Shown here: positions 1 through 64,000 of the stretch, one piece after another | How positions within the stretch are numbered: position 1 is the first letter of the stretch | Layout: every line of letters starts with the position of its first letter | From: Shigella phage TB004 | DNA: 64,000 nt | Reading direction: 5' to 3' (one strand) | Sequence record: MW822011 | Notes under the pieces: generated by a model | Told to the model about the DNA's origin: nothing | Seen by the model: the letters and a program-made list of their open reading frames with translations, nothing else | The model's database searches: none | Made by a program: the position numbers and the translations under genes

Positions 1-317
1 CACCTACGTTTTTGTATTTTTGTATAGATGCTTGATAAGCAGCTTCTTGCGAAGTAATCCATCCATAATACGGATCATAATTATCGTTACACATCAATAA
101 AACCCAATACAACTGCGGATTTCCATATATAGCATTTGCTAATTCTTCCGGTCGTGGTGAACCTTTAATATAATAAGTACGTAAGCGGTATCCCGCAAGA
201 GCACGTTTGAAATAGTCTTTATAGTTTCTAAAAATATCTGTCATAGGAATAGTCGGCGCGTTTTTATTCACCGTTTTGGCCGCATATTCAATCGGATCAA
301 AAAATGTAAAGAGCATG
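1..317 (-). CDS. 53: baseplate wedge protein gp53, N-terminal portion (gene continues past window start)
   Basis: minus-strand ATG at 315-317 with GGAGG upstream; frame open to window edge; divergent from gene 4 as in T-even phages. Confidence 0.7.
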
Positions 318-330
318 GGCCCTCCTGTTT

Positions 331-338
331 ATAAATAT
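331..338 (+). promoter_or_regulatory. T4-type late promoter TATAAATA for gene 4
   Basis: exact TATAAATA about 25 nt upstream of ATG 364. Confidence 0.6.
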
Positions 339-345
339 ATTATCT

Positions 346-353
346 ATTTATAA
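346..353 (-). promoter_or_regulatory. T4-type late promoter TATAAATA (minus strand) for gene 53
   Basis: reverse complement of 346-353 is TATAAATA, about 29 nt upstream of minus-strand ATG. Confidence 0.55.
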
Positions 354-363
354 GGAGAATCCA

Positions 364-816
364 ATGGCATATTCTGGAAAATGGGTTCCTAAAAATATAT
401 CAAAATATAGAGGTGACCCTAAAAAAATTATGTATAGATCAAATTGGGAAAAATTCTTTTTTGAATGGTTAGATAAAAATCCAGAAATTATTGCATGGGG
501 TAGTGAAACAGCAGTAATTCCTTATTTTTGTAATGCAGAAGGGAAAAAACGTAGATACTTCATGGATATTTGGATGAAAGATTCTTCTGGGCAAGAATTT
601 TTTATTGAAATAAAACCTAAAAAAGAAACACAACCACCAGTTAAACCGGCACATCTAACAACCGCAGCGAAGAAAAGATTTATGAATGAAATTTATACAT
701 ATTCCGTTAATACTGATAAATGGAAAGCAGCGCAAGCTTTAGCTGAAAAGCGTGGAATAAAATTTAGAATTCTAACAGAAGATGGATTAAGAGCTCTTGG
801 CTTTAAGGGGGCATAA
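364..816 (+). CDS. 4: head completion protein gp4
   Basis: 150-aa ORF; size and position match T-even gene 4; late promoter upstream. Confidence 0.7.
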
Positions 817-1640
817 TGGCTATTTTTCAAATAATTAATGAAAGCACTCCCCAAGTTCCAAAGGTTAAGCAATCATTAAACGAAAAGAAATGGATTCAGA
901 TAGGTCTTGAATACAAAAAGGCCAAAGCAAAAGGAATGACAGGAAAGCAATTTGCTGAAGAAAGAGGAATCAAATATTCTACGTTTACTTCGGCAATGTC
1001 AAAATATGCTTCAGGAATTAAAACTGCTGAAAAGATTCAAAAGCTTGAATCAAAACCAATGAATAAACTCAATAAGCAAGAAAGACAACTGCTTATGATA
1101 AATTCATTCAGGCAAACGTTGCGTGATAAAATTCGTAATGAAGGTGCAGCAATTAATAATAAAACCAGAAAGTGGTTTGCTGAAACTATTAAGCAGGTAA
1201 AAGGACATAAAGTTGTTCGCCCGCAGCCGGGACGAATATATGCTTTTGCTTATGATGCTAAACACAAAGAAACTCTTCCTTATTGGGATAAATTTCCTTT
1301 GATAATTTACCTCGGTTTAGGTAAACATAATTTAATGTATGGATTGAACTTGCACTATATTCCACCTAAAGCTCGTCAACAGTTTCTAGAAGAGCTTTTA
1401 AAGCAATATTCAAATACACCTACTATTACTAATAAAACAAAATTAAAAATTGATTGGAGTCAAGTGAAAGGATTTAGGGGTGCAGACCAAATGATTAAGG
1501 CATATATACCCGGTAATATTATGGGTAGCCTTGTTGAAATCGCCCCGAAAGACTGGGCGAACGTTGTGTTAATGCCACTTCAGCAGTTCGTTTCAAAAGG
1601 AAAACGTTTCTCTGCAAACAAAGTCTGGTCAAATATCTAA
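816..1640 (+). CDS. 2: DNA end protector protein gp2
   Basis: 274-aa ORF, start overlaps gp4 stop; size and order match T4 gene 2. Confidence 0.7.
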
Positions 1641-1746
1641 TTCTATTATCTTCCATTCTTTTCTATTGTTTGTTCTAATTGGAATTGAATGGAAGGGACT
1701 TAGACCCATTATACCACCAACATTTATAAAGCATTATGAGGAATAT

Positions 1747-2277
1747 ATGTCGCAAGCACTGCAACAAATTTTTAACCAAGCAAATACAACTAACTTTGTA
1801 GTATCAATACCGCATAGTAATACTACATCTGCTTTTACTTTAAATGCTCAGTCAGTTCCTATTCCAGGAATTAGAATACCTGTTACTGATACCGTGACTG
1901 GGCCGTTTGGACTAGGCCGAGCACAGCGTCCAGGAGTTACATTTGAGTACGATCCACTCATCGTGAGATTTATAGTTGATGAAGAGCTTAAGTCGTGGAT
2001 AGGAATGTATGAATGGATGCTAGGAACTAGTAACTATCTTACAGGCGAAAATACTGCCCAAAAAACAGGTCCTGAATACATTACTCTTTACATTTTAGAT
2101 AATAGTAAAACTGAAATCGTGATGTCAATAAACTTTTATAAGCCTTGGGTTTCTGACCTGTCTGAAGTAGAATTTAGCTACACGGAAGATTCAGACCCAG
2201 CCTTAGTATGCACAGCAACGATTCCTTATACGTATTTTCAAGTAGAAAAAGATGGTAAAATTATAGCAGAAGTTTAA
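1747..2277 (+). CDS. 3: tail completion / sheath stabilizer protein gp3
   Basis: 176-aa product from ATG 1747 (GAGGA 5 nt upstream); ORF is open from 1666. Confidence 0.65.
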   Translation: MSQALQQIFNQANTTNFVVSIPHSNTTSAFTLNAQSVPIPGIRIPVTDTVTGPFGLGRAQRPGVTFEYDPLIVRFIVDEELKSWIGMYEWMLGTSNYLTGENTAQKTGPEYITLYILDNSKTEIVMSINFYKPWVSDLSEVEFSYTEDSDPALVCTATIPYTYFQVEKDGKIIAEV

Positions 2278-2326
2278 TGCTTAAGTTTCATGTGTTATAA
2301 TCTTAACTAAATTTGAGGAGAAACAT

Positions 2327-3039
2327 ATGAAACTAATCTTTTTAAGTGGTGTAAAGCGTAGTGGAAAAGATACTACTGCAGATTTTATCATGAATAATTA
2401 TTCTGCAGTTAAATATCAACTTGCTGGTCCTATTAAAGATGCATTGGCTTATGCATGGGGTGTATTTGCAGCAAACACTGACTATCCTTGTTTAACTCGT
2501 AAAGAGTTTGAAGGAATTGACTATGATCGTGAAACTAATTTAAATCTGACTAAATTAGAAGTAATTACGATTATGGAACAAGCATTTTGCTATCTTAATA
2601 GTAAAAGCCCAATTAAAGGTGTGTTTGTTTTTGATGACGCAGTTAATTTCGTAGCATTTAACAAGATTGCTGACGTTATAAATAATATTGAAGATCAATG
2701 GTCAGTCCGTCGTCTGATGCAAGCCCTAGGTACGGATTTGATTGTTAATAACTTCGACCGCATGTATTGGGTAAAATTATTTGCTTTAGATTATCTTGAT
2801 AAATTTAACTCAGGTTATGATTATTATATCGTTCCTGATACTCGTCAAGATCATGAAATGGATGCGGCTAGGGCGATGGGTGCTACAGTAATTCATGTAG
2901 TTCGTCCTGGTCAAAAATCCAATGATACTCATATTACAGAAGCTGGATTGCCAATTCGTGATGGCGATTTAGTAATTACAAACGATGGTTCTCTTGAAGA
3001 ACTTTTTTCTAAAATTAAAAATACACTAAAGGTACTATA

Positions 3040-3040
<1 letters not shown>
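2327..3040 (+). CDS. 1: deoxynucleoside monophosphate kinase gp1
   Basis: 237 aa, P-loop GVKRSGKDT; N-terminus matches recalled T4 gp1. Confidence 0.85.
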
Positions 3041-3737
<697 letters not shown>

Positions 3738-3740
3738 TTT

Positions 3741-3781
3741 CACAAAGTTATTTACACGGGGTTTTAGTTGTGATACTATTA
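3741..3781 (+). promoter_or_regulatory. early promoter upstream of ipI
   Basis: TTTACA -35-like element and GATACTAT -10 region shared with other early promoters in window. Confidence 0.45.
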
Positions 3782-3815
3782 CCCTATCAAAACAAATGAG
3801 TGATTGGAGAATAAA

Positions 3816-4088
3816 ATGAAAACATTTAAAGAATTTATCAATGAAGCTACTTTTAACGAAAAAGTAAAAATTAGTAAAGCTGTCAAGACTTTGATTGCTG
3901 ACATCAATTACCTATATGATATTGATTTAACTGACTATGTAACAGTTGGTAACAAACGTAACTTTTTCGTGTTTGACATCTCTGAACTTGACCAGAATCA
4001 AATTAACAACATTGAGCGTTTTGCTAATGATAAGGGTCTTCGTCATGAGTCAGCGGGTTATAAAAAATACGCAATTTATTTAAAATGA
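3816..4088 (+). CDS. ipI: internal protein I (capsid-targeted, IPI-like)
   Basis: N-terminal capsid targeting sequence MKTFKEFINE; locus after 57B. Confidence 0.7.
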   Translation: MKTFKEFINEATFNEKVKISKAVKTLIADINYLYDIDLTDYVTVGNKRNFFVFDISELDQNQINNIERFANDKGLRHESAGYKKYAIYLK

Positions 4089-4119
4089 GTTTACTTTTAA
4101 ATAGGGTTGTGGTACTATT
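4089..4119 (+). promoter_or_regulatory. early promoter
   Basis: GTTTAC -35 and GGTACTAT -10. Confidence 0.45.
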
Positions 4120-4148
4120 ATCTCATCAAAATTAATTAGGAAAATAAA

Positions 4149-4457
4149 ATGAAAACATTTAAAGAATTTATCAATGAAGCGGCTGCGCCAAAGACATTCG
4201 TTATTAATACTCAGGCGAGTCTTGATGATGAATACGCGGAGGCAATTCTGAAGTCACTTGCTAAGAACGGTGTTGAAGTAATTGCTTCGGACTTTAAGAA
4301 AGGGGCTTCCGAGATGTTTATTTCTATAACTAAAGGATCTAAAGCTAAGATTAAATCATCATTCGGAGTTGCTCGTACCGATCAAATCGACAATCATGAC
4401 TTTAAACAAACTGGTGCTAAACGGCAGAATACAATTGCATCACGCGGAATAAAATAG
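4149..4457 (+). CDS. second capsid-targeted internal-protein-like ORF
   Basis: 102 aa starting MKTFKEFINEA (CTS); own promoter. Confidence 0.6.
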   Translation: MKTFKEFINEAAAPKTFVINTQASLDDEYAEAILKSLAKNGVEVIASDFKKGASEMFISITKGSKAKIKSSFGVARTDQIDNHDFKQTGAKRQNTIASRGIK

Positions 4458-4469
4458 TTTATAAAAACA

Positions 4470-4499
4470 GTTTACTTTTAGATAGGGTAGTGATACTAT
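4470..4499 (+). promoter_or_regulatory. early promoter
   Basis: GTTTAC -35, GATACTAT -10. Confidence 0.45.
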
Positions 4500-4527
4500 T
4501 ACCCTATCAACTACAGAGGAGAATAAA

Positions 4528-4713
4528 ATGAAACGTTGTGAATTAATTCGAAATGTTGCTATTGCAATTTCTGCTTCCGCTTTTAGTTTTTCAATGTTTG
4601 TTGGATTTATATGCGGATTATTAACTACAGCAGAAAATGTGTTTTCACTTGTAGTAGCATTTTTAATTGGTTTAATTGCTATCGTTATGGATAAAATTTC
4701 TAAAGGTGAATAG
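4528..4713 (+). CDS. small hydrophobic membrane protein
   Basis: 61-aa ORF with GGAG RBS, mostly hydrophobic. Confidence 0.45.
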   Translation: MKRCELIRNVAIAISASAFSFSMFVGFICGLLTTAENVFSLVVAFLIGLIAIVMDKISKGE

Positions 4714-4714
4714 A

Positions 4715-5095
4715 ATGTATAAAGTGTATGCGGATTATCAGGCTAATCCATCTGAAAAGCCAGGTTGTCAAATTGGATGGGCTCATGATACTTTGCTTGA
4801 AGCAGTAGATGCTGCTCAAAAATTGGGATATAAATATGTAGAGATTGTTCAACCGTCAGGAAAAGTTATTACTCTTGAAGAGTTCAATAACATTAAACCA
4901 AACTTTTTACTTTTTGCAGGTGATAATTATTATCCTCGTGGTGGATATGCTGATTTAATCGCGAAAGCCGCCACTGAAGATGAACTCCGTGATATTATCA
5001 AAGAAAATGAAAACAAACTGATGTATGGTTCTAATCGCTTTGATTGGTGGCAAATTGTAAATGCCCATACTCATACTATTGTTGATGAAGGCTGA
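4715..5095 (+). CDS. hypothetical protein
   Basis: 126-aa ORF from ATG 4715 with GGTGA RBS. Confidence 0.5.
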   Translation: MYKVYADYQANPSEKPGCQIGWAHDTLLEAVDAAQKLGYKYVEIVQPSGKVITLEEFNNIKPNFLLFAGDNYYPRGGYADLIAKAATEDELRDIIKENENKLMYGSNRFDWWQIVNAHTHTIVDEG

Positions 5096-5097
5096 TA

Positions 5098-5385
5098 ATG
5101 ATTCTTTATGCGAAAGTATCGTCCGTTGAAAATGGATATAAATATGATCAAGATGCGGCTAAAGCCTTGATTGATGATTATGGCATTTTAACATGTTTTG
5201 AAGTTGAAAAGGTTTACATTGACCGTTCATCTTCTCAAGTTAAATTAGTAAAGGAAGACCGTAAATTTAATACAGTAAATTTTGATTTCTTTATTGAAAC
5301 AGAAAAAGGTCCTCTTGAATATGATATTTTCAAGAATCCTTTGGGTCTTGAATGCATCGTAAATATGTATTATCATAAATGGTAA
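5098..5385 (+). CDS. hypothetical protein
   Basis: 95-aa ORF immediately after previous gene. Confidence 0.45.
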   Translation: MILYAKVSSVENGYKYDQDAAKALIDDYGILTCFEVEKVYIDRSSSQVKLVKEDRKFNTVNFDFFIETEKGPLEYDIFKNPLGLECIVNMYYHKW

Positions 5386-5482
5386 ATATGCTTTAAGAAA
5401 TATTTGTTATTATTAACTCATATCGCACTGATTAATACCCTCTATCATCAAGGGTTCTTGCTTGAGAGCCTTTGTTAATAAT

Positions 5483-5555
5483 TGGGAATTAGCCAAGTTG
5501 GTAAGGCACTGGATTTTGATTCCAGGATGCAAAGGTTCGAGTCCTTTATTCCCAG
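5483..5555 (+). tRNA. tRNA-Gln (anticodon UUG)
   Basis: cloverleaf; acceptor tgggaat/attccca; anticodon loop ttTTGat; GGTTCGAGTCC T-arm. Confidence 0.8.
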
Positions 5556-5556
5556 C

Positions 5557-5643
5557 GCGAGAATGGTCAAATTGGTAAAGGCACAGCACTTAAAATGCTG
5601 CGGAATGATTTCCTTGTGGGTTCGAGTCCCACTTCTCGCACCA
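5557..5643 (+). tRNA. tRNA-Leu (anticodon UAA)
   Basis: type II tRNA with long variable arm; loop cTTAAaa; ends CCA. Confidence 0.8.
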
Positions 5644-5648
5644 AATTT

Positions 5649-5722
<74 letters not shown>

Positions 5723-5732
5723 ATTTAATTTA

Positions 5733-5806
5733 CTCCGTGTAGCTCAGTTTGGTAGAGCGTCTGCTTTGGGAGCAGAATGTCGCAGGTTCAAATCCTGCCG
5801 CGGAGA
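5733..5806 (+). tRNA. tRNA-Pro (anticodon UGG)
   Basis: acceptor ctccgtg/cgcggag; loop ttTGGga. Confidence 0.8.
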
Positions 5807-5808
5807 CT

Positions 5809-5898
5809 GGAGGCGTGGCAGAGTGGTTTAATGCACCGGTCTTGAAAACCGGCAGTCGCTCCGGCGACTCATAGGTTCAAATCCTATCGCCTCCGCCA
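5809..5898 (+). tRNA. tRNA-Ser (anticodon UGA)
   Basis: type II tRNA; acceptor ggaggcg/cgcctcc; loop ctTGAaa; CCA encoded. Confidence 0.8.
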
Positions 5899-5903
5899 GT
5901 TTT

Positions 5904-5976
5904 GCTGATTTAGCTCAGTAGGTAGAGCAACTCACTTGTAATGAGAAGGTCGGCGGTTCGATTCCGTCAATCAGCA
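5904..5976 (+). tRNA. tRNA-Thr (anticodon UGU)
   Basis: acceptor gctgatt/aatcagc; loop ctTGTaa; CCA encoded. Confidence 0.8.
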
Positions 5977-5977
5977 C

Positions 5978-6055
5978 CAAGGCCCTGTAGCTGGAAGGTT
6001 CAAGCAAGCGACTCATAATCGCCAGATGGTGGTTCAATTCCACCCAGGGCCACCA
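5978..6055 (+). tRNA. tRNA with CAU anticodon (Ile, lysidine type, or Met)
   Basis: acceptor ggccctg/cagggcc; loop ctCATaa; CCA encoded. Confidence 0.7.
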
Positions 6056-6068
6056 AATTAAGAATTAA

Positions 6069-6155
6069 GGGGAGTTATCCCGTAGAGGTAGCGGTGTGGA
6101 CTGTAAATCCATTGTCATTGCGACTCGGGTGGTTCGACTCCATCACTCCCCACCA
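6069..6155 (+). tRNA. tRNA-Tyr (anticodon GUA)
   Basis: type II cloverleaf; acceptor ggggagt/actcccc; loop ctGTAaa; variable arm resembles E. coli tRNA-Tyr; CCA encoded. Confidence 0.65.
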
Positions 6156-6159
6156 ATTT

Positions 6160-6234
6160 GGATGTGTAGCTCAGTGGTAGAGCAGTTGACTGTTAATCAA
6201 TTGGTCCATGGTTCGAATCCATGCATGTCCGCCA
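6160..6234 (+). tRNA. tRNA-Asn (anticodon GUU)
   Basis: acceptor ggatgtg/catgtcc with two G-U pairs; loop ctGTTaa; T-arm GGTTCGAATCC; CCA encoded. Confidence 0.6.
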
Positions 6235-6359
6235 AATTTGTGACAACTGTCACATTAATATCTACTTGACGCGATTATAGGGTTGAACTGATCACTCTTC
6301 TCTTAATTTCGTGTGAAGACATCTTGATTGTTGGAGTAGGTATTAATGTGAACTAATTA

Positions 6360-6436
6360 CGGGGTGTAACTCAATTGTATAGAGTAGCGGTCCTCTAAAC
6401 CGCAGGTTAAAGGTTAGAATCCTTTCACCCTGGCCA
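6360..6436 (+). tRNA. tRNA-Arg (anticodon UCU)
   Basis: acceptor cggggtg/caccctg; loop ccTCTaa; CCA encoded. Confidence 0.75.
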
Positions 6437-6457
6437 AATTATTGAGAGAATAATATT

Positions 6458-7012
6458 ATGAGAAGTGATGTAGACTGGGACCAAATTAATTTGGCTATAA
6501 AAGCTGGATTAATATACCGTGGTAATTTTGAAATAACACAAGAACTAATTGAAAATGTTGCTTTTCTTAAAATAACAGACAAGAAAAAATTCTTTTCTAT
6601 GACTAAAGCCAAACGCTTGTCAATATGGAAAGTATTTTGTAGGACTGCCGCCCTAAATCTTTTGAAATTTAAAGATGAATTTGATATAGAAAAAAGCTAT
6701 CGGCAAGCTTTCGTATACATAATGGTAGATACTACAAATCCTAATTATTATAAAATAGGAAGAAGTATAGAACCCGATGTTAGAGTTATAACAGCAAATA
6801 CATTTTCACCGTTTAAAAGTTTTAAAATAGTATCATTTAGATATTCCCAGGATGCAGTAGAACTTGAAAAATATATGCACAGCATTTATAATCAGGACCA
6901 TATAAATGGCGAATGGTTTTTCTTTCATGACATAAGTTCCATAGTTAAAAAATTAGATACTAAATCTACACAATTTGAAATACCAAATGAGAAGCCGGGT
7001 CGCTACCGGTAA
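6458..7012 (+). CDS. T5orf172 (GIY-YIG-like) domain protein
   Basis: 184 aa; C-terminal motif FVYIMVD...YYKIGRS...ELEKYMH...GEWF typical of T5orf172 domain. Confidence 0.55.
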   Translation: MRSDVDWDQINLAIKAGLIYRGNFEITQELIENVAFLKITDKKKFFSMTKAKRLSIWKVFCRTAALNLLKFKDEFDIEKSYRQAFVYIMVDTTNPNYYKIGRSIEPDVRVITANTFSPFKSFKIVSFRYSQDAVELEKYMHSIYNQDHINGEWFFFHDISSIVKKLDTKSTQFEIPNEKPGRYR

Positions 7013-7292
7013 GTCGTCGGACTGATGTTCCCTGCGTAAGGACTGGTCTTAATAAATCTTTACGATTTGTTAATATCCCCTTACATCACAGCAGAAACGG
7101 CGCACCGAATTATCGATTCGAGGAAATATCTTTGCCGTAAGCCGAGTAGCGTTTTTGACGGAACGTTCGGATATGGTCGAGATATGGCCTTTTAAAAATA
7201 TTGAGTAGCGTCAACTACTTAATAACCGGGTTCGAATCCCGGCGTTTCGTACAAACACTTGCCTTAGCAGGTGGAACCCCGACAAGGTATAT
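7013..7292 (+). ncRNA. non-coding, GC-richer structured segment (possible small stable RNA region)
   Basis: no ORF; tRNA-like T-arm CCGGGTTCGAATCCCGG; repeated GAGTAGCGT; ends at terminator. Confidence 0.3.
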
Positions 7293-7322
7293 AGCCCCTT
7301 CCGAAAGGTTGGGGCTTTTTTG
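7293..7322 (+). terminator. rho-independent terminator
   Basis: hairpin AGCCCC-TTCCGAAAGGTT-GGGGCT followed by T6. Confidence 0.65.
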
Positions 7323-7330
7323 TATAAATA
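7323..7330 (+). promoter_or_regulatory. late promoter TATAAATA
   Basis: exact TATAAATA 35 nt upstream of ATG 7366. Confidence 0.5.
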
Positions 7331-7365
7331 TAGTAAACAATAAACCTACTTTCTAAGGACCATCA

Positions 7366-7746
7366 ATGTATACTTTTAATGAATTTTTAGCCGAAACGGA
7401 AGTAATCACCGAAGCCGGCGTACGTATGACAAAAGAGAAATGGCAAGCTGCTTACGATGCTATTTCTGGTACAAAAACTAGTACAGAGTTTTTCAAAAAC
7501 GTTCAAGCCATGTACGGTATCGACACTTCTAGCCAAAAAGAATATTACAGAGCTTCTAAAGCATTCAAAGATATTGTTAGTGGTGGTGTTTCTGCTAAAT
7601 CGGGTTCGCCTAAAGTAAAACCTGCTCCTACCATTCCTAAACCTGCGACCCCTAAAGCAAAACCTGAGCCTAAGCCGGAAGTAAAAGCACCTCCTAAAGC
7701 TCCTGCTCTTAAGTTTGATACTTCTAGCCTGGAAAAAAAAATATAA
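7366..7746 (+). CDS. hypothetical protein, N-terminal frame ending in Pro/Lys/Ala-rich linker
   Basis: 126-aa ORF; stop lies just after an A9 run at 7733-7741. Confidence 0.5.
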   Translation: MYTFNEFLAETEVITEAGVRMTKEKWQAAYDAISGTKTSTEFFKNVQAMYGIDTSSQKEYYRASKAFKDIVSGGVSAKSGSPKVKPAPTIPKPATPKAKPEPKPEVKAPPKAPALKFDTSSLEKKI

Positions 7747-7987
7747 ACAACTATCTTCGCTTGTTCGTGATATTGAATCCGATACATCTTCACTCGTTCG
7801 TGAATTCAATAGTCTTCGCAATGGCCAACATATCAACAACCTTGATACCCCAGACCTTTATCGTCTTTATTTGACTATCGAAGGTTTGAAGTATACTCAA
7901 CCACTTCACGATGCGATTAAAGAAAAACTTCGTCAGGCAGGTCGTTTGGCTGCTGACGCTGCTCAGTATGCAAAAACCCGTAAATAA
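7742..7987 (+). other. downstream frame without any ATG; probable continuation of 7366 ORF via frameshift in A9 run
   Basis: 82 codons open in +1 frame, no ATG in the whole frame, begins inside the A-run. Confidence 0.45.
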
Positions 7988-8004
7988 TTAAGTTACAATC
8001 ACTT

Positions 8005-8030
8005 AAGCCCCTTCCTATGGTTGGGGCTTT
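8005..8030 (+). terminator. terminator-like hairpin
   Basis: AAGCCCC-TTCCTATGGTT-GGGGCTT hairpin, weak T tract. Confidence 0.4.
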
Positions 8031-8063
8031 CGGGCATCTAGGGCAGATAAATTTTTCACAAAG

Positions 8064-8092
8064 TTGTTTACTTCTCCTTGAGGTATGATACT
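8064..8092 (+). promoter_or_regulatory. early promoter
   Basis: GTTTAC, 17-nt spacer, TACTAT; upstream A/T-rich TTTCACAAAG element. Confidence 0.5.
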
Positions 8093-8124
8093 ATAGACCT
8101 ATCAAAACAAATGAGGAAAACATT

Positions 8125-8628
8125 ATGAGTCTTTATACTGAACTGAATAAAAAATCTGAAGAATCGCGTGACGTTGTTTTTAAAAATGTACAAAAGCGTA
8201 TTTTGGAAAAGATGTATGATGCTGCATCTAAAGGTGAAAAATCATGCCGCTTTCCGATGAGATGTTCTACAGATTTATGCTCAAATACTATTGAATGGTT
8301 AGAAAGCGAAGGTCTTACTGTAGAGAAAAACCCGGCGACTTCTATTGACGGTGAATCATATATTAGTATTTCTTGGGATAAACCACAGGTTAATGAGAAA
8401 GACGGTGATTGGGTTGTGGATGTTAAGACTTCTGATGGTGGACGTTCTGTTGAAGTTTCAGCCGTAGTTAAAGGTACACATGGGCAAAATAGCTGGGGAT
8501 GTGGTGGTGAAGAAAAAGAAATTGTTCTTAGTGTGATTGCAAGGTCCACTAGCAATAAAATTGCCCAGAGCATCATCTATGCTGCGTGCATTGAAGCTGG
8601 AAAAATTTGCAAAATTAAAAATAAATGA
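8125..8628 (+). CDS. hypothetical protein
   Basis: 167-aa ORF with GAGGA RBS. Confidence 0.55.
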   Translation: MSLYTELNKKSEESRDVVFKNVQKRILEKMYDAASKGEKSCRFPMRCSTDLCSNTIEWLESEGLTVEKNPATSIDGESYISISWDKPQVNEKDGDWVVDVKTSDGGRSVEVSAVVKGTHGQNSWGCGGEEKEIVLSVIARSTSNKIAQSIIYAACIEAGKICKIKNK

Positions 8629-8689
8629 TGTACAAACACCAAGGACGGTGTTACTATAGACCTATCAAATCAAATGAGAGGAAAATAAA

Positions 8690-8917
8690 ATGGCTAAAGT
8701 TAGTATTGATGTCGTTGATTATGAATACACAGAAGAAGTTATTCGCAACCGCCACCCTGAAGTTCGTATCGATTCAGTCCAAGATTCCAAGTTCTGGACA
8801 ACTGAGCTTAATCTGAGTGGTTCTTATGAAGCCGTTAAGAAGTTCATGGTTGAAGAATACTGCGAAGGCATGCACCCGGAAGACGCCGAGTTTTATGTCA
8901 ATTTGATTAAAAAATAA
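8690..8917 (+). CDS. hypothetical protein
   Basis: 75-aa ORF with RBS GAGAGGAAAA. Confidence 0.5.
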   Translation: MAKVSIDVVDYEYTEEVIRNRHPEVRIDSVQDSKFWTTELNLSGSYEAVKKFMVEEYCEGMHPEDAEFYVNLIKK

Positions 8918-8987
8918 TTTACAAACTCTTGAGAGCAGAGTATAATGCTCTCATTGGATAATAAACCACCAATTGAAAGGTAATAAT

Positions 8988-9581
8988 ATGAACACACTGA
9001 AGAAACTTGTTGAATTCATCCGCACTAAACTGGGTACTGCTATGGCTAAAAATCTGACTGTCGAAGAACAGTATAACGCAGCTGCAGATAAGTTGATTAC
9101 CCAGATCAAAGAACTAAAAATGGCTTCTGTTAAATCTATTAATGAAGAAAAACGTATTCGCGAACTTGTTATTGAAAAGAATAAGCAAGCCGCTTCTAAG
9201 GAACGTGAAATTCGTAAGCTCCTGGCTGAAGGACAAGATGTTACCATGCATGCCAAGCTTGGTCTTCTGTATCGTCGAACTGCCGAACAACTTAATACAA
9301 AAGCTGACGGGTATGCCGCTATGCGAATTGAAATTGCTCGTAAGGTTGTTGAACTTGACGATGCTCGTCAGAATCTGGCAATCAAACTCGAATACATTCG
9401 TGAAACTCGAGCAGCTAATGCCCTTGGTATCTCTACGGCTGATGATGTAATTGAAATCGCTGCACTGACTAAGGTTGATATCGAAGACACTCTGACTCGT
9501 GTTGAAACGTTCAATGGTAATATTTCTGGGGTTGAAACTACCTCTGCCGATGTTCAGGAATATATTAATTCTCTGAAATAA
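8988..9581 (+). CDS. coiled-coil protein, PspA/IM30-like architecture (tentative)
   Basis: 197 aa from ATG 8988; long heptad-rich helices. Confidence 0.45.
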
Positions 9582-9622
9582 TGATAAGGGGCTTCGGCCC
9601 TTATTACTTGGAGTAAATAGGA

Positions 9623-10237
9623 ATGAAAATGAAAATGCAAAGTGATTTCAATTCAATGTTTGAAGAGTTCCAAAGACAGGTTGATGTTCCAGACCAATTA
9701 CTAAATGCTCTTAAACGTATGGCAGAAGGACGTAATTATTATTGGGGTTCTTCATATGAAACTGATGAAAGTCTTTCTGGAAGATTTTCCAGAGGTAAAA
9801 AGTCTTTAATACGTCCTGGAATACTTATTAACAATATTGAATCAATTCATTTATTGACATGTGATTTTGATGTTGAATTTACTGATTTCATTTCTCCTGA
9901 ATGGACAGTTTGTTATTTAAACGACGATTTTGATTATCTCGGTGTTTATAGTTTAAGTGACGCATGGTTTAAACGTAACTTACAAAAGTCAAATTTATTC
10001 TATATTGATACTACAGTAAAATTTCAGGGAAAGAAATATTTCTTTACTCTTATAGTTGATTCTGAAACGAAGCATGAAAATAAACGTATTCTTAGTAAAA
10101 GAAATATCTTGAATATTGTTGATGATCTTTTTGATAAATTAGTGGAAAATCCTAATTTTGAAAGTGATTTATTACTAGAAAAATTTGTTAAGGAATGTAG
10201 AGAATATGTCAAAGCCATCACTATACCTTCCAAGTAA
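9623..10237 (+). CDS. hypothetical protein
   Basis: 204-aa ORF, RBS GGAG upstream. Confidence 0.5.
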   Translation: MKMKMQSDFNSMFEEFQRQVDVPDQLLNALKRMAEGRNYYWGSSYETDESLSGRFSRGKKSLIRPGILINNIESIHLLTCDFDVEFTDFISPEWTVCYLNDDFDYLGVYSLSDAWFKRNLQKSNLFYIDTTVKFQGKKYFFTLIVDSETKHENKRILSKRNILNIVDDLFDKLVENPNFESDLLLEKFVKECREYVKAITIPSK

Positions 10238-10598
10238 ACCTGTGAAGTATGAACTAAAGCGTCAGCTAATTCCTACTGATGTATTAATAGGTCCTGTGAC
10301 AGCTATATCATTTGTAATTCTATTGATTGTTGGAATGGTTATAGACTTTATGACTGATATTGAATCTGGCGTAATATTTTTGTTAGTATTAATTCTTCCA
10401 TTAGTAGTTCCATTTTTATTGGTACCTGTAAATTGGGTAGGATATTGGTATCAAGGAAGGCATTATCGTAAACGTGTACGTGAATGGAAAGCTCAGTGTA
10501 AAAAGATTGAAAAGGAACACCGGCTTAAACTCGCTGCGTATGAATTTGACGAAATTATGAAATTTGTTAAGGAATCACGATGCAAAAGCCAAAACTAA
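10206..10598 (+). CDS. small membrane protein, paralog family member 1
   Basis: 130 aa, two TM helices, C-terminal FVKESRCK motif. Confidence 0.5.
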   Translation: MSKPSLYLPSKPVKYELKRQLIPTDVLIGPVTAISFVILLIVGMVIDFMTDIESGVIFLLVLILPLVVPFLLVPVNWVGYWYQGRHYRKRVREWKAQCKKIEKEHRLKLAAYEFDEIMKFVKESRCKSQN

Positions 10599-10954
10599 AT
10601 AAAGTCAAATATTCGCTTCCTGAGTCATTTTTAATTTTTGCTGTGGCGTTGGCTGCAGCTCTTGCCGGTAGTCTTATTGGATTAATGATTGACTGTATTA
10701 TTTTAAACATCCGCAGTAACGTCAGCGGTATAGTAGATATAATAGAAGTTTGGAGTGAACTTCATTATACTATAGCAATTTCATTATTTTCATTCTTTAG
10801 CATCATTTTATATTTTCATTATGATAATTTTAAAATAAATTGGCAAAGAAAAAAGGATTACAAAATACAATTAAAAGAATATAATAACTACATGTCTTAT
10901 ATTGAAAATGAATCAATGAAAGAGTTTGTGAGTGATTGTAGGAAAATCAAATGA
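10580..10954 (+). CDS. small membrane protein, paralog family member 2
   Basis: 124 aa, TM helices, C-terminal FVSDCRKIK. Confidence 0.5.
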   Translation: MQKPKLNKVKYSLPESFLIFAVALAAALAGSLIGLMIDCIILNIRSNVSGIVDIIEVWSELHYTIAISLFSFFSIILYFHYDNFKINWQRKKDYKIQLKEYNNYMSYIENESMKEFVSDCRKIK

Positions 10955-11069
10955 TTTTAAAAACTCGCTGGTATGATTTAGATGATGGGGACGATGGCAT
11001 TTCAGTCGATAGAGTTGACTGGAGCGGCTGTTCCGAAGATATGAAAATTTGCTGATTAGGGAGTTTAGA

Positions 11070-11419
11070 ATGGGATATCAACCAGTTAAGCCATCTACTG
11101 CAACAGATGATAAATTCGTGTGTATTCGAAACGGCCGCGCTAAATTAACGAACGCTGATTGGTTTACAGGCAAGAATATGCTTCTATGGTATATCATTAG
11201 TCTTCCTGTGTCATCATTCGTATTTTATTTCTTTGGAAAAAATCCAATGGATAGAATAGGAGATTGGGCTCTTTTTACTCTGCTTGTTAATATTTTTATA
11301 ACAGCAATACTATCAGGAATATGGTGCGTGTTCATTGAAATGCCATGGCGGTTACGTAGACAGCAAAAGATTTTTGATGAAAAGAAATATACTCAAAATT
11401 TAAATAATTTTATCACCGA

Positions 11420-11438
<19 letters not shown>
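11070..11438 (+). CDS. small membrane protein, paralog family member 3
   Basis: 122 aa from ATG 11070, TM helices, C-terminal FITECRKLK. Confidence 0.5.
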
Positions 11439-12405
<967 letters not shown>

Positions 12406-12476
12406 AGTTGTTTACTTTCTCCTAAAACTGTGATAGTATATTCACAGTTACTAATTAAAATATTTAAAGGAAACAC

Positions 12477-13044
12477 ATGAAAACCTATAAAGAATTTATC
12501 GCTGGAAAAGGCCAAAGGCATTAATAAAGATGAGTGGACTTACCGAGGAAACGGCTTTGACCCTAAAACAGCCCCTATTGAACGATACTTAGCTACAAAA
12601 GCTTCCGACTTTAAAGCTTTCGCTTGGGAAGGACTTCGCTGGCGTACCGATCTAAATATTGAAGTTGATGGGCTTAAATTTGGCCATATTCAAGATGTTG
12701 TTGCTAGTAACTTGGATGCAGCTTTTGTTAAAGCTGACGGTGACCTTCGTCGCTGGAATTTAAAACTATTCTCTAAACAGAAAGGCCCGGTGTTTGTGCC
12801 TAAAGCTGGTAAATGGGTTATTGATAATAAATTAGCTAAGGCTGTCAACTACGCTGGTCTTGAATTCGCCAAGCATAAATCATCATGGAAAGGTCTTGAT
12901 GCAATGGCCTTCCGTAAAGAATTTGCTGATGTTATGGCTAAAGGCGGCTTTAAGGCAGAAATAGATACCTCTAAAGGTACGTTTAAAGACGCTAATGTTC
13001 AGTACGCTTACGCTGTTGCTAATGCAGCCCGTGGTAATTCTTAA
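12477..13044 (+). pseudogene. ipIII: internal protein III gene, frameshifted after the capsid targeting sequence
   Basis: MKTYKEFIA then stop after 15 codons; remainder of IPIII-like sequence open in +1 frame; one extra G near 12504. Confidence 0.55.
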
Positions 13045-13152
13045 TAAAGCCGAGTTCGAACCCGGTAATAGATAAATATAGAAACAGACAATTCGCACGC
13101 ATGAATTGTCCCAAACTTAAAGAATAAAACTATTTACATTTAAAGGAAACAC

Positions 13153-13455
13153 ATGAAAACATATCAAGAATTTATTACTGAAGCGCGAGTGAGTGCAGGT
13201 AAATTAGAAGCCGCTATAAATAAAAAGGCCCATTCATTTCACGATTTGTCCGATAAAGACCGTAAGAAACTTGTAAGCCTTTATATTGACAAAGAGCGTA
13301 TTCTCGCTCTTCCTGGCGCTAATGAAGGTAAACAGGCCAAGCCTTTGAATGCTGTCGAAAAGAAAATTGATAACTTTGCTTCTAAATTCGGTATGTCTAT
13401 GGATGACCTTCAGCAAGCGGCTATCGAAGCAGCTAAAGTAATTAAAGGTAAATAA
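13153..13455 (+). CDS. ipII: internal protein II
   Basis: 100 aa with CTS MKTYQEFITE; matches recalled T4 IPII. Confidence 0.8.
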   Translation: MKTYQEFITEARVSAGKLEAAINKKAHSFHDLSDKDRKKLVSLYIDKERILALPGANEGKQAKPLNAVEKKIDNFASKFGMSMDDLQQAAIEAAKVIKGK

Positions 13456-13512
13456 CAGTTTACTTTCTCCTAGAATTGTGATAGTATATTCATAATTACT
13501 TGGAGGGGTAAA

Positions 13513-13877
13513 ATGACTCGTATTAATTTGACTTTAGTATCTGAACTTGCTGATCAACATTTAATCGCGGAATACCATGAATTGCCGCGTGTTTTTGATA
13601 TAATTCGTAAACACGCGGCAAATGGAAAAATGATTATAATCCATGCAAATCAGCTATTAAGTTGAGTCAACAACGACTCGATGAAAAAATTTTAATGAAG
13701 CCGCATTGGTATAAGTATTACGGCAAAAATATTTACATTCAAATAACATGGGAACAAGCTGGACCTCATGATTCTGTGAGGGATTCCCGCCAACCTGTAA
13801 TAAGGTCGAGCCCAAGTGCGGTAATGGGTAAATACAGAAATGGACAATTCATGCGCCACGGAATGGCCCAAATTTAG
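13513..13877 (+). pseudogene. denV: denV (endonuclease V) remnant with internal out-of-frame deletion
   Basis: N-terminal 39 aa match T4 EndoV, then frame breaks; C-terminal ...SQQRLDEKI..WYKYYGK.IY in another frame. Confidence 0.6.
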
Positions 13878-13887
13878 AGATAACAAA

Positions 13888-14427
13888 ATGAGAACATTTT
13901 TAACTGGTCCTTATCTATCCCTGATGAATGCTTTTACACACCATTCTGATGCTAGAGTAGAAGAAATTTGTAAAAATGATTATATCCCACCATTCGAAGA
14001 CTTACTCAAACAGTATTGCACACTTCGACTAGATGGTGGACGTCAATCCGGTAAATCAACTGCAGTAACTAATTTTGCCGCTAATTGGTTGTATGACGGT
14101 GGAACAGTTATTGTTCTTTCTAATACTTCAGCTTATGCTAAAATTTCTGCGGGCCACATTAAAAAAGAGTTTTCTCGTTATTCTAGCGATGATATTCGAT
14201 TCCGCTTATTTACCGATTCTGTCCGTAGTTTTATCGGTAATAAAGGAAGCAAGTTCAGAGGTTTATCGCTTTCGCGGATTTTGTATATAATCGATGAGCC
14301 TGTTAAATCTCCTGATATGGATAAAATTTACGATATTCATATTGAAACTGTGCACCACTGTTGCAATAGTAAATGCTGCATTGGTGGTATTACTCGTCCA
14401 CAGTTTTTCATAATCGGAATGCAATGA
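13888..14427 (+). CDS. P-loop NTPase-like protein
   Basis: Walker A GGRQSGKST and Walker B-like ILYIIDEP; 179 aa. Confidence 0.5.
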   Translation: MRTFLTGPYLSLMNAFTHHSDARVEEICKNDYIPPFEDLLKQYCTLRLDGGRQSGKSTAVTNFAANWLYDGGTVIVLSNTSAYAKISAGHIKKEFSRYSSDDIRFRLFTDSVRSFIGNKGSKFRGLSLSRILYIIDEPVKSPDMDKIYDIHIETVHHCCNSKCCIGGITRPQFFIIGMQ

Positions 14428-14753
14428 TGACAGACACGCAACTTTTCGAATATCTTTATTTTTCGCCAAAAACTATTAAAAATAAATTGGTGAATCATTT
14501 TGAAATTTTGGCAAATAACAACGTCTTGAGCGAATTTTATCCTAAGCAATACAAATTACAAAAAGGTGTATTCAAAGGATGCAGAGTTTTGTGCACTGCT
14601 CCTAATGCAAGATTAATGAATAAAATTCCATATTTTACCATGGAATTTATTGATGGGCCTTTTAAAGGACTAATTACCCAAAGTTTAATGGCATATGATT
14701 CTGAGCCATTTTTAATTAAAGAGCAATCTTGGATAAATTTATTTTCTAATTGA
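14424..14753 (+). CDS. hypothetical protein
   Basis: 109-aa ORF, start overlaps upstream stop (ATGATGA). Confidence 0.45.
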
Positions 14754-14761
14754 GAGGTTAT

Positions 14762-15124
14762 ATGAAAGCATATCAAATTCTTGAAGGCACGCATAAAGGT
14801 ACTATTTATTTTGAAGACGGTATTCAAGCACGAATTATTGTCTCTAAAACTTTTAAAGAGGACTCTTTTGTAGACCCAGAAATTTTCTATGGTTTGCATG
14901 CCCGTGAAATTGAAATTGAAACACAACCTACAGTTAAAATTGAGGGTGGTCAACACCTGAACGTTAACGTTCTGCGTCGTGAAACTCTGGAAGATGCAGT
15001 TAAGCATCCGGAAAAATATCCACAGCTGACCATCCGTGTATCCGGTTATGCAGTTCGCTTTAACTCTCTGACTCCGGAACAACAGCGCGATGTTATCGCT
15101 CGTACCTTTACTGAGAGCCTGTAA
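14762..15124 (+). CDS. autonomous glycyl radical cofactor (GrcA/YfiD-like)
   Basis: C-terminal glycine radical motif [11 protein letters not shown]; last ~60 aa identical to recalled E. coli GrcA. Confidence 0.8.
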
Positions 15125-15345
15125 TGGCAAAGATAATTATTGAAGGTTCTGAAGATGTGTTAAATGCTTTCGCCGAGTGGTTTAGTAATTCAGGCGAACA
15201 GCAATTTAATGAAGCGTGGAATATGGGTGATATTGATGGAATTTATCCTACGACAGAAATTTCTGTTCAAGGATATGGAATTCATGAGCCTATTCGTTTA
15301 GTTGAATATGATTTAGGTACTGGTGAGGAAGTAAAATATGATTGA
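15124..15345 (+). CDS. hypothetical protein
   Basis: 73-aa ORF, overlapping start/stop. Confidence 0.45.
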   Translation: MAKIIIEGSEDVLNAFAEWFSNSGEQQFNEAWNMGDIDGIYPTTEISVQGYGIHEPIRLVEYDLGTGEEVKYD

Positions 15346-15604
15346 AGATATTAAGGGTTATAAGCCACATACTGAAGAGAAAATCGGTAAAGTGAATGCT
15401 ATTAAAGACGCTGAAGTTCGTTTAGGACTTATCTTTGATGCTTTATACGACGAATTCTGGGAAGTGCTAAATAATTGTGAAGACTATGAATTCGCGAAGA
15501 ATTATGCTGAAAGCATCGATCAGTTAACTATTGCTAAAACGAAACTCAAAGAAGCCAGTATGTGGGCTTGTCGTGCTGTGTTCCAACCAGAGGAAAAATA
15601 TTAA
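15338..15604 (+). CDS. hypothetical helical protein at vs.4 position (candidate Acb2-type nucleotide sponge)
   Basis: 88 aa; second ORF upstream of regB, matching recalled position of T4 vs.4. Confidence 0.35.
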
Positions 15605-15882
15605 TGGCTCAATTAAGCGCAGGGTTTGGTTATGAGTATTATACTGCCCCTCGTCGTGTATCTGTTGCTCCTAAGAAAATTCAAAGTCTTGATGACTTCC
15701 AGGAAGTAGTCCGTAAAGCTTTCCAGGACTATGCGCGTTATCTTAAAGAAGATTCACAGGACTGTCTCGAAGAAGATGAAATTGCTTACTATGAGCAGCG
15801 TCTTGAACAGCTTAAAAACCTACATGAGGTTCGTGCAGAAGTTTCAAAGTCTATGAATAAATTGATTAGATTTAAAGAATAA
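15604..15882 (+). CDS. hypothetical protein
   Basis: 92 aa from ATG 15604. Confidence 0.45.
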
Positions 15883-15884
15883 CT

Positions 15885-15915
15885 GTTTACTTTTCCTCTT
15901 GACTGTGGTATAATT
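15885..15915 (+). promoter_or_regulatory. early promoter upstream of regB
   Basis: GTTTAC -35 and TATAAT -10. Confidence 0.55.
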
Positions 15916-15941
15916 TTTCTATCAGTTAAGAGGAGAATAAC

Positions 15942-16403
15942 ATGACTATCAACACAGAAGTTTTTATCCGTCGAAATAAGCTCCGTCGTCACTTTGAGTC
16001 GGAGTTTCGTCAAATTAACAATGAGATTCGTGAGGCATCAAAAGCAGCAGGGGTCTCATCGTTTCATCTAAAATATTCTCAACATCTTCTTGATCGTGCA
16101 ATTCAACGGGAGATTGATGAGACATATGTTTTTGAATTATTCCACAAAATAAAAGACCATGTTTTAGAAGTTAATGAATTCCTGAGTATGCCTCCACGCC
16201 CTGATATTGACGAAGATTTTATTGATGGTGTTGAATATCGTCCTGGGCGTTTAGAAATCACAGATGGAAATCTTTGGCTTGGATTTACAGTTTGTAAACC
16301 TAATGCGAAGTTCAAAGACCCGTCGCTTCAATGCAGGATGGCAATTATCAATAGTCGTCGTTTACCGGGAAAGGCTTCTAAAGCAGTAATTAAAACTCAA
16401 TGA
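15942..16403 (+). CDS. regB: site-specific endoribonuclease RegB
   Basis: 153 aa; size and position between denV and tk match T4 regB. Confidence 0.7.
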   Translation: MTINTEVFIRRNKLRRHFESEFRQINNEIREASKAAGVSSFHLKYSQHLLDRAIQREIDETYVFELFHKIKDHVLEVNEFLSMPPRPDIDEDFIDGVEYRPGRLEITDGNLWLGFTVCKPNAKFKDPSLQCRMAIINSRRLPGKASKAVIKTQ

Positions 16404-16410
16404 GGTAAGC

Positions 16411-16956
16411 ATGAGAAAAGCACTACTCGCTGGTCTATTGGCCATTTCAATGATGGCACATAGCTCCGAGCATACTTTCAGTAATGTCCAACTCGATAAC
16501 ATGCGTTACGCGTATCAATTCGGGGAACAATTTTCTAAGGATGGAAAATATAAAACACATAAAAATATCCACAAGAGCGGATTAGGTCATATAATGGCTG
16601 CTATTTTATGGCAAGAAAGCTCCGGCGGAGTTAATTTAAAATCTAAACCAAAGCATCACGCCTATGGAATGTTCCAAAATTATTTGCCGACCATGCGAGC
16701 AAGAGTTAAGGAACTTGGTTATAATATGACCGATGCCGAAATAAAAAGAATGTTGAATAAACGGTCCAATTCAGCTTCCTGGGCGTACATTGAACTTTCT
16801 TATTGGTTAAATATACATAAGGGCGATATAAGAAAAGCAATATCCTCTTATAATTCGGGATGGAATGTTAAAGCAGGTTCTAAATATGCTTCTGAAGTCC
16901 TAGAAAAGGCTAACTACCTTAAAAATAATAAACTACTGGAAATAGTAAATGACTAA
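16411..16956 (+). CDS. secreted lytic transglycosylase (SLT domain)
   Basis: signal peptide; SLT motifs WQESSGG, YGMFQ, SYNSGW. Confidence 0.65.
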   Translation: MRKALLAGLLAISMMAHSSEHTFSNVQLDNMRYAYQFGEQFSKDGKYKTHKNIHKSGLGHIMAAILWQESSGGVNLKSKPKHHAYGMFQNYLPTMRARVKELGYNMTDAEIKRMLNKRSNSASWAYIELSYWLNIHKGDIRKAISSYNSGWNVKAGSKYASEVLEKANYLKNNKLLEIVND

Positions 16957-17296
16957 AATTTTGGTTTTATGTATAGGATTAATTTCATTTTCTGCTTCTG
17001 CGTCAGCAGATACATCATATACTGAAATTAGAGAATATGTAAACCGTACTGCCGCGGATTATTGTGGGAAAAATAAAGCATGCCAAGCTGAATTTGCGCA
17101 GAAATTAATATATGCATATAAAGACGGAGAAAGAGATAAAACAAGTAGATACAAGAACGATACTTTATTAAAACGATATGCTAAAAAGTGGAATACCTTA
17201 GAATGTTCAGTTGCGGAGGAGAAAGATAAAGCCGCTTGTCATTCAATGGTTGACCGTTTGGTAGATTCTTATAATCGAGGATTGAGTACTAGATGA
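16949..17296 (+). CDS. secreted protein (vs position)
   Basis: 115 aa, N-terminal signal peptide ...SASASA. Confidence 0.45.
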   Translation: MTKILVLCIGLISFSASASADTSYTEIREYVNRTAADYCGKNKACQAEFAQKLIYAYKDGERDKTSRYKNDTLLKRYAKKWNTLECSVAEEKDKAACHSMVDRLVDSYNRGLSTR

Positions 17297-17772
17297 TTGT
17301 AAAATATATCAAGGGCGATATTGTCGCCCTATTTCTTCAAGGTAATATTATTGCGCACGGGTGCAATTGTTTTCATACTATGGGTTCAGGTGTAGCGGGT
17401 CAATTAGCAAGGGCCTATCCTAAAATTTTAGAAATAGATAAAACCACTACTGAGTACGGTTCTCGCGATAAATTAGGCGATATGTCTATTGTTTTTAAAC
17501 ATAGTCCTACGGGATTTGGCATATGCTATAACCTGTATACGCAATACGAACCGGGTCCTAATCTTGATTATGGTGCTTTAGTAAACTGCATGATAGAATT
17601 AAATCTACAGGCAGAAACCCTTTTGTTTAAACCAGTAATTTACATTCCACGCATAGGTTGTGGTATTGCTGGCGGCGATTGGGATAAGGTTTCTAAATTA
17701 ATCGACATGTTTACTCCTGATATTGATTTAATAGTGGTGGATTATGAAAGCACATTACCCGCATCCGTTTGA
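17293..17772 (+). CDS. macro domain protein (ADP-ribose binding/hydrolase fold)
   Basis: GDIVALFLQGNIIAHGCNCFHTMGSGVAGQLARAYP and IPRIGCGIAGGDW resemble macro domain motifs. Confidence 0.55.
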   Translation: MIVKYIKGDIVALFLQGNIIAHGCNCFHTMGSGVAGQLARAYPKILEIDKTTTEYGSRDKLGDMSIVFKHSPTGFGICYNLYTQYEPGPNLDYGALVNCMIELNLQAETLLFKPVIYIPRIGCGIAGGDWDKVSKLIDMFTPDIDLIVVDYESTLPASV

Positions 17773-17956
17773 CCCTAAAAACAAAGCAGAAATTATTCGT
17801 CAATGGGAACGCATTTGCCGTACTAAATGCCCAATTAATAGTCCACATGATGTAGATAAAGACTATATTGGAACATTCGTTGAATATACCTTTATTGATA
17901 AGAAAGGTCGTAAACAGCACGTAGAAGAATATTGCTTAAAGGTTACATGGTTATGA
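17744..17956 (+). CDS. hypothetical protein
   Basis: 70-aa ORF. Confidence 0.4.
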   Translation: MKAHYPHPFDPKNKAEIIRQWERICRTKCPINSPHDVDKDYIGTFVEYTFIDKKGRKQHVEEYCLKVTWL

Positions 17957-18159
17957 GCCAAACTAGTATTCTTAAAAATGCGCATTGTGAAAAGTGTAAA
18001 TGGCCTGTTGTTTTTGCTTTATGCAATGATGAAATGGCTTGTGATTTCGATTATTGGTGCTATTGTTCTAATAAAGGATGCATAAATCATAAAGGCGAAG
18101 GATTTTATTCGGGATTTTATCCTTATCCCGATTTCATTAAAGAAGGTAAACCAAAATGA
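17947..18159 (+). CDS. Cys-rich small protein (putative zinc-binding)
   Basis: CEKC...C-x-C...C...C pattern; AAGG RBS. Confidence 0.4.
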   Translation: MVMSQTSILKNAHCEKCKWPVVFALCNDEMACDFDYWCYCSNKGCINHKGEGFYSGFYPYPDFIKEGKPK

Positions 18160-18329
18160 ATAATTTTGAGTTACAATATGAAGTGTTACGTGAGCTTGAT
18201 AATTTAATTGAACTCGCTGTTAATAAAGGTTTTGCCATTGGAATTGGTCAAAAAGATACTGATCATTTAACTATGGAAATATTTAAGCAAAAGCGAATTA
18301 TTTTAAAACTTCTGGAAATTAATATATGA
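18156..18329 (+). CDS. hypothetical small protein
   Basis: 57-codon ORF coupled to neighbours by ATGA overlaps. Confidence 0.35.
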   Translation: MNNFELQYEVLRELDNLIELAVNKGFAIGIGQKDTDHLTMEIFKQKRIILKLLEINI

Positions 18330-18511
18330 GTCTAAGCATTAGTCAGAAAAGTAGATTATTTGAGCTTATTCATGAACTTCTAGATGAGCATGCAGAAGCA
18401 AACACCTTTTATGATGAATACGGCCCGCTATCTCCCGAACAACAGGAAGAATTTGCTGACCGGTTTGATAAGAAAGAAAACGAATTAATAGCTTATGTGA
18501 ATACGCTTTAA
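18326..18511 (+). CDS. hypothetical acidic protein
   Basis: 61-aa ORF. Confidence 0.4.
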   Translation: MSLSISQKSRLFELIHELLDEHAEANTFYDEYGPLSPEQQEEFADRFDKKENELIAYVNTL

Positions 18512-18520
18512 GAAGGTGAT

Positions 18521-19102
18521 ATGGCTAGTTTAATTTTTACTTATGCAGCAATGAATGCTGGAAAATCTGCTTCTCTTTTGACTGCTGCACATAATTATAA
18601 AGAACGCGGAATGAGTGTATTAGTTCTTAAGCCTGCTATTGATACTCGCGATTCTGTTTGTGAAGTCGTTTCTCGCATTGGAATTAAACAGGAAGCGAAT
18701 ATTATTACGGATGATATGGATATTTTTGAGTTCTATAAATGGGCTGAAGCACAAAAAGATATTCATTGTGTATTTGTAGATGAAGCCCAGTTTTTAAAAA
18801 CTGAACAAGTGCATCAATTAAGTCGAATTGTTGATACATATAATGTTCCTGTTATGGCTTATGGTCTAAGGACTGATTTCGCTGGAAAATTATTTGAAGG
18901 TTCTAAAGAACTTTTGGCGATTGCAGATAAACTTATTGAACTAAAGGCAGTTTGTCATTGCGGTAAAAAAGCGATTATGACGGCTCGATTAATGGAAGAT
19001 GGAACACCAGTTAAAGAAGGTAATCAAATCTGTATTGGTGATGAAATTTATGTTTCTTTGTGCAGAAAACATTGGAATGAATTAACTAAAAAGCTCGGTT
19101 AG
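18521..19102 (+). CDS. tk: thymidine kinase
   Basis: 193 aa, P-loop AAMNAGKSAS, C-terminal Cys cluster; matches T4 Tk. Confidence 0.92.
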   Translation: MASLIFTYAAMNAGKSASLLTAAHNYKERGMSVLVLKPAIDTRDSVCEVVSRIGIKQEANIITDDMDIFEFYKWAEAQKDIHCVFVDEAQFLKTEQVHQLSRIVDTYNVPVMAYGLRTDFAGKLFEGSKELLAIADKLIELKAVCHCGKKAIMTARLMEDGTPVKEGNQICIGDEIYVSLCRKHWNELTKKLG

Positions 19103-19111
19103 TGCAAAAGT

Positions 19112-19119
19112 TATAAATA
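19112..19119 (+). promoter_or_regulatory. late promoter TATAAATA
   Basis: exact match upstream of 19145 ORF. Confidence 0.5.
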
Positions 19120-19144
19120 GGTTTATCTAACTAAAGGGGTATAT

Positions 19145-19357
19145 ATGCTACAATTAACTGAAAAGCAACTTCGCAATCTTACTGTTCTTCAATTAGATGA
19201 AATTCGTAGGGAAGTTGGAAATATCATTTCAGCTTTGCGTCGAGAAGTATCACTCAACCAATCTCCGGCAGACTATACTAGATTGCGAAATTTTGAAAAA
19301 TACCTTGATAAAGTTAAGGCCGTGCATCGGCATAAAGTAAATACAGGACAAAAATGA
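19145..19357 (+). CDS. hypothetical protein (rI.1 position)
   Basis: 70 aa. Confidence 0.5.
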
Positions 19358-19369
19358 TAGGAGGCCTTT

Positions 19370-19663
19370 ATGGACTTAAAAGCAACGGCATTATTCGCCA
19401 TGCTAGGATTGTCATTTGTTTTATCTCCATCGATTGAAGCGAATGTCGATCCTCATTTTGATAAATTTATGGAATCTGGTATTAGGCACGTTTATACACT
19501 TTTTGAAAATAAAAGCGTAGAATCGTCTGAACAATTCTATAGTTTTATGAGAACGACCTATAAAAATGACCCGTGCTCTTCTGATTTTGAATGTATAGAG
19601 CGAGGCGCGGAGATGGCACAATCATACGCTAGAATTATGAACATTAAATTGGAGACTGAATGA
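19370..19663 (+). CDS. rI: lysis inhibition regulator RI
   Basis: 97 aa with N-terminal signal-anchor; matches recalled T4 RI. Confidence 0.8.
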   Translation: MDLKATALFAMLGLSFVLSPSIEANVDPHFDKFMESGIRHVYTLFENKSVESSEQFYSFMRTTYKNDPCSSDFECIERGAEMAQSYARIMNIKLETE

Positions 19664-20046
19664 AATTCAGCGACTTTTCACAAAGTGGAAAACCTTCAAA
19701 GGCAGATGAATACTTAGGTTTATTAATGGCTGCACAAGCTTATTTTCATTCTGCGCATTTTGAAACTAAAAGTTATGCTAGACACAAAGCATACGATTTT
19801 ATTTTTTCCGAGTTGCCAGATTTGATTGATAAATTTGGCGAGCAATATTTGGGGTATTCTGGTAGAAAATACACACCTTCAATTCCAGATGCCAGTAAAC
19901 TTCCTACCGACACAATTAAAATGATTGATCGCATATTAGACCAATCTAACAGCATTTACAAAGAAATGCCTCCAGCCATTCAAAGCACGATAGATGATAT
20001 TACTGGAATGTTTTACCAGAGTAAGTATCTTCTTTCCCTCGAATAA
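19660..20046 (+). CDS. hypothetical protein (rI.-1 position)
   Basis: 128 aa. Confidence 0.55.
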   Translation: MKFSDFSQSGKPSKADEYLGLLMAAQAYFHSAHFETKSYARHKAYDFIFSELPDLIDKFGEQYLGYSGRKYTPSIPDASKLPTDTIKMIDRILDQSNSIYKEMPPAIQSTIDDITGMFYQSKYLLSLE

Positions 20047-20207
20047 CATTAGTCTCCTTCGGGAGTCCTTTTTTCATTTTGCCAGTTTACTTTCCAAAAT
20101 GAGTATGGTATAATAAAACTATCTTATAGATCGGGAGTCCTTTTTTCATTTTGCCAGTTTACTTTCCAAAATGAGTATGGTATAATAAAACTATCTTATA
20201 GAGGAGA
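20047..20207. repeat. terminator hairpin plus tandemly duplicated 72-bp early-promoter cassette
   Basis: unit TCGGGAGTCCTTTTTTCATTTTGCCAGTTTAC...TATAAT... at 20059-20130 and 20131-20202; identical copy at 63929-64000. Confidence 0.8.
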
Positions 20208-20212
20208 ACATC

Positions 20213-20401
20213 ATGAAAATTGAAGCACTTAATCAAGAAGGAAATATCTACGTTATCATTAATGGTGATTTTTTCGTCGACATGGATGAAGTTACTAGTG
20301 AAGAACTTGTAGAACTTCTTAAGAAACGTTATGATATGTGTGATGAAGCTGCAACTCATATGGCGTGTGCAATATTCTCTCTTTCATATGTGGTGGAATA
20401 A
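20213..20401 (+). CDS. hypothetical small protein
   Basis: 62 aa, GAGGAG RBS. Confidence 0.45.
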
Positions 20402-20604
20402 TGATTAGTATCGAACAAGCAGATAAAATTAAAGAATTGGTAGCTTTAATTCGCAAAGCAGACGAGGAACTTAGTGACTTTGCTTGGTTTTCGTCAGGCA
20501 TTGCAAATAAAGGTGCTGAAGAACTTGAAGCTAAGGTTGATAATGCCGTAGAAGCTTTAGATATGTTTCTTGATGAAATTATCGATCATAATACGAGAGT
20601 TTAA
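20401..20604 (+). CDS. small helical protein (tandem family)
   Basis: 67 aa, TAATG overlap. Confidence 0.4.
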   Translation: MISIEQADKIKELVALIRKADEELSDFAWFSSGIANKGAEELEAKVDNAVEALDMFLDEIIDHNTRV

Positions 20605-20606
20605 GT

Positions 20607-20801
20607 ATGCTAACACGTGAACAGTTTGAAAAAATCATTAAATTAGCACGTGATGTTGAAATAGATTCATACCAATTGGCAGTTGAGCATTGTGAAGGAT
20701 ATTCATACGATGGTATAGAAGCGGCTAAAAAGGATTTGGATAAATCCAAAGCTAAGTTAGTTCAATATCTTGAAATGATTAGGTGGAATAATGAAAACTG
20801 A
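20607..20801 (+). CDS. small helical protein (tandem family)
   Basis: 64 aa. Confidence 0.4.
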   Translation: MLTREQFEKIIKLARDVEIDSYQLAVEHCEGYSYDGIEAAKKDLDKSKAKLVQYLEMIRWNNEN

Positions 20802-20964
20802 AAAGCAGATGTTTTTAATGAAGCTAATTGAAGAATATGCTAATGCAGTTTCTGACTATGAGTATTCTTCTCGTGAAAGAGGTACAGCTTTCGCAAAGGA
20901 AGAAATGAAAATCATGGTTGATGCTCACACAAAGCTTCAGAATTTTATTGAAAACGTCATTTAA
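20791..20964 (+). CDS. small helical protein (tandem family)
   Basis: 57 aa, below ORF-track cutoff. Confidence 0.35.
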   Translation: MKTEKQMFLMKLIEEYANAVSDYEYSSRERGTAFAKEEMKIMVDAHTKLQNFIENVI

Positions 20965-21128
20965 TGGTTTACAAGTTGGCAAGGTTATGGTATAGTAATC
21001 TTGTCAACTGCCAAGGAGAAGAGAATGAAAATTTTGTTTGTTGTGTATGTGATGATTCAATATAATTACCCAATGTTTACTTATAATCTAGTGAACAACA
21101 TTATTGATATTATTCAAAGGAGTATGTA

Positions 21129-21314
21129 ATGACAAGTGAGCAGGCTTTTAAATTAAGAGAATTAATTGAGATGTATAGTAAAGCTGTTCATACATCAACA
21201 GTTATTGATGAATCAGCTTTCTCTGGATATGCTAACAAGATTAAATACAAAACTCTTATGGAAGAAGCTAAAGTAAATCTTGATTCTTATATTGAAACTT
21301 TAACTGGTGAATAA
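21129..21314 (+). CDS. small helical protein (tandem family)
   Basis: 61 aa, AAAGGAG RBS. Confidence 0.45.
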   Translation: MTSEQAFKLRELIEMYSKAVHTSTVIDESAFSGYANKIKYKTLMEEAKVNLDSYIETLTGE

Positions 21315-21315
21315 C

Positions 21316-21582
21316 ATGAGCTTTCCTAAATTAGAAGTAGGCGATTTAGTTTTAACAAAATTATGGAATGGTGTTCAATCAGTAGAAATCTGCCAATATC
21401 GTGGAGCAACAGGTAATTTGATGTACACGATTTATAATCCAGAAATTTTGTTAGAGTGTCATTTGGAACGCTTTATAAAAGACACCGATAGTATGCCTTA
21501 TAGTGTATCAATTGTACGTAAATCTGATACAAAGGAATATTCTAAAATTTTAGAACAAATTCGTGCCAATAAAAAGGATTAA
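21316..21582 (+). CDS. hypothetical protein
   Basis: 88 aa. Confidence 0.45.
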   Translation: MSFPKLEVGDLVLTKLWNGVQSVEICQYRGATGNLMYTIYNPEILLECHLERFIKDTDSMPYSVSIVRKSDTKEYSKILEQIRANKKD

Positions 21583-21583
21583 T

Positions 21584-22117
21584 ATGAAACGATTAGTATT
21601 AGAAGTTAGTCCGCTTTTTGGTGAATTGGCTATAGAAAAAGTAAATAACATGTATCGTTTGACGCAAGAAGACGATATGCTATATTTTACGCCTAGTGAA
21701 ATCATTCATTTAACCCAAATTGAATATCCTTATACTGATAAAATAGTAAGCATCAATGATGAGCACAAAATTCATTTTTATTCTTCATGCCCAGGATTTA
21801 ATATTAAAAGTGAGTCAATGTGTTTATCAGTTATCCATTGGGATAGTTTTATAGATAAGATTAAATATTTTTATTATTCTAATGAAAGAAAACATAGTTT
21901 AAAATGGCTCAAAAATTGCAATGCTATTATTACTAACGCTTGCAATCAGAATGATGAAACTCTTTTAAATGTATCAAAATGTTATGAAGAAGGAGATGTC
22001 TTAACTATTCGTCAAATTGACGATTTTCGATCACATATTGTCACATTTACCAAAGACGAAGCTATTGCGCTAAAGACTTATCTTGATTCTGTCATTCCAA
22101 CTATGATTTCAAAGTGA
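21584..22117 (+). CDS. hypothetical protein, paralog A
   Basis: 177 aa; C-terminus ...ALKTYLDSVIPTMISK resembles next ORF. Confidence 0.5.
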   Translation: MKRLVLEVSPLFGELAIEKVNNMYRLTQEDDMLYFTPSEIIHLTQIEYPYTDKIVSINDEHKIHFYSSCPGFNIKSESMCLSVIHWDSFIDKIKYFYYSNERKHSLKWLKNCNAIITNACNQNDETLLNVSKCYEEGDVLTIRQIDDFRSHIVTFTKDEAIALKTYLDSVIPTMISK

Positions 22118-22123
22118 GGAAAT

Positions 22124-22645
22124 ATGTTTATTTCAAGTGAAAGTGGTTTAATTCGTGTTGAATTTAAAAATGACATCTTCCTTATTCAAGGAGATGATAT
22201 TATTAAAATGAGTTATGATGAAATCAAGAAAATTTGTCATGCTCTTGAAAGTCATGGAAAAGTAAATGCTACTATCAATATAGGTGATTTATGGGTGACA
22301 CTTTATGAAGTATCCGAAGGATTTAACATTGAAGATGAAAACAACATCTTAGCTATTGATAAAAGAAGTGATTTGTTTGATGTATTAAAAGTTTATGAAC
22401 AGTCAAACGGTGGAAGAAAAGCTGTATTGATTTATCAAAAACCACATTCATGTGGAACTGCTTCAATCATTTCAAATATTGAAGATGAAACTGATACTTA
22501 TATGTGTGTTTTAAAAGCTGGTGGTGACCATCATCCAGATTTTATTTCTATTCGTCAAAACAATGGAGAAATTTCATTATCAAAATCAGAAGCTGAAGCT
22601 ATGATTAAGTATTTAACAACTGTTACACCTTCAATGAAAGGATAA
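22124..22645 (+). CDS. hypothetical protein, paralog B
   Basis: 173 aa; C-terminus ...AMIKYLTTVTPSMKG. Confidence 0.5.
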   Translation: MFISSESGLIRVEFKNDIFLIQGDDIIKMSYDEIKKICHALESHGKVNATINIGDLWVTLYEVSEGFNIEDENNILAIDKRSDLFDVLKVYEQSNGGRKAVLIYQKPHSCGTASIISNIEDETDTYMCVLKAGGDHHPDFISIRQNNGEISLSKSEAEAMIKYLTTVTPSMKG

Positions 22646-22647
22646 TT

Positions 22648-23109
22648 ATGATTATTAATGAAAGCTCTTGGCACTATAAATTATTCAAAATGTTTAATGA
22701 TGAATGGAAACGACCTAAGACATTGTGCGCGTATTTTTGGTCTATTGTCATTCCTACATTCTTCGCTTCTTTTTTCGGATGTACTATACTCGCAGGTCTA
22801 ACTATCATCTGCGCAGAAATCATGCAGAAATGGCTTATTTTTGGTAGTTTATGGACTCTTATTCCATCAGCATTTATACTTGCTATTTTGCTTGTTTTAC
22901 TTATTATTGGTTCATTTGTTATTCCTGCACAACTGCGTGAAAAATATAAAGATTATAAATGGAAAAAGGATTATGCTTTACATGTAGAAAATATTGATAG
23001 GGCGTATAAAGGTTTACCTCCTATTCAACCCAAGAAATCTATTATCGTCGAATTTTTAAAAACGCGTAAAGCTAAAGTATGTCCTGTTATTGAATATAAG
23101 GTTGAATAA
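22648..23109 (+). CDS. membrane protein
   Basis: 153 aa, two to three TM helices. Confidence 0.5.
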   Translation: MIINESSWHYKLFKMFNDEWKRPKTLCAYFWSIVIPTFFASFFGCTILAGLTIICAEIMQKWLIFGSLWTLIPSAFILAILLVLLIIGSFVIPAQLREKYKDYKWKKDYALHVENIDRAYKGLPPIQPKKSIIVEFLKTRKAKVCPVIEYKVE

Positions 23110-24119
23110 TGAAAACTGTAGTTAAGTCTTATTTTGGTAGTCATCTTTATGGAACTTCTACTCCAGAATCTGATGTAGATTTTAAAGAAATCTTTGTTCC
23201 TCCTGCTCGTGATATTCTTATTGGAAATGTTAAAGAGCATATGAGCAAAAACACTAACAACACATCATCTAAAAATACTAAAGATGATATTGACCATGAA
23301 CTATACAGTCTTAAGTATTTCTTTAAATTAGCAGAAGATGGTGAAACCGTAGCATTGGATATGCTCCACACTCCACCTGAACTGGTAGTTAAATCTGATT
23401 TGCCTGATGTATGGAAGTTTATTCAAGACAATCGTTCTCGTTTTTATACGACTAACATGAAATCCTATTTAGGATATGTCCGCAAGCAAGCTTCTAAATA
23501 TGGTGTTAAGGGTTCTCGTTTGGCCGCATTGCGTGATGTATTGAAAGTAGTTAATCAAATCCCCGATCAGTGGGTTGATTACCGAGAAGACGGTTCCATT
23601 AAGCAGCGCCGCACTAAAGTTGAAGATATTAAGCATCGTCTTCCAGAAAACGAGTTCTGTGAATGGGTGTTTCATAATCATGAGAAAACAGGCCCGCAAA
23701 CGTTCTACACTGTGTTGGGTCGTAAATATCAGACAACACTTTCTCTTATTGAGCTTAAGCAGTCTTTGAATAAACTTGATGCCGAATACGGTGAACGTGC
23801 TCGTAAGGCTGAAGCGAATGAGGGCATTGACTGGAAAGCTCTGAGTCATGCTTGTCGTGGTGGACTCCAATTGTTGGAAATTTACAAAACTGGTGACTTG
23901 GTCTATCCACTTCAAGATGCTCCATTTATTCTCGACGTGAAGCTGGGTAAGCATCCATTTAAAACTGTTCAAGAGTTTTTGGAAGATGTGGTCGATCAAG
24001 TAGAAGCAGCATCCATTGAAGCTTCTAAGAACGGTATGCAGCAAAAAGTAGACATGGGTTTCTGGGATGACTTCCTTGAGAGGGTTTATCTTGAAAACCA
24101 TCGAAGTTATTATAAATGA
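23109..24119 (+). CDS. nucleotidyltransferase (Pol-beta superfamily) domain protein
   Basis: N-terminal motif GSHLYGTSTPESDVDF (GS-x9-D-x-D). Confidence 0.55.
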   Translation: MKTVVKSYFGSHLYGTSTPESDVDFKEIFVPPARDILIGNVKEHMSKNTNNTSSKNTKDDIDHELYSLKYFFKLAEDGETVALDMLHTPPELVVKSDLPDVWKFIQDNRSRFYTTNMKSYLGYVRKQASKYGVKGSRLAALRDVLKVVNQIPDQWVDYREDGSIKQRRTKVEDIKHRLPENEFCEWVFHNHEKTGPQTFYTVLGRKYQTTLSLIELKQSLNKLDAEYGERARKAEANEGIDWKALSHACRGGLQLLEIYKTGDLVYPLQDAPFILDVKLGKHPFKTVQEFLEDVVDQVEAASIEASKNGMQQKVDMGFWDDFLERVYLENHRSYYK

Positions 24120-24121
24120 TA

Positions 24122-24146
24122 GGGAGCCTTCGGGCTCCCTTTTTTT
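24122..24146 (+). terminator. rho-independent terminator
   Basis: GGGAGCC-TTCG-GGCTCCC hairpin followed by T7. Confidence 0.7.
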
Positions 24147-24200
24147 ATTTCTTATGGTACTATACAACTATCAACTACTGATACAGATTTGGAGAATAAA

Positions 24201-25169
24201 ATGAAAACTGTAACTATCAATAAGGGTATCTACTTCGGTAAAGAAATCTCTGGAACTTTTGAGCTCTTAGGCGAATGGTTCCCAGATAATGCTCCGGTAG
24301 ATGCACAAGGAGATGGTAAAGTTTTTGTTGAAATTGACGGTAAACGTCGCGGTGTTTGGGTTTACAAATCAGATATTTCATATGATGGTGTAAAAGTTGA
24401 AGAAGTTAAAGAATCGTATGAAGATATGAAAATCCGCATTAATAAAAGATTTAATGTTATGGGAATGATGACGAATGGTATTATTAACGGAAATATTCGT
24501 TCATTAATTATCTCTGGCGCAGCAGGTATTGGTAAAACGTATTCTTTAGATAAAGCTTTAAATAAAGCAAATGATAATGAATACATTGAATATAAAAGCA
24601 TTAATGGTAAAATCTCTGGTATTGGTCTTTATGAGCAGCTTTGGAATAATCGTGAAGAGAATTCTGTCCTTTTGATTGATGATGTGGATGTTTTCTCTGA
24701 TATGGACATTCTTAATCTTCTAAAAGCTGCTCTGGACACTGGAGAGACCCGTAAAGTCTGCTGGAGCACTGCATCTTCTTACTTAGAAGAAAAAGGCATT
24801 GACCGTGAGTTTGAATTTAAAGGAACGATTGTTTTTATCACAAACGTTGACATTGACCGCGAATTAGACCGTGGTACTAAACTTGCCCCACACTTACAAG
24901 CATTAGTGTCCCGCTCGGTTTATTTGGATTTGGGTGTTCACACTAATGAAGAAATTATGGTCAGGGTTGAAGATGTTATTCTTTCAACTGACATGATGCA
25001 AAAGCGCGGTCTTTCTGATGAAGAAACTTATAAAGCATTATCATGGATGAAAGTTAATGTTAATCGTTTACGTAATGTTTCACTGCGTACTGCACTTTAT
25101 CTTGCTGACTTTATTATGACCGACAAAAACCATTGGGAAGAAATTGCTGAAACGGTATTATTAAAATGA
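24201..25169 (+). CDS. AAA+/P-loop ATPase
   Basis: Walker A GAAGIGKT and Walker B LLIDDVD; 322 aa. Confidence 0.55.
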   Translation: MKTVTINKGIYFGKEISGTFELLGEWFPDNAPVDAQGDGKVFVEIDGKRRGVWVYKSDISYDGVKVEEVKESYEDMKIRINKRFNVMGMMTNGIINGNIRSLIISGAAGIGKTYSLDKALNKANDNEYIEYKSINGKISGIGLYEQLWNNREENSVLLIDDVDVFSDMDILNLLKAALDTGETRKVCWSTASSYLEEKGIDREFEFKGTIVFITNVDIDRELDRGTKLAPHLQALVSRSVYLDLGVHTNEEIMVRVEDVILSTDMMQKRGLSDEETYKALSWMKVNVNRLRNVSLRTALYLADFIMTDKNHWEEIAETVLLK

Positions 25170-25885
25170 AAAAATATTTTACTATCTATAAAACTGAAAT
25201 ATTAAATTTAAAGACAGGTATTAAGAAATACTATTATGGTCGACATATAACTAATAACATCAATGATTCGTATGTTGGTAGTGGAAATTATATAGAACGT
25301 GTAAAAGTGTCAAATAACCACATATTATCAAAAACGGTTTTAGAAGTTTTTGATAATTATGATAAAATGGTACAAGCTGAAATATTATATATCATGGCAG
25401 GTAAATTGAAATATGGAAAAAACTGTGTTAACCTGTCATACGGGGGTGAAGGAGGAAAGGTTGCAGATGAAACTAGGATAAAATGCAAAAAGCATTCTAT
25501 AAATTTATGGAAAAATCCTAATCATATACAGCATATGAAGAAAAAGATGAAAGAGGTCACATCCACGCCGGAAGCTAAATTAAACACTTCAATAAAAACT
25601 TCGCAACGATATAAGGACCCAGTTTTTGTTAGAAAAGTTAGTAATATTATTAAAAAGAAACTAAGCAATCCTGTAGTAAAAGAAAAGCATATTAATGGAA
25701 TTAAAGCTGCAAAGCGTTCTCATTTAACTATATGGCAGTATGAAGATGAATTATTCGAGCTTTGGAAAGAAACTAAATATGGATGGAGAAAATTTACAAA
25801 GGAAGCTATAAAACACGGGTATCCAAATGAACCGTATCGTAGTATGGTATCAACTTTTCAGAAAAGACATTTAGAAGAATCCTAA
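25166..25885 (+). mobile_element. GIY-YIG (Seg-like) free-standing homing endonuclease gene
   Basis: N-terminal GIY-YIG-like motif (TIYK...YYYG...YVGSG) and Lys-rich NUMOD-like repeats. Confidence 0.55.
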
Positions 25886-25964
25886 GACAAAAAGGCAGTT
25901 CAGAAATAGATTATATGGACTGCCATCAAAAAGATGACTAGAATTAAACTGGTAAACGGAGGTA

Positions 25965-26270
25965 GTGATGTTATACTCAAAGGCTCGTGAAATTTACGAA
26001 ACTAAGATTAAAGAAGCTGTATTTCAGTTCGCAACGACAATGCGATGGACAAATGATTGGGAGTATTCAAAAAATCATAAGAAGCCCATGGTGACAAGAA
26101 AGGCTCATATGTTAGTGTTAATAGACCGTGAGCAGATTAAAGCCCGAGAAGCCCTCCAGAATCATAAAAAGGCTGCCTTTGAATGGTTTATGGATAACAC
26201 TGCTCCTAAGACTAAGAAAGCAGTGAGCGCATGGTTCAGTGGAAAAAATTGTGAAAGAAGTTTCTTTTAG
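25965..26270 (+). CDS. hypothetical protein
   Basis: 101 aa, GGAGG RBS. Confidence 0.45.
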   Translation: MMLYSKAREIYETKIKEAVFQFATTMRWTNDWEYSKNHKKPMVTRKAHMLVLIDREQIKAREALQNHKKAAFEWFMDNTAPKTKKAVSAWFSGKNCERSFF

Positions 26271-26330
26271 TGGTTTACAAGACTGTTCCTCTGTGGTACT
26301 ATACAACTATCAACTACGGAGGAACAGAAA

Positions 26331-26858
26331 ATGAACGCTAAAGATATTTTCAACTTGGTAAATTACAACGATGGTAAATTTAAATCTGAAGCACAAAGCA
26401 AGTTCTTTAACGACATCTCAATCGGAGGTGAAATCACTGTTGATGGAGGACAAATTTACAAATCCCGTTGGAATTGGATCGTTATTATTGATGAGATTGG
26501 TATTGTAGAAATTTACAAAAATACGAATAAAAATCGTACATTACACTGGTCTCGTGATACTAACGAACAGTACAAAAAGAATAAAGCATCTAAATTATCT
26601 CGTGTAACTCAAGAAGATATTGAGTTCATCAAGAAAGATATTTTAATGTATGATAACTTAATTGCTGAAGAGCAAGCTGTTATTGATAAATTTGATGAGA
26701 TTAAAGCTTCTCGTGAAATTCCTGATTTTATGAAAGAATCAGTAAATGAACGATACACTCTCATTTCAGAGCGTATTGAAACTTACAAAAAGCAAAGAGC
26801 TGAACGCCAAAATACTCTTCGGAAGTTTGAAGAACGGTTAAAGACGGTACTCGCATAA
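26331..26858 (+). CDS. hypothetical protein
   Basis: 175 aa, early promoter at 26270-26300. Confidence 0.5.
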   Translation: MNAKDIFNLVNYNDGKFKSEAQSKFFNDISIGGEITVDGGQIYKSRWNWIVIIDEIGIVEIYKNTNKNRTLHWSRDTNEQYKKNKASKLSRVTQEDIEFIKKDILMYDNLIAEEQAVIDKFDEIKASREIPDFMKESVNERYTLISERIETYKKQRAERQNTLRKFEERLKTVLA

Positions 26859-26913
26859 CCGCTTTATACCAAGGATGGTATAATGGTTCTAAGCCCTTTT
26901 AATTGAGATTATT

Positions 26914-27321
26914 ATGAAACAGTTGATAATTAAAAGATTGAATTTATTGATATGTTGTTTATGTGTAGTAGTTGCATACGGTTATTACGCAATTAATGAT
27001 TATATGCATTATAAAGATTATGATGTTACTGTAGTTAATACCATTACAGGAACACAAGGAAAAGGGTCTAGTTTATCGTTTATTGCCGTATATGAACTCA
27101 AAGACGGTTATAGATTTAGTGAATATATTTCCCCAGAGATGTATTCTTCAATAGAAAAAGGTGATAATATTACTGTAAGTTTACGTCCTTTCGACGTAAA
27201 ACAGACACTGTTTGATAATATTGTTTGGTTCTTTGGAATGGTATTAGTTCAATCTGTGCGTGGTGCTTATGTAGTCTGTTCAATCATATTCTGTGTATTT
27301 AGCAAAATTGAAATTGAGTGA
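26914..27321 (+). CDS. membrane protein
   Basis: 135 aa, N- and C-terminal TM segments. Confidence 0.45.
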   Translation: MKQLIIKRLNLLICCLCVVVAYGYYAINDYMHYKDYDVTVVNTITGTQGKGSSLSFIAVYELKDGYRFSEYISPEMYSSIEKGDNITVSLRPFDVKQTLFDNIVWFFGMVLVQSVRGAYVVCSIIFCVFSKIEIE

Positions 27322-27328
27322 GGAAAAT

Positions 27329-28219
27329 ATGTCAGTAGTAATTAATAATGTCAATGCAGTAATTAAATCTTTAGTTAATAAAAAAATGATGAATGAATGG
27401 ACTGTATTTCGCAGTGCAGAGCCAGATAAATTTTTTCATAGATTTAACCCAACTTTGGATTTGAATGTTATCGACAAAGATGTTCATGCAGAAATTTTAG
27501 ATAAGTTTAAAGTTGATATTGGATTTGGATTAGAAAAACATCTACAGCGAACAAATGGGTCTGGAATGAGTTTATCTAATCGCATTATGAAAGCCCTTAA
27601 TAAAATTGGAGCGTTGTCTCGTATTAATGCGAGTGAAATTCTTCGTAATTATAATAAAGGATATGACCTTTATGGTCGACTAATGCCAAAATTATCATTC
27701 GATCAAATGATTGCGGATTTGTGGGAAAATCAACGACGATTATTAGCATTGGGCGCTCGATTAGCTAAAGGTCTAGATAAACAAATGATTTTTAAGACCA
27801 ATAACACAGAAGACCTTAAATGCTTTAAATTTAGTATTCGTGGAGATGATTATTACATCAGAGCTCACTCTACAGATTATGTTAATATGGGGCATCATCT
27901 CTGTTTAGCTTTTGAAGTTTTAAAAGAAGCTGGAACATTAGAATATTCATCTGGTGCAAAATGCCCTATTGGTTCAAGTTGTATTTTAATTTATCGCCCG
28001 AATGAATCCAGTTCAACTACATTGCCTACAAAACCTGTACCAGTTCGTAGTAACGAAAAACATTCTGAACAAATTGATTATTTTAATAAACAGATTGAAG
28101 AGCTGAATATTTCTATTCAACAATATGATGATGAAATTTTCAGACTATCTGGATTGAGTAGTAAAGCTAAATCTGAGCGTGAAAAGTTAATTAAAATTGT
28201 TGATTTACTTAAATCTTAA
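27329..28219 (+). CDS. tandem paralog 1, C-terminal coiled coil
   Basis: 296 aa; GAGGA RBS. Confidence 0.5.
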   Translation: MSVVINNVNAVIKSLVNKKMMNEWTVFRSAEPDKFFHRFNPTLDLNVIDKDVHAEILDKFKVDIGFGLEKHLQRTNGSGMSLSNRIMKALNKIGALSRINASEILRNYNKGYDLYGRLMPKLSFDQMIADLWENQRRLLALGARLAKGLDKQMIFKTNNTEDLKCFKFSIRGDDYYIRAHSTDYVNMGHHLCLAFEVLKEAGTLEYSSGAKCPIGSSCILIYRPNESSSTTLPTKPVPVRSNEKHSEQIDYFNKQIEELNISIQQYDDEIFRLSGLSSKAKSEREKLIKIVDLLKS

Positions 28220-28227
28220 GGAACACC

Positions 28228-29256
28228 ATGAAAACTCGTTCTCAAATTGAAGATATGGTTCGTAATGCCAGCTATACTCGTGATGTTATGACATTTTTAT
28301 GTGAAAATAATTTAGACCCTGATAAAGTTAATCGTGTTATTCATCACTTTAAGTATACGAATAGCAGTGAATGGATGCGTAATTTTAGTAAAGCGGGGTA
28401 TATTACACAAATGACTGCTCGTGAGCAGCTCACCGATTTCTGTAAAACTATTGATTATAAAAATCCTCTATTTGTTCAAGGCGTTGGTCAAAGTAAGGTC
28501 GATTTATCATCTGGATTTTTCAATCCAAATCATTATCGTATTGAATGGAGATTTATTGCTCTGTTCCGTAGACAATTAAAGCAAATTTTATCAACTGCGA
28601 GTCGATTAAAAGGTTCTGATATTAACTTAAAGAATCTGAAATTTGATGGTTATACTCTTCAGATGGAAGTAAGACCATTAAAAGAAAATAATAGAACTGC
28701 ACGAATTAGCTTTAAACCTAACACAAAAAATTCTCTTTCAATTTGCGAGTGCCTTAAATCGCAGTTGACAGAAGCATTTAAGTATATGGACGTTGTTGCC
28801 GCTGTTCAGTCTAAGATTTTACCTCGTTTTGAGCGATTTAAATTAGACACAACAACATATGAACTTGATATGATCGTTTCATTTAAATACGATTTTTTGA
28901 GAAAGGACGAAGTCCCACAAGAGAAAAAGCAAGAAGTACAAGATAACTTAAATTTAAATTTATCCAATTACTCATCAAACGATCCTAAATTTTGGATGTA
29001 TAGGTCAAGCAATATAGATGCATGTAAACTTAATAAAGTGAGTTTTCTTCCTACTGAAAATTCAAATTTTAAACCTGTAGAAAAATGGCACGCTGACGCG
29101 ATTGAGAAGTCTCTTAAGGCAGTAGATGATGAACTCGTTAAAGCGACCAATGAAGTGCTAGAAGCTGAAAAGGTGTTAGAACAAGCTCAGTCAAGGGTTC
29201 AAAATCTGACAAAGCAACGTTCTAAACTGAACAATGCACTAAATGCACTGAACTAG
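28228..29256 (+). CDS. tandem paralog 2, C-terminal coiled coil
   Basis: 342 aa; N-terminus MKTR as in paralog 4. Confidence 0.5.
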   Translation: MKTRSQIEDMVRNASYTRDVMTFLCENNLDPDKVNRVIHHFKYTNSSEWMRNFSKAGYITQMTAREQLTDFCKTIDYKNPLFVQGVGQSKVDLSSGFFNPNHYRIEWRFIALFRRQLKQILSTASRLKGSDINLKNLKFDGYTLQMEVRPLKENNRTARISFKPNTKNSLSICECLKSQLTEAFKYMDVVAAVQSKILPRFERFKLDTTTYELDMIVSFKYDFLRKDEVPQEKKQEVQDNLNLNLSNYSSNDPKFWMYRSSNIDACKLNKVSFLPTENSNFKPVEKWHADAIEKSLKAVDDELVKATNEVLEAEKVLEQAQSRVQNLTKQRSKLNNALNALN

Positions 29257-29313
29257 TTTACTTTGCCACAAGGATGTGGTATAATGTTCTTACTTTCTAC
29301 TGAGGAGATTAAT

Positions 29314-30315
29314 ATGACTCGTAACGAATATATCAAATCATTCAATAGTGTTATTGATGATAAAGCTATACCGATGTTTGGTCAAAATAGCGTTATTTCT
29401 ATTATCAATCAATGGCTCAATAGTGTTGATGCAGGTATTGTTTCTTCTACTAAATTTATTCATGAAATTCGTAAAATTTCTAGTCGTGTAGATAAAGATG
29501 TTATCAAGAAAACCTTTAAAGAGTCTCGTCTTCTTTCATATTTGGTTAATCGTGATATTCTTGGTAATTTTGGGAAAGAAATTAAACGAACCAAAGATGT
29601 AGTAGGATATAATTGGTTCGGTGATGTTAATTCTTATCATCTTAATAATAAAGAAGACCCTGAGAATATTTTTACTCGTCGTTGGATTAGTAATTTCAGA
29701 CTTTTCAAAGGACAGATTCTAAAATCAGCTTCTAAATTATGTTATGGCGATTATCGTCAAATTCATCCCTTAGCTGATGATATGATTATCATAAAAGAAT
29801 ATGAACTTGATAAAAATAAAGTATCTATTTTTGTGAATTATGGATTTTTTACACCAGAAACTAACCAAAAGAACATTAATAAATTTTTCTCAATTGCTAG
29901 CACTATAACTCGTCAATTAGAAACCGCATTACTTTGTATGGAAACAGTAGAAAATATTCATACGTATCCTTTTAAGAATATATGCGGTTGGGAAGGATAT
30001 AAAATTGTAGTTAGTCTTCGTGAAGTGAAATGTGCGTACTCACCGACTGATAAAGAAATTTACCAACAAAAATGTGATGAAATTGTGAATACTCCTAAAG
30101 AAGAAATTACACTTGAGGAACTAATGGATAATCTTGATGATTCGCCTGAACCTGTAGAAATTCGTCCAGAAGTTATTGCACTAGAAAAGGCTTATAAAGA
30201 AGTTCTAGAAATTTCTAATAAAGCGCAGAAAGAATATGAGCAGGCTAAAAGGATTTGGGAAGAATCTGTTAATCGCCTGGATCGTCTTGAACAAGCTTTA
30301 CAGTTAATTAAGTAA
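29314..30315 (+). CDS. tandem paralog 3, C-terminal coiled coil
   Basis: 333 aa; own early promoter GTTTAC...TATAAT; SRLLSYLVNRDILGNF shared with paralog 4. Confidence 0.5.
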   Translation: MTRNEYIKSFNSVIDDKAIPMFGQNSVISIINQWLNSVDAGIVSSTKFIHEIRKISSRVDKDVIKKTFKESRLLSYLVNRDILGNFGKEIKRTKDVVGYNWFGDVNSYHLNNKEDPENIFTRRWISNFRLFKGQILKSASKLCYGDYRQIHPLADDMIIIKEYELDKNKVSIFVNYGFFTPETNQKNINKFFSIASTITRQLETALLCMETVENIHTYPFKNICGWEGYKIVVSLREVKCAYSPTDKEIYQQKCDEIVNTPKEEITLEELMDNLDDSPEPVEIRPEVIALEKAYKEVLEISNKAQKEYEQAKRIWEESVNRLDRLEQALQLIK

Positions 30316-30367
30316 TTTAAAGCCAAGGATGGCTCGGAGTATAAATCATTAACCAAGTGAGAAGAAC

Positions 30368-31297
30368 ATGAAAACTCGTAAACATTATATTGATTATTTT
30401 GACAGTCTTATTACTAAACACCGCAATTATCAGATCGGACACAGAGCAGTAATCAATAATATTCTTCGTGATTTCCTTCAATATGTTGGCCAGGAAAATC
30501 ATATCTGTAAAGATACTCAAAACGCTTATTCTCATTCGTTAGGTAATTTGCTCGAATGGTTTAAACGTTCTCGTTTATTATCTTCTACTGTGGCTCGCGA
30601 TAACATTAAAAACTTTATGAAGCCAAGCTTCATTAAAACTACGACATCTATAACCGATTTGGTTGAATTTACTATTGTTAACGATGTTAAAAAGACCCAT
30701 TTGGCTGATTGGTTATCTACCATTCCTGAAACTAAATTTGCTGATAAATTTGCTTGTCAATTCAATACCCAAGTGAATATGCTTTTTAAGCATGCTCGCA
30801 AACTATTTACCGCGGGCGATGACCGTACAAATACAGTTCATGTTAAGGATTGGGTTATTGCTGATGAAGTAACACACAAGCCAGGTGGTTCATCAGTGTT
30901 AATTAATATCCAGGTTCCTTATTATTACTCACGTAATCTCGGCACCATGACAGCTAAAGAAATTAATAAGCACAACAAAACTATTCGTTCGTTGTCTTAT
31001 AAACTTCGCATGATGTTAAAAATTATGGACGTAGTGGAAATGTATGACGAAATCGAAGATAATGGTTCAATGTTATACAGTTCACGCATTCTAATCAAAC
31101 TGAAGAACCTTAATGCATATAAGACAGTTGTAAAAGAGCCTAAAGTAGAAAAGGTTGATAACCTGAGCGAAGAACGTGAATATCTCAATGCTCGCTTAAT
31201 TGAAGTTGAAGCTCAGATTGCCGAACACACTAAATTGTTAAAAGCTCTTAATGCAAAAGCAAATGGTTTACGTAATGCTATTGAGGTATTGAAATGA
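30368..31297 (+). CDS. tandem paralog 4, C-terminal coiled coil
   Basis: 309 aa; SRLLSSTVARDNIKNF. Confidence 0.5.
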   Translation: MKTRKHYIDYFDSLITKHRNYQIGHRAVINNILRDFLQYVGQENHICKDTQNAYSHSLGNLLEWFKRSRLLSSTVARDNIKNFMKPSFIKTTTSITDLVEFTIVNDVKKTHLADWLSTIPETKFADKFACQFNTQVNMLFKHARKLFTAGDDRTNTVHVKDWVIADEVTHKPGGSSVLINIQVPYYYSRNLGTMTAKEINKHNKTIRSLSYKLRMMLKIMDVVEMYDEIEDNGSMLYSSRILIKLKNLNAYKTVVKEPKVEKVDNLSEEREYLNARLIEVEAQIAEHTKLLKALNAKANGLRNAIEVLK

Positions 31298-31611
31298 AAA
31301 AGCGTCTATTAGAAGATATTGCAGCTTCAAGTAATTCCAGTCTAATTAAAATTATTATGGCTGGTGAAGAAGACGATCTGGAAATGCGTGGAAAGATTCA
31401 TGGTTGTGACGATTTAGATTTTAAACCTCCAGCTTGGGATGCCATTATGGCTATGGTTGAACGCCGCGAAAGGGCTTCTAAAAACGTTCCTAATTGTCCT
31501 GAATGCGGTACTGAACAGGTTCAATTGGTCCATTGGCAGACTAGTATTCTTCGTTATAAATGTCGTCATTGCAAACACCGATTTGAGAGAGAAGAAAATG
31601 TCCAAGCGTAA
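31294..31611 (+). CDS. zinc-ribbon protein
   Basis: CPEC...CRHC pair near C-terminus. Confidence 0.45.
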
Positions 31612-31849
31612 AGAATATATGAAGACTGCTGAAATGGCAGTCCGCGAATTAGCAATAGCTTATTATTATGAACATGGTAAATTTCCTGATAGATACAGCG
31701 TGCTTAAATCTGCTTTAACTCGTTCATATAAAAATATGCTATCGGAAGTAAGTGATATTATATACAAACATAAAGAACAAACGGGCCAAAGTCTTGATTA
31801 CGACGAGACTTTTAAACAAGTACTAGGAATTAAGGAATATTATGTTTAA
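31598..31849 (+). CDS. hypothetical protein
   Basis: 83 aa from ATG 31598. Confidence 0.4.
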
Positions 31850-32105
31850 AGTATATGGTTATGATAGCAACATCCATAAATGTGTGTATTGCGATAATGC
31901 AAAACGTCTTTTGACTGTGAAGAAACAGCCGTTTGAATTTATCAATATTATGCCGGAAAAAGGTGTTTTTGATGATGAGAAAATCGCTGAGCTTCTGACG
32001 AAACTAGGTCGTGATACTCAAATTGGTTTGACAATGCCACAAGTATTTGCTCCTGATGGAAGTCATATTGGTGGATTTGACCAATTGCGGGAATACTTTA
32101 AATGA
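31842..32105 (+). CDS. nrdC: thioredoxin/glutaredoxin NrdC
   Basis: 87 aa, CVYC active site; matches recalled T4 NrdC. Confidence 0.85.
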
Positions 32106-32317
32106 TGCTCGAAGGAACTGATTATATCCATGACTACCGCGGAAGCGCGGTATATGTAGGTGATGAGGTTGCAGTTTATTACGGGTATGGAACTTTGATG
32201 ACAGCAAAGGTTATTCAAATTAAAAATAATCGTGCTAAACTCGAAGTTTACTATTCTAATGGTGAAAAGTCTATTTCTAAATGGAAATACGGCGATTGTA
32301 TGGTCAAACTGGGATAA
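32102..32317 (+). CDS. hypothetical protein
   Basis: 71 aa. Confidence 0.4.
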   Translation: MMLEGTDYIHDYRGSAVYVGDEVAVYYGYGTLMTAKVIQIKNNRAKLEVYYSNGEKSISKWKYGDCMVKLG

Positions 32318-32319
32318 AT

Positions 32320-32490
32320 ATGATTTACGATATTAGTGTATCAAGAACTCCGTCAATGGTTACTATTCCTGCTGAAGAATTAGATCGTCTTCAGAAAATT
32401 GAAGAACTTCTTTGGGAAATTGAATCTGATTTGCCATCAGGACTAGAATCCTGGATTGATTATGAAGAACTTAATAAGCTTCGGGGTTAA
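32320..32490 (+). CDS. hypothetical small protein
   Basis: 56 aa from ATG 32320. Confidence 0.35.
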   Translation: MIYDISVSRTPSMVTIPAEELDRLQKIEELLWEIESDLPSGLESWIDYEELNKLRG

Positions 32491-32594
32491 ACCTTGGTGG
32501 GCGGCTAGATGGGAAACAGTAGAGCCAGAGCCGGAAGAACCGGTTTACACTGATGAAGAAACAGTATATAATGAACCTACAATAAATGACATAA

Positions 32595-33059
32595 TTGATA
32601 TGGAGATGGGACATGATTACAGTAGATAAGTGGTTTAGAATTAATCGTGCTGATAAAGGGCTGTGTAATTATTGGCCGGAACTTAGTGCAGGTACTGTCT
32701 TTAAAGTTCGTGAACTTGCAAAAGAATGTGAAGATGATATAGAACCTGATACTGGAATTATTGAAATTGAACTTTCTGACGGAAAGATTATTAACATCTA
32801 CGATAAACCAATTACATATTGGTGCTTGTGGAATACTGAATCAGTAGAAAACGGCGAAATTGAAGAAGTCGTAGAACGAGTTGATCAAGCTCTTCATAAA
32901 CCTAAAGCTGGATTTCAAGGTGAACGCATTTCATATGCATTAGCTAAATTAGCTGCACAAGAAAATAACGATGGCTATGAAGGAAATTTGATGCAAGCTG
33001 CAGCAGAATATATTGAATGGCTTGAAACTCAAATTTCTTTTTCTGAACGAGCATTTTAA
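32595..33059 (+). CDS. hypothetical protein (possibly protease inhibitor Pin; start uncertain)
   Basis: 154-aa ORF adjacent to gene 49; assignment by position only. Confidence 0.4.
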   Translation: MIWRWDMITVDKWFRINRADKGLCNYWPELSAGTVFKVRELAKECEDDIEPDTGIIEIELSDGKIINIYDKPITYWCLWNTESVENGEIEEVVERVDQALHKPKAGFQGERISYALAKLAAQENNDGYEGNLMQAAAEYIEWLETQISFSERAF

Positions 33060-33107
33060 TACTTGAAAATAATAAATACCCTTATCTATTTAAGGTAAGG
33101 GTTTATT

Positions 33108-33581
33108 ATGTTATTGACTGGCAAATTATACAAAGAAGAAAAACAGAAATTTTATGATGCACAAAACGGTAAATGCTTAATTTGCCAACGAGAACTAAAT
33201 CCTGATGTTCAAGCTAATCACCTTGACCATGACCATGAATTAAATGGACCAAAAGCAGGAAAGGTACGTGGGTTGCTATGTAATCTCTGCAATGCTGCAG
33301 AAGGTCAAATGAAACATAAATTTAATCGTTCTGGCTTAAAGGGACAAGGTGTTGATTATCTTGAATGGTTAGAAAATTTACTTACTTATTTAAAATCCGA
33401 TTACACCCAAAATAATATTCACCCTAACTTTGTTGGAGATAAATCAAAGGAATTTTCTCGTTTAGGAAAAGAGGAAATGATGGCTGAGATGCTTCAAAGA
33501 GGATTTGAATATAATGAATTTGACACTAAAACACAATTAATAGCTTCATTTAAGAAGCAGCTTAGAAAGAGTTTAAAATGA
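33108..33581 (+). CDS. 49: endonuclease VII (Holliday junction resolvase) gp49
   Basis: 157 aa, Cys/His zinc motif CLIC...HLDHDH...CNLCN; matches T4 Endo VII. Confidence 0.9.
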   Translation: MLLTGKLYKEEKQKFYDAQNGKCLICQRELNPDVQANHLDHDHELNGPKAGKVRGLLCNLCNAAEGQMKHKFNRSGLKGQGVDYLEWLENLLTYLKSDYTQNNIHPNFVGDKSKEFSRLGKEEMMAEMLQRGFEYNEFDTKTQLIASFKKQLRKSLK

Positions 33582-35395
33582 CAATTGAAAAAGAAATTGA
33601 AGGATTGATTCATAAAACTAATAAAGACCTTTTAAACGAGAATGCTAATAAAGATTCTCGTGTTTTTCCAACTCAACGGGACCTTATGGCTGGTATTGTG
33701 TCTAAGCACATTGCCAAAAATATGGTCCCGTCTTTTATTATGAAAGCACATGAAAGCGGAATCATTCACGTGCATGATATTGATTATTCTCCTGCTCTTC
33801 CGTTTACTAATTGCTGTTTAGTAGATTTAAAAGGAATGCTTGAAAACGGATTTAAATTAGGCAATGCACAGATTGAAACTCCTAAATCAATCGGTGTTGC
33901 TACTGCAATTATGGCACAAATTACTGCACAGGTTGCTTCCCATCAATACGGCGGAACGACTTTTGCGAATGTAGACAAAGTACTTTCTCCTTATGTTAAA
34001 CGCACCTATGCAAAACATATTGAAGATGCAGAAAAATGGCAAATCGCTGATGCGTTGAATTATGCCCAATCTAAAACAGAAAAAGACGTATACGATGCGT
34101 TCCAAGCTTATGAATATGAAGTAAATACTCTCTTTAGTTCAAACGGACAAACTCCTTTTGTAACAATTACATTTGGTACGGGAACTGACTGGACTGAACG
34201 AATGATTCAGAAAGCAATTCTGAAAAATCGCATTAAAGGTCTTGGCCGCGACGGGATAACTCCTATTTTCCCTAAACTTGTTATGTTTGTTGAAGAAGGT
34301 GTTAATCTTTATAAAGACGATCCGAACTATGATATTAAGCAGCTTGCTCTAGAGTGTGCAAGCAAAAGAATGTATCCTGATATTATTTCAGCTAAGAACA
34401 ATAAAGCTATCACCGGTTCATCTATTCCTGTTTCTCCAATGGGTTGCCGTAGTTTCTTGAGCGTATGGAAAGATTCGACTGGTAATGAAATTCTTGATGG
34501 ACGTAATAATCTTGGCGTTGTAACACTGAATCTTCCTCGTATTGCATTAGATTCTTATATTGGAACACAGTTCAATGAACAGAAATTTGCCGAATTGTTC
34601 AATGAACGAATGGATTTGTGTTTTGAAGCATTGATGTGTAGAATTAGTTCATTAAAAGGAGTTAAATCTACTGTTGCTCCTATTCTTTACCAAGAAGGTG
34701 CATTCGGGGTTCGTCTTAAACCCGATGATGATATAATTGAGTTATTTAAAAACGGTAGAAGTTCAGTATCCCTAGGATACATTGGTATTCACGAATTGAA
34801 TATTCTTGTCGGTCGTGATATTGGTCAGGAAATTTTAACTAAAATGAATGCACATCTTAAGCAGTGGACTGAAAGAACTGGTTTTGCTTTTAGCTTGTAT
34901 TCTACACCTGCTGAAAACCTGTGTTATCGCTTCTGTAAACTCGATACCGAAAAATATGGAAGTGTAAAGGATGTTACTGATAAAGGCTGGTACACTAACA
35001 GTTTCCATGTTTCAGTAGAAGAAAATATCACTCCGTTTGAAAAGATTTCTCGCGAAGCGCCATATCATTTCATTGCGACAGGTGGTCACATTTCTTATGT
35101 TGAACTTCCTGATATGAAAAATAACCTAAAGGGTCTTGAGGCTGTATGGGATTATGCTGCACAACATTTAGATTATTTTGGTGTTAATATGCCAGTAGAT
35201 AAATGTTTTACATGTGGAAGTACCCATGAAATGACTCCTACTGAAAACGGATTTGTTTGTTCTATTTGTGGAGAAACTGATCCTAAAAAGATGAACACAA
35301 TAAGAAGAACATGCGGATATTTGGGAAACCCGAACGAACGCGGATTTAATCTTGGTAAAAATAAAGAAATCATGCATAGGGTTAAACACCAATGA
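33578..35395 (+). CDS. nrdD: anaerobic ribonucleotide reductase NrdD (uninterrupted)
   Basis: 605 aa; C-terminal glycyl radical motif RRTCGYLGNP; no intron break. Confidence 0.9.
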   Translation: MTIEKEIEGLIHKTNKDLLNENANKDSRVFPTQRDLMAGIVSKHIAKNMVPSFIMKAHESGIIHVHDIDYSPALPFTNCCLVDLKGMLENGFKLGNAQIETPKSIGVATAIMAQITAQVASHQYGGTTFANVDKVLSPYVKRTYAKHIEDAEKWQIADALNYAQSKTEKDVYDAFQAYEYEVNTLFSSNGQTPFVTITFGTGTDWTERMIQKAILKNRIKGLGRDGITPIFPKLVMFVEEGVNLYKDDPNYDIKQLALECASKRMYPDIISAKNNKAITGSSIPVSPMGCRSFLSVWKDSTGNEILDGRNNLGVVTLNLPRIALDSYIGTQFNEQKFAELFNERMDLCFEALMCRISSLKGVKSTVAPILYQEGAFGVRLKPDDDIIELFKNGRSSVSLGYIGIHELNILVGRDIGQEILTKMNAHLKQWTERTGFAFSLYSTPAENLCYRFCKLDTEKYGSVKDVTDKGWYTNSFHVSVEENITPFEKISREAPYHFIATGGHISYVELPDMKNNLKGLEAVWDYAAQHLDYFGVNMPVDKCFTCGSTHEMTPTENGFVCSICGETDPKKMNTIRRTCGYLGNPNERGFNLGKNKEIMHRVKHQ

Positions 35396-36231
35396 ATTAC
35401 GATAGATTTTATCCCTGTGATTTTGTGAATGATAAATTAACTTTAATATTTGAAGAAAATAATGATTTATTATTGTCATATGTTGATTTGATAATAAAAA
35501 ATTATAATAATCCTAAAATAAAGGGGAAAACGGAAGCACATCACGTGCTTCCCAAATCTATATTTCCTGAATATAAAACAGATAAATGGAATATTGTTAA
35601 TTTGTCATATTATGACCATGCATTGGCTCATTACTATTTAGCTAAAACAAGTAATAGTAAAATGTGTTATGCCTTTCATAGAATGATAAACTCGAATACT
35701 GATAGATTTAATACTGATGAATTGGATGAAATTTTTAAATTGTATTCCAAAGAAAGGGAATTATTTCACCGCTCTATGTCAAAATTATCGAAAAATATAT
35801 GGAAAGATGACGATTTTAGAAAAAGACATAGCGAACTAACTAAGTTAGCAATGCAAAAACCTGAAGTTAGAAATAAAACTTTATTAAATTTGTCAAATGC
35901 AATGAAAACTGATAAAGTTAGAAATAAAATTTCAAGGCTAACTAAGTTAGCAATGCAAAAACCTGAAGTAAAAGAAAAACATAGAAATTCATTAAAGCTG
36001 GCGTATGCAAATCCTGAGGTTATGAAAAGGAAACATCAGCGTCTTCGAGAAAAATATACTCTTAATTTATTTGGCGCATATAAAGATGGTGTTCTTTTAA
36101 AAACATTTAATTATATACCAGACGCAGCAAAATATTTTAATATTTCTAGCAAAGGAAATATTTTAAAATGTTTAAATGGCGAACGTAAAAGTGTTGAAGG
36201 CTATAATTGGAAATATATAAATGAATTATGA
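35392..36231 (+). mobile_element. HNH homing endonuclease gene between nrdD and nrdG
   Basis: HNH motif EAHHVLP...N...HALAH, repeated KLAMQKPEV (NUMOD3-like), C-terminal GYNWKY; start resembles nrdG start. Confidence 0.7.
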
Positions 36232-36691
36232 CAGAATATATCCGTGTTGCTTTGTTAATGGTCCTGGGTGCCGAACTGTTCTTTTCGTTACGGGGTGTTT
36301 GCATAAATGTGAAGGATGTTATAATAAATCAACATGGAATGCTAGAAATGGCGTTCCATTCACTGGTGAAACACTGGAACAATTAATTGAATGTTTGAAT
36401 AATGATTATATAGAAGGATTAACTATAACTGGAGGAGACCCTCTCTATCCTGATAACCGAGATGTTATTCATTGCATCGTTCAAACAGTAAAAAATCTTT
36501 ATCCCAATAAAAGCATTTGGTTGTGGACAGGATACAAGTTTGAAGATATTAAACAACTAGAAATGCTTAAATATGTTGATGTTATTATTGATGGGAAGTA
36601 TGAGAAAAATCTTCCGACCAAAAAGCTGTGGCGAGGTTCAGATAATCAGCGACTTTGGTCAAATACCGATGGGGTGTGGAAACATGATTAA
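36221..36691 (+). CDS. nrdG: anaerobic RNR activating enzyme NrdG
   Basis: 156 aa, radical-SAM C-x3-C-x2-C (CLHKCEGC). Confidence 0.88.
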   Translation: MNYDRIYPCCFVNGPGCRTVLFVTGCLHKCEGCYNKSTWNARNGVPFTGETLEQLIECLNNDYIEGLTITGGDPLYPDNRDVIHCIVQTVKNLYPNKSIWLWTGYKFEDIKQLEMLKYVDVIIDGKYEKNLPTKKLWRGSDNQRLWSNTDGVWKHD

Positions 36692-36805
36692 ATTGAATTA
36701 TATTATGGACACTATAAATGATATGATTTTTCATTTTGGTCCAGAATTTTATTCGCAGTATAGTTTAGTACTTATCAATGCTTGGTTAATCAATTAAGGG
36801 TAAAT

Positions 36806-37021
36806 ATGTATAAATTTCGTAAAGGTTTAGCTGATTTTCTTACAACCGTAACGTTCTTTTTGTTTATGGCAGTTGGTGCTATTTTTCTTATTCCTTTTAT
36901 TGCTATATTTTTCGTGATTAGCTTAATTTCTCCAGAAAAAGGCTTATCTTCTAGCGAATTCAATGAGCGTCTGGATAAAATTACTAACAAGCTGAATTCT
37001 GTTCTTGATAAAAAGGCTTAA
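36806..37021 (+). CDS. small membrane protein
   Basis: 71 aa, central TM helix. Confidence 0.4.
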   Translation: MYKFRKGLADFLTTVTFFLFMAVGAIFLIPFIAIFFVISLISPEKGLSSSEFNERLDKITNKLNSVLDKKA

Positions 37022-37023
37022 TT

Positions 37024-37335
37024 ATGATTAGTTTTGAGCAGTATGTGGTAGAGAGTTGGAAAGGTTTTGATATGTTCGGTAATGACTATTATTTCTATGA
37101 ATGTAGTCTAAATCCTAGTTTTTGGGCTGGACGTGAACGAGAACTCGAAGAAATTAATAACCGTGCTGAATTGTTAGGTGAATTACCTACGGTTTATTTT
37201 ACCTTTGATGCATCTGGATTTGTTATCCAGGTTTATTTTCCTGAAGAAAATTCTGGCGATGATTCTGTTAACCCGCCATACTGGGCTTATCAAGGAATTA
37301 TTTCTCGTGGAACAAAACTCGAACTTAAAGAATAA
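37024..37335 (+). CDS. hypothetical protein
   Basis: 103 aa. Confidence 0.45.
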   Translation: MISFEQYVVESWKGFDMFGNDYYFYECSLNPSFWAGRERELEEINNRAELLGELPTVYFTFDASGFVIQVYFPEENSGDDSVNPPYWAYQGIISRGTKLELKE

Positions 37336-37630
37336 GATTGAAGTCTATGGAATTCCAGATGAAGTAGGTCGTTGTCCTGGATGTCAATCAGTTACAAAAC
37401 TTCTAAAGGAGCTCAATGCTCCTTTTACTTTCTATAAAGTTCTTACAAATAATGGTAAGATTGAGTATGATCGTCCACTGATTGTATCTCTTGCTAAACG
37501 AGCTGGATTCACATCTCTTAACATTCGTTATCCAGTCATTTTCATCAATGATTCTAGACAAAAGAACATTAAACACTTCAAAGAAACTCTCATTTCACTT
37601 GGATATGATAGAGATATCATAGAAGACTAA
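37307..37630 (+). CDS. glutaredoxin-like protein (NrdH-like), start uncertain
   Basis: CPGC redox motif after KIEVYG; candidate starts GTG 37307 or ATG 37259, both inside upstream ORF. Confidence 0.55.
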   Translation: MEQNSNLKNKIEVYGIPDEVGRCPGCQSVTKLLKELNAPFTFYKVLTNNGKIEYDRPLIVSLAKRAGFTSLNIRYPVIFINDSRQKNIKHFKETLISLGYDRDIIED

Positions 37631-37633
37631 GAC

Positions 37634-37655
37634 AGGCCCTCTGGGCCTTTCTTTC
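37634..37655 (+). terminator. terminator-like hairpin
   Basis: AGGCCC-TCT-GGGCCT followed by T-rich tract. Confidence 0.5.
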
Positions 37656-37718
37656 TCACATTCTGTATATTACCATTCTAAGCTATCGTTCCCTTCTTAT
37701 CATTCCCTAAAATAATTT

Positions 37719-37748
37719 TCACAAAGTTGTTTACAAGAAGTTCAAACT
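37719..37748 (+). promoter_or_regulatory. early promoter
   Basis: TTTCACAAAGTTGTTTAC element and TATTAT -10. Confidence 0.45.
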
Positions 37749-37788
37749 ATGGTATTATTGACATATGAATTGCCTTTGAGGATTTGAT

Positions 37789-37965
37789 ATGGTTGATAAA
37801 GAGATTAAAAGGGACCAGTATTATCGTGTTAACGGACATATTGTTATTGTTACAGCAGTAGATGATCTAGATGTTCATTATACTGTACTTAAATGGAACA
37901 AACACATGATTTGTGACCGTGCTGTATTTAGTTCAGTTGCTAAGGAAATTAAACTCCATGGGTAA
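37789..37965 (+). CDS. hypothetical small protein
   Basis: 58 aa, GAGGA RBS. Confidence 0.35.
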   Translation: MVDKEIKRDQYYRVNGHIVIVTAVDDLDVHYTVLKWNKHMICDRAVFSSVAKEIKLHG

Positions 37966-38251
37966 AACGTATCGTCGTAAAGATTTAAAAGTACGTGATT
38001 ATGACTATTTCGGAAAGCGTAAAGCTCCTGATGGTGTAAGTCATAAAGATATGGTTGAAAACATTTTTCGCTCAGATAAATGGCGTAGAATGAAAGGCAT
38101 TGATTCAGAAGTTAAAGATGAGCTAAACCGTCAATTGCGTAGTGAAGTAAGAAAGTTGAAAAAATCAGTTTACATTGACGATGATTTTGATTACAATACT
38201 TCTCAACGAGTTGCTAAGCGTAAATCAAACGAGTGCTATCGTTACAGCTGA
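37958..38251 (+). CDS. basic small protein
   Basis: 97 aa, Lys/Arg-rich. Confidence 0.4.
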   Translation: MGKTYRRKDLKVRDYDYFGKRKAPDGVSHKDMVENIFRSDKWRRMKGIDSEVKDELNRQLRSEVRKLKKSVYIDDDFDYNTSQRVAKRKSNECYRYS

Positions 38252-38258
38252 GGAAAAT

Positions 38259-38390
38259 ATGAATATCAAACGAATGCTTTTTAAACAAGGATTATACACT
38301 TTAAATGTTGCTCCAAAAGGCGATACGACCAAGTGGTCAGTAAATGACTGGATTAAATTCATTGATGAAAACGGTAACTGGAAAATTTAA
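38259..38390 (+). CDS. hypothetical small protein
   Basis: 43 aa, GAGGAAAA RBS. Confidence 0.3.
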   Translation: MNIKRMLFKQGLYTLNVAPKGDTTKWSVNDWIKFIDENGNWKI

Positions 38391-38591
38391 ATGAATCCTG
38401 AATCTAAATTATCACAACGAATTGCTGAAGAACGTGCCAAATTTTTCCAGAACATGAAACACAATGGTATTGAGGATGAAGTTTTTCTAAATTGGTTCTG
38501 GAATAATAAGTATGCAGCATGTGAAGGAGCTTTGTCATTGTCAGTCGCAATGATGTACGAAGGCTGGAAAGGTGCCAAACGGTTTAGCTAA
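38391..38591 (+). CDS. hypothetical protein
   Basis: 66 aa, followed by terminator. Confidence 0.4.
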   Translation: MNPESKLSQRIAEERAKFFQNMKHNGIEDEVFLNWFWNNKYAACEGALSLSVAMMYEGWKGAKRFS

Positions 38592-38609
38592 GGGCTTCGG
38601 CCCTTTTTT
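38591..38609 (+). terminator. rho-independent terminator
   Basis: AGGGC-TTCG-GCCCT hairpin plus T6. Confidence 0.65.
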
Positions 38610-38644
38610 GGATAATAAAATTTTAACGTAATTGAGGATAATGT

Positions 38645-38971
38645 ATGACTATTCAAATTAAAAACGCCATCAATTCTTACGCATATGATAAAGTAGTTTC
38701 TTTGCTAGAAAAAGGCGATATTGTAACTCCTCAAATTTTGGATAAATGGGAAAAAGAGCTTCATCAGACGATGAAACAGAATGATCAGAAAATTGGGCGC
38801 AATACTGTCCGTGAATTGTTGGTTCAATATATCTTGTCAGAATTTGATGTTAAAGCTTTTGGTGTAGAATCTAAAGCTTATCAAAAGCGTGAAATTTCTG
38901 ATAAAACTATTCGTCGTATGAAAAATCAACGCAAGAAAAAATTTGCTGATCTGAAAATTACTAAGGCATAA
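38645..38971 (+). CDS. hypothetical protein
   Basis: 108 aa, GAGGA RBS. Confidence 0.45.
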   Translation: MTIQIKNAINSYAYDKVVSLLEKGDIVTPQILDKWEKELHQTMKQNDQKIGRNTVRELLVQYILSEFDVKAFGVESKAYQKREISDKTIRRMKNQRKKKFADLKITKA

Positions 38972-38973
38972 TT

Positions 38974-39189
38974 ATGAACGAAGCTCTTATTAACGATTTG
39001 CGTCTTGCTGGATATGAAGTAAATACAAACGGCATTGGTTTAACTCAAATTGAAGGAAATGGATTCATCCTTGAGTATGAATTTAGCCAATGGTGGTTAT
39101 ACGCTAATTACGGCGAATTGATTGAATACGTTGACCAATTTGATTCACTAGATGCAGCTCTTGAAGCGGCTAAGTTGATGAATGCATGA
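38974..39189 (+). CDS. hypothetical protein
   Basis: 71 aa. Confidence 0.4.
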   Translation: MNEALINDLRLAGYEVNTNGIGLTQIEGNGFILEYEFSQWWLYANYGELIEYVDQFDSLDAALEAAKLMNA

Positions 39190-39455
39190 AATTTATTAAT
39201 ATTTCTATTACTATTGAAAATTATGGAATTTTCTATGTTGACCAATATATGAAAATTTCATTTTTCCCAAATAAGACTGGTGTTGGATATTGGGAAAGCC
39301 ATGTTTCTGAATTAAATGAAAGCGAATATGTTAGCACACATGAAAAGTTTTTAGACTTTTTATATCATGCTGATTTAACTAGTCATTACATAGATATTCA
39401 TGAATTTAAAAAGATGATGGAGAAAGTGTTCCAAGCATACTGTTTACTTAGATAA
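39186..39455 (+). CDS. hypothetical protein
   Basis: 89 aa. Confidence 0.4.
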   Translation: MKFINISITIENYGIFYVDQYMKISFFPNKTGVGYWESHVSELNESEYVSTHEKFLDFLYHADLTSHYIDIHEFKKMMEKVFQAYCLLR

Positions 39456-39533
39456 CTGATATCCTCTATGCTTTAAGATAGATCTTCAAATATTATGATA
39501 TAATAGATCTATGAATTGAGCTAAGAGGTGAAA

Positions 39534-40091
39534 ATGTCAGAAACTAAGCCTAAATATAATTACGTAAACAATAAAGAGCTTTTACAAGCTATTATTGATT
39601 GGAAAACAGAATTAGCAAATAATAAAGACCCAAATAAAGTAGTTCGTCAGAATGATACTATCGGATTAGCCATTATGCTTATTGCAGAAGGCTTATCTAA
39701 ACGTTTCAACTTTTCAGGATACACCCAATCTTGGAAACAAGAAATGATTGCAGATGGTATAGAAGCTTCTATTAAGGGGCTTCATAATTTTGATGAAACG
39801 AAATATAAAAACCCACATGCATATATAACTCAAGCTTGTTTTAATGCATTCGTCCAACGTATTAAAAAAGAACGTAAGGAAGTTGCAAAGAAATATAGTT
39901 ACTTCGTTCACAATGTCTATGACAGTCGTGACGACGATATGGTTGCGTTAGTAGATGAAACTTTTATTCAAGACATCTACGATAAAATGACGCATTACGA
40001 AGAATCAACCTATAGAACACCAGGGGCTGAAAAGAAAAGTGTTGTAGACGATTCTCCTAGTTTGGATTTTTTATATGAGGCTAACGATTAA
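39534..40091 (+). CDS. 55: late-transcription sigma factor gp55
   Basis: 185 aa from ATG 39534; matches recalled T4 gp55. Confidence 0.85.
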
Positions 40092-40293
40092 CCTCTCCGG
40101 ATTCTTGGAAGAAATACCTGAAGTTGAAGCTATTCCCTATTTACTTAAAATGTATCTCAGGGAAGTTTTAGCTCTTGACATTGATATTGATCCAGAAAAT
40201 CCGTATGATACCGCTTTTAAATCTAATGGTGTAGAATTAAACTATCGGTATCATTTAACAGATGATGATTTTTATTTTATATTAGAGAAATAA
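40075..40293 (+). CDS. hypothetical protein
   Basis: 72 aa, overlaps end of gene 55. Confidence 0.35.
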
Positions 40294-40294
40294 T

Positions 40295-40612
40295 ATGACT
40301 GATAAACCCGAAATTAATGATGAAGTGGAAAAGCTTATTTCTTCTATTGAAGAAAAGAACCGTCTTGAAGCAGAAAGAAAAGCAAATAAGTTATTGTCTA
40401 AAAACAAACGCGAACTGAACCGTCTTTATAAACACGCTCAGATTGCAGCTGAAAACAATAATTTTGCTCAATACGAATATGCTATCAAGAAAAGTCGGGA
40501 TATTCTAAAACAGCCATATAACGATGAACTTATTAGTATTCTTTGGAAGACTACTAGATCGCAGATTGAGGATATGATTGATGCTTACACACGTAAAATT
40601 CAAGCGTCTTAA
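40295..40612 (+). CDS. hypothetical coiled-coil protein
   Basis: 105 aa. Confidence 0.45.
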   Translation: MTDKPEINDEVEKLISSIEEKNRLEAERKANKLLSKNKRELNRLYKHAQIAAENNNFAQYEYAIKKSRDILKQPYNDELISILWKTTRSQIEDMIDAYTRKIQAS

Positions 40613-40784
40613 AATTAATGCAGGATTTACTGAATCTTTGAATGGTCATCTTTGCGTGAAAATTTCTGAAAAAGAATACCATGATAGTTCAATCAAAGAA
40701 GTTAATCCTCCTATTGTAAGAGCAGACCCTAATATGAAAGTGTGGGTTGATTCTTATCAAGTCAAAAAATGGTGGCAACTGTGA
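40578..40784 (+). CDS. hypothetical protein
   Basis: 68 aa. Confidence 0.35.
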   Translation: MMLTHVKFKRLKINAGFTESLNGHLCVKISEKEYHDSSIKEVNPPIVRADPNMKVWVDSYQVKKWWQL

Positions 40785-40960
40785 AAGATGAACGCCAGAC
40801 TTGTGAAATAGATTATAATAAAATTCGTTCCTCTAAAGTAGAAATGATGAGACGCTTTAAAGAGGCTCATGATAAAGCTAAAGCAGAAGGAACTATAACA
40901 TATAAACCCATTAAATTTAGAAGCTCTAATGAGCCTCTGTATGGTGTATTATGTGGATAG
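40769..40960 (+). CDS. hypothetical protein
   Basis: 63 aa, followed by GGAGC-TTCG-GCTCC hairpin. Confidence 0.35.
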   Translation: MVATVKDERQTCEIDYNKIRSSKVEMMRRFKEAHDKAKAEGTITYKPIKFRSSNEPLYGVLCG

Positions 40961-41009
40961 GAGCTTCGGCTCCTATATTGCTTTATAAATTTTTGGTAAA
41001 ATAATTAAA

Positions 41010-41804
41010 ATGAATTATTTAAATATATATAATTTACTGATAGAAAAAGGACTAAACAGAGGCAATGATAAAAGTCTTTTGACATACTATACTGAAACTC
41101 ATCATATAATTCCTAGATGTATGGGTGGTACAGATGATAAAACTAATTTAGTTCTTTTGACACCAGAAGAACATTTTACCGCGCATTTATTATTATTTAA
41201 AATTTATAGACTTCCTAAATTGGCTTTAGCTATTCGTATGATGTGTTATAGTTCTGACGGAACAAGACTAAATAATAAAATGTATGGATGGATTAAAACA
41301 GCTGTATCTTCCTCAATATCGGAAGGCATGAAAGAGTTCTGGAAAGATGATGATAATAAAAAATACATGTCTAACGCTAGACGAAATGCTGGAAAACCAA
41401 TTTATCAATATGATTTAAATGGAAATTTTATTCGCAAATATAGATGTATTACAGATGCTGCAGAAGATATGTCATATAGCTGTTCAAGTTCAATTAAACA
41501 ATGTGTAGATGGGAAAAGGAAAACCGCTGGAGGATTTCAATGGAAATATTATTATTCTGATAACATAGGAAAGCCCTCTAGGATGTCTAATGCAACTAAA
41601 CAAAAAATGTCTAAATCTAAACGTGGGATAACTCAGAAAAGAAATGTGCCAGTATTTCAATATGATACTACTGGAAAATTATTACGAGTATTTCCTAAAA
41701 TTAAAGACGCAGCTGTATCCGTTAAAGGATGCATGTCTAATATTAAAAAGTGCATATCTGGAAAAAGCAAAATTGCTTATGGATATGTTTGGGCCTATTC
41801 GTAG
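41010..41804 (+). mobile_element. HNH homing endonuclease gene (Mob-like)
   Basis: HNH motif ETHHIIPRCMGG...NLVLL...HFTAH; repeated PIYQYD/VFQYD NUMOD-like modules. Confidence 0.65.
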
Positions 41805-41862
41805 TGTTTTATAGAAAATAAAATATTATTTACATGATTTATTGAATGAAAAGAGGAAAACT

Positions 41863-43065
41863 ATGCGTATTTGCATTTTTATGGCTCGGGGTCTTGAAGG
41901 TTGCGGTGTAACTAAATTTTCTCTTGAGCAACGTGATTGGTTCATTAAAAATGGCCATGAAGTAACTCTGGTTTATGCTAAAGATAAATCATTTACTCGT
42001 ACAAGTTCTCATGACCACAAATCATTTTCAATTCCAGTTATTTTAGCTAAAGAATACGATAAAGCACTTAAACTGATTAATGATTGTGATATTCTAATTA
42101 TTAATTCTGTTCCTGCTAATTCCGTTCAAGAAGCTACGATTAATAACTATAAAAAACTTTTAGATAATATTAAACCTTCTATTCGTGTTGTAGTTTATCA
42201 GCATGATCATTCTGTTCTTTCTTTGCGTCGAAATTCGGGATTAGAAGAAACTGTTCGTCGAGCTGATGTTATTTTTAGCCATTCTGATAATGGTGATTTT
42301 AATAAAGTTCTGATGAAAGAGTGGTATCCAGAAACTGTTTCTCTGTTTGATGATATTGAAGAAGCACCGACAGTATATAACTTTCAGCCTCCTATGGATA
42401 TTGCGAAGGTTCGGTCAACTTATTGGAAAGATGTTTCTGAAATTAACATGAATATCAACCGTTGGATTGGTCGTACTACTACATGGAAAGGATTTTATCA
42501 GATGTTTGATTTTCACGAAAAACATCTTAAACCTGCTGGTAGATCCACTGTAATGGAAGGTCTTGAACGTTCCCCTGCTTTTATTGCAATTAAGGAAAAA
42601 GGTATTCCGTATGAATATTACGGTAATCGTGAGATTGATAAAATGAATCTCACGCCGAATCAACCGGCACAAATCCTAGATTGTTATATTAATAGCGAAA
42701 TGCTTGAACGAATGAGTAAATCTGGCTTTGGATATCAGTTGAGTAAACTTAACCAGAAATACTTACAACGCTCACTCGAATATACTCATCTTGAATTAGG
42801 CGCTTGTGGTACAATTCCTGTTTTCTGGAAATCTACTGGCGAAAATTTAAAATTCCGTGTTGATAATACTCCTTTGACCTCGCATGATAGCGGTATCATT
42901 TGGTTTGATGAAAATGACATGGAATCAACATTTGAACGTATTAAAGAATTGTCATCTGACCGAGCTCTTTATGACCGTGAGCGAGAAAAAGCGTATGAAT
43001 TTTTGTATCAGCATCAAGATTCAAGCTTCTGCTTTAAAGAACAGTTTGACATTATTACAAAATAA
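41863..43065 (+). CDS. agt: DNA alpha-glucosyltransferase
   Basis: 400 aa starting MRICIFMARGLEGCGVTKF; matches recalled T4 AGT. Confidence 0.85.
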   Translation: MRICIFMARGLEGCGVTKFSLEQRDWFIKNGHEVTLVYAKDKSFTRTSSHDHKSFSIPVILAKEYDKALKLINDCDILIINSVPANSVQEATINNYKKLLDNIKPSIRVVVYQHDHSVLSLRRNSGLEETVRRADVIFSHSDNGDFNKVLMKEWYPETVSLFDDIEEAPTVYNFQPPMDIAKVRSTYWKDVSEINMNINRWIGRTTTWKGFYQMFDFHEKHLKPAGRSTVMEGLERSPAFIAIKEKGIPYEYYGNREIDKMNLTPNQPAQILDCYINSEMLERMSKSGFGYQLSKLNQKYLQRSLEYTHLELGACGTIPVFWKSTGENLKFRVDNTPLTSHDSGIIWFDENDMESTFERIKELSSDRALYDREREKAYEFLYQHQDSSFCFKEQFDIITK

Positions 43066-43241
43066 AGGGCTTCGGCCCTTTAGCTTTATACGGAGTTTGA
43101 TATAATGATATTTCTTGGATATGTGATACTTTTTCTAGCGTTTTATTTGTTCACTAGAGCATGTTGGATTGGGTTCTTTAGCACTCCAGATGGATTTATT
43201 TCAATAATTTTATTTTGCATTTCAATGACGGTTCTTGATAT

Positions 43242-44261
43242 ATGAAAATTTTAAATTTAGGTGATTGGCATTTAGGTGTTAAAGCCGATGATGAGTGGAT
43301 TCGCGGTATTCAAATTGATGGAATTAAACAAGCAATAGAATATTCTAAGAAAAATGGAATTACTACCTGGATTCAATACGGTGATATTTTTGATGTGCGA
43401 AAAGCGATCACGCATAAAACTATGGAGTTTGCCCGTGAAATAGTTCAAATGCTTGATGGTGCTGGAATCACATTACATACTATTGTAGGAAATCACGATC
43501 TCCACTATAAAAATGTAATGCATCCAAATGCTTCTACTGAGCTTTTGGCTAAATATCCTAATGTTAAAGTATATGATAAGCCTACTACAGTAGATTTTGA
43601 CGGATGTTTGATTGATTTAATTCCTTGGATGTGTGAAGAAAATACTGGTGAAATTCTTGAACACATCAAAACTTCATCTGCTTCTTTTTGTGTTGGTCAC
43701 TGGGAACTGAATGGATTTTATTTTTATAAAGGAATGAAATCTCACGGTCTTGAACCTGATTTCCTTAAGACTTATAAAGAGGTGTGGTCTGGTCACTTCC
43801 ATACTATCTCTGAGGCTGCTAACGTCAGATATATTGGGACACCATGGACACTAACTGCAGGTGACGAGAATGACCCTCGCGGGTTCTGGATGTTTGATAC
43901 AGAAACAGAACGAATGGAATTTATTCCAAACAACACTACCTGGCATCGTCGAATTCAATATCCGTTTAAGGGAAAAATTGACTATAAAGATTTTACAAAT
44001 CTATCAGTACGTGTTATAGTAACTGAGGTAGACAAAAATCTGACGAAGTTCGAATCTGAACTAGAAAAAGTTGTGCATTCATTACGAGTTGTGTCAAAGA
44101 TTGATAACTCTGTCGAGTCAGATGATAGTGAAGAAGTTGAAGTTCAATCTCTTCAGACGTTGATGGAAGAATACATTAATGCAATTCCAGACATCACTGA
44201 TTCTGACCGTGAAGCACTTATTCAATATGCAAATCAGTTATATGTAGAGGCAACACAATGA
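43242..44261 (+). CDS. 47: recombination nuclease subunit gp47 (Mre11-like)
   Basis: 339 aa; phosphoesterase motifs GDWHLG, GNHD. Confidence 0.9.
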   Translation: MKILNLGDWHLGVKADDEWIRGIQIDGIKQAIEYSKKNGITTWIQYGDIFDVRKAITHKTMEFAREIVQMLDGAGITLHTIVGNHDLHYKNVMHPNASTELLAKYPNVKVYDKPTTVDFDGCLIDLIPWMCEENTGEILEHIKTSSASFCVGHWELNGFYFYKGMKSHGLEPDFLKTYKEVWSGHFHTISEAANVRYIGTPWTLTAGDENDPRGFWMFDTETERMEFIPNNTTWHRRIQYPFKGKIDYKDFTNLSVRVIVTEVDKNLTKFESELEKVVHSLRVVSKIDNSVESDDSEEVEVQSLQTLMEEYINAIPDITDSDREALIQYANQLYVEATQ

Positions 44262-44521
44262 CTTTTGATGAATTTAAAAATGTTATGATGAGTCAGCATT
44301 TTGAATGCGAAGTAAAAGATGATATTGGGCATAAAGAAATTATTGAATATTGGTTTGAACCGCTAGAAGTTGAAGATAATTGTATTAAAAAGGTCACGGT
44401 CTGCACTGACTGGGCTGTATCTTTTAACTTCAACATTTTAGATAATGACACACCTAAATCATTACAAGATATGGCTGTATCTTGTATTAAGGATGCATAC
44501 TGTGAAGTTTTCGACATTTGA
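44258..44521 (+). CDS. hypothetical protein
   Basis: 87 aa between 47 and 46. Confidence 0.45.
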   Translation: MTFDEFKNVMMSQHFECEVKDDIGHKEIIEYWFEPLEVEDNCIKKVTVCTDWAVSFNFNILDNDTPKSLQDMAVSCIKDAYCEVFDI

Positions 44522-44708
44522 CATTAATGATGAATTCATAGCAAATATTGATTACACCGAAGAAGATTCTAGATATGTTGGAATAATTTATATCACATCA
44601 AAAGCAGCACAAGGTGTTGTTTGCATGGCTGAATTTGATGAATACTTTTTAGATTATGATGATATGATAGAATGGTCTAAAAGATACATTAAAAGGAATC
44701 TTTTGTGA
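44493..44708 (+). CDS. hypothetical protein
   Basis: 71 aa from ATG 44493. Confidence 0.35.
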   Translation: MHTVKFSTFDINDEFIANIDYTEEDSRYVGIIYITSKAAQGVVCMAEFDEYFLDYDDMIEWSKRYIKRNLL

Positions 44709-46387
44709 AGAATTTTAAACTAAACCGAGTTAGGTATCAAAATATAATGTCAGTAGGTGGAAATCCTATTGACATTCAATTAGATAAGGTTCAAAAAACT
44801 CTTATTACTGGACGAAATGGCGGTGGTAAGTCTACTATGTTAGAAGCCATCACGTTTGGGCTTTTCGGCAAGCCATTCCGTGATGTAAAGAAAGGTCAAT
44901 TAATAAACAGCACAAATAAGAAAGAACTTTTAGTTGAATTGTGGATGGAATATGATGAGAAAAAGTACTATATCAAAAGAGGACAAAAACCAAACGTTTT
45001 CGAAATCACCGTTAACGGTACACGTCTTAATGAATCTGCCAGCAGTAAAGATTTCCAAGCAGAATTTGAACAGCTTATCGGAATGTCATATGCCAGTTTC
45101 AAACAGATCGTCGTACTCGGCACGGCTGGATATACCCCTTTCATGGGCCTATCCACTCCTGCAAGAAGAAAACTCGTCGAAGACCTGCTCGAAGTAGGAA
45201 CATTAGCTGAAATGGATAAGCTTAATAAAGCACTAATACGTGAATTAAATTCACAAAACCAAGTGCTTGATGTTAAAAAAGATAGTATTATCCAACAAAT
45301 TAAAATATATAATGATAACGTTGAACGCCAGAAAAAATTAACTGGTGATAACCTTACTCGTCTGCAGAATATGTATGATGATTTGGCGAAAGAAGCTAGA
45401 ACGTTAAAATCGGAAATAGAAGAAGCTAATGAAAGATTAGTTAATATTGTTTTAGATGAAGACCCGACTGATGCATTTAATAAAATCGGTCAAGAAGCAT
45501 TTTTAATTAAATCAAAAATTGATTCGTATAATAAAGTCATTAATATGTATCACGAAGGTGGATTATGTCCAACCTGTTTGTCACAATTAAGTTCCGGTGA
45601 TAAAGTTGTTTCTAAAATTAAAGATAAAGTTTCTGAATGCACGCATTCGTTTGAACAGCTTTCAACACATCGTGATAATTTAAAAGTTCTTGTTGATGAA
45701 TACCGAGATAATATTAAAACCCAGCAGACGTTGGCGAATGATATTCGCAATAAAAAGCAATCTCTAATCACGACGGTAGATAAAGCTAAAAAGGTTAAAG
45801 CGGCTATAGAAAAAGCATCATCTGAGTTTATTGACCATGCTGATGAAATAGCACTGCTTCAAGAAGAACTTGATAAAATTGTTAAGACAAAAACTAATTT
45901 AGTAATGGAAAAATACCATAGAGGAATTTTGACTGATATGCTCAAAGATTCTGGTATTAAAGGTGCTATTATTAAAAAGTACATTCCATTATTTAATAAG
46001 CAGATTAACCATTATCTTAAAATAATGGAAGCGGATTATGTGTTTACATTAGATGAAGAATTTAATGAGACAATTAAATCCCGTGGTCGTGAAGATTTTA
46101 GTTATGCTTCATTTAGTGAAGGTGAAAAAGCACGAATCGATATTGCCCTTTTATTTACTTGGCGTGATATTGCTTCTATCGTATCTGGTGTTAGTATTAG
46201 TACATTAATTCTTGATGAAGTGTTTGATGGGTCATTTGATGCCGAAGGTATTAAAGGCGTAGCTAATATTATAAATTCAATGAAAAATACTAATGTTTTT
46301 ATAATTTCGCATAAAGACCATGACCCGCAAGAATATGGTCAGCATCTTCAAATGAAGAAAGTTGGTCGATTTACTGTAATGGTTTAA
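44705..46387 (+). CDS. 46: recombination ATPase gp46 (Rad50/SbcC-like)
   Basis: 560 aa, GTG start, Walker A GRNGGGKST, zinc-hook CPTC, coiled coil. Confidence 0.9.
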   Translation: MKNFKLNRVRYQNIMSVGGNPIDIQLDKVQKTLITGRNGGGKSTMLEAITFGLFGKPFRDVKKGQLINSTNKKELLVELWMEYDEKKYYIKRGQKPNVFEITVNGTRLNESASSKDFQAEFEQLIGMSYASFKQIVVLGTAGYTPFMGLSTPARRKLVEDLLEVGTLAEMDKLNKALIRELNSQNQVLDVKKDSIIQQIKIYNDNVERQKKLTGDNLTRLQNMYDDLAKEARTLKSEIEEANERLVNIVLDEDPTDAFNKIGQEAFLIKSKIDSYNKVINMYHEGGLCPTCLSQLSSGDKVVSKIKDKVSECTHSFEQLSTHRDNLKVLVDEYRDNIKTQQTLANDIRNKKQSLITTVDKAKKVKAAIEKASSEFIDHADEIALLQEELDKIVKTKTNLVMEKYHRGILTDMLKDSGIKGAIIKKYIPLFNKQINHYLKIMEADYVFTLDEEFNETIKSRGREDFSYASFSEGEKARIDIALLFTWRDIASIVSGVSISTLILDEVFDGSFDAEGIKGVANIINSMKNTNVFIISHKDHDPQEYGQHLQMKKVGRFTVMV

Positions 46388-46442
46388 TTTATAAGAGATT
46401 ATGCTTTAATTTATTAGAGTATAATCTCTATGGAGGAAAAAC

Positions 46443-46631
46443 ATGGAATATTCAACTGGACAGCATCTATTAACTATTCCTGAAATAAAACGATATATTC
46501 TGAGAAATAATTTTTCTAATGAAGAGCATATAGTTACTGAATCTATGCTTAAGAATGCATTTAAATCAGAATATACGAAAATAATGTCCAACAGAAATGA
46601 AGCTTGGACTGTTACTGATTATTATGACTAA
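46443..46631 (+). CDS. hypothetical protein
   Basis: 62 aa. Confidence 0.4.
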   Translation: MEYSTGQHLLTIPEIKRYILRNNFSNEEHIVTESMLKNAFKSEYTKIMSNRNEAWTVTDYYD

Positions 46632-46640
46632 AGGTGTATT

Positions 46641-47030
46641 ATGACTAAAATTACCGTGAATTATACTGTTGATGTAAAAGATATTCAGCCAAAACACGTG
46701 CGTTCTGAATCAAATCCGCAAAACCAAAATAAAATTCGTCGAGCATGGGTTTTGTCTCTTTCTGATAACGCGATGGAAGTTATTCAGAATAAAATTAAAT
46801 CTGCACCTGCTCGTCATGCGTATTATGAAGCTATCGATCGTGAAGTAAGTAATAAATGGATTGAATTAATGCGCAAACATACGACAGAATCTTTAAATGC
46901 TGGTGCTAAATTTATTATGACTTCATGTGGTGAACGCCTTGAAGATGATTATTGCGGCAATGCAGATGAACGTCTGATTGTTGCTGCTCAAATTGTTGCC
47001 GAAACAATCGCAACTGATTTTAATCGTTAA
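46641..47030 (+). CDS. rpbA: RNA polymerase binding protein RpbA
   Basis: 129 aa; size and position between 46 and 45. Confidence 0.7.
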
Positions 47031-47085
47031 TTGCTTTATTAAATTAGTTATAAAATTAAATCTCATTTGAATTGAAGGAAATTAC

Positions 47086-47772
47086 ATGAAACTGTCTAAA
47101 GATACACTGAATATTTTGAAAAATTTCGCTACTATTAACTCTGGTATTATGCTTAAATCTGGTCAATTTATTATGACTCGCGCGGTTAATGGTACAACTT
47201 ATGCGGAAGCAAATATTTCTGACACTATTGATTTTGATGTAGCAATTTACGATTTGAACGGTTTTCTCGGTATTCTGTCTCTAGTTAATGATGATGCAGA
47301 AATTTCCCAGTCAGAAGATGGTAATATTAAAATTGCTGATGCTCGTTCAACAATTTTTTGGCCAGCAGCCGATCCAAGTACAGTAGTTGCTCCTAATAAA
47401 CCAATTCCATTCCCGGTAGCATCTGTTGTTACTGAAATTAAAGCTGAAGACCTTCAACAGCTATTGCGTGTATCTCGCGGTCTGCAGATTGATACAATTG
47501 CTATCACAGTAAAAGAAGGTAAAATCGTAATTAACGGTTTTAATAAAGTAGAAGATTCTGCTTTAACCCGTGTTAAATATTCTTTGACTCTTGGTGATTA
47601 TGATGGTGAAAATACATTTAATTTCATTATCAATATGGCAAATATGAAAATGCAACCAGGAAATTATAAACTTCTGCTCTGGGCAAAAGGTAAACAAGGT
47701 GCTGCTAAATTTGAAGGTGAACACGCGAATTATGTAGTAGCTCTTGAAGCTGATTCTACCCACGATTTTTAA
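47086..47772 (+). CDS. 45: sliding clamp gp45
   Basis: 228 aa; matches T4 gp45. Confidence 0.92.
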   Translation: MKLSKDTLNILKNFATINSGIMLKSGQFIMTRAVNGTTYAEANISDTIDFDVAIYDLNGFLGILSLVNDDAEISQSEDGNIKIADARSTIFWPAADPSTVVAPNKPIPFPVASVVTEIKAEDLQQLLRVSRGLQIDTIAITVKEGKIVINGFNKVEDSALTRVKYSLTLGDYDGENTFNFIINMANMKMQPGNYKLLLWAKGKQGAAKFEGEHANYVVALEADSTHDF

Positions 47773-47823
47773 TAGAGGGCTTCGGCCCTTTATAATTTAC
47801 ACTAAAACTTGAATGAGGAAATT

Positions 47824-48783
47824 ATGATTACTGTAAATGAAAAAGAACACATTCTTGAACAGAAATATCGTCCATCTACTATCGATGAATGTATTCTTCC
47901 CGCCTTTGATAAAGAAACCTTTAAATCTATTACAAGTAAAGGTAAGATTCCACATATTATTCTTCATTCTCCTTCTCCAGGAACAGGTAAAACAACCGTA
48001 GCAAAAGCATTGTGTCATGATGTAAATGCTGATATGATGTTTGTGAATGGGTCAGATTGTAAAATTGATTTCGTTCGCGGTCCTTTGACTAATTTTGCTA
48101 GTGCAGCTTCATTTGATGGTCGTCAAAAAGTAATCGTTATTGATGAATTTGACCGTTCAGGGTTAGCAGAGTCTCAGCGACATCTTCGTTCCTTTATGGA
48201 AGCTTATAGTTCAAACTGTAGTATTATTATTACTGCTAACAATATTGATGGTATTATTAAACCGCTTCAGTCACGCTGCCGAGTTATTACGTTCGGTCAA
48301 CCGACCGATGAAGATAAAATTGAAATGATGAAGCAGATGATTCGTCGATTGACTGAAATCTGTAAGCATGAAGGAATTGCTATAGCTGATATGAAAGTTG
48401 TAGCAGCTTTAGTTAAAAAGAATTTTCCTGATTTTCGTAAAACTATTGGCGAGCTCGATAGTTATTCATCTAAAGGTGTTTTGGATGCTGGTATTTTATC
48501 ACTGGTTACTAACGATCGTGGTGCTATTGATGATGTTCTTGAGTCTCTCAAAAATAAAGATGTTAAACAGCTCAGAGCTTTAGCGCCAAAATATGCAGCT
48601 GATTATTCGTGGTTCGTAGGTAAACTTGCCGAAGAAATCTATACACGCGTAACTCCGCAAAGTATTATTCGTATGTATGAAATTGTTGGTGAAAATAACC
48701 AGTATCATGGAATTGCAGCTAATACGGAATTACATTTAGCATATCTTTTCATTCAATTGGCATGCGAAATGCAGTGGAAGTGA
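47824..48783 (+). CDS. 44: clamp loader large subunit gp44
   Basis: 319 aa from ATG 47824; Walker [11 protein letters not shown]. Confidence 0.92.
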
Positions 48784-48784
48784 T

Positions 48785-49348
48785 ATGAGCTTATTTGAAG
48801 ATGATATTCAATTAAACGAGCATCAAGTTGCTTGGTATTCAAAAGATTGGACAGCTGTCCAATCTGCTGCTGATTCTTTTAAAGAAAAAGCTGAAAATGA
48901 GTTTTTTGAAATAATTGGAGCTATTAATAATAAAACTAAATGCTCTATTGCTCAAAAAGATTATTCAAAATACATGGTTGAGAATGCATTATCACAATTT
49001 CCTGAATGCATGCCAGCTGTATATGCTATGAATTTAATTGGATCAGGTTTAAGCGATGAAGCCCATTTTAATTATCTGATGGCTGCTGTTCCTCGGGGTA
49101 AAAGATATGGTAAATGGGCAAAACTGGTTGAAGATTCTACCGAAGTATTGATTATTAAGTTACTTGCTAAGCGGTATCAAGTTAATACAAATGATGCAAT
49201 TAACTATAAATCAATTCTTACTAAAAATGGAAAACTTCCTTTAGTATTAAAAGAACTAAAAGGTTTAGTCACGGATGATTTTTTGAAAGAAGTGACTAAG
49301 AACGTAAAAGAACAGAAACAACTCAAAAAACTAGCATTGGAATGGTAA
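48785..49348 (+). CDS. 62: clamp loader small subunit gp62
   Basis: 187 aa; position between 44 and regA. Confidence 0.88.
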
Positions 49349-49349
49349 A

Positions 49350-49718
49350 ATGATTGAAATTACTCTTAAAAAACCTGAAGATTTTCTGAAAGTAAAAGAA
49401 ACCTTGACTCGTATGGGAATTGCTAATAATAAAGATAAAGTTCTGTATCAGTCCTGCCACATTCTTCAGAAAAAAGGACTATACTATATCGTTCATTTTA
49501 AAGAAATGCTTCGTATGGATGGCCGTCAGGTTGAAATGACAGAAGAAGATGAAGTTCGTCGTGATTCGATTGCATGGCTGTTAGAAGATTGGGGGCTGAT
49601 TGAAATCGTTCCTGGTCAAAGAACTTTTATGAAAGATTTAACTAATAACTTCCGAGTTATTTCTTTTAAGCAAAAACATGAATGGAAACTCGTTCCTAAA
49701 TATACGATTGGTAATTAA
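49350..49718 (+). CDS. regA: translational repressor RegA
   Basis: 122 aa; position before gene 43. Confidence 0.88.
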   Translation: MIEITLKKPEDFLKVKETLTRMGIANNKDKVLYQSCHILQKKGLYYIVHFKEMLRMDGRQVEMTEEDEVRRDSIAWLLEDWGLIEIVPGQRTFMKDLTNNFRVISFKQKHEWKLVPKYTIGN

Positions 49719-49796
49719 GCAAGGGGCTTCGGCCCCTTATTTGGAGTATAATATATCAAGAGCCTAATAACTCGGGCTATAAACTAAGGAATATCT

Positions 49797-52493
49797 ATGA
49801 AAGAATTTTATATCTCTATCGAAACAGTCGGAAATAACATTGTTGAACGTTATATTGATGAAAATGGAAAGGAACGTACTCGTGAAGTAGAATATCTTCC
49901 GACTATGTTTAGACACTGTAAGGAAGAATCAAAATACAAAGACATTTACGGTAAAAACTGTGCTCCTCAAAAATTTCCATCAATGAAAGATGCACGAGAT
50001 TGGATGAAACGAATGGAAGACATCGGTCTCGAAGCTCTCGGTATGAACGATTTTAAACTCGCTTATATCAGTGATACATATGGTTCAGAAATTGTTTATG
50101 ACCGAAAATTTGTTCGTGTAGCTAACTGTGACATTGAGGTTACTGGCGATAAATTTCCTGACCCAATGAAAGCAGAATATGAAATTGATGCTATCACTCA
50201 TTATGATTCAATTGACGACCGTTTTTACGTCTTTGATTTGTTGAATTCAATGTACGGTTCAGTATCAAAATGGGATGCAAAGTTAGCTGCTAAGCTTGAC
50301 TGTGAAGGTGGTGATGAAGTTCCTCAAGAAATTCTTGACCGAGTAATTTATATGCCATTCGATAATGAGCGTGATATGCTCATGGAATATATTAATCTCT
50401 GGGAACAGAAACGACCGGCTATTTTTACCGGTTGGAATATTGAGGGATTTGACGTTCCGTATATCATGAATCGTGTTAAAATGGTTCTGGGCGAACGCAG
50501 TATGAAACGCTTCTCCCCAATCGGTCGAGTAAAATCTAAATTAATTCAAAATATGTACGGTAGCAAAGAAATTTATTCTATTGATGGCGTATCTATTCTT
50601 GATTATTTAGATTTGTATAAGAAATTCGCATTTACTAATTTGCCGTCATTTTCTTTGGAATCAGTTGCTCAGCACGAAACCAAAAAAGGTAAATTGCCGT
50701 ACGATGGTCCTATTAATAAACTTCGTGAGACTAATCATCAACGATACATTAGTTATAACATCATTGACGTAGAATCAGTTCAAGCAATTGATAAAATTCG
50801 TGGGTTTATCGATCTAGTTTTAAGTATGTCTTATTATGCTAAAATGCCTTTTTCTGGTGTAATGAGTCCTATTAAAACTTGGGATGCTATTATTTTTAAC
50901 TCACTGAAAGGTGAACACAAGGTTATTCCTCAACAAGGTTCGCACGTTAAACAAAGTTTTCCAGGTGCATTTGTATTTGAACCTAAAGCGATTGCTCGTC
51001 GATACATTATGAGTTTTGACTTGACGTCTCTGTATCCTAGCATTATTCGTCAGGTTAACATTAGTCCTGAGACTATTCGCGGGCAGTTTAAAGTTCATCC
51101 AATTCATGAATATATCGCAGGAACAGCTCCTAAGCCAAGTGATGAATATTCTTGCTCTCCGAATGGATGGATGTATGATAAGCACCAAGAAGGTATCATT
51201 CCAAAGGAAATCGCTAAAGTATTTTTCCAGCGTAAAGATTGGAAAAAGAAAATGTTCGCTGAAGAAATGAATGCCGAAGCTATTAAAAAGATTATTATGA
51301 AAGGTGCAGGGTCTTGTTCAACTAAACCAGAAGTTGAACGATATGTTAAGTTCAATGATGATTTCTTAAATGAACTATCAAATTACACTGAATCTGTTCT
51401 TAATAGTCTGATCGAAGAATGTGAAAAAGCAGCTACACTTGCTAACACAAATCAGCTGAACCGTAAAATTCTTATTAACAGTCTTTATGGTGCTCTTGGT
51501 AACATTCATTTCCGTTACTATGATTTGCGAAATGCTACTGCTATCACAATTTTTGGTCAAGTTGGTATTCAGTGGATTGCTCGTAAAATTAATGAATATC
51601 TGAATAAAGTATGTGGAACTGATGGTGAAGATTTCATCGCAGCAGGTGATACTGATTCGGTATATGTTTGTGTAGATAAAGTAATTGAAAAAGTAGGTCT
51701 TGACCGCTTTAAAGAACAAAATGATTTAGTTGAATTCATGAATCAGTTTGGTAAGAAAAAGATGGAACCTATGATTGATGTTGCATATCGTGAGTTATGT
51801 GATTATATGAATAACCGCGAGCATCTAATGCATATGGACCGTGAAGCTATTTCTTGTCCTCCACTTGGTTCAAAGGGCGTTGGTGGATTTTGGAAAGCGA
51901 AAAAACGCTATGCTCTGAACGTTTATGATATGGAAGATAAGCGATTTGCTGAACCACATCTAAAAATCATGGGTATGGAAACTCAACAGAGTTCAACACC
52001 AAAAGCAGTACAAGAAGCTCTCGAAGAAAGTATTCGTCGCATTCTTCAGGAAGGCGAAGAGTCTGTCCAAGAATACTATAAGAACTTTGAGAAAGAATAT
52101 CGTCAACTTGACTATAAAGTTATTGCTGAAGTAAAAACCGCGAACGATATAGCGAAATATGATGATAAAGGTTGGCCAGGATTTAAATGTCCGTTCCATA
52201 TTCGTGGTGTGCTAACTTATCGTCGAGCTGTTAGCGGTTTAGGTGTAGCTCCAATTTTGGATGGAAATAAGGTAATGGTTCTTCCATTACGTGAAGGAAA
52301 TCCATTTGGTGACAAGTGCATTGCTTGGCCATCAGGCACAGAACTTCCAAAAGAAATTCGTTCTGACGTACTATCTTGGATTGACTACTCAACTTTGTTC
52401 CAAAAATCGTTTGTTAAACCGCTTGCGGGCATGTGTGAATCAGCAGGTATGGACTATGAGGAAAAAGCTTCGTTAGACTTCCTGTTTGGCTGA
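49797..52493 (+). CDS. 43: DNA polymerase gp43 (family B)
   Basis: 898 aa; exonuclease and polymerase motifs including AAGDTDSVYV. Confidence 0.95.
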   Translation: MKEFYISIETVGNNIVERYIDENGKERTREVEYLPTMFRHCKEESKYKDIYGKNCAPQKFPSMKDARDWMKRMEDIGLEALGMNDFKLAYISDTYGSEIVYDRKFVRVANCDIEVTGDKFPDPMKAEYEIDAITHYDSIDDRFYVFDLLNSMYGSVSKWDAKLAAKLDCEGGDEVPQEILDRVIYMPFDNERDMLMEYINLWEQKRPAIFTGWNIEGFDVPYIMNRVKMVLGERSMKRFSPIGRVKSKLIQNMYGSKEIYSIDGVSILDYLDLYKKFAFTNLPSFSLESVAQHETKKGKLPYDGPINKLRETNHQRYISYNIIDVESVQAIDKIRGFIDLVLSMSYYAKMPFSGVMSPIKTWDAIIFNSLKGEHKVIPQQGSHVKQSFPGAFVFEPKAIARRYIMSFDLTSLYPSIIRQVNISPETIRGQFKVHPIHEYIAGTAPKPSDEYSCSPNGWMYDKHQEGIIPKEIAKVFFQRKDWKKKMFAEEMNAEAIKKIIMKGAGSCSTKPEVERYVKFNDDFLNELSNYTESVLNSLIEECEKAATLANTNQLNRKILINSLYGALGNIHFRYYDLRNATAITIFGQVGIQWIARKINEYLNKVCGTDGEDFIAAGDTDSVYVCVDKVIEKVGLDRFKEQNDLVEFMNQFGKKKMEPMIDVAYRELCDYMNNREHLMHMDREAISCPPLGSKGVGGFWKAKKRYALNVYDMEDKRFAEPHLKIMGMETQQSSTPKAVQEALEESIRRILQEGEESVQEYYKNFEKEYRQLDYKVIAEVKTANDIAKYDDKGWPGFKCPFHIRGVLTYRRAVSGLGVAPILDGNKVMVLPLREGNPFGDKCIAWPSGTELPKEIRSDVLSWIDYSTLFQKSFVKPLAGMCESAGMDYEEKASLDFLFG

Positions 52494-52506
52494 TAGAATA
52501 AATCTA

Positions 52507-52527
52507 GGGACCTCCGGGTCCCTTTTT
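52507..52527 (+). terminator. rho-independent terminator after gene 43
   Basis: GGGACC-TCCG-GGTCCC hairpin plus T5. Confidence 0.65.
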
Positions 52528-52595
52528 CATACAAGTAATATAAATCTATACTTAGGAAAAATAGATGATTCTGGACCTCTGGAATTCATTAAAAA

Positions 52596-52650
52596 TTTTT
52601 TCACAAAACTGTTTACATCTCTGTTCTTCCGTGGTACTATACAACTATCA
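52596..52650 (+). promoter_or_regulatory. early promoter with conserved leader
   Basis: TTTTCACAAAACTGTTTAC...GGTACTATACAACTATCAACT, same leader motif as at 24150 and 26280. Confidence 0.5.
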
Positions 52651-52674
52651 ACTGATACGGATTTGGAGAATGAA

Positions 52675-53055
52675 ATGAAAATCGCTATTTTGGTTATTGC
52701 ATTGGGTCTTACTGGTTGTGTAGCTCAAGGACCAGTAGTAAATCAATCTGATGTAGGAAAAATTGTAAACTGTTCAAGCAAATTTTATAATCCTAACGTC
52801 AAGTGTTATAAAGAAGCTCCAAAACAGACAGTAGAACAGATGCAGGCAAATTTTGACGAAGCGATTCGTCCAGATGAATCTGCTCAAGCATATCGTAATT
52901 CAGATGTAATTACACGCGAAGAAAAAATTGAAAACTACTGCGCTGAGCTTTGGGCTAATTGGGCTAATAATTACCAATGGCGTACTGGTAAAAATGCTCC
53001 GATGGAGTATGTAGTGAATTCTTATAATTCATGTGTAAAAAATTTGACTAAGTGA
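52675..53055 (+). CDS. lipoprotein
   Basis: 126 aa from ATG 52675; signal peptide with lipobox LTGC. Confidence 0.55.
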   Translation: MKIAILVIALGLTGCVAQGPVVNQSDVGKIVNCSSKFYNPNVKCYKEAPKQTVEQMQANFDEAIRPDESAQAYRNSDVITREEKIENYCAELWANWANNYQWRTGKNAPMEYVVNSYNSCVKNLTK

Positions 53056-53062
53056 GGAAAAC

Positions 53063-53314
53063 ATGGAAACTTTAGTAGCAGGTTCAATTTTTATGGTTTT
53101 AGTTTCAGGTGTGTTGGCTATTATTATATACATGCTTCCGTGGTTCATCGCCTTGATGCGTGGGTCAAAATCGACAGTAGGAATCTTTTTCACATCTTTA
53201 CTGTTTAACTGGTCAATCATTGGTTGGTTTATTACTTTTATTTGGTCAATTGCAGGTGAAACTAAAAAATCTGTACAGCAAAATCAAGTAATTATCATCA
53301 GAGAGAAGGAATGA
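53063..53314 (+). CDS. imm: immunity to superinfection membrane protein Imm
   Basis: 83 aa, two TM helices; size and position match T4 imm. Confidence 0.75.
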   Translation: METLVAGSIFMVLVSGVLAIIIYMLPWFIALMRGSKSTVGIFFTSLLFNWSIIGWFITFIWSIAGETKKSVQQNQVIIIREKE

Positions 53315-53460
53315 AAAGCAAAATTTTAGCAGTATTGCTTTTAATCTTGATGATTATAATAAGTATATACTATAGCGTAGCAGTTCCTTGTATGATTCCA
53401 ACCCTTATTATAGGGTGGAGTTTATTACTGTTACAAGTTAAATATGAATGCATCAATTGA
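53311..53460 (+). CDS. small membrane protein
   Basis: 49 aa hydrophobic, ATGA overlap with imm stop. Confidence 0.35.
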   Translation: MKSKILAVLLLILMIIISIYYSVAVPCMIPTLIIGWSLLLLQVKYECIN

Positions 53461-53467
53461 GGTTTAA

Positions 53468-54208
53468 ATGATTAACGATTATATGACAGTTGAAGAAATC
53501 CGTCTTGATTTGGGTCTTGCATTAAAGGAAAAAGATTTCGTAATTGATAAAACCGGGGTTAAAACTATTGAAATTATTGGTGCATCATTTGTAGCAGATG
53601 AACCTTTTATTTTTGGCGCTCTTAATGATGAATACATTCAGCGTGAACTTGAATGGTATAAGTCTCAAAGTTTGTTTGTTAAAGATATTCCAGGTGAAAC
53701 ACCAAAGATTTGGCAGCAGGTAGCATCTTCTAAAGGTGAAATTAACTCGAATTATGGTTGGGCCATCTGGTCAGAAGATAACTATGCCCAATATGATATG
53801 TGTTTAGCTGAACTTGGTCAAAATCCTGATTCTCGCCGCGGTATCATGATTTATACTCGTCCATCCATGCAGTTTGACTACAATAAAGATGGTATGTCAG
53901 ATTTCATGTGTACGAATACAGTACAGTATCTGATTCGTGATAAGAAAGTCAATGCAGTGGTTAGCATGAGAAGCAATGATTGCTGGGCAGGCTATCGTAA
54001 TGATTATGCATGGCAAAAATACGTACTAGATAAATTAGTATCTGATTTGAATGCAGGCGACCCATCGCGGCAATATAAAGCAGGTTCTATTATATGGAAC
54101 GTTGGAAGTCTTCATGTGTACGAAAAACAGTTTTATTTAGTTGACCATTGGTGGAACACTGGTGAAACTCATATTGCTAAAAAGGATTATACTGGAAAAT
54201 GGAAGTAA
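53468..54208 (+). CDS. 42: dCMP hydroxymethylase gp42
   Basis: 246 aa thymidylate-synthase-like; matches T4 gp42. Confidence 0.9.
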   Translation: MINDYMTVEEIRLDLGLALKEKDFVIDKTGVKTIEIIGASFVADEPFIFGALNDEYIQRELEWYKSQSLFVKDIPGETPKIWQQVASSKGEINSNYGWAIWSEDNYAQYDMCLAELGQNPDSRRGIMIYTRPSMQFDYNKDGMSDFMCTNTVQYLIRDKKVNAVVSMRSNDCWAGYRNDYAWQKYVLDKLVSDLNAGDPSRQYKAGSIIWNVGSLHVYEKQFYLVDHWWNTGETHIAKKDYTGKWK

Positions 54209-54840
54209 ATGTGCCACATGTTTATAAGTATAAACATCCTAAAACTAAAAAGTGGTATATAGGAAGTCATGATGGTCACAACCCGAATTATGATGGTTCG
54301 GGTGTAGTTTGGCAACATGCTAAAAAGAAATATGGAATAAAATCCTTTAATAAAGAAATATTATATGAAGGACCAATGTTTAGACAGGTTGAAGAAATTA
54401 TTTTAACTTGTTTAGATGCTGCTAATTGTCCGGATTCATATAATTTAAAGAATGAAGCATGGGGAGGAAGTTTTCCAGGCAAATTAAATGGAATGTACGG
54501 TAAAAAACTATCTCCAGAAGAAAGATATAAGTGCGGAAATGCCTTTCGTGGAATCAAGCGTCCTGATCATTCTAAAAGAATGAAAGGCGAAGGTAATCCA
54601 ATGTATGGTAAAAATGAGCAGGCATATGGAATTATAAATCGAGCCAAGGAAAATTCTGGTAAAACTTATGAAGAAATTTTTGGCGTAGAAAAAGCTAAAA
54701 TAATTAAAGAAACGATGTCTAAAAATCGTAAAGGAAAACCTCATAATTTGATAGAAAAAATATGTCCGCATTGCGGACTAAAAGGACGTGGGCCAAATAT
54801 GACAAGATACCATTTTGACAAATGTAAGGCACTTAAATGA
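54199..54840 (+). mobile_element. GIY-YIG (Seg-like) homing endonuclease gene between 42 and glucosyltransferase
   Basis: N-terminal HVYKYKH...KKWYIGSHDG GIY-YIG-like motif; repeated NGMYGK/NPMYGK modules; zinc finger CPHC. Confidence 0.6.
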
Positions 54841-55679
54841 TTCAATTCGTAATTCCAAGCTATCAACGCGTAGGGGCAGTTTCTGCCCTTAATATGTTTC
54901 CGACTGATTATGAACCTCATATTGTAGTACGTGAACATGAAGAAAAAGCTTATTATGACGCTTACGGGTCTAGAGCTAAAATTATAACTATTCCTGATGA
55001 TGTCAATGGAATTGCCGGTACTCGTAAAGCAATTACTGATATGTATGCAGGTCAACGAATCTGGATGATTGATGATGATACTACTATTCGTATGAGTTCA
55101 ATACGAAAGAGAGACGATAAACGGCGTGTAGATAAAGTCAATCAATTGACTCGTGAGCAATTCTATGAATTAATTCAATACGTTGAGGATGCAATGGATT
55201 GCGGGTATTATCATGGTCATGCTCGTCTACCAATTTTTAAAATTACTTCATCTTGGGGTAATTATCGTGAAAACTCATATGGATTCACGAATACATGGTA
55301 TGACCTCGGAAAACTTACGACAGAACAAATTGGGTATGGAAAAATTGATTTATGCGAAGATATGTATGCATTTCTCAATTTAATTAATCAAGGTTATCCG
55401 CATTTGGCCTTGTTCAAATATCTAGTTGTATCTGGAAAATCACACGCTCCCGGTGGGTGTAGTTCAATTCGTAGTAATTCTAAACATAATAGAGCGCTTG
55501 AGCAAATCAATAGAGAGTTTCCAGAGCAAGCTCGTTGGAAAACATCGAATATTGAAAAACGAAAATCGTTGGGTGAAGAAGACGAGCCATTAAAAGTTCT
55601 TCGCATGTGTGTTTCGCGTAAAGAAAAATCAGAAGCGTTTCATAAGTTTAATGCTATTCATCCAATAGCAGTTGATTAA
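54837..55679 (+). CDS. GT-A type glycosyltransferase (candidate beta-alpha-glucosyltransferase of T2/T6 type)
   Basis: 280 aa with DxD motif (MIDDDTT); in beta-gt position but shorter and unlike recalled T4 beta-gt. Confidence 0.5.
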   Translation: MIQFVIPSYQRVGAVSALNMFPTDYEPHIVVREHEEKAYYDAYGSRAKIITIPDDVNGIAGTRKAITDMYAGQRIWMIDDDTTIRMSSIRKRDDKRRVDKVNQLTREQFYELIQYVEDAMDCGYYHGHARLPIFKITSSWGNYRENSYGFTNTWYDLGKLTTEQIGYGKIDLCEDMYAFLNLINQGYPHLALFKYLVVSGKSHAPGGCSSIRSNSKHNRALEQINREFPEQARWKTSNIEKRKSLGEEDEPLKVLRMCVSRKEKSEAFHKFNAIHPIAVD

Positions 55680-55756
55680 TGCCTAAATTTATTGTGTTAT
55701 AATTACTCTATCTTTAACCAGTGAGGAAAATATAATGATGCCTATGGAAAAAATGA

Positions 55757-56938
55757 ATGTCTATTGCAGATTTAAAATCCCGTTTGATTAAAGCTTCCAC
55801 TTCTAAAATGACTGCTGAACTGACTACATCTAAATTCTTTAATGAAAAGGATGTAATCCGTACAAAAATCCCAATGCTTAATATTGCTATTTCAGGTGCG
55901 ATTGATGGTGGTATGCAGTCTGGTTTAACCATTTTTGCAGGTCCTTCTAAACACTTTAAATCAAATATGTCTTTGACTATGGTTGCGGCGTATTTGAACA
56001 AATATCCTGACGCGGTATGTCTATTCTATGATAGCGAATTTGGTATTACTCCAGCTTATTTGCGATCCATGGGAGTTGACCCGGAACGAGTAATTCATAC
56101 ACCAATCCAGTCAGTTGAACAGCTGAAAATTGATATGGTGAATCAGCTTGAAGCTATTGAGCGTGGTGAAAAAGTTATTGTATTCATCGACTCAATTGGT
56201 AATATGGCTTCTAAGAAAGAAACGGAAGATGCCTTGAATGAAAAATCTGTGGCAGATATGACTCGTGCTAAATCACTGAAGTCATTATTCCGTATTGTTA
56301 CTCCTTATTTTAGTATTAAAAACATTCCATGCGTTGCGGTTAACCATACAATTGAAACAATTGAAATGTTTAGTAAAACCGTGATGACAGGTGGTACAGG
56401 CGTAATGTATTCGGCTGATACTGTATTCATTATCGGTAAGCGCCAGATTAAAGATGGTTCTGATCTTCAGGGGTATCAATTTGTTCTAAATGTAGAAAAA
56501 TCTCGTACCGTCAAAGAAAAAAGTAAATTCTTTATTGATGTTAAATTTGACGGTGGTATCGATCCTTATTCTGGATTGTTAGATATGGCTCTTGAATTAG
56601 GATTTGTGGTAAAACCTAAAAATGGCTGGTATGCTCGTGAATTTCTTGACGAAGAAACCGGTGAGATGATTCGCGAAGAAAAATCTTGGCGTGCAAAAGA
56701 TACCAACTGCACTACATTCTGGGGTCCTTTATTTAAGCATCAGCCATTCCGAGATGCTATTAAACGTGCTTATCAGTTAGGTGCTATTGATAGTAATGAA
56801 ATTGTTGAAGCTGAAGTTGATGAATTGATTAACTCAAAGGTTGAAAAATTTAAATCTCCAGAAAGTAAAAGTAAATCAGCAGCTGATTTAGAAACTGACC
56901 TAGATCAGTTAAGTGATATGGAAGAATTTAATGAATAA
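55757..56938 (+). CDS. uvsX: RecA-like recombinase UvsX
   Basis: 393 aa, Walker A GPSKHFKS; near-identical to recalled T4 UvsX. Confidence 0.92.
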   Translation: MSIADLKSRLIKASTSKMTAELTTSKFFNEKDVIRTKIPMLNIAISGAIDGGMQSGLTIFAGPSKHFKSNMSLTMVAAYLNKYPDAVCLFYDSEFGITPAYLRSMGVDPERVIHTPIQSVEQLKIDMVNQLEAIERGEKVIVFIDSIGNMASKKETEDALNEKSVADMTRAKSLKSLFRIVTPYFSIKNIPCVAVNHTIETIEMFSKTVMTGGTGVMYSADTVFIIGKRQIKDGSDLQGYQFVLNVEKSRTVKEKSKFFIDVKFDGGIDPYSGLLDMALELGFVVKPKNGWYAREFLDEETGEMIREEKSWRAKDTNCTTFWGPLFKHQPFRDAIKRAYQLGAIDSNEIVEAEVDELINSKVEKFKSPESKSKSAADLETDLDQLSDMEEFNE

Positions 56939-57275
56939 AGATGATTTAGATTTAGATCTAGAAATTATCGATGAATCCCCCTCTTCGGAGGGGGAAGAAG
57001 AAAGAAAAGAACGTCTTTTTAATGAATCTCTTAAGATAATTAAATCTGCTATGGAAAATGTTATCCAGGAGATTGTCATTAAACTAGAAGACGGTTCTAC
57101 ACACATTGTGTATGTGACAAAATTAGATTGGGTTGATGGAAAAGTCGTAATGGACTTTGCTGTTCTTGACCAAGAAAGAAAAGCTGAGTTAGCTCCTCAT
57201 GTAGAAAAATGTATTACAATGCAACTACAAGATGCATTTAATAAAAGGTCAAAGAAAAAATTTAAATTCTTTTAA
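56931..57275 (+). CDS. 40: head vertex assembly chaperone gp40
   Basis: 114 aa from ATG 56931; position between uvsX and 41. Confidence 0.7.
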   Translation: MNKDDLDLDLEIIDESPSSEGEEERKERLFNESLKIIKSAMENVIQEIVIKLEDGSTHIVYVTKLDWVDGKVVMDFAVLDQERKAELAPHVEKCITMQLQDAFNKRSKKKFKFF

Positions 57276-57284
57276 GGAGTAAGT

Positions 57285-58712
57285 GTGGTAGAAATTATTC
57301 TTTCTCATCTCATATTTGATCAAGCTTATTTTTCAAAAGTTTGGCCATATATGGATTCAGAATATTTTGAAAGTGGTCCAGCTAAAAATACATTCAAATT
57401 AATTAAATCTCATGTCAATGAGTACCATAGCGTTCCATCTATTAATGCGTTAAATGTTGCATTAGAAAATAGTTCATTTACTGAAACAGAATATTCTGGT
57501 GTAAAAACACTTATTTCGAAACTAGCCGATTCTCCAGAAGACCACAGCTGGTTAGTAAAAGAAACAGAAAAATATGTTCAGCAAAGGGCGATGTTTAACG
57601 CCACATCTAAAATAATTGAAATTCAAACTAATGCTGAGCTTCCTCCGGAAAAACGAAATAAGAAAATGCCAGATGTAGGTGCTATTCCTGACATCATGCG
57701 CCAAGCATTATCAATTTCATTTGATAGTTACGTTGGTCATGATTGGATGGATGACTACGAAGCACGTTGGCTATCTTATATGAATAAAGCTCGTAAGGTT
57801 CCATTTAAACTCAAAATTCTAAATAAAATTACTAAAGGCGGAGCTGAAACTGGAACACTGAACGTTTTAATGGCTGGTGTTAACGTCGGTAAGTCATTAG
57901 GATTGTGTTCATTAGCAGCAGATTATTTGCAGCTCGGACATAATGTTCTTTACATTTCCATGGAAATGGCAGAAGAAGTTTGTGCTAAGCGTATTGACGC
58001 TAATATGCTTGATGTTTCTCTTGATGACATTGATGATGGGCATATTTCTTACGCTGAGTATAAAGGAAAAATGGAAAAATGGCGTGAGAAATCTACTCTC
58101 GGTCGTTTAATCGTTAAGCAGTATCCTACTGGTGGAGCAGACGCTAATACATTTCGATCGCTTTTAAACGAATTGAAGCTCAAGAAGAATTTTGTTCCAA
58201 CAATCATTATTGTCGACTATCTAGGTATTTGTAAATCTTGCCGCATTAGAGTTTATTCAGAAAATAGTTACACGACTGTTAAAGCTATTGCAGAAGAATT
58301 GCGTGCTCTTGCTGTTGAAACCGAAACTGTTCTTTGGACTGCAGCACAGGTTGGTAAGCAAGCTTGGGATTCTTCTGATGTTAACATGAGCGATATTGCA
58401 GAATCTGCCGGTCTTCCAGCAACAGCCGATTTTATGCTTGCGGTCATTGAAACTGAGGAGTTAGCAGCTGCTGAACAACAACTCATTAAGCAAATCAAAT
58501 CACGATATGGTGATAAGAATAAATGGAATAAGTTTTTGATGGGTGTTCAAAAAGGAAATCAAAAATGGGTAGAAATTGAGCAAGATTCTACTCCAACTGA
58601 AGTGAACGAAGTAGCAGGTTCACAGCAGATTCAGGCTGAACAGAATCGCTATCAAAGAAACGAATCCGCTCGAGCTCAGTTAGATGCTTTGGCAAATGAA
58701 TTAAAATTTTAG
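57285..58712 (+). CDS. 41: replicative DNA helicase gp41
   Basis: 475 aa, GTG start, DnaB-like Walker A GVNVGKSLG. Confidence 0.92.
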   Translation: MVEIILSHLIFDQAYFSKVWPYMDSEYFESGPAKNTFKLIKSHVNEYHSVPSINALNVALENSSFTETEYSGVKTLISKLADSPEDHSWLVKETEKYVQQRAMFNATSKIIEIQTNAELPPEKRNKKMPDVGAIPDIMRQALSISFDSYVGHDWMDDYEARWLSYMNKARKVPFKLKILNKITKGGAETGTLNVLMAGVNVGKSLGLCSLAADYLQLGHNVLYISMEMAEEVCAKRIDANMLDVSLDDIDDGHISYAEYKGKMEKWREKSTLGRLIVKQYPTGGADANTFRSLLNELKLKKNFVPTIIIVDYLGICKSCRIRVYSENSYTTVKAIAEELRALAVETETVLWTAAQVGKQAWDSSDVNMSDIAESAGLPATADFMLAVIETEELAAAEQQLIKQIKSRYGDKNKWNKFLMGVQKGNQKWVEIEQDSTPTEVNEVAGSQQIQAEQNRYQRNESARAQLDALANELKF

Positions 58713-58760
58713 TTTACAAGCCGACAAGACTATGGTATAGTAGTCTTGTTGGTTAAATGA
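58713..58760 (+). promoter_or_regulatory. early promoter with inverted repeat flanking -10
   Basis: GTTTACAAGCCGACAAGAC TATGGTATAGTA GTCTTGTTGG. Confidence 0.5.
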
Positions 58761-58770
58761 GGAGATTTTT

Positions 58771-58953
58771 ATGGAATTGGTAAAGGTAGTTTTTATGGGG
58801 TGGTTTAAGAATGAAAGCATGTTTACTAAAGAAATCACAATGATGAAAGATGACGTTCAATGGGCTACTACTCAATATGCTGAAGTTAATAAAGCGCTAG
58901 TTAAAGCTTTCATTGATGACAAGAAAGTATGTGAAGTGGATTGCCGAGGATAA
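58771..58953 (+). CDS. dmd: Dmd-like protein (discriminator of mRNA degradation; antitoxin to RnlA/LsoA)
   Basis: 60 aa, first gene after 41 as recalled for T4 dmd. Confidence 0.6.
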   Translation: MELVKVVFMGWFKNESMFTKEITMMKDDVQWATTQYAEVNKALVKAFIDDKKVCEVDCRG

Positions 58954-58954
58954 T

Positions 58955-59212
58955 ATGCATATCGTTTTATTTAAACCTACTCCGTATAACGTCAGGAAAA
59001 ATACTCAATTCAAAGCACTTATTGCAGATACGTGGGAATTGGTATTAGATATTCCGGCAGAAGAAAGTCCTCCATTTGGTCGAGTGGAATTTATTAAGTT
59101 TGCTGTGCGCCCTACGAAGCGACAGATTCGCCAATGCAAAAGATACTTTCGTAAAATCGCCAAGTTAGAGAAACAGTTTGTAACATGTGATTATGCAGAA
59201 GTTTTAAAATAA
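58955..59212 (+). CDS. hypothetical protein (61.4 position)
   Basis: 85 aa. Confidence 0.45.
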   Translation: MHIVLFKPTPYNVRKNTQFKALIADTWELVLDIPAEESPPFGRVEFIKFAVRPTKRQIRQCKRYFRKIAKLEKQFVTCDYAEVLK

Positions 59213-59270
59213 TTGTTTACTTTTATTGGAAATTGAGATACTATAAACATAAACTACTGAGGAGATTATC

Positions 59271-59564
59271 ATGAAAAAATTTATCTTTGCTGCAATTTTT
59301 GCCTTATCTTCTTGTGCTGCTCAGCCTGCTATGGCGGGTTATGACAAAGATTTGTGTGAATGGTCTATGACTGCAGATCAGACTGAGGTTGAAACTCAAA
59401 TTGAAGCGGATATTATGAATATCGTTGAGCGTGATCGTCCTGAAATGAAAGCTGAGGTACAAAAACAACTTAAGTCTGGCGGTGTAATGCAGTATAATTA
59501 TGTTCTGTATTGCGATAAAAACTTTAATAATAAAAATATCATCGCTGAAGTGGTAGGTGAATAA
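59271..59564 (+). CDS. sp: spackle-like periplasmic lipoprotein
   Basis: 97 aa, signal peptide with LSSC lipobox; size and position as recalled for T4 sp. Confidence 0.6.
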   Translation: MKKFIFAAIFALSSCAAQPAMAGYDKDLCEWSMTADQTEVETQIEADIMNIVERDRPEMKAEVQKQLKSGGVMQYNYVLYCDKNFNNKNIIAEVVGE

Positions 59565-60175
59565 TGCTCTATCAAATGCACAAGTGCAAAGATACATACA
59601 AATATAAAGGTGCCCAGTGTTATATCATTAATCGTGAAAACGCGGGTCCAGGTCATTCACATCAATCACGGTTTGTATTCGTTAAAAACAATGAAATTAT
59701 AGCAGTTGCTAATTACATGCTTGTGACTAATGATGTTAATCCAGTGCCTTTTACATATTATAATCTAATGGATTTGGCGTACGATTATAATTGGTTTAAT
59801 CATGATACTTTGGCTCATATTGAAGGCGTAGGATTTGACATCTCTTATTCTAGTTACTCGTTGTGTCCTATGAGCCGAGCTCATAAAGAGCCTGAATATT
59901 TTTCATTTCGTCGGCGCGTAGACTTTAAACGCAGCACAGAGTATGTCGGTGGAATCTTTGTTAAAGATAATCGAATTACTCGCATTATTTATCCTTTGGG
60001 CTGTGGTCAAAAAGATATTGATGTTGATTTAGACTTTACTGAAAACATCATTAATCATATTGCTTCTGTGTATTTTGATATTGATCACAAAATTGTAATA
60101 TGTGGATATGAATTACCATCAGAAAAACAGTCTATTGATGACCAAATTTTTAATGCTTTTATGAATAGAGGTTAA
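59564..60175 (+). CDS. hypothetical protein (61.2 position)
   Basis: 203 aa. Confidence 0.5.
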   Translation: MLYQMHKCKDTYKYKGAQCYIINRENAGPGHSHQSRFVFVKNNEIIAVANYMLVTNDVNPVPFTYYNLMDLAYDYNWFNHDTLAHIEGVGFDISYSSYSLCPMSRAHKEPEYFSFRRRVDFKRSTEYVGGIFVKDNRITRIIYPLGCGQKDIDVDLDFTENIINHIASVYFDIDHKIVICGYELPSEKQSIDDQIFNAFMNRG

Positions 60176-60176
60176 T

Positions 60177-60341
60177 ATGAAAACATATAAAGAATTTATT
60201 AAAGAAGATATGGTCGCTGGAGATTCAGGTGGTAATCCTGAAAATATCTCCACTGGAACAACGTCAGGCGCTGTAGTAAATAAAGGTCCTGAACAGATTC
60301 CTAAAAAGAAAAAAGAGGAATCTAAAGAAAAAGAAGAGTAA
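60177..60341 (+). CDS. small capsid-targeted peptide (CTS-bearing)
   Basis: 54 aa starting MKTYKEFIKE, same CTS as internal proteins; GAGG RBS; Lys/Glu-rich tail. Confidence 0.45.
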   Translation: MKTYKEFIKEDMVAGDSGGNPENISTGTTSGAVVNKGPEQIPKKKKEESKEKEE

Positions 60342-60343
60342 AA

Positions 60344-61372
60344 ATGTCATCAATACCTTGGATTGATAATGAGTTTGCATACCGTGCATTAGCTCATTTA
60401 CCTAAATTCACACAAGTAAATAATAGTTCAACTTTTAAATTACGGTTTAGATGCCCTGTTTGTGGAGATTCAAAAACCGACCAAAATAAAGCCCGTGGAT
60501 GGTATTACGGCGATAATAATGAAGGAAATATTCATTGTTATAACTGCAACTATCATGCACCAATCGGAATATATTTAAAGGAGTTTGAACCTGATTTATA
60601 TCGTGAGTATATCTTTGAAATAAGAAAAGAAAAAGGTAAAAGTCGTCCAGTAGAAAAACCTAAAGAACTTCCTAAACAACCTGAGAAGAAAATAATTAAA
60701 TCTCTTCCGTCATGTATTAGATTAGATAAACTGGCGGAAGACCATCCAATTATAAAATACGTAAAAGCTCGTTGTATTCCAAAGGATAAATGGAAATATC
60801 TTTGGTTTACAACCGAATGGCCTAAATTAGTTAATAGCATAGCACCAGGAACATATAAAAAGGAAATACCTGAGCCTCGTCTTGTTATTCCAATTTATAA
60901 TGCTAATGGAAAAGTTGAGTCTTTTCAAGGACGTGCATTAAAGAAAGATGCTCCCCAAAAATATATCACCATCAAAGCTTATCCTGAGGCAACAAAAATC
61001 TATGGTGTCGAACGGGTTAAAGATGGTGATGTATATGTTCTAGAAGGACCTATAGATTCGCTTTTTATTGAAAATGGTATAGCTATTACGGGCGGTCAAT
61101 TAGACCTAGAAATTGTTCCATTTAAAGATAGACGTGTATGGGTTTTGGATAATGAACCTCGTCATCCTGACACTATTAAACGAATGACTAAATTGGTTGA
61201 TGCAGGAGAAAGGGTTATGTTTTGGGACAAATCTCCCTGGAAATCAAAAGATGTTAATGATATGATTAGAAAGGAAGGTGCAACCCCTGAACAAATTATG
61301 GAATATATGAAAAATAATATTGCGCAGGGATTGATGGCTAAAATGCGGCTATCTAAATATGCTAAGATTTAA
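60344..61372 (+). CDS. 61: DNA primase gp61
   Basis: 342 aa, zinc ribbon CPVCGDS...CYNCNYH plus TOPRIM-like core. Confidence 0.92.
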   Translation: MSSIPWIDNEFAYRALAHLPKFTQVNNSSTFKLRFRCPVCGDSKTDQNKARGWYYGDNNEGNIHCYNCNYHAPIGIYLKEFEPDLYREYIFEIRKEKGKSRPVEKPKELPKQPEKKIIKSLPSCIRLDKLAEDHPIIKYVKARCIPKDKWKYLWFTTEWPKLVNSIAPGTYKKEIPEPRLVIPIYNANGKVESFQGRALKKDAPQKYITIKAYPEATKIYGVERVKDGDVYVLEGPIDSLFIENGIAITGGQLDLEIVPFKDRRVWVLDNEPRHPDTIKRMTKLVDAGERVMFWDKSPWKSKDVNDMIRKEGATPEQIMEYMKNNIAQGLMAKMRLSKYAKI

Positions 61373-61569
61373 ATTAACCCAACTAAAGCAAATGCTAAAT
61401 CTACGAATGTATCAAGAGTAATTACCGGAATACTAACGCCATGAGCAATAGCAACTGGCGATAAAATAAAGTTCCAGAGTAAAATTCCTATCATAGCAGA
61501 AATAGTAAAAGCTATACGTTTTTTATTACCTTTGATGGCATCAACAAGTGCCATTAATTTTTGTACCAT
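61369..61569 (-). CDS. small membrane protein on opposite strand
   Basis: 66 aa, two TM helices; AGGAGG RBS 7 nt upstream; stop overlaps gene 61 stop. Confidence 0.55.
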   Translation of the reverse strand: MVQKLMALVDAIKGNKKRIAFTISAMIGILLWNFILSPVAIAHGVSIPVITLDTFVDLAFALVGLI

Positions 61570-61609
61570 GCGTCGTCCTCCTTTAAATTAAATATTTATC
61601 GCAAATTTT

Positions 61610-61650
61610 ACAAAATTTGTTTACTTTCTCAGCTTGCTGTGGTATTATAA
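61610..61650 (+). promoter_or_regulatory. early promoter
   Basis: GTTTAC -35, TATTAT -10 upstream of 61674 ORF. Confidence 0.5.
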
Positions 61651-61673
61651 AATAAACTGCTGAGGATAATATA

Positions 61674-63013
<1,340 letters not shown>

Positions 63014-63075
63014 TTGCTTATATATTCAAATGATATAATTATTTAACTTATTAATGAATTGAAAGGAAAAATAAT

Positions 63076-63594
63076 ATGCCACATTTCAACGAATGTAGTC
63101 AACTGATCGAAGGCGCCGATAAAGCTCAAAATGAATACTGGGATATTCTCGGTGATGAAAAAGACCCACTGCAGGTTATGCTTGATATGCAGAAATCTTT
63201 GCAGGTTCGTTTAGCTAAAGATAAACCTGAATATAACCGTCATCCTGATGATTTGGCTACTGCAGGCGAAGTTGTTGATTGGCTGCGTAATCAGAAAGAT
63301 TACATTGATGATGAATTCCGCGAACTTCTGACTTCTCTTGGTGGTATGAGCAATGGTGAAAAAGATGCATCTGCTGTATGGAAGCCTTGGAAGTCGCAGC
63401 ATGGTGAACGCCGTGAAACTCTAATTACTGATTTGTCTCCTCAAGACCAGTTGGAAATTAAATTCGAAATGATTGATATTCTTCATTTCGTTCTGAACAT
63501 GTTCCAAGGTCTCGGCCTTACTGCTGAAGAAATCTTTAAACTTTATTATTTGAAGAATGCTGAAAACTTCGCTCGTCAAGATCGAGGTTATTAA
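63076..63594 (+). CDS. 56: dCTP pyrophosphatase gp56
   Basis: 172 aa; matches recalled T4 gp56. Confidence 0.85.
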   Translation: MPHFNECSQLIEGADKAQNEYWDILGDEKDPLQVMLDMQKSLQVRLAKDKPEYNRHPDDLATAGEVVDWLRNQKDYIDDEFRELLTSLGGMSNGEKDASAVWKPWKSQHGERRETLITDLSPQDQLEIKFEMIDILHFVLNMFQGLGLTAEEIFKLYYLKNAENFARQDRGY

Positions 63595-63628
63595 TATAAA
63601 TGACGGCTTAAAAGCTGTGAGAATTTAT

Positions 63629-63636
63629 TATAAATA
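63629..63636 (+). promoter_or_regulatory. late promoter TATAAATA for soc
   Basis: exact TATAAATA about 30 nt upstream of soc ATG. Confidence 0.6.
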
Positions 63637-63666
63637 GTCATGTAATTTAAATAAAAGGAGAATTAC

Positions 63667-63912
63667 ATGGCTAGTACTCGCGGTTATGTTAATATTAAAA
63701 CATTTGAGCAGAAATTAGATGGAAATAAGAAAATTGAAGGAAAAGAAATTTCTGTAGCTTTCCCTCTTTATTCTGACGTTCACAAAATTTCTGGTGCTCA
63801 TTACCAGATATTCCCTTCAGAAAAAGCAGCATATACTACTGTATACGAAGAAAATCAACGTGATGCATGGATTGCTGCAAACGAAGATCTGTGGAAAGTA
63901 ACTGGTGGTTAA
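63667..63912 (+). CDS. soc: small outer capsid protein Soc
   Basis: 81 aa MASTRGYVNIKTFEQKLDG..., matches T4 Soc. Confidence 0.9.
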   Translation: MASTRGYVNIKTFEQKLDGNKKIEGKEISVAFPLYSDVHKISGAHYQIFPSEKAAYTTVYEENQRDAWIAANEDLWKVTGG

Positions 63913-63920
63913 TAATTCAA

Positions 63921-64000
63921 GGACTCCTTCGGGAGTCCTTTTTTCATTTTGCCAGTTTACTTTCCAAAATGAGTATGGTATAATAAAACTATCTTATAGA
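63921..64000. repeat. terminator hairpin plus early-promoter cassette, third copy of 20059-20130 unit
   Basis: GGACTCC-TTCG-GGAGTCC hairpin, T6, then identical 72-bp promoter unit ending at window edge. Confidence 0.8.

Follow-up and report, generated by a model that had tools for sequence, protein, structure and literature searches.

In this study, we found that the vs.6 gene in a 64-kb stretch of DNA (64,000 nt, hereafter the window), which is a segment of a Tequatrovirus (T4-like) genome, is a mosaic. In an old phage grcA rich in AT, the E. coli allele very probably replaced the 3' domain, and the product would have a spare-part function. The last 60 residues of the window protein (EGGQHLN...TESL) are identical to E. 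coli GrcA; the initial annotation had said so of about 60 residues, and the alignment bears it out. At the nucleotide level, 178 of the 183 bases of positions 14942-15124 are those of E. coli grcA (97.3%), and all five differences are synonymous third-position changes. The synonymous-site identity in this tract exceeds what protein conservation supplies.

Identity of the gene and its phage-lineage 5' half

The coordinates 14762-15124 and the reading frame given by the initial annotation were right, with an ATG at 14762, a GAGG upstream of it and a TAA at 15122-15124. This start agrees with the annotated 363-nt vs.6 CDS of T4, RB69, and Killian. The window gene is 96.7% identical to T4 vs.6 over its full length and lies in the conserved block denV-vs.8-vs.7-vs.6-vs.5-vs.4-vs.3-regB-vs.1-vs of T4 and RB69. 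Its product shares 119 of 120 residues with T4 Y06I, with T54 in the window and P54 in T4. The ORF is the T4 vs.6 orthologue, and its product is Y06I, a GrcA/YfiD-like protein whose function has already been published. A search for promoters and terminators in 13000-16500 gave sites no commoner than in shuffled sequence and none specific to vs.6. The features of the gene are as follows.

14762-15124, + strand: vs.6/Y06I orthologue ORF, ATG at 14762 and TAA at 15122-15124, 120 aa
14754-14757, + strand: Shine-Dalgarno-like GAGG, 4 nt before the ATG, read off the sequence
14762-14941, + strand: phage-lineage 5' half, diverged GrcA N-terminal region, residues 1-60
14938-14950, + strand: putative left recombination junction at the first phage/host-common block, GTnGAAGGnGG, placed by maximum chi-square and codon alignment
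14942-15124, + strand: host-derived tract with E. coli grcA as donor, the whole glycyl-radical domain (residues 61-120 plus stop)
15044-15046, + strand: GGT codon of Gly95 in RVSGYAV, the predicted radical-bearing glycine by alignment to GrcA Gly102 and PflB Gly734
15113-15121, + strand: right boundary zone, where host-type and phage-type sites are mixed in the last three codons among related phages
15122-15126, + strand: TAATG stop/start overlap with vs.5, where host similarity stops

The window protein is a small stand-alone protein (about 14 kDa class) which ends in a PFL-type glycyl-radical domain with RVSGYAV. It matched the GrcA family TIGR04365 over residues 20-120 (E 1.4e-45) with 154.6 bits, which does not reach the curated cut-off of 170 bits because the N-terminal half is diverged. 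It also matched Pfam PF01228 (Gly_radical) over residues 60-101 (E 2.2e-18) and YfiD in PDB 6OWR (E 4.6e-42). In alignments, residues 58-120 correspond to PflB 697-759 and to the part of YfiD that is structured in 6OWR. The protein fits the structural definition of a GrcA-type protein, and Gly95 is predicted to be its radical site. The sole difference from Y06I, at residue 54, falls outside the radical domain. A previous report names two validated PFL spare-part proteins, Y06I and E. coli YfiD (PMC8683613, citing Wagner et al. 2001). The same report states that PFL-activating enzyme puts a glycyl radical on Y06I/YfiD, and that oxygen-cleaved PFL is bound and its activity restored (PMC8683613).

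The N-terminal half had been described as AT-rich and only loosely GrcA-like, and both points were confirmed. As a single sequence it gave no meaningful match to NCBIfam and Pfam, and its homology to GrcA became apparent only by profile-profile comparison. When profiles of 10 phage and 8 bacterial N-terminal halves were compared with hhalign, the probability was 97.2% (E 4.5e-11), with 28% identity over 60 columns. The 5' half of the window gene is therefore a genuine diverged GrcA N-terminal region. Its nucleotide identity is 97-98% with T4 and Killian (Tequatrovirus), about 90% with RB69 (Mosigvirus), and 72-75% with Jiaodavirus and L009 phages, and it lies at 68-75% across T-even genera. 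The vs.6 homologues of T-even phages have a common genomic position, immediately 5' of the regB and vs.1 homologues. Since the 5' half is common to distant T-even genera at the same position, it is older than the tract. In five of the phage relatives, L009-L013, the 3' half has a GC of 0.39-0.42 and a GC3 of 0.21-0.30, its product departs from bacterial GrcA at 7-10 residues, and it looks like a native AT-rich phage 3' half that has been kept. The comparison with vs.6-position genes of other T-even phages proposed in the initial annotation gave a common 5' half and a discordant 3' tract.

We also observed that denV, the gene for the UV-repair enzyme endonuclease V, appears to be inactivated in the window. 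At 13513-13877, the ~44 N-terminal codons run out of frame into the C-terminal part, the joint being a shared AATGGAAAA repeat, and the gene lacks about 60 codons that T4 and Killian denV have. The remnants are a 50-aa ORF at 13513-13665 and a C-terminal piece at 13662-13877.

Boundaries and origin of the host-identical tract

When the window gene was compared by blastn with 5,426 complete E. coli genomes, query positions 179-363 alone matched, in 5,426 of 5,426 genomes and at 95-99% identity. Positions 14762-14941 had no blastn match in the same 5,426 genomes. Higher host identity in the 3' than in the 5' half was therefore present, as the initial annotation had expected of this search. In ungapped 30-nt windows 5' of 14942, identity to grcA was 17-57%, and it reached 73% only in the sole window that spans the junction. 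The 3' stretch had also been called GC-richer and the composition of the ORF non-uniform. GC was 0.33 and GC3 0.18 in the 5' part, compared to 0.49 and 0.41 in the tract, with the step at the junction. A GC as high as that of the tract was reached by just 0.6% of the 183-nt windows across the 64-kb window.

The left boundary was located with the maximum chi-square method, using the window gene, L009 (a phage relative with an unconverted 3' half) and E. coli grcA as the triplet. The breakpoint was placed at 14938-14950 (chi2 73.7, permutation p at most 5e-5). Left of it, 62 informative sites were phage-type and 8 host-type; right of it, 1 was phage-type and 36 were host-type. The identical breakpoint was obtained with two further phage references and with T4. 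The two halves were also phylogenetically discordant, the 5' half grouping with T-even phages and the 3' half with E. coli. At all 21 sites that separate E. coli from K. pneumoniae grcA, both the window and T4 have the E. coli state; the K. pneumoniae grcA used for comparison was taken from a chromosome labelled as plasmid.

At the right end, the 3' flank of E. coli grcA had no resemblance to the DNA past the vs.6 stop. The last three codons are GAG AGC CTG in the window, GAA AGT TTG in T4, and GAA AGC CTG in E. coli. In RB69 and L007 they are GAG AGT CTA, the same as in the phage-native L014 and KP15. All four combinations of the sites at 15115, 15118 and 15119 were found among related phages.

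The other 63.8 kb of the window gave no chromosomal match by megablast against the E. coli genomes. The vs.6 tract is thus a rare host-identical segment in a virulent phage and the only E. coli-chromosome match in the 64-kb window. The sole other match in the E. coli collection was a cluster of Tyr/Thr/Asn-type tRNA genes at 6063-6220, within a GC-rich region at 5437-6308. These genes match tRNA genes on ~95-115 kb plasmids of 255 E. coli genomes at 84-90%; the plasmids are presumably phage-plasmids.

The initial annotation had left the choice between recombination with host grcA and strong selection on the domain. Protein identity is weak evidence here, because the 60 C-terminal residues are nearly invariant among 80 species of Enterobacterales and Pasteurellaceae, and the signal sits in the synonymous sites. 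This invariance, together with a dN of 0 in the tract of 10 of 11 phage copies (dS up to 0.30), is what could be said for a course without recombination, in which extreme purifying selection and convergent E. coli-preferred codons would mimic host identity. However, in three T-even-like contigs from IMG/VR (L014-L016), the 60-residue sequence is the same although 27 of 61 codons are unlike those of E. coli (83% nucleotide identity), compared to 5 of 61 in the window tract for the same peptide. Salmonella grcA is just 84% identical to E. coli in this stretch, with three amino-acid differences. Therefore, protein conservation leaves about 80-85% nucleotide identity, not 97-100%. The core of the T4 tract is nevertheless identical to E. 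coli at 171 of 171 positions, Klebsiella phages carry Klebsiella-specific synonymous states, and the transition at the junction is abrupt and not graded. Selection without recombination is thus extremely improbable, and selection alone does not account for the nucleotide identity of the tract. Recombination is the part of the earlier proposal that stood, with the abrupt in-frame junction, the synonymous identity, the composition and the discordance in its favor, and it is L014-L016 that tell against selection alone. Once in the phage, the tract is under strong purifying selection.

A second possibility is a recent capture of the complete E. coli grcA, followed by very rapid divergence of the N-terminal half once it was in the phage. 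The homology of this half to GrcA would agree with such a capture, as would the faster evolution of the N-terminal than the C-terminal half in bacteria too. However, distant T-even genera have the same 5' half in the same position at the identity given above. Between T4 and RB69, the tract has a dS of 0.09 compared to 0.39 for the 5' half (Fisher p=0.012), and GC3 steps from 0.18 to 0.41 exactly at the junction. Among the matches listed for E. coli grcA (752 phage records), none reaches grcA upstream of about nt 199. We regard a whole-gene capture as very unlikely, and prefer the replacement of the 3' domain in a resident phage gene.

Donor, direction and recurrence of the replacement

E. coli grcA is uniform in composition, with a GC of 0.47 in its 5' part and 0.49 in its 3' part. 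The identities of its 5' and 3' parts to those of other bacteria were 99.0 and 98.9% for Escherichia sp., 88 and 93% for Citrobacter, and 84.6 and 84.2% for Salmonella. Because of this uniform GC and the parallel divergence of both halves, the tract is native host sequence and foreign DNA in the phage genome. The transfer thus went from host to phage, with E. coli grcA as the donor. A phage-to-host transfer, or an assembly or contamination artefact from host reads, has nothing in its favor beyond the identity itself. Such an origin conflicts with the uniform composition of E. coli grcA, both halves of which track the species phylogeny, and with the host GC of the tract (0.49 in the E. coli type, 0.55-0.56 in the Klebsiella type). 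It also conflicts with the occurrence of the tract, with private substitutions and an in-frame junction, in over 600 phage genomes that were sequenced independently, T4, T2, and RB69 among them. We give reverse transfer or artefact next to no probability.

When E. coli grcA was searched against phage records by megablast, 752 matches were obtained, 624 of them at 95% identity or more, including T4, T2, and RB69. Among the matches listed at this level, every alignment begins at grcA nt 199-200. The E. coli-type tract is fixed across hundreds of T-even phages of E. coli. Identity of the core tract to E. coli was 171/171 in T4, 169/171 in RB69, 167/171 in the window, and 163/171 in Killian.

The age of the transfer was examined by comparing T4 with RB69. 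Six genes flanking vs.6 have a dS of 0.78-2.39 between the two phages, and the low dS of the tract compared to these genes indicates that the transfer is much younger than the Tequatrovirus/Mosigvirus (T4/RB69) split. Almost all differences of the phage tracts from E. coli are private to one phage, which places the E. coli allele at the center of a star. Among Tequatrovirus phages, divergence in the tract is no lower than in the 5' half. There was no clear AT bias (amelioration) in the phage-private substitutions among the few changes seen. A tract acquired once, in the distant common ancestor of Tequatrovirus and Mosigvirus, and inherited vertically since would account for the same left junction in every tract-bearing match from E. 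coli T-even phages listed at 95% or more. This junction is uninformative, because homology ends there anyway. The tract dS of 0.09 between T4 and RB69, the mostly private differences around the E. coli allele, and a tract divergence within Tequatrovirus that is not below that of the 5' half all count against one old event, which we consider improbable. The star-like genealogy, the patchwork right boundary and the low tract dS are instead signs that point to more than one exchange among E. coli phages. The genealogy contains 11 sequences, a number at which repeated host conversion and later phage-to-phage spread look alike.

The same architecture, an AT-rich 5' half joined to a host-like tract, was found in Jiaodavirus phages (JD18, RCIP0102, Merci, AM_K4, and the IMG/VR locus L028). 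GC of their vs.6 homologues is about 0.35-0.37 in the 5' half and 0.55-0.56 in the 3' tract. The core tract is identical to K. pneumoniae grcA at 161-166 of 171 positions and to E. coli at 144-151, and 15-20 of the 21 discriminating core sites have the Klebsiella state. The left junction is the same as in the E. coli type (grcA nt 200-202), and the 60 nt 5' of it are about 40% identical to K. pneumoniae grcA. On the right, the junction is about 25 nt short of the stop, and the gene has a phage-native ...FTEAL end. In total, 106 phage records were 95-99% identical to K. pneumoniae grcA. The replacement in Jiaodavirus was thus an independent second event with K. pneumoniae grcA as the donor. For phage Merci, which was isolated on K. 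aerogenes, a K. aerogenes donor was rejected, since the core matched K. aerogenes at 154 of 171 positions compared to 164 of 171 for K. pneumoniae.

We observed two labelling and annotation problems among the bacterial records. L169 (K. aerogenes NCTC10006 'plasmid 2', LR134122) and L168 (CP125156 'plasmid unnamed2', 5.37 Mb) are chromosomal sequence labelled as plasmid. The K. aerogenes grcA in L169 is annotated as truncated owing to one A too many in a homopolymer (GAAAAAATACC), probably an error of sequencing.

When grcA of Salmonella enterica and Enterobacter sichuanensis was searched against 50,697 phage records, just the E. coli-type tract was found, at 82-86% identity. A near-identical Salmonella-type or Enterobacter-type tract was absent from these 50,697 records. 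In the IMG/VR sample, the remaining phage groups had at most 84% identity to any of 80 bacterial grcA genes, a panel without many species. Some T-even phages of E. coli and Klebsiella have unconverted 3' halves (the RB43-type L018, KP15 L019, and L032). Given the absence of Salmonella and Enterobacter tracts and these unconverted T-even phages, the replacement is rare and not routine, yet once present it is fixed across whole genera.

The IMG/VR sample also contained other GrcA-like genes. L044-L070 (~104-122 kb) form a separate, widespread family of 122-aa GrcA-like proteins, and similarly sized Salmonella phage records also carry a gene of this type. Its radical domain looks more PflB-like (end FTQAM), and its DNA is 74-76% identical to any sampled bacterial grcA, which suggests an independent, older acquisition. 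In L036 and L038 (85-152 kb), the GrcA-like N-terminal half has an in-frame stop (…EARCIC*VNGKY…) and the radical domain is intact. Such a gene could be a pseudogene, have a recoded stop, or give a shorter product from a downstream start.

Proposed mechanism, function and known parallels

T-even phages degrade host DNA, and T4 recombines efficiently with homologous DNA in the cell, for instance when markers are rescued from plasmids. The position of the junctions leads us to infer that the mechanism was homologous (homeologous) recombination or gene conversion. The starting point would be the old AT-rich phage grcA copy, which many T-even genera carry in the same place. A host chromosome fragment could have paired with this resident phage homologue, and a heteroduplex or double crossover would then have spread over the whole region of usable similarity (about 80% between native phage and host). 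The exchange would have been bounded on the left by the overly diverged N-terminal coding region and on the right by the last codons of the gene. Since usable similarity begins at GTnGAAGGnGG, the two independent events have a common left junction at the domain boundary.

In the infected cell, the host PFL-activating enzyme may activate the C-terminal glycyl-radical domain of the window spare-part protein. The activated vs.6 domain would replace the oxygen-cleaved radical domain of host pyruvate formate-lyase, and conversion of pyruvate to acetyl-CoA and formate would be kept running under microaerobic conditions. The window also encodes a glycyl-radical enzyme of the phage itself, the anaerobic ribonucleotide reductase NrdD (605 aa, 33578-35395; NF006732, E 2.5e-272). 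Just upstream of it, a 157-aa ORF at 33108-33581 has a weak HNH-nuclease match. Class III ribonucleotide reductases use formate as reductant, and an active PFL would therefore supply energy and formate for dNTP synthesis. A functional link between vs.6 and NrdD through formate could thus exist, a connection which we draw ourselves.

A further idea is that in the strictly virulent T-even phages, the working domain of vs.6 is renewed again and again from the chromosome of the infected host and that selection favors this. We regard it as possible but doubtful. A benefit would presumably come from matching the host allele, as the exact GrcA radical domain resident in the cell would best fit the host PflB and PFL-activating enzyme. 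If true, this would account for the E. coli allele in E. coli phages and the Klebsiella allele in Klebsiella phages, and vs.6 would be a natural reporter of phage-chromosome recombination and of the evolutionary host. For uncultured T-even phages, the tract might also serve as a marker of their evolutionary host.

The gene and its biochemical role were already known. Nolan et al. 2006 noted the Gly_radical Pfam match and guessed a role in nucleotide metabolism, with no mention of a mosaic. We found no published description of the host-matched vs.6 mosaic in the full-text literature, and an earlier mention elsewhere is possible; its history is apparently unreported. A recent study chose 'grcA' as a core-gene PCR/qPCR target for Straboviridae typing (PMC12845203, 2026). 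Since the 3' half of this marker is 96-100% identical to the E. coli chromosome, primers placed there could amplify host DNA.

Among known genes, T4 vs.6 (Y06I) is the closest to the window gene in position, length and all residues but one. It has 2 synonymous differences from E. coli in the 183-nt tract, compared to 5 in the window, although the last codons of the window are more host-like than those of T4. E. coli GrcA/YfiD is likewise a small autonomous protein with the same C-terminal 60 residues and RVSGYAV, encoded by DNA 97.3% identical to the tract. The N-terminal half of the window protein, in contrast, is only about 28% identical to that of GrcA, 7 residues shorter, and AT-rich in its DNA. 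The Jiaodavirus homologue resembles the window gene in position, architecture and left junction, and differs in its K. pneumoniae donor (95-97%) and in a right junction about 25 nt before the stop. Because the replacement recurred with the same left junction, vs.6 offers a clear case of host-to-phage gene conversion in T-even phages of enterobacteria, and one that can be dated.

Intragenic recombination between host and phage was reportedly described by Zeidner and colleagues in 2005 for psbA and psbD of cyanophages. It was also proposed for psbA/psbD of T4-like cyanophages by Sullivan et al. 2006 (PMC1484495). The cyanophage psbA recombination is the closest parallel and is itself debated. 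Like vs.6, psbA and psbD are phage metabolic genes with patchy G+C and statistical signs of exchange with the host (PMC1484495). Unlike in the cyanophage genes, the donor species of the vs.6 tract is unambiguous, the tract is identical to the host at up to 171 of 171 positions, the junctions are placed within about 10 nt, and two phage genera have tracts that match their own host species.

Follow-up and report, generated by a model that had tools for sequence, protein, structure and literature searches.

Bacterial DarTG systems stop phages by ADP-ribosylating DNA, and the countermeasures of T-even phages are layered, with AdfA (gene 61.2), AdfN (gene 30.3) and Tk.4/AdfM. The toxin DarT2 modifies thymidine in single-stranded DNA, and the modified DNA cannot be replicated (PMC13309987). 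Three macrodomain proteins, SCO6735 of Streptomyces coelicolor, the antitoxin DarG and human TARG1 (OARD1/C6orf130), all reverse thymidine ADP-ribosylation (PMC9411070). SCO6735 and the Bacteroides protein Bt_1257 are thymidine-ADP-ribose DNA hydrolases with a Gln-type centre, and their subclass is defined by a mobile loop ~5 residues longer than that of DarG and TARG1 (PMC9411070). The catalytic residue of SCO6735, Gln85, is essential, as the Q85A mutant is inactive, and a mechanism in which water is activated, different from that of the Lys enzymes, has been proposed for it (PMC9411070).

Phages carry macrodomains directed against the same toxin. In vitro, PhiKZ gp104, which was independently named AdfM (Cell Rep 2026), clears a TNTC oligonucleotide of the ADP-ribose added by DarT2; the protein also counteracts the toxicity of DarT2, and its N23A mutant has reduced activity (PMC13309987). 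For the tk.4 gene of T4-like phages, an A1pp match among the orthologs was recorded in a comparative paper in 2006 (PMC1524935), and the T4 RefSeq note on the gene reads ‘contains A1pp phosphatase motif’. In the HIDEN-SEQ preprint of 20 November 2025, a screen of T4 transposon mutants on a host with DarTG2 yielded tk.4 as the sole significant hit, a clean knock-out sensitised T4 to DarTG2, and the gene was renamed adfM, for anti-DarT factor Macrodomain (bioRxiv 10.1101/2025.11.20.689424). The evidence was obtained with one DarTG2 system in M9 medium at 30 C; the preprint reports no growth phenotype of tk.4 mutants when DarTG2 is absent, and it is the authors' own inference that enzymatic removal of ADP-ribose from DNA by Tk.4 ‘seems likely’ (bioRxiv 10.1101/2025.11.20.689424).

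Both the macro domain and the anti-DarTG2 role of tk.4 are thus already published and are not new here. We analysed a 64,000-nucleotide stretch of Shigella phage TB004 (MW822011), hereafter the window, which carries a divergent version of this gene. Two additions to the published role come from this analysis, namely the predicted Gln-type catalytic centre of Tk.4 and an apparent deep allele replacement at the locus.

Identity and fold of the window gene

The open reading frame starts with ATG, and its coordinates in the ORF listing include the stop codon (Table 1). Both motifs on which the original prediction was based, KGDIVALFLQGNIIAHGCNCFHTMGSGVAGQLARAYP and IPRIGCGIAGGDW, are present in its translation, and the frame lies where it had been placed in the vs-tk region, between vs and tk.3 and upstream of tk. 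The prediction correctly described a macro-domain protein, but did not recognise it as the product of a named T4 gene, tk.4, whose A1pp/macro assignment has been on record since 2006. The stop codon of vs overlaps the start of tk.4 (ATGA), and the last 29 nucleotides of tk.4 overlap tk.3, compared with 4 nucleotides in T4, where the protein lacks the four extra C-terminal residues of the window version (155 versus 159 amino acids).

The local gene order (regB, vs.1, vs, tk.4, tk.3, ..., tk) is that of T4 and T2 around tk.4, and the reading frame is therefore the tk.4 ortholog. More widely, a gene-by-gene comparison found that the window keeps the T4 gene order from gene 53 to soc, with most proteins at least 95% identical, and the 3.3 kb around tk.4 have 97% nucleotide identity to EcNP1, HY01 and other Tequatrovirus genomes. 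Dhakavirus VR5 and a T4-like phage of Klebsiella also have a vs-tk.4 junction with overlapping stop and start codons, as in T4, and the window protein belongs to the Tk.4/AdfM orthologous group that is syntenic between vs and tk.3/tk in Tevenvirinae. T4 Tk.4 is homologous over its full length (BLASTP: 58% identity over 155 amino acids with no gaps, E=2e-70), shares the invariant motifs HGCNC, NLYTQ and PRIG.GI..G.W, and falls like the window protein in PHROG 335, which matches the latter with E=1.2e-71. Homologs occur in 2,789 deposited phage genomes and in 777 protein clusters at E<=1e-5, and a GenBank protein from phage PBM-1 is identical to that of the window.

Database labels for this gene are inconsistent, ranging in GenBank from ‘phosphatase’ and ‘RNase III inhibitor’ to ‘macro domain protein’ and ‘hypothetical’. 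In a 2026 preprint the T2 gene is a ‘putative thymidine kinase’ whose transcript pairs with ArcZ, an sRNA of the host, and whose protein was detected in infected cells. Identification as adfM corrects the misleading labels ‘phosphatase’, ‘RNase III inhibitor’ and ‘putative thymidine kinase’. The RefSeq record of EcNP1 (NC_054910, 10475-10867) and some Shigella phage records list a 130-aa ‘phosphatase’ that begins at the internal Met30 and so loses HGCNC. A natural 5′ truncation or frameshift (the 130-aa EcNP1 product, protein cluster P0002) was considered and rejected. Around the start codon EcNP1 and the window do not differ in DNA sequence, and the 159-aa frame of EcNP1 is open; the short call is therefore an annotation error.

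A Shine-Dalgarno-like GAGGA upstream of the start codon is a putative ribosome-binding site and is kept in T4, EcNP1 and VR5. A promoter scan returned 12 sigma-70-like sites compared with 14.0 +/- 3.8 in shuffled sequence, the only notable one being upstream of regB (15886-15914); as the sites are at the shuffled level, we claim no dedicated tk.4 promoter. Twenty nucleotides into tk.4 there is a perfect, GC-rich inverted repeat of 7-8 bp followed by a T-rich stretch (AGGGCGA-TATTG-TCGCCCT, 17312-17330), which is kept in T4, EcNP1 and VR5. This terminator-like hairpin was rejected as a signal: it is no better than those of shuffled sequences (z=-1.5; 18 of 200 shuffles were as good) and lies on the conserved KGDIVAL codons, and is therefore treated as a by-product of coding.

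Table 1. Coordinates of tk.4, its neighbours and its sequence features in the window
Feature	Position	Strand	Remarks
vs	16949..17296		
GAGGA, Shine-Dalgarno-like	17277..17281	+	11 nt upstream of ATG, within 3′ end of vs; read from sequence
tk.4 / adfM CDS	17293..17772	+	159-aa stand-alone macrodomain protein
Divergent allele cassette (apparent)	17332..17763	+	40-82% nucleotide identity to T4 and T2; flanks 96-100% (sliding identity profile)
First ADP-ribose-binding loop, codons H22-G33 (HGCNCFHTMGSG)	17356..17391	+	H22, G23, N25, C26 and G33 invariant
Codon Q84 (CAA), invariant NLYTQ motif	17542..17544	+	61-homolog, profile and MAFFT alignments
Gly-rich diphosphate-binding loop, codons I121-W130 (IGCGIAGGDW)	17653..17682	+	61-homolog conservation
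tk.3	17744..17956		
tk	18521..19102		

The macro fold that had been proposed from the motifs was borne out by sequence profile, predicted structure and fold search. Pfam Macro (PF01661) matches Tk.4 with 32 bits, above the gathering cut-off of 22 bits (E=1.3e-7, profile positions 2-117 of 118). An AlphaFold2 model built from an alignment of 61 homologs (mean pLDDT 94.4, pTM 0.89) has an alternating strand/helix pattern and the three-layer alpha/beta/alpha architecture of the macro fold. All of the closest structural and sequence neighbours belong to the ALC1-like class (TARG1, DarG, Poa1p and SCO6735), and Tk.4 of the window is an ALC1-like macrodomain as that class is defined in PMC9411070.

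Loss of the Gly-rich phosphate-binding loop would have spoken against this assignment, but both Gly-rich loops, MGSGVAG and IGCGIAGG, are intact (G31/G33 and G122/G124/G127/G128), and their Gly residues are invariant or at least 90% conserved among the 61 homologs. Besides the residues given in Table 1 for the first loop, A35, D49, G62, N80, Y82, Q84, P119, G122, G124 and W130 are invariant in this set, and A126, G127 and G128 are at least 90% conserved. In the profile alignment the second loop, IGCGIAGGDW, matches IGCGLAGGKW of Bt_1257 and IGCGLDRLQW of TARG1.

A glutamine at the predicted catalytic position

The invariant residue Q84 of the NLYTQ motif aligns with Lys84 of TARG1 (LITK), Lys80 of DarG (NFPTK) and the Gln of Bt_1257 (NMIGQ), and going by PMC9411070 is equivalent to Gln85 of SCO6735. 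This column was read from a profile-to-PDB alignment for TARG1 and Bt_1257 and from a MAFFT alignment for DarG, TARG1 and PhiKZ. TARG1 is of the same class and size as Tk.4 (profile match 6e-17), but its Lys84/Asp125 dyad has no counterpart in Tk.4, where the two columns hold Q84 and A126. N25 of Tk.4 falls on the Asn of the catalytic site in DarG and in PhiKZ AdfM (N23). Residues H23 and S30 of the yeast phosphatase Poa1p align with H22 and T29, and the same His is also found in the DNA hydrolase Bt_1257; a literature search for catalytic-residue mutants of Poa1p returned no primary paper.

Right after the Gln, Bt_1257 carries an insertion of 6 residues compared with the Tk.4 family profile, and the extended mobile loop of SCO6735 and Bt_1257, longer by roughly 5-6 residues, is absent from the family. 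Judged by these alignments, the Tk.4 family appears to have a Gln-type centre with a loop of DarG/TARG1 length, and its chemistry is probably SCO6735-like (Gln) and not DarG-like (Lys). An AdfM of the Tk.4 type would then be a Gln-type, short-loop DNA ADP-ribosylglycohydrolase and a candidate catalytic variant for biochemical characterisation. Its setting also differs from that of the two Gln-type relatives, which protect the host genome, whereas Tk.4 is phage-encoded and serves counter-defence.

The antitoxin DarG (Thermus aquaticus, M. tuberculosis) is of another type than Tk.4. The DarG equivalog NF048014 of NCBIfam scores 27.7 bits against a cut-off of 250 and covers profile positions 2-142 of 338, and the PADLOC DarG model scores 27.5 bits over positions 3-144 of 329. 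DarG carries a C-terminal DarT-binding domain, has its catalytic Lys80 in an FPTK motif and is paired with a darT toxin gene, whereas Tk.4 ends after the macrodomain, has Gln84 at this position and is flanked by vs and tk.3. Filing Tk.4 as DarG was rejected on these three counts. Because the family has no DarG-type catalytic Lys, the mechanistic analogy to DarG is indirect. A homolog of 261 amino acids from a Felixounavirus (Salmonella phage BPS15Q2, 2495-3280) combines a macrodomain of the Tk.4 type (HGCNC, NLYTQ) with a C-terminal extension of ~100 amino acids, which had no Pfam or PADLOC match. DarG has a similar two-domain build, and by analogy the extension might serve to bind a toxin.

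PhiKZ gp104 resembles Tk.4 in being a phage orphan macrodomain that acts against DarTG2, and in its catalytic-site Asn. It is of the DarG type, however, with E=9e-25 to DarG of M. tuberculosis and a Lys in an FPTK motif. The Tk.4 profile matches it weakly (35 bits, compared with 202 for T4 Tk.4), and BLASTP gives a single 23-residue match. A common family for the two proteins was rejected, as gp104 sits in the DarG clade. The name ‘AdfM’ therefore denotes two non-orthologous proteins, T4 Tk.4 and PhiKZ gp104, that appear from their sequences to be independent recruitments from different branches of the ALC1-like class. PhiKZ AdfM enters the phage nucleus by import; such a compartment has been described for chimalliviruses only and is not known from T4-like phages.

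Proposed removal of DarT2 marks and competing explanations

We consider it likely, with a probability of roughly 0.78, that the reading frame is Tequatrovirus tk.4 (adfM) and encodes an orphan ALC1-like macrodomain that removes DarT2-installed thymidine-ADP-ribose from phage DNA. The protein would be made early in infection, within the regB-vs-tk transcription unit. A DarTG2 host would release DarT2, thymidines in TNTC motifs of single-stranded phage DNA would become ADP-ribosylated, and replication would be blocked. The two Gly-rich loops of Tk.4/AdfM would then bind ADP-ribose, and the enzyme would hydrolyse the thymidine-ribose bond to leave free ADP-ribose and replicable DNA, so that the phage would in effect carry its own antitoxin. 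Catalysis would most likely follow the SCO6735-type route, wherein Gln84 would orient an activated water as well as the distal ribose and Asn25 would contribute, while the Lys-dependent route of DarG and TARG1 is unlikely for Tk.4.

Since its structurally solved relatives SCO6735, DarG and TARG1 all reverse the DarT2 mark, hydrolysis of thymidine-linked ADP-ribose is the most likely mechanism for Tk.4. The reversal of DarT-type DNA ADP-ribosylation, which was one of two functions in the original prediction, is supported by the genetics of the T4 ortholog, whose knock-out is sensitive to DarTG2 (bioRxiv 10.1101/2025.11.20.689424). The requirement for the gene under DarTG2 has been established genetically, in T4 alone; the fold and class, the orthology and synteny, and the conservation of the active site were established for the window protein itself. 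At the 31 family positions that are at least 90% conserved, the window and T4 proteins agree in 28, and the three departures (C123A, A126G and G127K) are all on the T4 side. The second loop illustrates this, being canonical in the window (IGCGIAGGDW) and IGAGIGKGNW in T4. The window protein is thus no less canonical than that of T4, which supports the transfer of function to it. We infer that this 57%-identical allele serves counter-defence, that it acts as a DNA glycohydrolase and that Gln84 has the proposed role. As thousands of phages conserve tk.4 and most of their hosts have no DarTG2, there is room for a broader or additional role. The identification also helps to predict the host range of therapeutic T4-like phages on DarTG2-positive strains.

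Tk.4 might alternatively be mainly non-catalytic, either binding and inhibiting DarT2 directly, of which DarG and SCO6735 are capable, or sequestering ADP-ribose-derived molecules, with the divergence among its alleles reflecting co-evolution with toxin surfaces. Catalytically dead SCO6735, DarG and TARG1 do still inhibit DarT in vitro, SCO6735 most strongly (PMC9411070), the positions that vary between tk.4 alleles fall outside the conserved active-site motifs, and the allele is a swapped cassette within an otherwise T4-identical backbone. We nevertheless regard this explanation as improbable, because all catalytic-site residues are invariant in 61 diverse homologs, which argues for selection on catalysis, and because the C-terminal toxin-binding domain of DarG is absent. 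By analogy with the dead enzymes, non-catalytic inhibition of DarT2 is plausible as a supplement to catalysis, not as a substitute for it.

It is very doubtful that Tk.4 acts on ADP-ribose attached to protein or RNA, either tuning the marks of Alt, ModA and ModB or undoing those of a host transferase that hits phage proteins, even though T4-like phages have three ADP-ribosyltransferases of their own (modA and modB are among the annotated T4 genes) and tk.4 is early, like the genes of these putative substrate-makers. Alt, ModA and ModB are arginine-specific; Arg-linked ADP-ribose is cleaved by ARH/DraG-type enzymes, and to our knowledge not by ALC1-like macrodomains. Protein substrates are also used by TARG1 and SCO6735 (PMC9411070), but the dyad with which TARG1 cleaves Glu/Asp esters is missing from Tk.4, and tk.4 mutants had no growth phenotype reported in the absence of DarTG2 (bioRxiv 10.1101/2025.11.20.689424). 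The other function put forward originally, a tuning of the Alt/Mod transferases of the phage, thus found no support.

There is, finally, only a slight chance that Tk.4 is a small-molecule enzyme that clears NAD-derived metabolites and not DNA, be it a Poa1p-like ADP-ribose-1′′-phosphate phosphatase or an O-acetyl-ADP-ribose deacetylase: the similarity to Poa1p behind the ‘phosphatase’ label is real but no stronger than that to DNA hydrolases (the two are about equal), lies in the phmmer match mainly over the N-terminal half and explains no phenotype, the NCBIfam deacetylase models reach 15.7 bits against a cut-off of 291, and weak Appr-1′′-p phosphatase activity in vitro is common among macrodomains and without physiological meaning. 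The sole phenotype of tk.4 in the genome-wide screen, moreover, is specific to DarTG2 (bioRxiv 10.1101/2025.11.20.689424).

The gene nudE (11420-11872), 5.4 kb upstream of tk.4 and 94% identical to that of T4, encodes a Nudix hydrolase annotated in T4 as ADP-ribose-active, and NudE could, speculatively, dispose of the ADP-ribose freed by Tk.4/AdfM. Located 1.7 kb upstream of tk.4 is vs.4 (15338-15604), which is 95.5% identical to its T4 counterpart and whose product we take to be the anti-CBASS sponge Acb2. Gene 61.2 (59564-60172), which encodes the anti-DarT factor AdfA (PMC11825919), is also present and 95% identical to that of T4, so that two anti-DarT genes lie within 64 kb. AdfN (gene 30.3) is encoded elsewhere in the genome, outside the window.

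Apparent allele exchange at tk.4 and in its neighbourhood

The divergence of tk.4 from T4 is confined to a cassette within the gene (Table 1). In a global alignment the window and T4 proteins are 56.6% identical, whereas the flanking proteins are 99.3 (RegB), 100 (Vs.1), 99.1 (Vs), 94.3 (Tk.3), 99.5 (Tk) and 100% (RI.1) identical to those of T4. Among full-length orthologs across the 64-kb window, only tk.2 (49%) and trna.3 (55.5%) diverge more from T4 than tk.4. The window protein is closer to its counterpart in Dhakavirus VR5 (70.6% identity) than to that of T4, while the VR5 counterparts of the flanking genes are only 45-68% identical, and the lineage of the allele therefore departs from that of the genome. 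On this evidence tk.4 of the window appears to be a swapped-in deep allele that is closer to the Dhakavirus version than to that of T4.

At least three allele classes exist in deposited phage genomes, with 312 records at least 90% identical to the window protein, 224 at least 90% identical to T4 Tk.4, and 159 that form a third class 80-90% identical to the T4 protein. An allele of the AlbertHofmann type is 84.5% identical to that of T4. Metagenomic clusters have intermediate identities of 82, 79, 76, 73 and 65%. A tentative and on balance unlikely extension is that these classes, which circulate among Tequatrovirus backbones that are nearly identical, are functionally unequal. Each would be tuned to its own set of DarT2 variants or to other DNA ADP-ribosyltransferases that target thymidine or another base, perhaps with direct toxin binding as well. 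If this were true, the tk.4 cassette would be a hotspot of an arms race and would pass between phage genera.

A second variable block (17914-18536) lies just downstream of tk.3. It is here that small reading frames at 17932..18159 and 18156..18329 are present in the window and T2 and not in T4; the divergent tk.2 (49% identity to T4) belongs to this block too, and T4 tk.1 has no match within the window. Further genes depart from the ~97% identity of the backbone, namely trna.3 (4700-5092; 55.5% identity to T4), nrdC.3 (30368-31294; 61%), 55.6 (37789-37962; 71%) and gene 56, encoding dCTPase (63076-63591; 73%). Their sequences look like swapped allele cassettes, as does tk.4, and trna.3 and nrdC.3, which have no known function, could be candidates for host-interaction roles. 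No tblastn match to T4 b-gt (beta-glucosyltransferase), ipI, e.7, e.8, 49.2 or 49.3 was found in the window, where their neighbours are present, and the best match to denV covers 30% of the T4 protein. That b-gt is absent while a-gt is 98% identical to its T4 counterpart points to a pattern of DNA glucosylation unlike that of T4.

Homing endonucleases are encoded near this locus in some related phages. In VR5 a seg-like homing-endonuclease gene (3135-3872) is located between tk.2 and tk, and in T4 mobD (430-1209) lies ~3.7 kb downstream of tk.4. Endonuclease-driven gene conversion could be a route by which alleles of tk.4 and tk.2 are exchanged.

Follow-up and report, generated by a model that had tools for sequence, protein, structure and literature searches.

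A soc-type early promoter cassette at the rI.-1/mobD.5 locus of a T-even Shigella phage and its probably artefactual tandem copy

Hairpins with C(UUCG)G tetraloops were reportedly found in the intercistronic regions of T4 (Tuerk et al., 1988). Cassettes of the promoter-early stem-loop (PeSL) class have also been described for T4-type phages (Arbiol et al. 2010, PMC2839356; Comeau et al. 2014, PMC4122927). A PeSL of T4 or PST is defined as a stem-loop followed by a promoter of the form TTTACW N17 TAYWAT and then by a Shine-Dalgarno (SD) sequence and an ATG (PMC4122927). The published cases concern nearby PeSLs, with the intervening ORFs inserted, deleted or swapped and with mini-circle intermediates (PMC2839356, PMC4122927). 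Sanger sequencing has exposed internal repeats of ~79 bp in phage genomes assembled from short reads as artefacts (PMC10438801). The locus described here touches on each of these systems. It has the PeSL layout of terminator stem-loop, A/T-rich stretch, sigma70-like early promoter, SD and ATG; like the published PeSLs it lies between small non-essential ORFs, and it appears to be a chimera with crossovers inside the hairpin core and the SD.

The window, by which we mean the whole stretch of 64,000 nucleotides of Shigella phage TB004 (MW822011) that was analysed, has 95–97% nucleotide identity to hundreds of deposited genomes and 100% identity to none. Judged by its sequence, it is that of a T-even phage (Tequatrovirus). 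Its + strand is the direction of early transcription, and the T4/PST consensus TTTACW N16-18 TAYWAT has 18 matches on the + strand and 0 on the − strand of the whole window. According to the ORF list and to synteny with T4, T2 and C40, the gene order around the tandem site is tk, rI.1, rI, rI.-1, mobD.5 (Table 1). The mobD.5 protein is identical in many T-even genomes by exact-protein look-up. We named the gap between rI.-1 and mobD.5 the R locus and the gap between soc and mrh.2 the S locus. Ten tRNA genes are located at 5483-6433 (+), one of them barely over the Rfam threshold at 30.2 bits; T4 has 8 and PST 9 (PMC4122927, Table 1). The Rfam scan of the window returned the tRNA cluster only, with no match at the cassette.

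Table 1. Positions in the window of the genes and cassette elements at the R and S loci, with the basis of each assignment.
Feature	Position	Strand	Basis
tk	18521-19102		
rI	19370-19663		
rI.-1, 128 aa, DUF5856, 5′ of the R-locus cassette	19660-20046	+	ORF list; T4/T2/C40 synteny and annotation; Pfam on identical genes
Chimeric hairpin	20052-20068	+	Diagnostic alignment columns; folding
Two-locus repeat, first 77-mer; soc-type early promoter	20054-20130	+	Identity to 63924-64000; graph simulation; promoter scan
soc-type promoter, first unit	−35 20086-20091; −10 20109-20114	+	
Second 72-nt unit, presumed untrimmed overlap opening contig B	20131-20202	+	Tandem Repeats Finder (TRF); K=77 simulation; relatives single-cassette
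Promoter, second unit	−35 20158-20163; −10 20181-20186	+	
Right crossover zone AGAGGAGA, Shine-Dalgarno GGAG, mobD.5 ATG	20197-20215	+	Diagnostic alignment columns
mobD.5, 62 aa, predicted first gene driven by the R-locus cassette	20213-20401	+	ORF list; T2/T4 annotation
soc, small outer capsid protein, 81 aa, 5′ of the donor cassette	63667-63912	+	Sequence; exact-match look-up; Pfam Soc on relatives
soc terminator, perfect C(UUCG)G hairpin, then T-run	63919-63940	+	Folding; annotated elsewhere
Donor (native) cassette, homologue of T4 early promoter 14.95 before mrh.2	63924-64000	+	Repeat comparison; relatives

A first-pass annotation had taken the repeated unit for a terminator/early-promoter cassette. 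This identification is borne out by the T4 record M30001, where the S cassette is annotated as 'early promoter 14.95' before mrh.2, and by the terminators annotated on it in G50, G28, G9062 and Ge15 (rho-independent in some records). In the phage collection the S cassette occurs in 388 records at 388 places, always single and always after soc. The native R cassette of the relatives is a paralogue, 66–70% identical to S from the hairpin to the ATG. It consists of the perfect hairpin AGTCTCC-TTCG-GGAGACT, a T-run and the promoter GTTTACTTTCC..TGAGCTGTG(G/A)TACTAT, and it contains GGAGAC..TGAGCTGTGGTACTAT.

By their layout, both the R and the S cassettes fit the published definition of the PeSL type. 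An early promoter GTTTAC...TATAAT had been placed in both tandem units; the promoter scan recovered its hexamers there, TTTACT and TATAAT separated by 17 nt and with TG ahead of the −10, and they stand in all three copies. An SD with start codon is found at R as GGAGAACATCATG (mobD.5, 20203-20215) and for the S copy as GGAGATCACTATG (mrh.2), the latter read in relatives. The stem-loop is complete in the S copy and in the native R cassettes of the relatives, partial in the first R copy of the window and absent from the second. Recombination between cassettes, a further mark of PeSLs, is represented by an R-to-S switch at the hairpin core and an S-to-R switch at the SD.

Elsewhere in the window, an early-promoter match with a strong upstream hairpin (GCCCCTTCCTATGGTTGGGGC, −11.8 kcal/mol) at 8007-8027 and 8067-8094 is the only other such site and may be a second complete PeSL-like cassette; most of the remaining promoter matches are without a convincing stem-loop. 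Repeated SD-plus-ORF starts (GGAGAATAAAATGAAAACATTTAAAGAATTTAT..) were seen at 3806-3847, 4139-4180, 12467-12508, 13143-13184 and 60167-60208, the first two being 98% identical, and indicate a putative paralogous family of small early ORFs. At 3806 and at 4139 the copy directly follows an early-promoter consensus site. A 279-aa ORF at 35392-36231 (+), between nrdD (33578-35395) and an nrdG-like ORF (36221-36691), starts with MNYDRFYPCDFVN, a near copy of the N-terminus of the following ORF (MNYDRIYPCCFVN), and repeats of 51 nt lie within it at 35836-35983 (LTKLAMQKPEV.. motif). This ORF has the appearance of a homing-endonuclease-type insertion that copied the beginning of the gene it targeted.

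As for the tandem itself, the two 72-nt units that the first-pass annotation had placed at 20059-20130 and 20131-20202 (+) are present in the given sequence, exact to the base: they stand back to back and are identical at 72/72 positions by direct string comparison. TRF reported 20059-20202 with a period of 72, 2.0 copies, 100% matches and a score of 288. The identical unit with a perfect hairpin, said to close the window at 63929-64000 after soc and 43.8 kb away, was seen as well. The second tandem unit equals the last 72 bases of the window, and a repeat search with string comparison found 20054-20130 and 63924-64000, ~43.8 kb apart, to be identical at 77/77 nt. The other early-promoter look-alikes of the window reached merely 60–91% identity over 34–60 nt in the repeat search, and the cassette repeats are therefore far above chance. 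At the junction 20130/20131 the sequence reads TATAGA/TCGGGAG, with a microhomology of 0 bases; the flanks compared are CTCCT with ATAGA and TCGGG with GGAGA.

Alignment of the R locus of the window with the native cassettes revealed a change of type at both edges. The diagnostic columns turn from R to S between columns 29 and 42 and back to R between columns 109 and 117. R-type sequence extends through the hairpin's 5′ arm; S-type sequence takes over at the 3′ arm and reaches to the end of the 5′-UTR, and from GGAGAACATCATG the locus is R-type again. Both switch points, the 12-nt hairpin core CTCCTTCGGGAG and AGAGGAGA at the ribosome-binding site, are common to R and S. Among the matches listed for the R locus in the phage collection, 60/60 span 260 nt, compared with 331 nt in the window, and all 15 relatives read directly carry one native R cassette. 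On copy number in related genomes, then, a single cassette per R locus was the rule in both sets, and the tandem state was seen in none.

We infer a recombination mechanism behind this pattern. The S cassette would have been copied by ectopic homologous recombination (gene conversion) onto its R paralogue 43.8 kb upstream, the converted tract extending from the hairpin core CTCCTTCGGGAG to AGAGGAGA at the ribosome-binding site. The two loci would as a result share a perfect direct repeat of 82 nt, 77 nt of it observed and the rest presumed. The event would leave rI.-1 with a mismatched, chimeric terminator and would place mobD.5 and the genes downstream under a copy of the promoter that follows soc, with the −10 TATAAT instead of TACTAT. 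Within the reachable data, the conversion appears to be unique to this genome among ~500 relatives (388–510 records). Neither junction was found in any other genome, the phage collection of ~500 included, which leaves the conversion with no second witness. The chimeric-hairpin junction had no match in IMG/VR, JGI metagenome contigs or GTDB genome contigs, and the right-hand junction none in GTDB genomes or IMG/VR. These database negatives are weak because T-even phages are sparse there; as a positive control, the native soc hairpin was found in 4 IMG/VR contigs only, and negatives from that source weigh little.

The predicted foldings differ between the loci. The soc hairpin, a perfect stem of 9 bp capped by a UUCG loop and followed by TTTTTT, folds at −15.1 kcal/mol (z = −4.7; 0/200 shuffles as stable). 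The arms of the first R copy, GTCTCC (5′) and GGAGTCC (3′), leave a T.T mismatch; this hairpin is predicted to fold at −5.7 kcal/mol (z = −0.6) and was not picked up by the terminator scan. The native R hairpin of the relatives is predicted at −10.8 kcal/mol. By the alignment, the hairpin of the first R copy is a chimera, with a 5′ arm of the native rI.-1 type and a TTCG loop and 3′ arm of the soc type. The R-type/S-type switches at both edges would explain the mismatched, weakened hairpin by conversion. The UUCG hairpin terminator that had been described before the first unit is thus confirmed as a hairpin, but given its mismatch, predicted energy and scan result not as a good terminator. The second unit starts within the hairpin loop; it is without the 5′ arm and hence forms no hairpin.

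The edges of the tandem copy were compared with those expected from an assembly join. A de Bruijn graph was simulated on a genome with one cassette per locus at 11 K values (33–127), assuming that the post-soc bases beyond the window are GGAGA and then T/G, as in W143, T4 and ERR775480. Under that assumption the R and S loci share exactly 82 nt. At K=77 the paths merge in a vertex that covers 20054-20130 in R and 63924-64000 in S, and the diverging vertex starts at 20059, the equivalent of 20131. Only K=77 of the 11 values yielded the boundaries 20130, 20131 and 64000 together. An overlap at K = 33, 55, 71, 73, 75, 79 or 81 misplaced the vertices, and at K ≥ 83 there was no break. With 150-nt reads, the usual largest K of SPAdes is 77. 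The sole other graph junction at K=33 was a 38-nt exact repeat, 3810-3847/4143-4180.

An 82-nt repeat, being longer than K=77, would cause a de Bruijn assembler to break the circular genome, giving two contigs. Contig A would end on the first 77-mer of the repeat (..TATAGA, 20130). Contig B would open with the last 77-mer (TCGGGAG.., 20131), run for 43,870 nt and stop on the first 77-mer (64000). If the two were joined end to end with the overlap untrimmed, 77+77−82 = 72 nt would be duplicated. The record would then be a two-contig join, opening with TCGGGAGTCC...TATAGAGGAGA(T/G)..ATG (mrh.2) and closing at window position 64000; this position would be the end of the source record, as the model needs. 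The observations agree with such a join: at a single standard K, the duplicate is bounded by the K-mers that open and close a repeat exceeding K in length, the units are exactly identical, and the junction is without microhomology. The short homology at the end points that would mark genuine slippage or unequal exchange is absent (0 bases).

We consider the tandem copy to be very probably an assembly-join artefact, as judged from geometry and not from reads, because one K (77) fits three boundaries to the base and a real duplication explains none of them; a real tandem duplication would, as a caveat, give an identical window sequence. The tandem junction TATCTTATAGATCGGGAGTCC had no match in IMG/VR or JGI metagenome contigs, where T-even phages are sparse. 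The first-pass annotation had presented the tandem duplication as a real feature unless the copies should prove to be an assembly artefact, and the K=77 geometry points to just such an artefact. It had also placed two stacked promoters before the ORF at 20213 (mobD.5); the junction and the window end fall on K=77 vertex boundaries, and there is probably one promoter, not two.

The 72-nt unit may instead have been doubled in the phage itself, either at the time of the conversion or later. Replication slippage, re-invasion out of register in synthesis-dependent strand annealing, or the integration of a PeSL circle carrying the cassette alone could have doubled it, and two identical strong early promoters would then stand in series before mobD.5. 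The duplicate does stand in the sequence as given, its left breakpoint within the hairpin loop would be a plausible breakage site, and PeSL-PeSL recombination, chimeric PeSLs and the copying of promoter boxes by 'recombinational slippage' are known in T4-type phages (PMC2839356, PMC4122927). However, slippage and unequal exchange normally require some microhomology and the junction has zero, a real event gives no cause for 20130, 20131 and 64000 all to match K=77 vertices, and the tandem copy occurs in 0 of the relatives examined. A 72-bp DNA circle is, moreover, too small for ready formation. We therefore hold a doubling in the phage to be unlikely. An unequal crossover between the GGAG of the hairpin arm and that of the SD, the one evident short homology, was tried as a specific origin of the tandem and rejected: it predicts the junction TATAGAGGAGTCC, and the one observed is TATAGATCGGGAGTCC. 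A broader version takes both events as real and the PE14.95 cassette as a small mobile element that moved 43.8 kb, overwrote its paralogue and then doubled, for example through a cassette-only intermediate. This is decidedly unlikely; if it held, two identical strong early promoters with no terminator between them would precede the mobD.5-mobD block and form an unstable, expandable array.

Conversely, the soc-type R cassette might be an assembly error along with the tandem copy, the phage having kept its native R cassette and the assembler having wrongly threaded the soc cassette into the locus. This would fit with the R locus clearly having at least one assembly problem and with the conversion junctions appearing in no other genome (phage collection of ~500, IMG/VR, JGI metagenome and GTDB contigs). 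Against it, a mis-assembled conversion is unlikely because native R and S share exact runs of 12–16 nt only, far under the usual K and too short for a graph crossing. The K=77 break at both loci, for its part, needs a true shared 77-mer in the reads. The R flanks also join S-type sequence directly, TTAGT running into CTCCTTCGGGAGTCC.. and ..TATAGAGGAGA into ACATCATG, and each 77-mer across these joins must be read-derived. Errors at both levels are accordingly very improbable. Convergence of early promoters and C(UUCG)G terminators on one consensus, independently and with no copying, could draw on the 66–70% identity that native R and S already have in every T-even genome examined, and on the 60–91% likeness over 34–60 nt of the other early promoters in the window. 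Yet the two loci are identical at 77/77 nt (82 presumed), even at spacer and 5′-UTR positions where R and S are distinct in all relatives; the type switches abruptly at both edges, and every examined relative keeps native R. On this pattern of diagnostic columns convergence was rejected in practice, and we regard it as next to impossible. What is likely, taking both parts together, is a real conversion of a single cassette to which the join of two contigs added an artefactual tandem copy.

If a single cassette was converted and the tandem copy arose in the join, the deposited genome probably needs a 72-nt correction, and its ends warrant an equal check: with the artefact model right, the record also carries a 72-nt direct repeat between its two ends. 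The tandem copy should be treated with caution and not be cited in favour of stacked promoters, amplified promoters or PeSLs in tandem. About 50 bp of homology is said to be sufficient for T4 recombination. For the 82-nt two-locus repeat, the earlier suggestion that long identical repeats serve as substrates of recombination is reasonable. The viable outcome, however, is likely to be gene conversion only, because a crossover would be expected to delete or duplicate 43.8 kb including the DNA polymerase and essential replication genes. Further conversion between the 82-nt copies would likely keep them identical. With the rI.-1 terminator weakened and the promoter swapped, more read-through from tk-rI and altered early expression of the mobD.5 block may be expected.

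The cassette itself is familiar from T4 and belongs to an established class, the PeSL; the conversion adds a new example of a process already described. T4 PE 14.95 (M30001) is the orthologue of 63924-64000, with the same position between soc and mrh.2, 91% identity over 80 nt and an identical hairpin, −35 and −10. In contrast to T4 and every relative examined, the genome studied here has a second, 100% identical copy before mobD.5, where the others have the −10 TACTAT. Native R and S are alike typical of the T4 C(UUCG)G hairpins, with G+C stems, C(UUCG)G closure and then a T-run, whereas the R hairpin of the window, presumably a recombinant, contains a T.T mismatch and is predicted to be roughly half as stable. 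The untrimmed contig overlaps known from other assemblies are likewise exact duplicates with edges at the first and last K-mers, and K=77 follows here from the lengths; unlike in plain K-length joins, the duplicate measures 72 nt, since the contigs flank the edge of an 82-nt repeat (77+77−82). With regard to the published PeSLs, the two cassettes here lie 43.8 kb apart, the cassette alone was replaced, no ORF changed and no mini-circle is implied. On the alignment evidence, the event at the R locus is a non-crossover conversion and not modular shuffling, a natural replacement of a paralogue by a PeSL ~44 kb away with gene content unchanged. It supports the published idea of PeSLs as portable homology and would extend it from local ORF shuffling to long-range conversion.

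Follow-up and report, generated by a model that had tools for sequence, protein, structure and literature searches.

The window analysed here, the whole stretch of 64,000 nucleotides, is DNA of a Tequatrovirus and is ~97% identical to phage KIT06. It carries four successive open reading frames on the plus strand, p1 to p4, which are homologues of T4 nrdC.6, nrdC.5, nrdC.4 and nrdC.3, respectively, and which are present at the coordinates where a sequence-only reading had placed four tandem genes. Every one of them has a Shine-Dalgarno sequence 6–9 nt 5′ of it.

27329..28219, plus strand: p1, T4 nrdC.6 homologue, 296 aa, phrog_2257, PF26899 (precomputed annotation)
28228..29256, plus strand: p2, T4 nrdC.5 homologue, 342 aa, Pfam DUF7235/PF23882
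29314..30315, plus strand: p3, T4 nrdC.4 homologue, 333 aa, phrog_1435, PF26897
30368..31297, plus strand: p4, T4 nrdC.3 homologue, 309 aa, phrog_1435

The assignments were based on pairwise identities and on full-length profile matches. The p1 protein is 97% identical to T4 NrdC.6 over aa 1–259 and matches phrog_2257 (E = 9.2e-152, model positions 1–303 of 303). For p2, the identity to T4 NrdC.5 is 94.4% over 342 aa, the gene lies between nrdC.6 and nrdC.4 as in T4 with the gene order conserved, and the DUF7235 Pfam model was matched with 395.9 bits (cut-off 30; E = 1.8e-118; model positions 1–307 of 307), a model that matched none of p1, p3 and p4. Both p3 and p4 match phrog_1435 over its full length (E = 5.1e-168 and 1.3e-115, respectively); p3 shares 96% identity with T4 NrdC.4 and contains the conserved motif FKESRLLSYLVNRDILGNFG (aa 66–85, nt 29509–29568), whereas p4 is only 61% identical to T4 NrdC.3 and thus represents a divergent allele. 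The remaining hits in Pfam and NCBIfam were sub-threshold chance matches only (PHL, an integrase SAM-like domain and PgrA). The family HMM detected no further member elsewhere in the window. The nrdC.8 gene (175 aa, helical C-terminus) was considered as a fifth, truncated member, which was not supported (P of at least 0.06).

Whether the four genes are paralogs, as had been proposed, was assessed at several levels of sensitivity. In pairwise BLAST, p3 and p4 aligned over 231 aa with 28% identity (E = 2.5e-9), and they contain the shared block SRLLSYLVNRDILGNF / SRLLSSTVARDNIKNF noticed earlier; the other five of the six pairs were non-significant. First-pass profiles built from close homologues only gave P values of 0.03–0.2 for all pairs but nrdC.3/nrdC.4, and significant links required the addition of Mosigvirus and Dhakavirus orthologs and of bridging proteins to the profiles. 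With these, the nrdC.3 and nrdC.4 profiles matched each other with P = 1e-14, and hhalign linked nrdC.5 to nrdC.4/3 over 142 columns (P = 4e-9; 1.7e-6 without the bridging sequence) and nrdC.6 to nrdC.4/3 (P = 3.3e-4; 7e-3 without the bridging protein), whereas the direct comparison of nrdC.6 with nrdC.5 reached only P = 6.6e-3. Reversed profiles, which served as the null for these comparisons, yielded P values of 0.17–0.87. Two single-copy relatives connected the families further: Marfa gp080 matched the nrdC.4/3 profile (5e-11) and the nrdC.5 tail (1.5e-7), IME523 QEA10564 matched the nrdC.6 tail (1.4e-6), the nrdC.5 tail (1.5e-4) and the nrdC.4/3 core (1.6e-3), and the two matched each other with E = 8.5e-13. 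Judged by these profile matches, all four families are connected, in their cores as well as in their tails, through single-copy relatives from Klebsiella and Enterobacter phages. The joint alignment is colinear from an M(K)TR start through an ...L-x-x-A-[IL]-x-x-L-K C-terminus. The MKTR start that had been pointed out for p2 and p4 was confirmed; p3 starts with MTRN, and distant relatives start with MTR or MITR.

Had the four genes been unrelated, the common C-terminal coiled coil would be a product of convergence through compositional bias. The non-significant BLAST pairs, the shallow profiles and the lack of cross-matches between tail-only HMMs (see below) speak for such an origin, but the enriched profiles, the bridging proteins and the structure search link colinear cores outside the tail, and the reversed-profile controls were negative. 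We regard convergence as largely refuted and give it hardly any credence. Instead, BLAST for p3 and p4, profile–profile comparison, the bridging proteins and Foldseek support the view that nrdC.6, nrdC.5, nrdC.4 and nrdC.3 are true but very old paralogs of one superfamily, linked over the core. By sequence, nrdC.6 joins the other three more weakly, and its membership is supported by a Foldseek match of the p3 model to JS10 NrdC.6.

The C-terminal tails are located as follows.

28061–28216, plus strand: intact heptad helix of p1, ~aa 245–296
29074–29253, plus strand: canonical coiled-coil tail of p2, aa 283–342
30166–30309, plus strand: tail helix of p3, aa 285–332
31160–31294, plus strand: tail of p4, ~aa 265–309

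The final 49 residues of each protein form seven heptads in one continuous register, with 86–93% hydrophobic residues at the a and d positions. Heptad scores were 0.67 for p1, 0.83 for p2, 0.76 for p3 and 0.71 for p4, compared with a 99th percentile of 0.62 and a 99.9th percentile of 0.71 in 12,531 windows from other plus-strand open reading frames. The tails are thus far from chance, each reaching or exceeding the 99th percentile for the other proteins in the window, and their seven heptads surpass the four that would be required of a coiled coil. AlphaFold2 predicted a single terminal helix of 48–59 residues, preceded by a disordered linker, for both p3 and p2. The heptads suggest that the proteins oligomerise via the tail. 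However, when the tail-only HMM of each family was compared with the other families, none gave a significant match (best E = 0.016, with a profile that included a bridging protein), so homology of the tails is argued from the bridging proteins and not from direct comparison. Since, in addition, p3 and p4 were the only pair significant by BLAST, the earlier description of a conserved coiled coil behind a divergent N-terminal domain holds as a statement on architecture and not on where the signal lies: the strongest shared sequence signal comes from the helical core, approximately residues 50–200.

The AlphaFold2 model of p3 (pLDDT 81, pTM 0.67) was searched against BFVD with Foldseek. Its full-length matches with a probability of 1.0 were uncharacterised proteins of ~300–370 aa from numerous Straboviridae, among them JS10 NrdC.6 (probability 1.00, E = 5e-5). 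For p2, a shallow alignment yielded a model of low quality (pLDDT 43), which was left out of the fold searches; the shared fold of p2 is therefore deduced from the profile alignment and the order of secondary-structure elements. All four proteins are predicted to have a common layout, in which an N-terminal helical bundle would be followed by an alpha/beta core with three conserved helices as its basis, then by a linker that is disordered and in many cases acidic, and finally by a coiled-coil helix of ~50 residues.

Two intergenic elements flank p3 and separate it from its neighbours.

29257..29285, plus strand: PeSL (promoter-early stem-loop), TTTACT-17-TATAAT, directly after the p2 stop codon
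30316..30345, plus strand: decayed element resembling a PeSL, in the p3/p4 gap, TTTAAA-18-TATAAA, with a GCCA/AGGA/TGGC stem at 30322–30333

The first element, which also has an extended TG, is the early promoter that had been ascribed to the third gene, and it was recovered upstream of p3. According to the promoter scan and the sequence, its spacer contains a stem-loop formed by CCACA (29266–29270), AGGA and TGTGG (29275–29279). The PST/T4 PeSL consensus is TTTACW-N17-TAYWAT (PMC4122927), and the element combines consensus hexamers, a stem-loop in the spacer and a location in the hyperplastic region. It is identical in T4, and in NBG1 and C6 the same element follows the nrdC.5 homologue with compensatory changes in the stem. 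The element between p3 and p4 was not called in the promoter scan because its −10 hexamer ends in A. Comparison of gene orders suggests that recombination has occurred at both elements.

The p1–p4 family is confined to T4-like phages, namely Straboviridae and their relatives. When the nrdC.4/3 profile was run against 1.84 billion representative proteins, it gave 10 matches only, none of which was cellular and none of which was nrdC.5 or nrdC.6. As the presence/absence survey showed, the gene content of the array differs between genera: nrdC.6-5-4-3 in Tequatrovirus, nrdC.6-5-3 in Mosigvirus and nrdC.6-5-4 in Dhakavirus, and, in Marfavirus and Kanagawavirus, just one copy, which lies upstream of the nrdC.2 homologue. 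Single-copy relatives occur across phages of Klebsiella, Enterobacter, Edwardsiella and Pectobacterium. In Acinetobacter phage Acj61, the consecutive accessions E5E4A1 and E5E4A2 hint at possible tandem copies, which were not found in the 22-kb region examined. The array genes often decay: T2 and G8 have a split nrdC.4, the T4 reference nrdC.6 has lost its tail through a frameshift caused by a 1-nt deletion, and P0119 carries a fusion of nrdC.5 and nrdC.3.

Gene-wide dN/dS between this phage and T4 was 0.06–0.30 across the four genes, indicating overall purifying selection and giving no signal of positive selection. Between p4 and T4 nrdC.3, dS is ~1 and the central residues 81–280 are the most divergent. 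The nrdC.3 genes fall into discrete allele classes with ~95%, 76% and 60% identity. Hence, the notion of a diversified family stands in the form of discrete old nrdC.3 alleles and of gain and loss of cassettes, and not in the form of pervasive positive selection.

The suggestion of an anti-defence role, made from the DNA alone, finds support in the literature. Srikant, Guegler & Laub (2022) reported that T4 nrdC.5 counteracts Dsr1, a SIR2 NADase defence protein: when expressed from a plasmid, it enables a T4 deletion clone to plate again on MG1655 with ECOR17 dsr1 (PMC9391042). The functional data concern nrdC.5 alone among the four genes, and its T4 ortholog rather than the p2 allele; at 94% identity, p2 would be expected to act against Dsr1 as well. 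Our searches of the literature on nrdC.3, nrdC.6, DUF7235 and anti-Dsr1 follow-up yielded nothing past Srikant et al. 2022, and no publication on the mechanism of NrdC.5 was found. Dsr1 is believed to act by NAD+ depletion (PMC9391042), and its TPR sensor responds to a major capsid protein of phage, which is made late (preprint PMC12803255). An inhibitor that is made early would consequently already be in place when this trigger appears.

Several modes of action have to be weighed against this background. The presumed depletion of NAD+ by Dsr1, the position of the array among genes of nucleotide metabolism (nrdC, nrdD) and the known ability of phages to rebuild NAD+ could point to enzymes which, in the manner of the NARP pathways, compensate for the loss of NAD+ or alter a metabolite, and which do not bind the defence protein. 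The fold searches produced no match to a solved structure or an enzyme fold, and we consider such enzymes very improbable. Slightly less improbable, although still a poor candidate, is that the proteins are early-made decoys which mimic a virion component, for instance with a tail-terminator-like fold, and which thereby occupy or desensitise immune sensors of structural proteins. Rescue from Dsr1 might also be indirect, for example because the trigger appears at another time or in another quantity, if the proteins served host takeover by binding to housekeeping machinery such as RNA polymerase or a protease. We rate host takeover as unlikely, if somewhat less so than decoys.

The activity of T4 nrdC.5 against Dsr1, together with the 94% identity of p2, makes it most likely that the products of the array are oligomers which inhibit immune sensors of the host by non-enzymatic means. 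On balance we consider it probable that p1–p4 are ancient tandem paralogs, that they encode accessory proteins made early in infection which neutralise host immune proteins, and that the array turns over through its PeSLs. NrdC.5 would counteract the SIR2 NADase Dsr1, as demonstrated for the T4 ortholog, and the predicted mode of action is direct, non-enzymatic binding to a host sensor or effector. Target specificity may be set by a variable beta-sheet face, the coiled coil would provide oligomerisation and avidity, and the other three paralogs may target other defence proteins or sensor variants. The array would grow and shrink by recombination at the intergenic PeSL cassettes. A bolder version, which we find possible but doubtful, regards the array as a modular immune-evasion toolkit: a hypervariable beta-sheet face would be displayed on the helical scaffold with its coiled-coil tail, every paralog and every discrete allele class of nrdC.3 would be directed against its own target among the TPR-sensor defence proteins (Dsr1/Avs7 clade) or against another defence system, and exchange of PeSL cassettes would swap specificities between lineages. 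If true, this swapping would resemble antigenic-variation loci.

Because NrdC.5 acts against Dsr1 and the genes appear to be paralogous, the three remaining paralogs, T4 nrdC.3, nrdC.4 and nrdC.6, are good candidates for undiscovered counter-defence genes with a role in immune evasion. They are dispensable T4 genes that lend themselves to a direct screen with cloned defence systems. Dsr1 is among the least understood defence sirtuins, and the superfamily suggests two targets for mutagenesis, the coiled coil and the region of the variable beta-sheet. The nrdC.3 allele classes constitute a natural series of putative specificity variants for mapping the co-evolution of inhibitor and target. For phage therapy, it may be possible to predict the host range of T4-like phages from the array genes that they carry or lack.

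Among known systems, DSAD1 of an SPbeta-like phage, an inhibitor of DSR2, is a functional analogue: it blocks a defence-associated sirtuin by binding to it in competition with the structural-protein trigger. DSAD1-like sequence or fold similarity was searched for in the array and not detected. Like the PeSL cassettes of T4-type phages (Arbiol 2010, PMC2839356; Comeau 2014, PMC4122927), the p2/p3 element fits the consensus and is located in a hyperplastic region, next to genes in which phages differ, whereas the p3/p4 copy is degenerate. In comparison with T4, p2 is the ortholog of NrdC.5 (DUF7235, PF23882), with a length within 2 aa and the same genomic position, and its allelic differences cluster in the linker. 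The proteins p4, p3 and p1 are positional homologues of the uncharacterised ORFs NrdC.3, NrdC.4 and NrdC.6; p4, however, belongs to another allele class than T4 NrdC.3, and p1 retains the coiled-coil tail that the T4 NrdC.6 reference lacks. The genes themselves and one function were already known. What is new is the link between NrdC.3, NrdC.4, NrdC.5 and NrdC.6: in Pfam and PHROGs, three distinct families are kept for nrdC.6, nrdC.5 and nrdC.4/3, whereas the profile and structure comparisons presented here join them in one putative superfamily.

The window belongs to Tequatrovirus, and its array of four consecutive genes has the T4 nrdC thioredoxin, endonuclease VII and nrdD as neighbours. 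The four genes, designated p1 to p4 and homologous to T4 nrdC.6, nrdC.5, nrdC.4 and nrdC.3, respectively, are all preceded by good ribosome-binding sites:

27329-28219, + strand, p1: 296 aa, 97% identity to T4 NrdC.6 over aa 1-259
28228-29256, + strand, p2: 342 aa, 94% identity to T4 NrdC.5
29314-30315, + strand, p3: 333 aa, 96% identity to T4 NrdC.4
30368-31297, + strand, p4: 309 aa, 61% identity to T4 NrdC.3

The 3,969-bp array stretch had matches in 656 phage records, with phage KIT06 at the top (97.3%). Among the four proteins p2 alone matched Pfam (DUF7235, E 1.8e-118), and precomputed annotation from a newer Pfam release lists three distinct families (PF26899, PF23882 and PF26897). In PHROGs, p3 and p4 share phrog_1435, while p1 falls into phrog_2257 and p2 into phrog_2351, all three of unknown function. 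Directly upstream of the array, the nrdC.7 homologue (26914-27321) encodes a small predicted membrane protein and is the least constrained neighbour relative to T4 (88% aa identity, dN/dS 0.47). Farther upstream, a 239-aa ORF (25166-25885) between an nrdC.10-like AAA protein (24189-25169) and an nrdC.9-like ORF looks like a mobile insertion of the homing-endonuclease type.

The architecture common to the four genes is real, as seen from their tails and from the AlphaFold2 models of p3 and p2. A single heptad register runs across the final 49 residues of each protein, with a hydrophobic occupancy of 86-93% at a/d and 10-19% at b/c/f. The heptad scores of these tails were 0.67-0.83, compared with 99th and 99.9th percentiles of 0.62 and 0.71 in a background of 12,531 windows taken from the remaining + strand ORFs of the 64-kb stretch. 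In the confident p3 model (pLDDT 81, pTM 0.67), aa 1-84 form an N-terminal helical bundle. The alpha/beta core runs from strands (88-110) through helices (119-148) and further strands (158-174) to a long helix (185-208) and a hairpin (212-235), and beyond a disordered linker (~259-284) the chain ends with a lone helix (285-332). The p2 model was poor (pLDDT 43) but nevertheless has the same order of elements, and its helix 283-341 reached pLDDT 80-91. In p4, aa 30-85 of the N-terminal helical bundle (30455-30622) showed weak, sub-threshold similarity (NCBIfam E 0.001, Pfam E 0.07) to the SAM-like domain at the N-terminus of tyrosine recombinases, which is probably due to chance.

The sequence-only reading had regarded the four genes as tandem paralogs. 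Pairwise BLAST supported only the pair p3-p4 (E 2.5e-9), and shallow profiles revealed no further links among the families. Therefore, we added orthologs from Mosigvirus NBG1 (array nrdC.6-like, nrdC.5-like, nrdC.3-like) and Dhakavirus C6 (nrdC.6-like, a 67-aa membrane ORF, nrdC.5-like, nrdC.4-like), together with distant matches from a search of 1.84 billion representative proteins. The enriched profiles linked nrdC.5 to nrdC.4/3 (P 4e-9; 142 columns, p2 51-197 to p3 66-219) and nrdC.6 to nrdC.4/3 (P 3.3e-4; p1 51-169 to p3 29-163), and without the bridging protein P0233, a relative connecting the families, these values were 1.7e-6 and 7e-3, respectively. With P0233 kept in, nrdC.6 also aligned with nrdC.5 (P 6.6e-3; p1 86-146 to p2 49-128), and reversed-profile controls gave P 0.17-0.87. 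All inter-family alignments fell on the same elements, namely the motif F-K-x-S-R-L-L-S-x-x-V-x-R-D-x-L-x-x-F (LNKIGALSRINASEILRNY in p1, FSKAGYITQMTAREQLTDF in p2) and a helix ...L-x-x-A-[SA]-[RK]-L-x-x-G-D, to which nrdC.5 and nrdC.4/3 add a helix Q-L-x-x-A-L-x-x-M-D-x-V.

A Foldseek search of BFVD with the p3 model returned full-length, probability-1.0 matches to uncharacterised proteins of 300-370 aa from T4-like phages of Pectobacterium, Acinetobacter, Enterobacter, Klebsiella, Erwinia, Serratia and Yersinia, including JS10 NrdC.6 (E 5e-5). These matches of a predicted structure are evidence independent of the sequence profiles. Two single-copy relatives, each directly upstream of its own genome's nrdC.2 homologue, also connect the families. 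Klebsiella phage Marfa gp080 aligned along its entire length with the nrdC.4/3 profile (5e-11) and also matched the tail of nrdC.5 (1.5e-7). Enterobacter phage IME523 QEA10564 matched two tails, that of nrdC.6 at 1.4e-6 and that of nrdC.5 at 1.5e-4, as well as the nrdC.4/3 core at 1.6e-3, and gp080 and QEA10564 are similar to one another (E 8.5e-13). Moreover, a joint alignment stays colinear all the way from M(K)TR at the N-terminus to [KR]-L-x-x-A-[IL]-x-x-L-K at the C-terminus. Based on the profile links, Foldseek matches, bridging proteins and colinear alignment, we conclude that nrdC.6, nrdC.5, nrdC.4 and nrdC.3 form a single old superfamily, which grew from a single copy to three or four in coliphage genera. 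The proposed paralogy is thus borne out, the block SRLLS..V.RD.L.NF and the MKTR starts are present as described, and the initial reading of a real feature was essentially right. Its picture of a conserved coiled coil behind a divergent N-domain holds for the tail as a retained structure, but the strongest sequence signal lies in the core helices, because tail-only HMMs yielded no significant cross-family matches and within-family conservation peaks in the core (p2 residues 60-180, p1 residues 80-160).

Between the window's phage and T4, the four genes are under purifying selection (dN/dS 0.06 for nrdC.6, 0.16 for nrdC.5, 0.13 for nrdC.4 and 0.30 for nrdC.3). In nrdC.3 the difference goes back to an old swap of alleles (dS about 1), with conserved ends (82-88% identity at aa 1-80, 83% in the tail) and a divergent centre (down to 30% identity; dN ~ dS at aa 161-200). 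Among the 653 phage records with the gene, nrdC.3 identities form discrete classes of ~92-98%, 74-78% (matching the Mosigvirus copy) and 60%, with nearly empty gaps between them. Family members occurred in 741 (nrdC.6), 530 (nrdC.5), 553 (nrdC.4) and 653 (nrdC.3) records, and decay is common. In T2 and vB_EcoM_G8, nrdC.4 is split into two or three pieces, and BFVD accordingly contains fragments of 155 and 158 aa. The T4 reference (NC_000866) carries a 1-nt deletion in nrdC.6 (gagctg-atattt versus gagctgaatattt at about 28105 of the window), a frameshift that leaves 275 aa without the coiled-coil tail, with no other difference in the DNA downstream. The deletion is either a mutation of the laboratory strain or an error in the old sequencing, and nrdC.6 appears intact in another T4 record (MZ375356). 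One genome encodes a natural nrdC.5::nrdC.3 chimera (P0119, 299 aa) with nrdC.4 deleted, in which nrdC.5 (~aa 146-268) is joined to nrdC.3 (~aa 137 to the end) at a short FN..VN stretch common to both genes. In Shigella phage Sf25, NrdC.6 (P0121, 378 aa) contains an internal tandem duplication of 82 aa and the nrdC.4 locus spans 1,248 nt versus 999; these enlargements may be real duplications or assembly artefacts.

The early promoter proposed upstream of p3 is present as part of a promoter-early stem-loop (PeSL), one of three such sites in the window:

about 26860-26885, + strand: PeSL relic between nrdC.8 and nrdC.7, AGGA loop
29257-29285, + strand: PeSL in the p2/p3 spacer, TTTACT-17-TATAAT, stem-loop CCACA/AGGA/TGTGG in the promoter spacer
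30316-30345, + strand: decayed PeSL between p3 and p4, TTTAAA-18-TATAAA, stem GCCA/AGGA/TGGC

The p2/p3 element agrees with the published PST/T4 consensus (Comeau et al. 2014, PMC4122927). On the + strand, CAAGGATG occurs in the window only at the three PeSL sites, and one unrelated site lies on the - strand. All PeSLs share the AGGA loop, and their stems covary through compensatory changes from copy to copy (CCACA/TGTGG, GCCA/TGGC and ACCA/TGGT in the window) and from phage to phage, as NBG1 and C6 also have a PeSL after the nrdC.5 homologue, with stems AACCA/TGGTT and ATCCA/TGGAT. The gene orders 6-5-[PeSL]-4-[PeSL']-3 in Tequatrovirus, 6-5-[PeSL]-3 in Mosigvirus and 6-5-[PeSL]-4 in Dhakavirus, where the 67-aa membrane ORF inside the C6 array is different from the nrdC.7 homologue, are the pattern that would be expected of PeSL-mediated cassette exchange (Arbiol 2010, PMC2839356; Comeau 2014, PMC4122927).

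A Foldseek search of the PDB returned nothing at E ≤ 1e-3, and neither a PDB sequence relative nor an enzyme family was found for any of the four proteins. Combined with the layout of linker plus coiled coil, these results favour a binding protein over a catalyst. The four genes and one function were already known: a T4 deletion clone no longer plated on ECOR17, deletion of the host dsr1 restored plating, cloned dsr1 shielded MG1655 from the deletion clone, and T4 nrdC.5 supplied on a plasmid let the clone plate again on MG1655 with ECOR17 dsr1 (Srikant, Guegler & Laub, eLife 2022, PMC9391042). In the literature searched, we found no subsequent mechanistic work on nrdC.5 versus Dsr1. New are the superfamily joining all four genes and the standing of three of them as counter-defence candidates that come with natural variants in specificity; both can be tested directly. 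As a separate observation, the genes for nicotinamide phosphoribosyltransferase and ribose-phosphate pyrophosphokinase lie side by side in the examined region of Acinetobacter phage Acj61 (1229-3938). Their products make up an NAD+ reconstitution route, which counters NAD+-depleting defences in a different way. According to a 2026 preprint (PMC12803255), Dsr1 has a TPR sensor in common with Avs7 and is triggered by a phage major capsid protein. The most economical model would be that NrdC.5, made early, binds Dsr1 ahead of the late capsid protein, and that its coiled coil may provide oligomeric avidity. DSR2, the better-studied relative of Dsr1, is blocked by direct binding of the phage protein DSAD1.

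Follow-up and report, generated by a model that had tools for sequence, protein, structure and literature searches.

A candidate mobile HNH homing endonuclease cassette within the 5' end of nrdG of Shigella phage TB004

Overview

In Shigella phage TB004 (sequence record MW822011) the 5' end of nrdG carries what is likely to be a mobile cassette for a mob-type HNH homing endonuclease, for which a scheme of homing and immunity is proposed below. The analysis covered a stretch of 64,000 nt, termed here the window. Comparison with insert-free genomes demonstrates that an 829-bp cassette has been inserted directly after nt 40 of nrdG, and that it ends with its own copy of the 40-nt nrdG start by which a full-length nrdG is restored; the endonuclease is evidently read from the resident nrdG ATG through 13 NrdG codons. 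Its sequence marks the ORF as a homing endonuclease gene of the HNH (mob-type) class, and it lies at the known T4 mobC/segH hotspot, the T4 mobC locus having been known for more than 20 years. The kind of gene and the locus were both known already and the value of the finding is incremental; it resides in the layout, a captured start and a spare, re-coded 40-nt copy, from which a cut site can be predicted.

The nrdD-nrdG locus

Coordinates of the features are given in Table 1. The three genes overlap, as had been noted in the original prediction: the nrdD stop codon and the ATG of the HNH ORF share ATGA (35392-35395), and the stop of the HNH ORF overlaps the 5' end of nrdG by 11 nt (36221-36231). 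Scans for sigma-70 promoters and terminators scored no better than shuffled sequences.

Table 1. Features of the nrdD-nrdG region of TB004, given as positions in the window.
Feature	Position	Strand	Basis
nrdD, anaerobic ribonucleotide reductase large subunit, 605 aa, without intron	33578..35395	+	ORF; Pfam NRDD
HNH homing endonuclease ORF (candidate), 279 aa	35392..36231	+	ORF list; PHROG 655
Left repeat (DR-L), resident nrdG nt 1-40 (ATG + 13 codons, MNYDRFYPCDFVN), with which the endonuclease ORF now opens	35392..35431	+	40/40 to insert-free CT01
Imported 829-bp cassette, made up of the endonuclease body (codon 14 onward) and a replacement nrdG 5' end	35432..36260	+	absent in CT01 and most relatives
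HNH catalytic core (E48 H50 H51 ... N67 ... H76 A79 H80)	35533..35631	+	alignment of homologues
Internal direct repeat of 32 nt in two exact copies (35836-35867, 35938-35969), both coding for LTKLAMQKPEV	35836..35969	+	sequence
C-terminal NUMOD1 / I-HmuI-like helix-turn-helix, putative DNA-binding, residues 235-272	36094..36207	+	Pfam, sub-threshold
nrdG, radical-SAM activase of NrdD, 156 aa, intact	36221..36691	+	ORF; Pfam Fer4_12, E=2.9e-48
Right repeat (DR-R), substitute for nrdG nt 1-40 carried by the cassette	36221..36260	+	31/40 to DR-L
nrdG codon 10, TGC (Cys) replacing otherwise conserved GAT/GAC (Asp)	36248..36250	+	genome comparison

The expectation that nrdD would prove continuous and intronless, unlike the T4 gene, was borne out. 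Its product matches the Pfam NRDD model at full length (model positions 1-562 of 562, E=3.5e-171) and the site of the I-TevII intron of Yersinia phage PST (after nrdD nt 536-538; window position ~34114) is uninterrupted in TB004. No Rfam family was found at E<=1 within 33000-37200, and so no group I intron. This state is ordinary and unremarkable; the intron is present in T4, PST and U5 and absent from every other nrdD inspected, each of which consists of one unbroken CDS of ~1.8 kb. An intron-encoded homing endonuclease was ruled out, both by the lack of an Rfam match and by the rebuilding of nrdG through duplication rather than splicing.

Repeats and breakpoint

The two 40-nt repeats are identical at 31 of 40 positions (77.5%), and similarity is random past nt 40 and 5' of the ATG. 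When the first 40-mer of the HNH ORF was scanned against both strands of the window, a 31/40 match occurred solely at 36221, the runner-up reaching 25/40, and the expectation for such a match by chance is 1.6e-5 (binomial). Both the duplication of the nrdG 5' end, put originally at about 75 percent identity, and the shared protein N-terminus, MNYDR(F/I)YPC, are thus confirmed.

Comparison of insert-free junctions supports a true duplication. DR-L is identical (40/40) to nrdG nt 1-40 of the insert-free Shigella phage CT01, with no mismatch for 75 nt leftward of the junction. In Klebsiella phage Roth04 (Jiaodavirus) DR-L is likewise 40/40 to an insert-free locus, L022, retaining the lineage-specific residues F3 and S9, and its cassette breaks nrdG at the same nucleotide as in TB004. 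The Klebsiella phages carry an extra small gene between nrdD and the element and the nrdG breakpoint is unchanged. Megablast alignments jump exactly the cassette, 35432-36260, with a 972-nt span in empty sites corresponding to 1801 nt of query. Past the repeat, nrdG differs from that of CT01 by seven mismatches between nt 42 and 57 and then by only three (nt 144, 156 and 159) up to the stop codon. The original placement of the gene between nrdD and nrdG holds in so far as it lies at that junction, but the inserted DNA begins after nt 40 of nrdG itself.

DR-R has a different history from DR-L. Between the genera it is conserved at 36 of 40 positions (TB004 versus Roth04), with identical amino acids, whereas it matches the local nrdG at only 30-31 of 40; outside DR-R, 23% of the non-synonymous sites of nrdG differ between the two genera. 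DR-R of TB004 also matches the segH-linked nrdG of PP01 at 37 of 40 positions. These comparisons establish that DR-R, always with the same substitutions, has moved from one phage genus to another together with the endonuclease gene, and the earlier reading of the repeats as a target-site duplication footprint, formed anew at each insertion, had to be abandoned in favour of import of DR-R with the cassette. A transposon-style duplication was rejected on similar grounds, DR-L being local (40/40) but DR-R foreign (30/40 to the local sequence, 36/40 to that of another genus).

The endonuclease

The product of the HNH ORF is chimeric, its first 13 residues being those of NrdG and the rest forming the endonuclease body. 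It matches PHROG 655, 'homing endonuclease', with E=1.1e-36, and also PHROG 12434. Residues E48, H50, H51, N67, H76 and H80 are invariant among the aligned homologues and include the His general base, structural Asn and metal-ligand His of the H-N-H motif characteristic of the HNH (beta-beta-alpha-Me) superfamily. A profile built from the homologue alignment matches McrA 6ghc (E=0.0085), pyocin AP41 DNase and Cas8f-HNH over the HNH core, and Pfam HNH PF01844 is matched by two of the aligned homologues (E=3.2e-6). The original assignment as an HNH homing endonuclease gene is upheld by these invariant residues and by the matches to solved HNH nucleases. When the protein was used alone, a Pfam search reached no HNH model and yielded sub-threshold NUMOD-type matches and a spurious GerD match, and a single-sequence PDB search gave nothing relevant.

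An AF2 model (pLDDT 70) places strands at residues 47-51 and 68-72, and then a helix (residues 73-84), around the HNH motif, which fits a beta-beta-alpha fold. A Foldseek search of the whole model against the PDB gave no match at E<0.5; this says little because the model is elongated and multi-domain, with a pLDDT of 70. The region of the internal repeats is basic and helical, with modelled helices through residues 108-223, and it is possibly NUMOD3-like, a search of the protein for NUMOD3 itself yielding no match. The putative C-terminal DNA-binding domain matches PF22083 (E=2.4e-4) and PF07453 (NUMOD1; E=5.3e-3), both under the Pfam gathering scores, and PF22083 is matched by six of nine aligned homologues. 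Relative to the Klebsiella-phage copy, dN/dS is 0.07 for the whole protein and 0.075 for the HNH region, values that demonstrate purifying selection on the gene.

Distribution and mobility

The endonuclease gene was found in 31 of about 850 phage records having the locus, distributed over two genera, Tequatrovirus and Jiaodavirus. In GenBank these 31 records already give it the label 'mobC' or 'homing endonuclease', and it is 'mobC' in PST. The near-identical phage CT01, whose flanks agree with those of TB004 at 97% over the left 300 nt and at 99% over nrdG nt 101-471, lacks the gene, and at least three other states occur at the site: empty, segH and T4 mobC. Between the Tequatrovirus and Jiaodavirus copies, dS is 0.89 for the endonuclease gene, 2.6 for nrdD and 3.2 for nrdG, and is saturated for gene 49; the endonuclease gene is therefore far less diverged than its flanks and has moved horizontally. 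Frameshifted copies occur in two genomes, BF15 and KP01, so activity is not universally maintained. IMG/VR yielded insert-free loci only, with neither a copy of the endonuclease gene nor a Cys10 nrdG allele. The layout also accounts for two annotation errors: the endonuclease of UTI-K1 is annotated as an NrdG activase, and the CDS of BF15 has been called too short.

The re-coded nrdG start

The signature of DR-R consists of C12, A16, A18, G24 and TGC at 28-30 and is confined to nrdG nt 12-30. Codon 10 is TGC in all 14 cassette-bearing genomes read, although these represent only two lineages and the count overstates their independence, and also at three segH loci. It encodes Asp in all 28 insert-free loci read (27 plus CT01) and in T4. 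Asp10 is otherwise invariant, even in NrdGs that are only 55-60% identical, and a neutral origin of D10C is therefore unlikely.

The signature recurs next to segH, an unrelated gene of the GIY-YIG type, in PP01, RB3 and one metagenome contig, the nrdG start of PP01 being 39/40 identical to DR-R of PST; a single metagenome scan for the Cys10 pattern yielded one contig, of the segH type. It also occurs at three empty junctions lacking an endonuclease gene, in U5, ESh24 and ERS-1, and thus NrdG carrying D10C is viable alone. The U5 and ESh24 sites may have arisen by cassette loss, to which flank comparison points weakly, AndreasVesalius being nearest by a few nucleotides. We infer that the signature blocks cleavage by the HNH enzyme; given its presence beside segH and at the three empty sites, it could instead reflect immunity to SegH or a hitch-hiking allele.

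Proposed mechanism and alternatives

In the proposed scheme, the enzyme would recognise the ordinary nrdG site spanning the nt-40 junction. During mixed infection the empty allele would be nicked or cut and the cassette copied in by recombinational repair. The left copy would be immune through replacement of the 3' half of the recognition site by the cassette, and the right copy through re-coding of the 5' half. The nine mismatches between the repeats may slow loss of the cassette via repeat recombination, and translation is probably coupled at the two overlaps, from nrdD to endonuclease to nrdG.

Some alternatives deny the duplication, or the manner in which it arose. Mob proteins often start with MNY..IY and a shared N-terminus need not signify duplication; MobB at 41010 begins MNYLNIYNLL, and T4 MobC and nrdG share only 19 of their first 21 nt, such that the T4 case alone is ambiguous. 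Against such family resemblance or chance stand the complete 40-nt identity that two lineages show to their insert-free alleles, ending at a sharp breakpoint, and the low chance expectation within the window, and we regard it as practically negligible. A classical target-site duplication, in which ~40 nt of the recipient nrdG would be duplicated at each insertion and the copies then drift, accords with direct repeats that flank the insert and agree at 31 of 40 positions. It is nevertheless very improbable: DR-R of Roth04 has 10 mismatches in 40 nt to the local nrdG, those behind Y3, C9 and C10 among them, yet matches Escherichia-phage DR-R at 36 of 40, one signature is common to all 14 genomes, and the signature also adjoins segH, which has no such repeat. 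A staggered cut of 40 nt is not known for HNH enzymes, which we also count against it.

Other alternatives accept the layout and dispute its function. D10C might confer no immunity to the HNH enzyme, representing instead either a SegH-resistant variant, acquired as the HNH cassette arose in a genome of the segH type or recombined with one, or a hitch-hiking donor allele, with the HNH target elsewhere. The shared nrdG 5' end of the segH-bearing phages and contig, and the empty signature-bearing sites of U5, ESh24 and ERS-1, favour this reading, as does the comparison of the HNH protein with SegH, in which DNA-binding similarity is insignificant (E=0.53) and a common target is therefore not implied. 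On the other side, the T6 gene 46 cassette described below re-codes a whole codon 9-17 nt upstream of the insertion where no seg gene is present, the signature has been kept in the Klebsiella-phage copies after dS of ~0.9, and Asp10 is otherwise invariant; we judge this alternative rather unlikely, though it is the one that we take most seriously. Less probable still, and in our view improbable, is that the gene is a resident relic without a working homing endonuclease, kept for translational read-through into nrdG or co-opted for marker exclusion or regulation. Of the T4 mob genes, all except mobE are without demonstrated activity (PMC2988022), the copies in BF15 and KP01 are frameshifted, and no obvious ribosome-binding site for nrdG itself precedes 36221. 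The low dN/dS, the invariant catalytic residues, and a synonymous divergence far under that of the flanks, signifying transfer between genera, all count against a relic.

The preferred reading, a mobile cassette with homing and immunity, predicts that the target spans nt 40 of ordinary nrdG and that an nrdG with the nt 12-30 signature, D10C included, is the resistant allele. A series of such alleles occurs naturally in sequenced and partly publicly held phages: CT01 and WilhelmHis would be susceptible and empty, AndreasVesalius, Paracelsus, TadeuszReichstein and PST are invaded, and U5 and ESh24 are resistant-looking and empty. The layout also shows a way for a selfish gene to invade a locus without intergenic space, nrdD and nrdG being overlapping genes, while leaving the host gene unharmed.

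Possible start-codon capture in related genes

The first internal in-frame ATG of the endonuclease ORF is codon 91, past the HNH motif. In the AF2 model residues 1-10 are of low confidence (mean pLDDT 46, and under 50 at residues 1-5), the first helix beginning at residue 11, while the paralogues carry unrelated residues ahead of a common 'KL' at positions 15-16. In T6 a paralogous HNH gene opens with the resident GTG and the first 18 nt of gene 46, the start region being 48/48 identical to that of T4, upstream sequence included, and a re-coded gene 46 start follows 3' of the HNH gene, with GTG AAG AAT changed to ATG AAA TCA (N3S). The layout there is the same as that of the nrdG cassette. There are four candidate instances of start capture: nrdG (40 nt), T6 gene 46 (18 nt), T4 mobC (~21 nt) and an environmental homologue (11 nt). 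No second NrdG-like N-terminus was found in more distant phages whose nrdD and nrdG lie 1.3-2.9 kb apart.

Start-codon capture may, more tentatively, be a general strategy of this HNH subfamily, a generalisation that we consider possible but somewhat short of probable. Cassettes lacking an initiation codon would insert a few codons into a conserved gene and take over its start and translational coupling, a re-coded 5' end both rebuilding and immunising the host gene. The leader would then be a portable module, swapped by unrelated endonucleases (HNH and the GIY-YIG segH) and surviving alone as the resistant empty allele of U5, ESh24 and ERS-1.

Comparison with known systems

The T4 mobC gene, a free-standing HNH gene (Miller 2003; Edgell 2010), resembles the TB004 gene in its nrdD-nrdG locus, orientation and PHROG 655 membership, and in its overlaps, of 4 nt with the nrdD stop and 11 nt with the nrdG start; the proteins share the C-terminal pattern ...G-Y-x-W-K-Y-x-x-E-L, and MobC has the N-terminus MNYDRIY, as does NrdG. 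Nevertheless, BLASTP aligns them at 38% identity over a 60-aa HNH core only and their lengths differ (210 versus 279 aa), and orthology to T4 MobC (NP_049689) was rejected on these grounds despite the 'mobC' label in PST. Moreover, T4 mobC shares ~21 nt with nrdG (19/21), in contrast to 40 nt in TB004, and the nrdG downstream of it retains Asp10 where that of TB004 has Cys10. In a review, T4 MobC is listed as 'ND, target unknown' (Edgell 2010, PMC2988022).

The segH phages share with TB004 the locus and a downstream nrdG with the same re-coded 5' end, MNYDRIYPCCFVNG. The GIY-YIG homing endonuclease gene segH was reportedly described in mobC's place in RB3, PP01 and other phages by Sandegren, Nord and Sjoberg in 2005 (NAR 33:6203). 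It belongs to an unrelated nuclease family and has its own start (MHRYY...), with no nrdG-derived N-terminus, and the nrdD 3' end of these phages is also re-coded, whereas that of TB004 is not.

The mechanism proposed for the TB004 cassette matches the intronless homing of T4 SegF, SegG and MobE, where an endonuclease-less allele is cut in a flanking conserved gene and repaired by recombination, with co-conversion of flanks and protective polymorphisms (PMC2988022; PMC2790892). Those genes occupy intergenic gaps and their products cut nearby, whereas in TB004 the insertion is inside an ORF and the presumed protective polymorphisms lie within the mobile block.

Duplicated host-gene ends accompany free-standing homing endonuclease genes in fungal mitochondria, at the C-terminal ends of atp6 and cob (PMC6279837). 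These cases resemble TB004 in that a homing endonuclease gene has entered one end of a conserved gene and is accompanied by a duplicated terminal segment, but they involve 3'-end duplications and GIY-YIG or LAGLIDADG enzymes, in contrast to a 5'-end duplication in a phage and an HNH gene that captures the host start in frame.

Also comparable are the MobA/gene 60 bypass cassette of T4 (Bonocora 2011 PNAS) and mobE in nrdA of Aeromonas phage Aeh1 (Friedrich 2007 PNAS). As far as these are described in a bioRxiv preprint (10.1101/2022.08.31.505936), they too are HNH mob-type cassettes within conserved coding sequences, in which extra sequence preserves host function and disrupts the target, and they leave the host gene split into two polypeptides or dependent on ribosomal bypass. 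In TB004, by contrast, the host gene is rebuilt whole by a duplicated and re-coded 5' end, and the endonuclease takes the original start codon.

Gene order at the nrdD-nrdG junction

The window derives from a Tequatrovirus (T4-like) phage and the closest record to positions 34900-36700 is Escherichia phage Ec_MI-02, with 98.2% identity. The locus is an established mobC/segH hotspot (PMC2988022). An endonuclease ORF lies between nrdD and nrdG and, as originally noted, overlaps both: its ATG overlaps the nrdD stop codon (ATGA) and its own stop codon falls 11 nt inside nrdG.

Features of the nrdD-nrdG region and of related sites in the window
Feature	Position	Strand	Basis
gene 49, endonuclease VII	33108-33581	+	ORF, Pfam
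nrdD, 605 aa	33578-35395	+	ORF; Pfam NRDD model covered end to end
Endonuclease ORF, 279 aa	35392-36231	+	ORF
Left repeat	35392-35431		
32-nt direct repeat, copy 1	35836-35867	+	
32-nt direct repeat, copy 2	35938-35969	+	
Right repeat	36221-36260		
nrdG, 156 aa	36221-36691	+	ORF, Pfam
Second HNH mob-type gene, 264 aa	41010-41804	+	
alpha-glucosyltransferase	41842-43065		

The nrdD gene was correctly described as continuous, since it forms a single unbroken ORF, and it is uninterrupted at the position of the I-TevII intron of phage PST (after nrdD nt 536-538; window about 34114). No Rfam families were detected in 33000-37200. The claimed difference from T4 is also correct, an intron being present in T4 as well as in PST and U5, but in every other case inspected nrdD is one CDS of about 1.8 kb, and its intronless state in the window is ordinary. 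At 34105-34140 (+) the intronless site shows about 7 differences in 30 nt from the PST exon flanks, all synonymous (EYEVNTLF kept), which could alter sensitivity to I-TevII.

Origin of the two repeats

The first 40 nt of the endonuclease ORF and of nrdG are alike at 31 of 40 positions, in agreement with the approximately 75% identity originally proposed, and both proteins open with MNYDR(F/I)YPC. No similarity was found upstream of the ATG or past nt 40. The resemblance exceeds chance, with a binomial expectation of 1.6e-5 for a match of at least 31/40 and no other site above 25/40 in a 40-mer scan that covered the window on both strands.

The repeat had been interpreted as the footprint of a target-site duplication, and comparison with insert-free loci bears directly on this. 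In the Shigella phage CT01, nrdG directly follows nrdD; the left repeat is identical to CT01 nrdG nt 1-40 (40/40), the 75 nt left of the junction carry no mismatch and the two sequences diverge precisely after GTGAATG, whereas the window nrdG start matches that of CT01 at only 31/40. Klebsiella (Jiaodavirus) phages, Roth04 among them, also carry this endonuclease gene (87% aa identity); there an extra small gene lies between nrdD and the element, and the breakpoint in Klebsiella-type loci is the same as in the window. The first 40 nt of the Roth04 gene, MNFDRIYPSDFVN, match nrdG in the insert-free Klebsiella-type loci L022 and L031 at 40/40, while its downstream nrdG start, MNYDRIYPCCFVNG, matches the local allele at 30/40 and that of the window at 36/40. 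Because left repeats are identical to insert-free alleles, and right repeats agree at 36/40 across genera, the left repeat is the recipient's own nrdG start and the right repeat was brought in alongside the endonuclease. The DNA that moves covers 35432-36260 (829 bp) and comprises codon 14 onward of the endonuclease together with a replacement for nrdG nt 1-40. These structural conclusions, drawn from direct sequence comparison, are firm. A duplication arising at each insertion was rejected, the right repeat being foreign to the recipient and imported. Thus the observation of an HNH gene carrying a nrdG-start repeat is confirmed and the first interpretation was partly right, failing in the target-site duplication.

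A borrowed start codon

No in-frame ATG occurs between the nrdG-derived ATG and codon 91 of the endonuclease ORF, which follows the HNH motif, and paralogues carry unrelated residues ahead of a common 'KL' at positions 15-16. The 13 NrdG residues thus serve as a leader, borrowed from the host gene, that supplies the initiation codon, which would be translationally coupled to the nrdD stop codon.

Identity of the endonuclease

The protein alone reached none of the Pfam HNH models, and residues 235-272 gave only sub-threshold Pfam matches to NUMOD1 and I-HmuI-NUMOD. Its PHROG matches are 655 'homing endonuclease' (E=1.1e-36), also matched by T4 MobC, and 12434 'HNH endonuclease' (E=9e-15). When aligned with seven database homologues or relatives and T4 MobC, residues E48, H50, H51, P54, S56, N67, L71, H76, A79 and H80 are invariant; the alignment profile pairs the motif stretch with HNH motifs of McrA (6ghc, E=0.0085), pyocin AP41 and Cas8f-HNH, and two aligned members match Pfam HNH PF01844 directly. 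Given this invariance and these matches, the catalytic residues are kept, with no loss seen, and the HNH assignment holds. An AlphaFold model (pLDDT 70) surrounds the motif with a pair of strands and a helix, followed by a long helical middle, with the first 10 residues of low confidence (mean pLDDT 46); Foldseek with the whole model yielded no informative match. Within the basic helical repeat region, each copy of an exact 32-nt direct repeat in the gene specifies LTKLAMQKPEV.

The re-coded nrdG start

The right repeat carries a signature of substitutions, C12, A16, A18, G24 and TGC28-30, the last producing D10C in NrdG. Codon 10 of nrdG is TGC (Cys) in all 14 cassette-bearing genomes read (nine Tequatrovirus, including the window, and five Klebsiella phages), with GAT or GAC kept in their left repeats, while Asp10 is found in 27 of 27 insert-free IMG/VR loci, CT01 and T4, including NrdGs only 55-60% identical. 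In Tequatrovirus nrdG, positions separating carriers from empty alleles are confined to nt 12, 16/18, 24 and 28-30, and polymorphisms farther downstream are mosaically shared; the window differs from CT01 at nt 42-57 and is about 99% identical beyond. Concerning cleavage, target site and immunity of the endonuclease, we infer that the signature would remove the recognition site from the rebuilt nrdG, and that the left copy would be protected by replacement of its 3' half by the cassette.

The signature also occurs in phages whose gene at this locus is segH, of the GIY-YIG family and unrelated to the endonuclease (PP01, L053, and RB3, L054, 690-1520; a metagenome contig, L055), the PP01 nrdG start being 39/40 identical to the right repeat of the cassette-bearing PST. 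SegH shows no significant similarity to the endonuclease protein. In the segH phages the nrdD 3' end is also re-coded, ...TPSVVPWNLGKMKEMVKRVKHA versus ...NPNERGFNLGKNKEIMHRVKHQ. The first 9 nt of SegH, ATGCATAGG, equal ordinary nrdD codons 599-601 (MHR). A chimeric query, in which the ordinary nrdD 3' end was joined straight to Cys10 nrdG, detected three empty junctions with the signature, in U5 (L058), ESh24 (L056) and ERS-1 (L057), where the cassette-type Cys10 nrdG starts at 733; other records covering most of the query reached at most 90.7% identity. Flanks of these sites are marginally nearest to the cassette-bearing AndreasVesalius, and U5 is identical to it over 75/75 nt from the nrdG ATG. 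The three sites are candidate resistant empty alleles or candidate products of repeat-mediated cassette loss. Since segH loci and empty junctions both carry the signature, it may provide immunity to SegH, to the endonuclease or to both, or it may be a shared module handed between cassettes.

Mobility and selection

Of about 850 phage records holding the locus, 31 contain the endonuclease gene. Between the window and Roth04 its dS is 0.89 (dN 0.064, dN/dS 0.07), as against 2.6 (dN 0.17) for nrdD, 3.2 (dN 0.25) for nrdG and saturation (dN 0.25) for gene 49, and the right repeat, covering the first 14 nrdG codons, is identical in amino acids between genera, unlike the remaining nrdG. On account of this lower dS, the low dN/dS and the amino acid identity, the gene and right repeat have crossed between the two genera after their divergence, and the gene has been under purifying selection. 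Frameshifted copies occur in BF15 (L047, 561-1401) and KP01 (L051, 561-1388), and in UTI-K1 (L049, 561-1397) the endonuclease bears the label 'ribonucleotide reductase class III activating protein', for which its NrdG-derived N-terminus is the probable reason.

Other shared starts

The nearest paralogue family (34-39% identity) lies immediately 5' to gene 46 in T6, where the HNH gene (L059, 1369-2223) takes its GTG start and opening 18 nt from the resident gene 46; this start, including upstream sequence, is 48/48 identical to T4 (L060), which is empty at the site. T6 gene 46 restarts (L059, 2239) with ATG AAA TCA TTT AAA CTT replacing GTG AAG AAT TTT AAA CTT, a whole codon being re-coded (N3S; MKSFKL vs VKNFKL) a few bases ahead of where the insertion lies. 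Gene 46 of the window (start 44705, +) is an empty, ordinary allele. The environmental homologue P0004 (259 aa; L061 244-1023, Logan SRR6474914 contig) shares its first 11 nt, ATGAAAGATTT, with the next, putatively exonuclease-like, gene (1025) and may represent another start capture, 11 nt being too short for certainty. Over its first 21 nt, T4 mobC matches nrdG at 19 positions, a case ambiguous by itself because MobB also opens with MNYLNIY. Taken together, the nrdG, T6 gene 46, environmental and T4 mobC cases make the start-sharing layout seem habitual for this HNH subfamily. The second HNH mob-type gene of the window (start MNYLNIYNLL), 27% identical to the nrdG-locus endonuclease, lies just upstream of the alpha-glucosyltransferase gene, the T4 mobB position.

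Relation to known systems

Records have previously annotated the endonuclease gene as 'mobC' or 'homing endonuclease'; orthology to T4 MobC was rejected (38% identity over 60 aa). No earlier description of the cassette layout was found in the searchable literature, where the 2005 work of Sandegren, which reportedly concerns the mobC/segH hotspot at this locus, is known from citations only. Conceptually nearest are the intronless homing of Seg and Mob enzymes, mob cassettes within coding sequences (MobA/gene 60, Aeh1 mobE) and fungal mitochondrial endonuclease genes beside which atp6 and cob are partially duplicated at their C-terminal ends. While the hotspot and the homing-endonuclease annotation were known, the window cassette is set apart from all these cases by its position at the 5' end, by its take-over of the host gene's start codon and by a re-coded leader common to two nuclease families.
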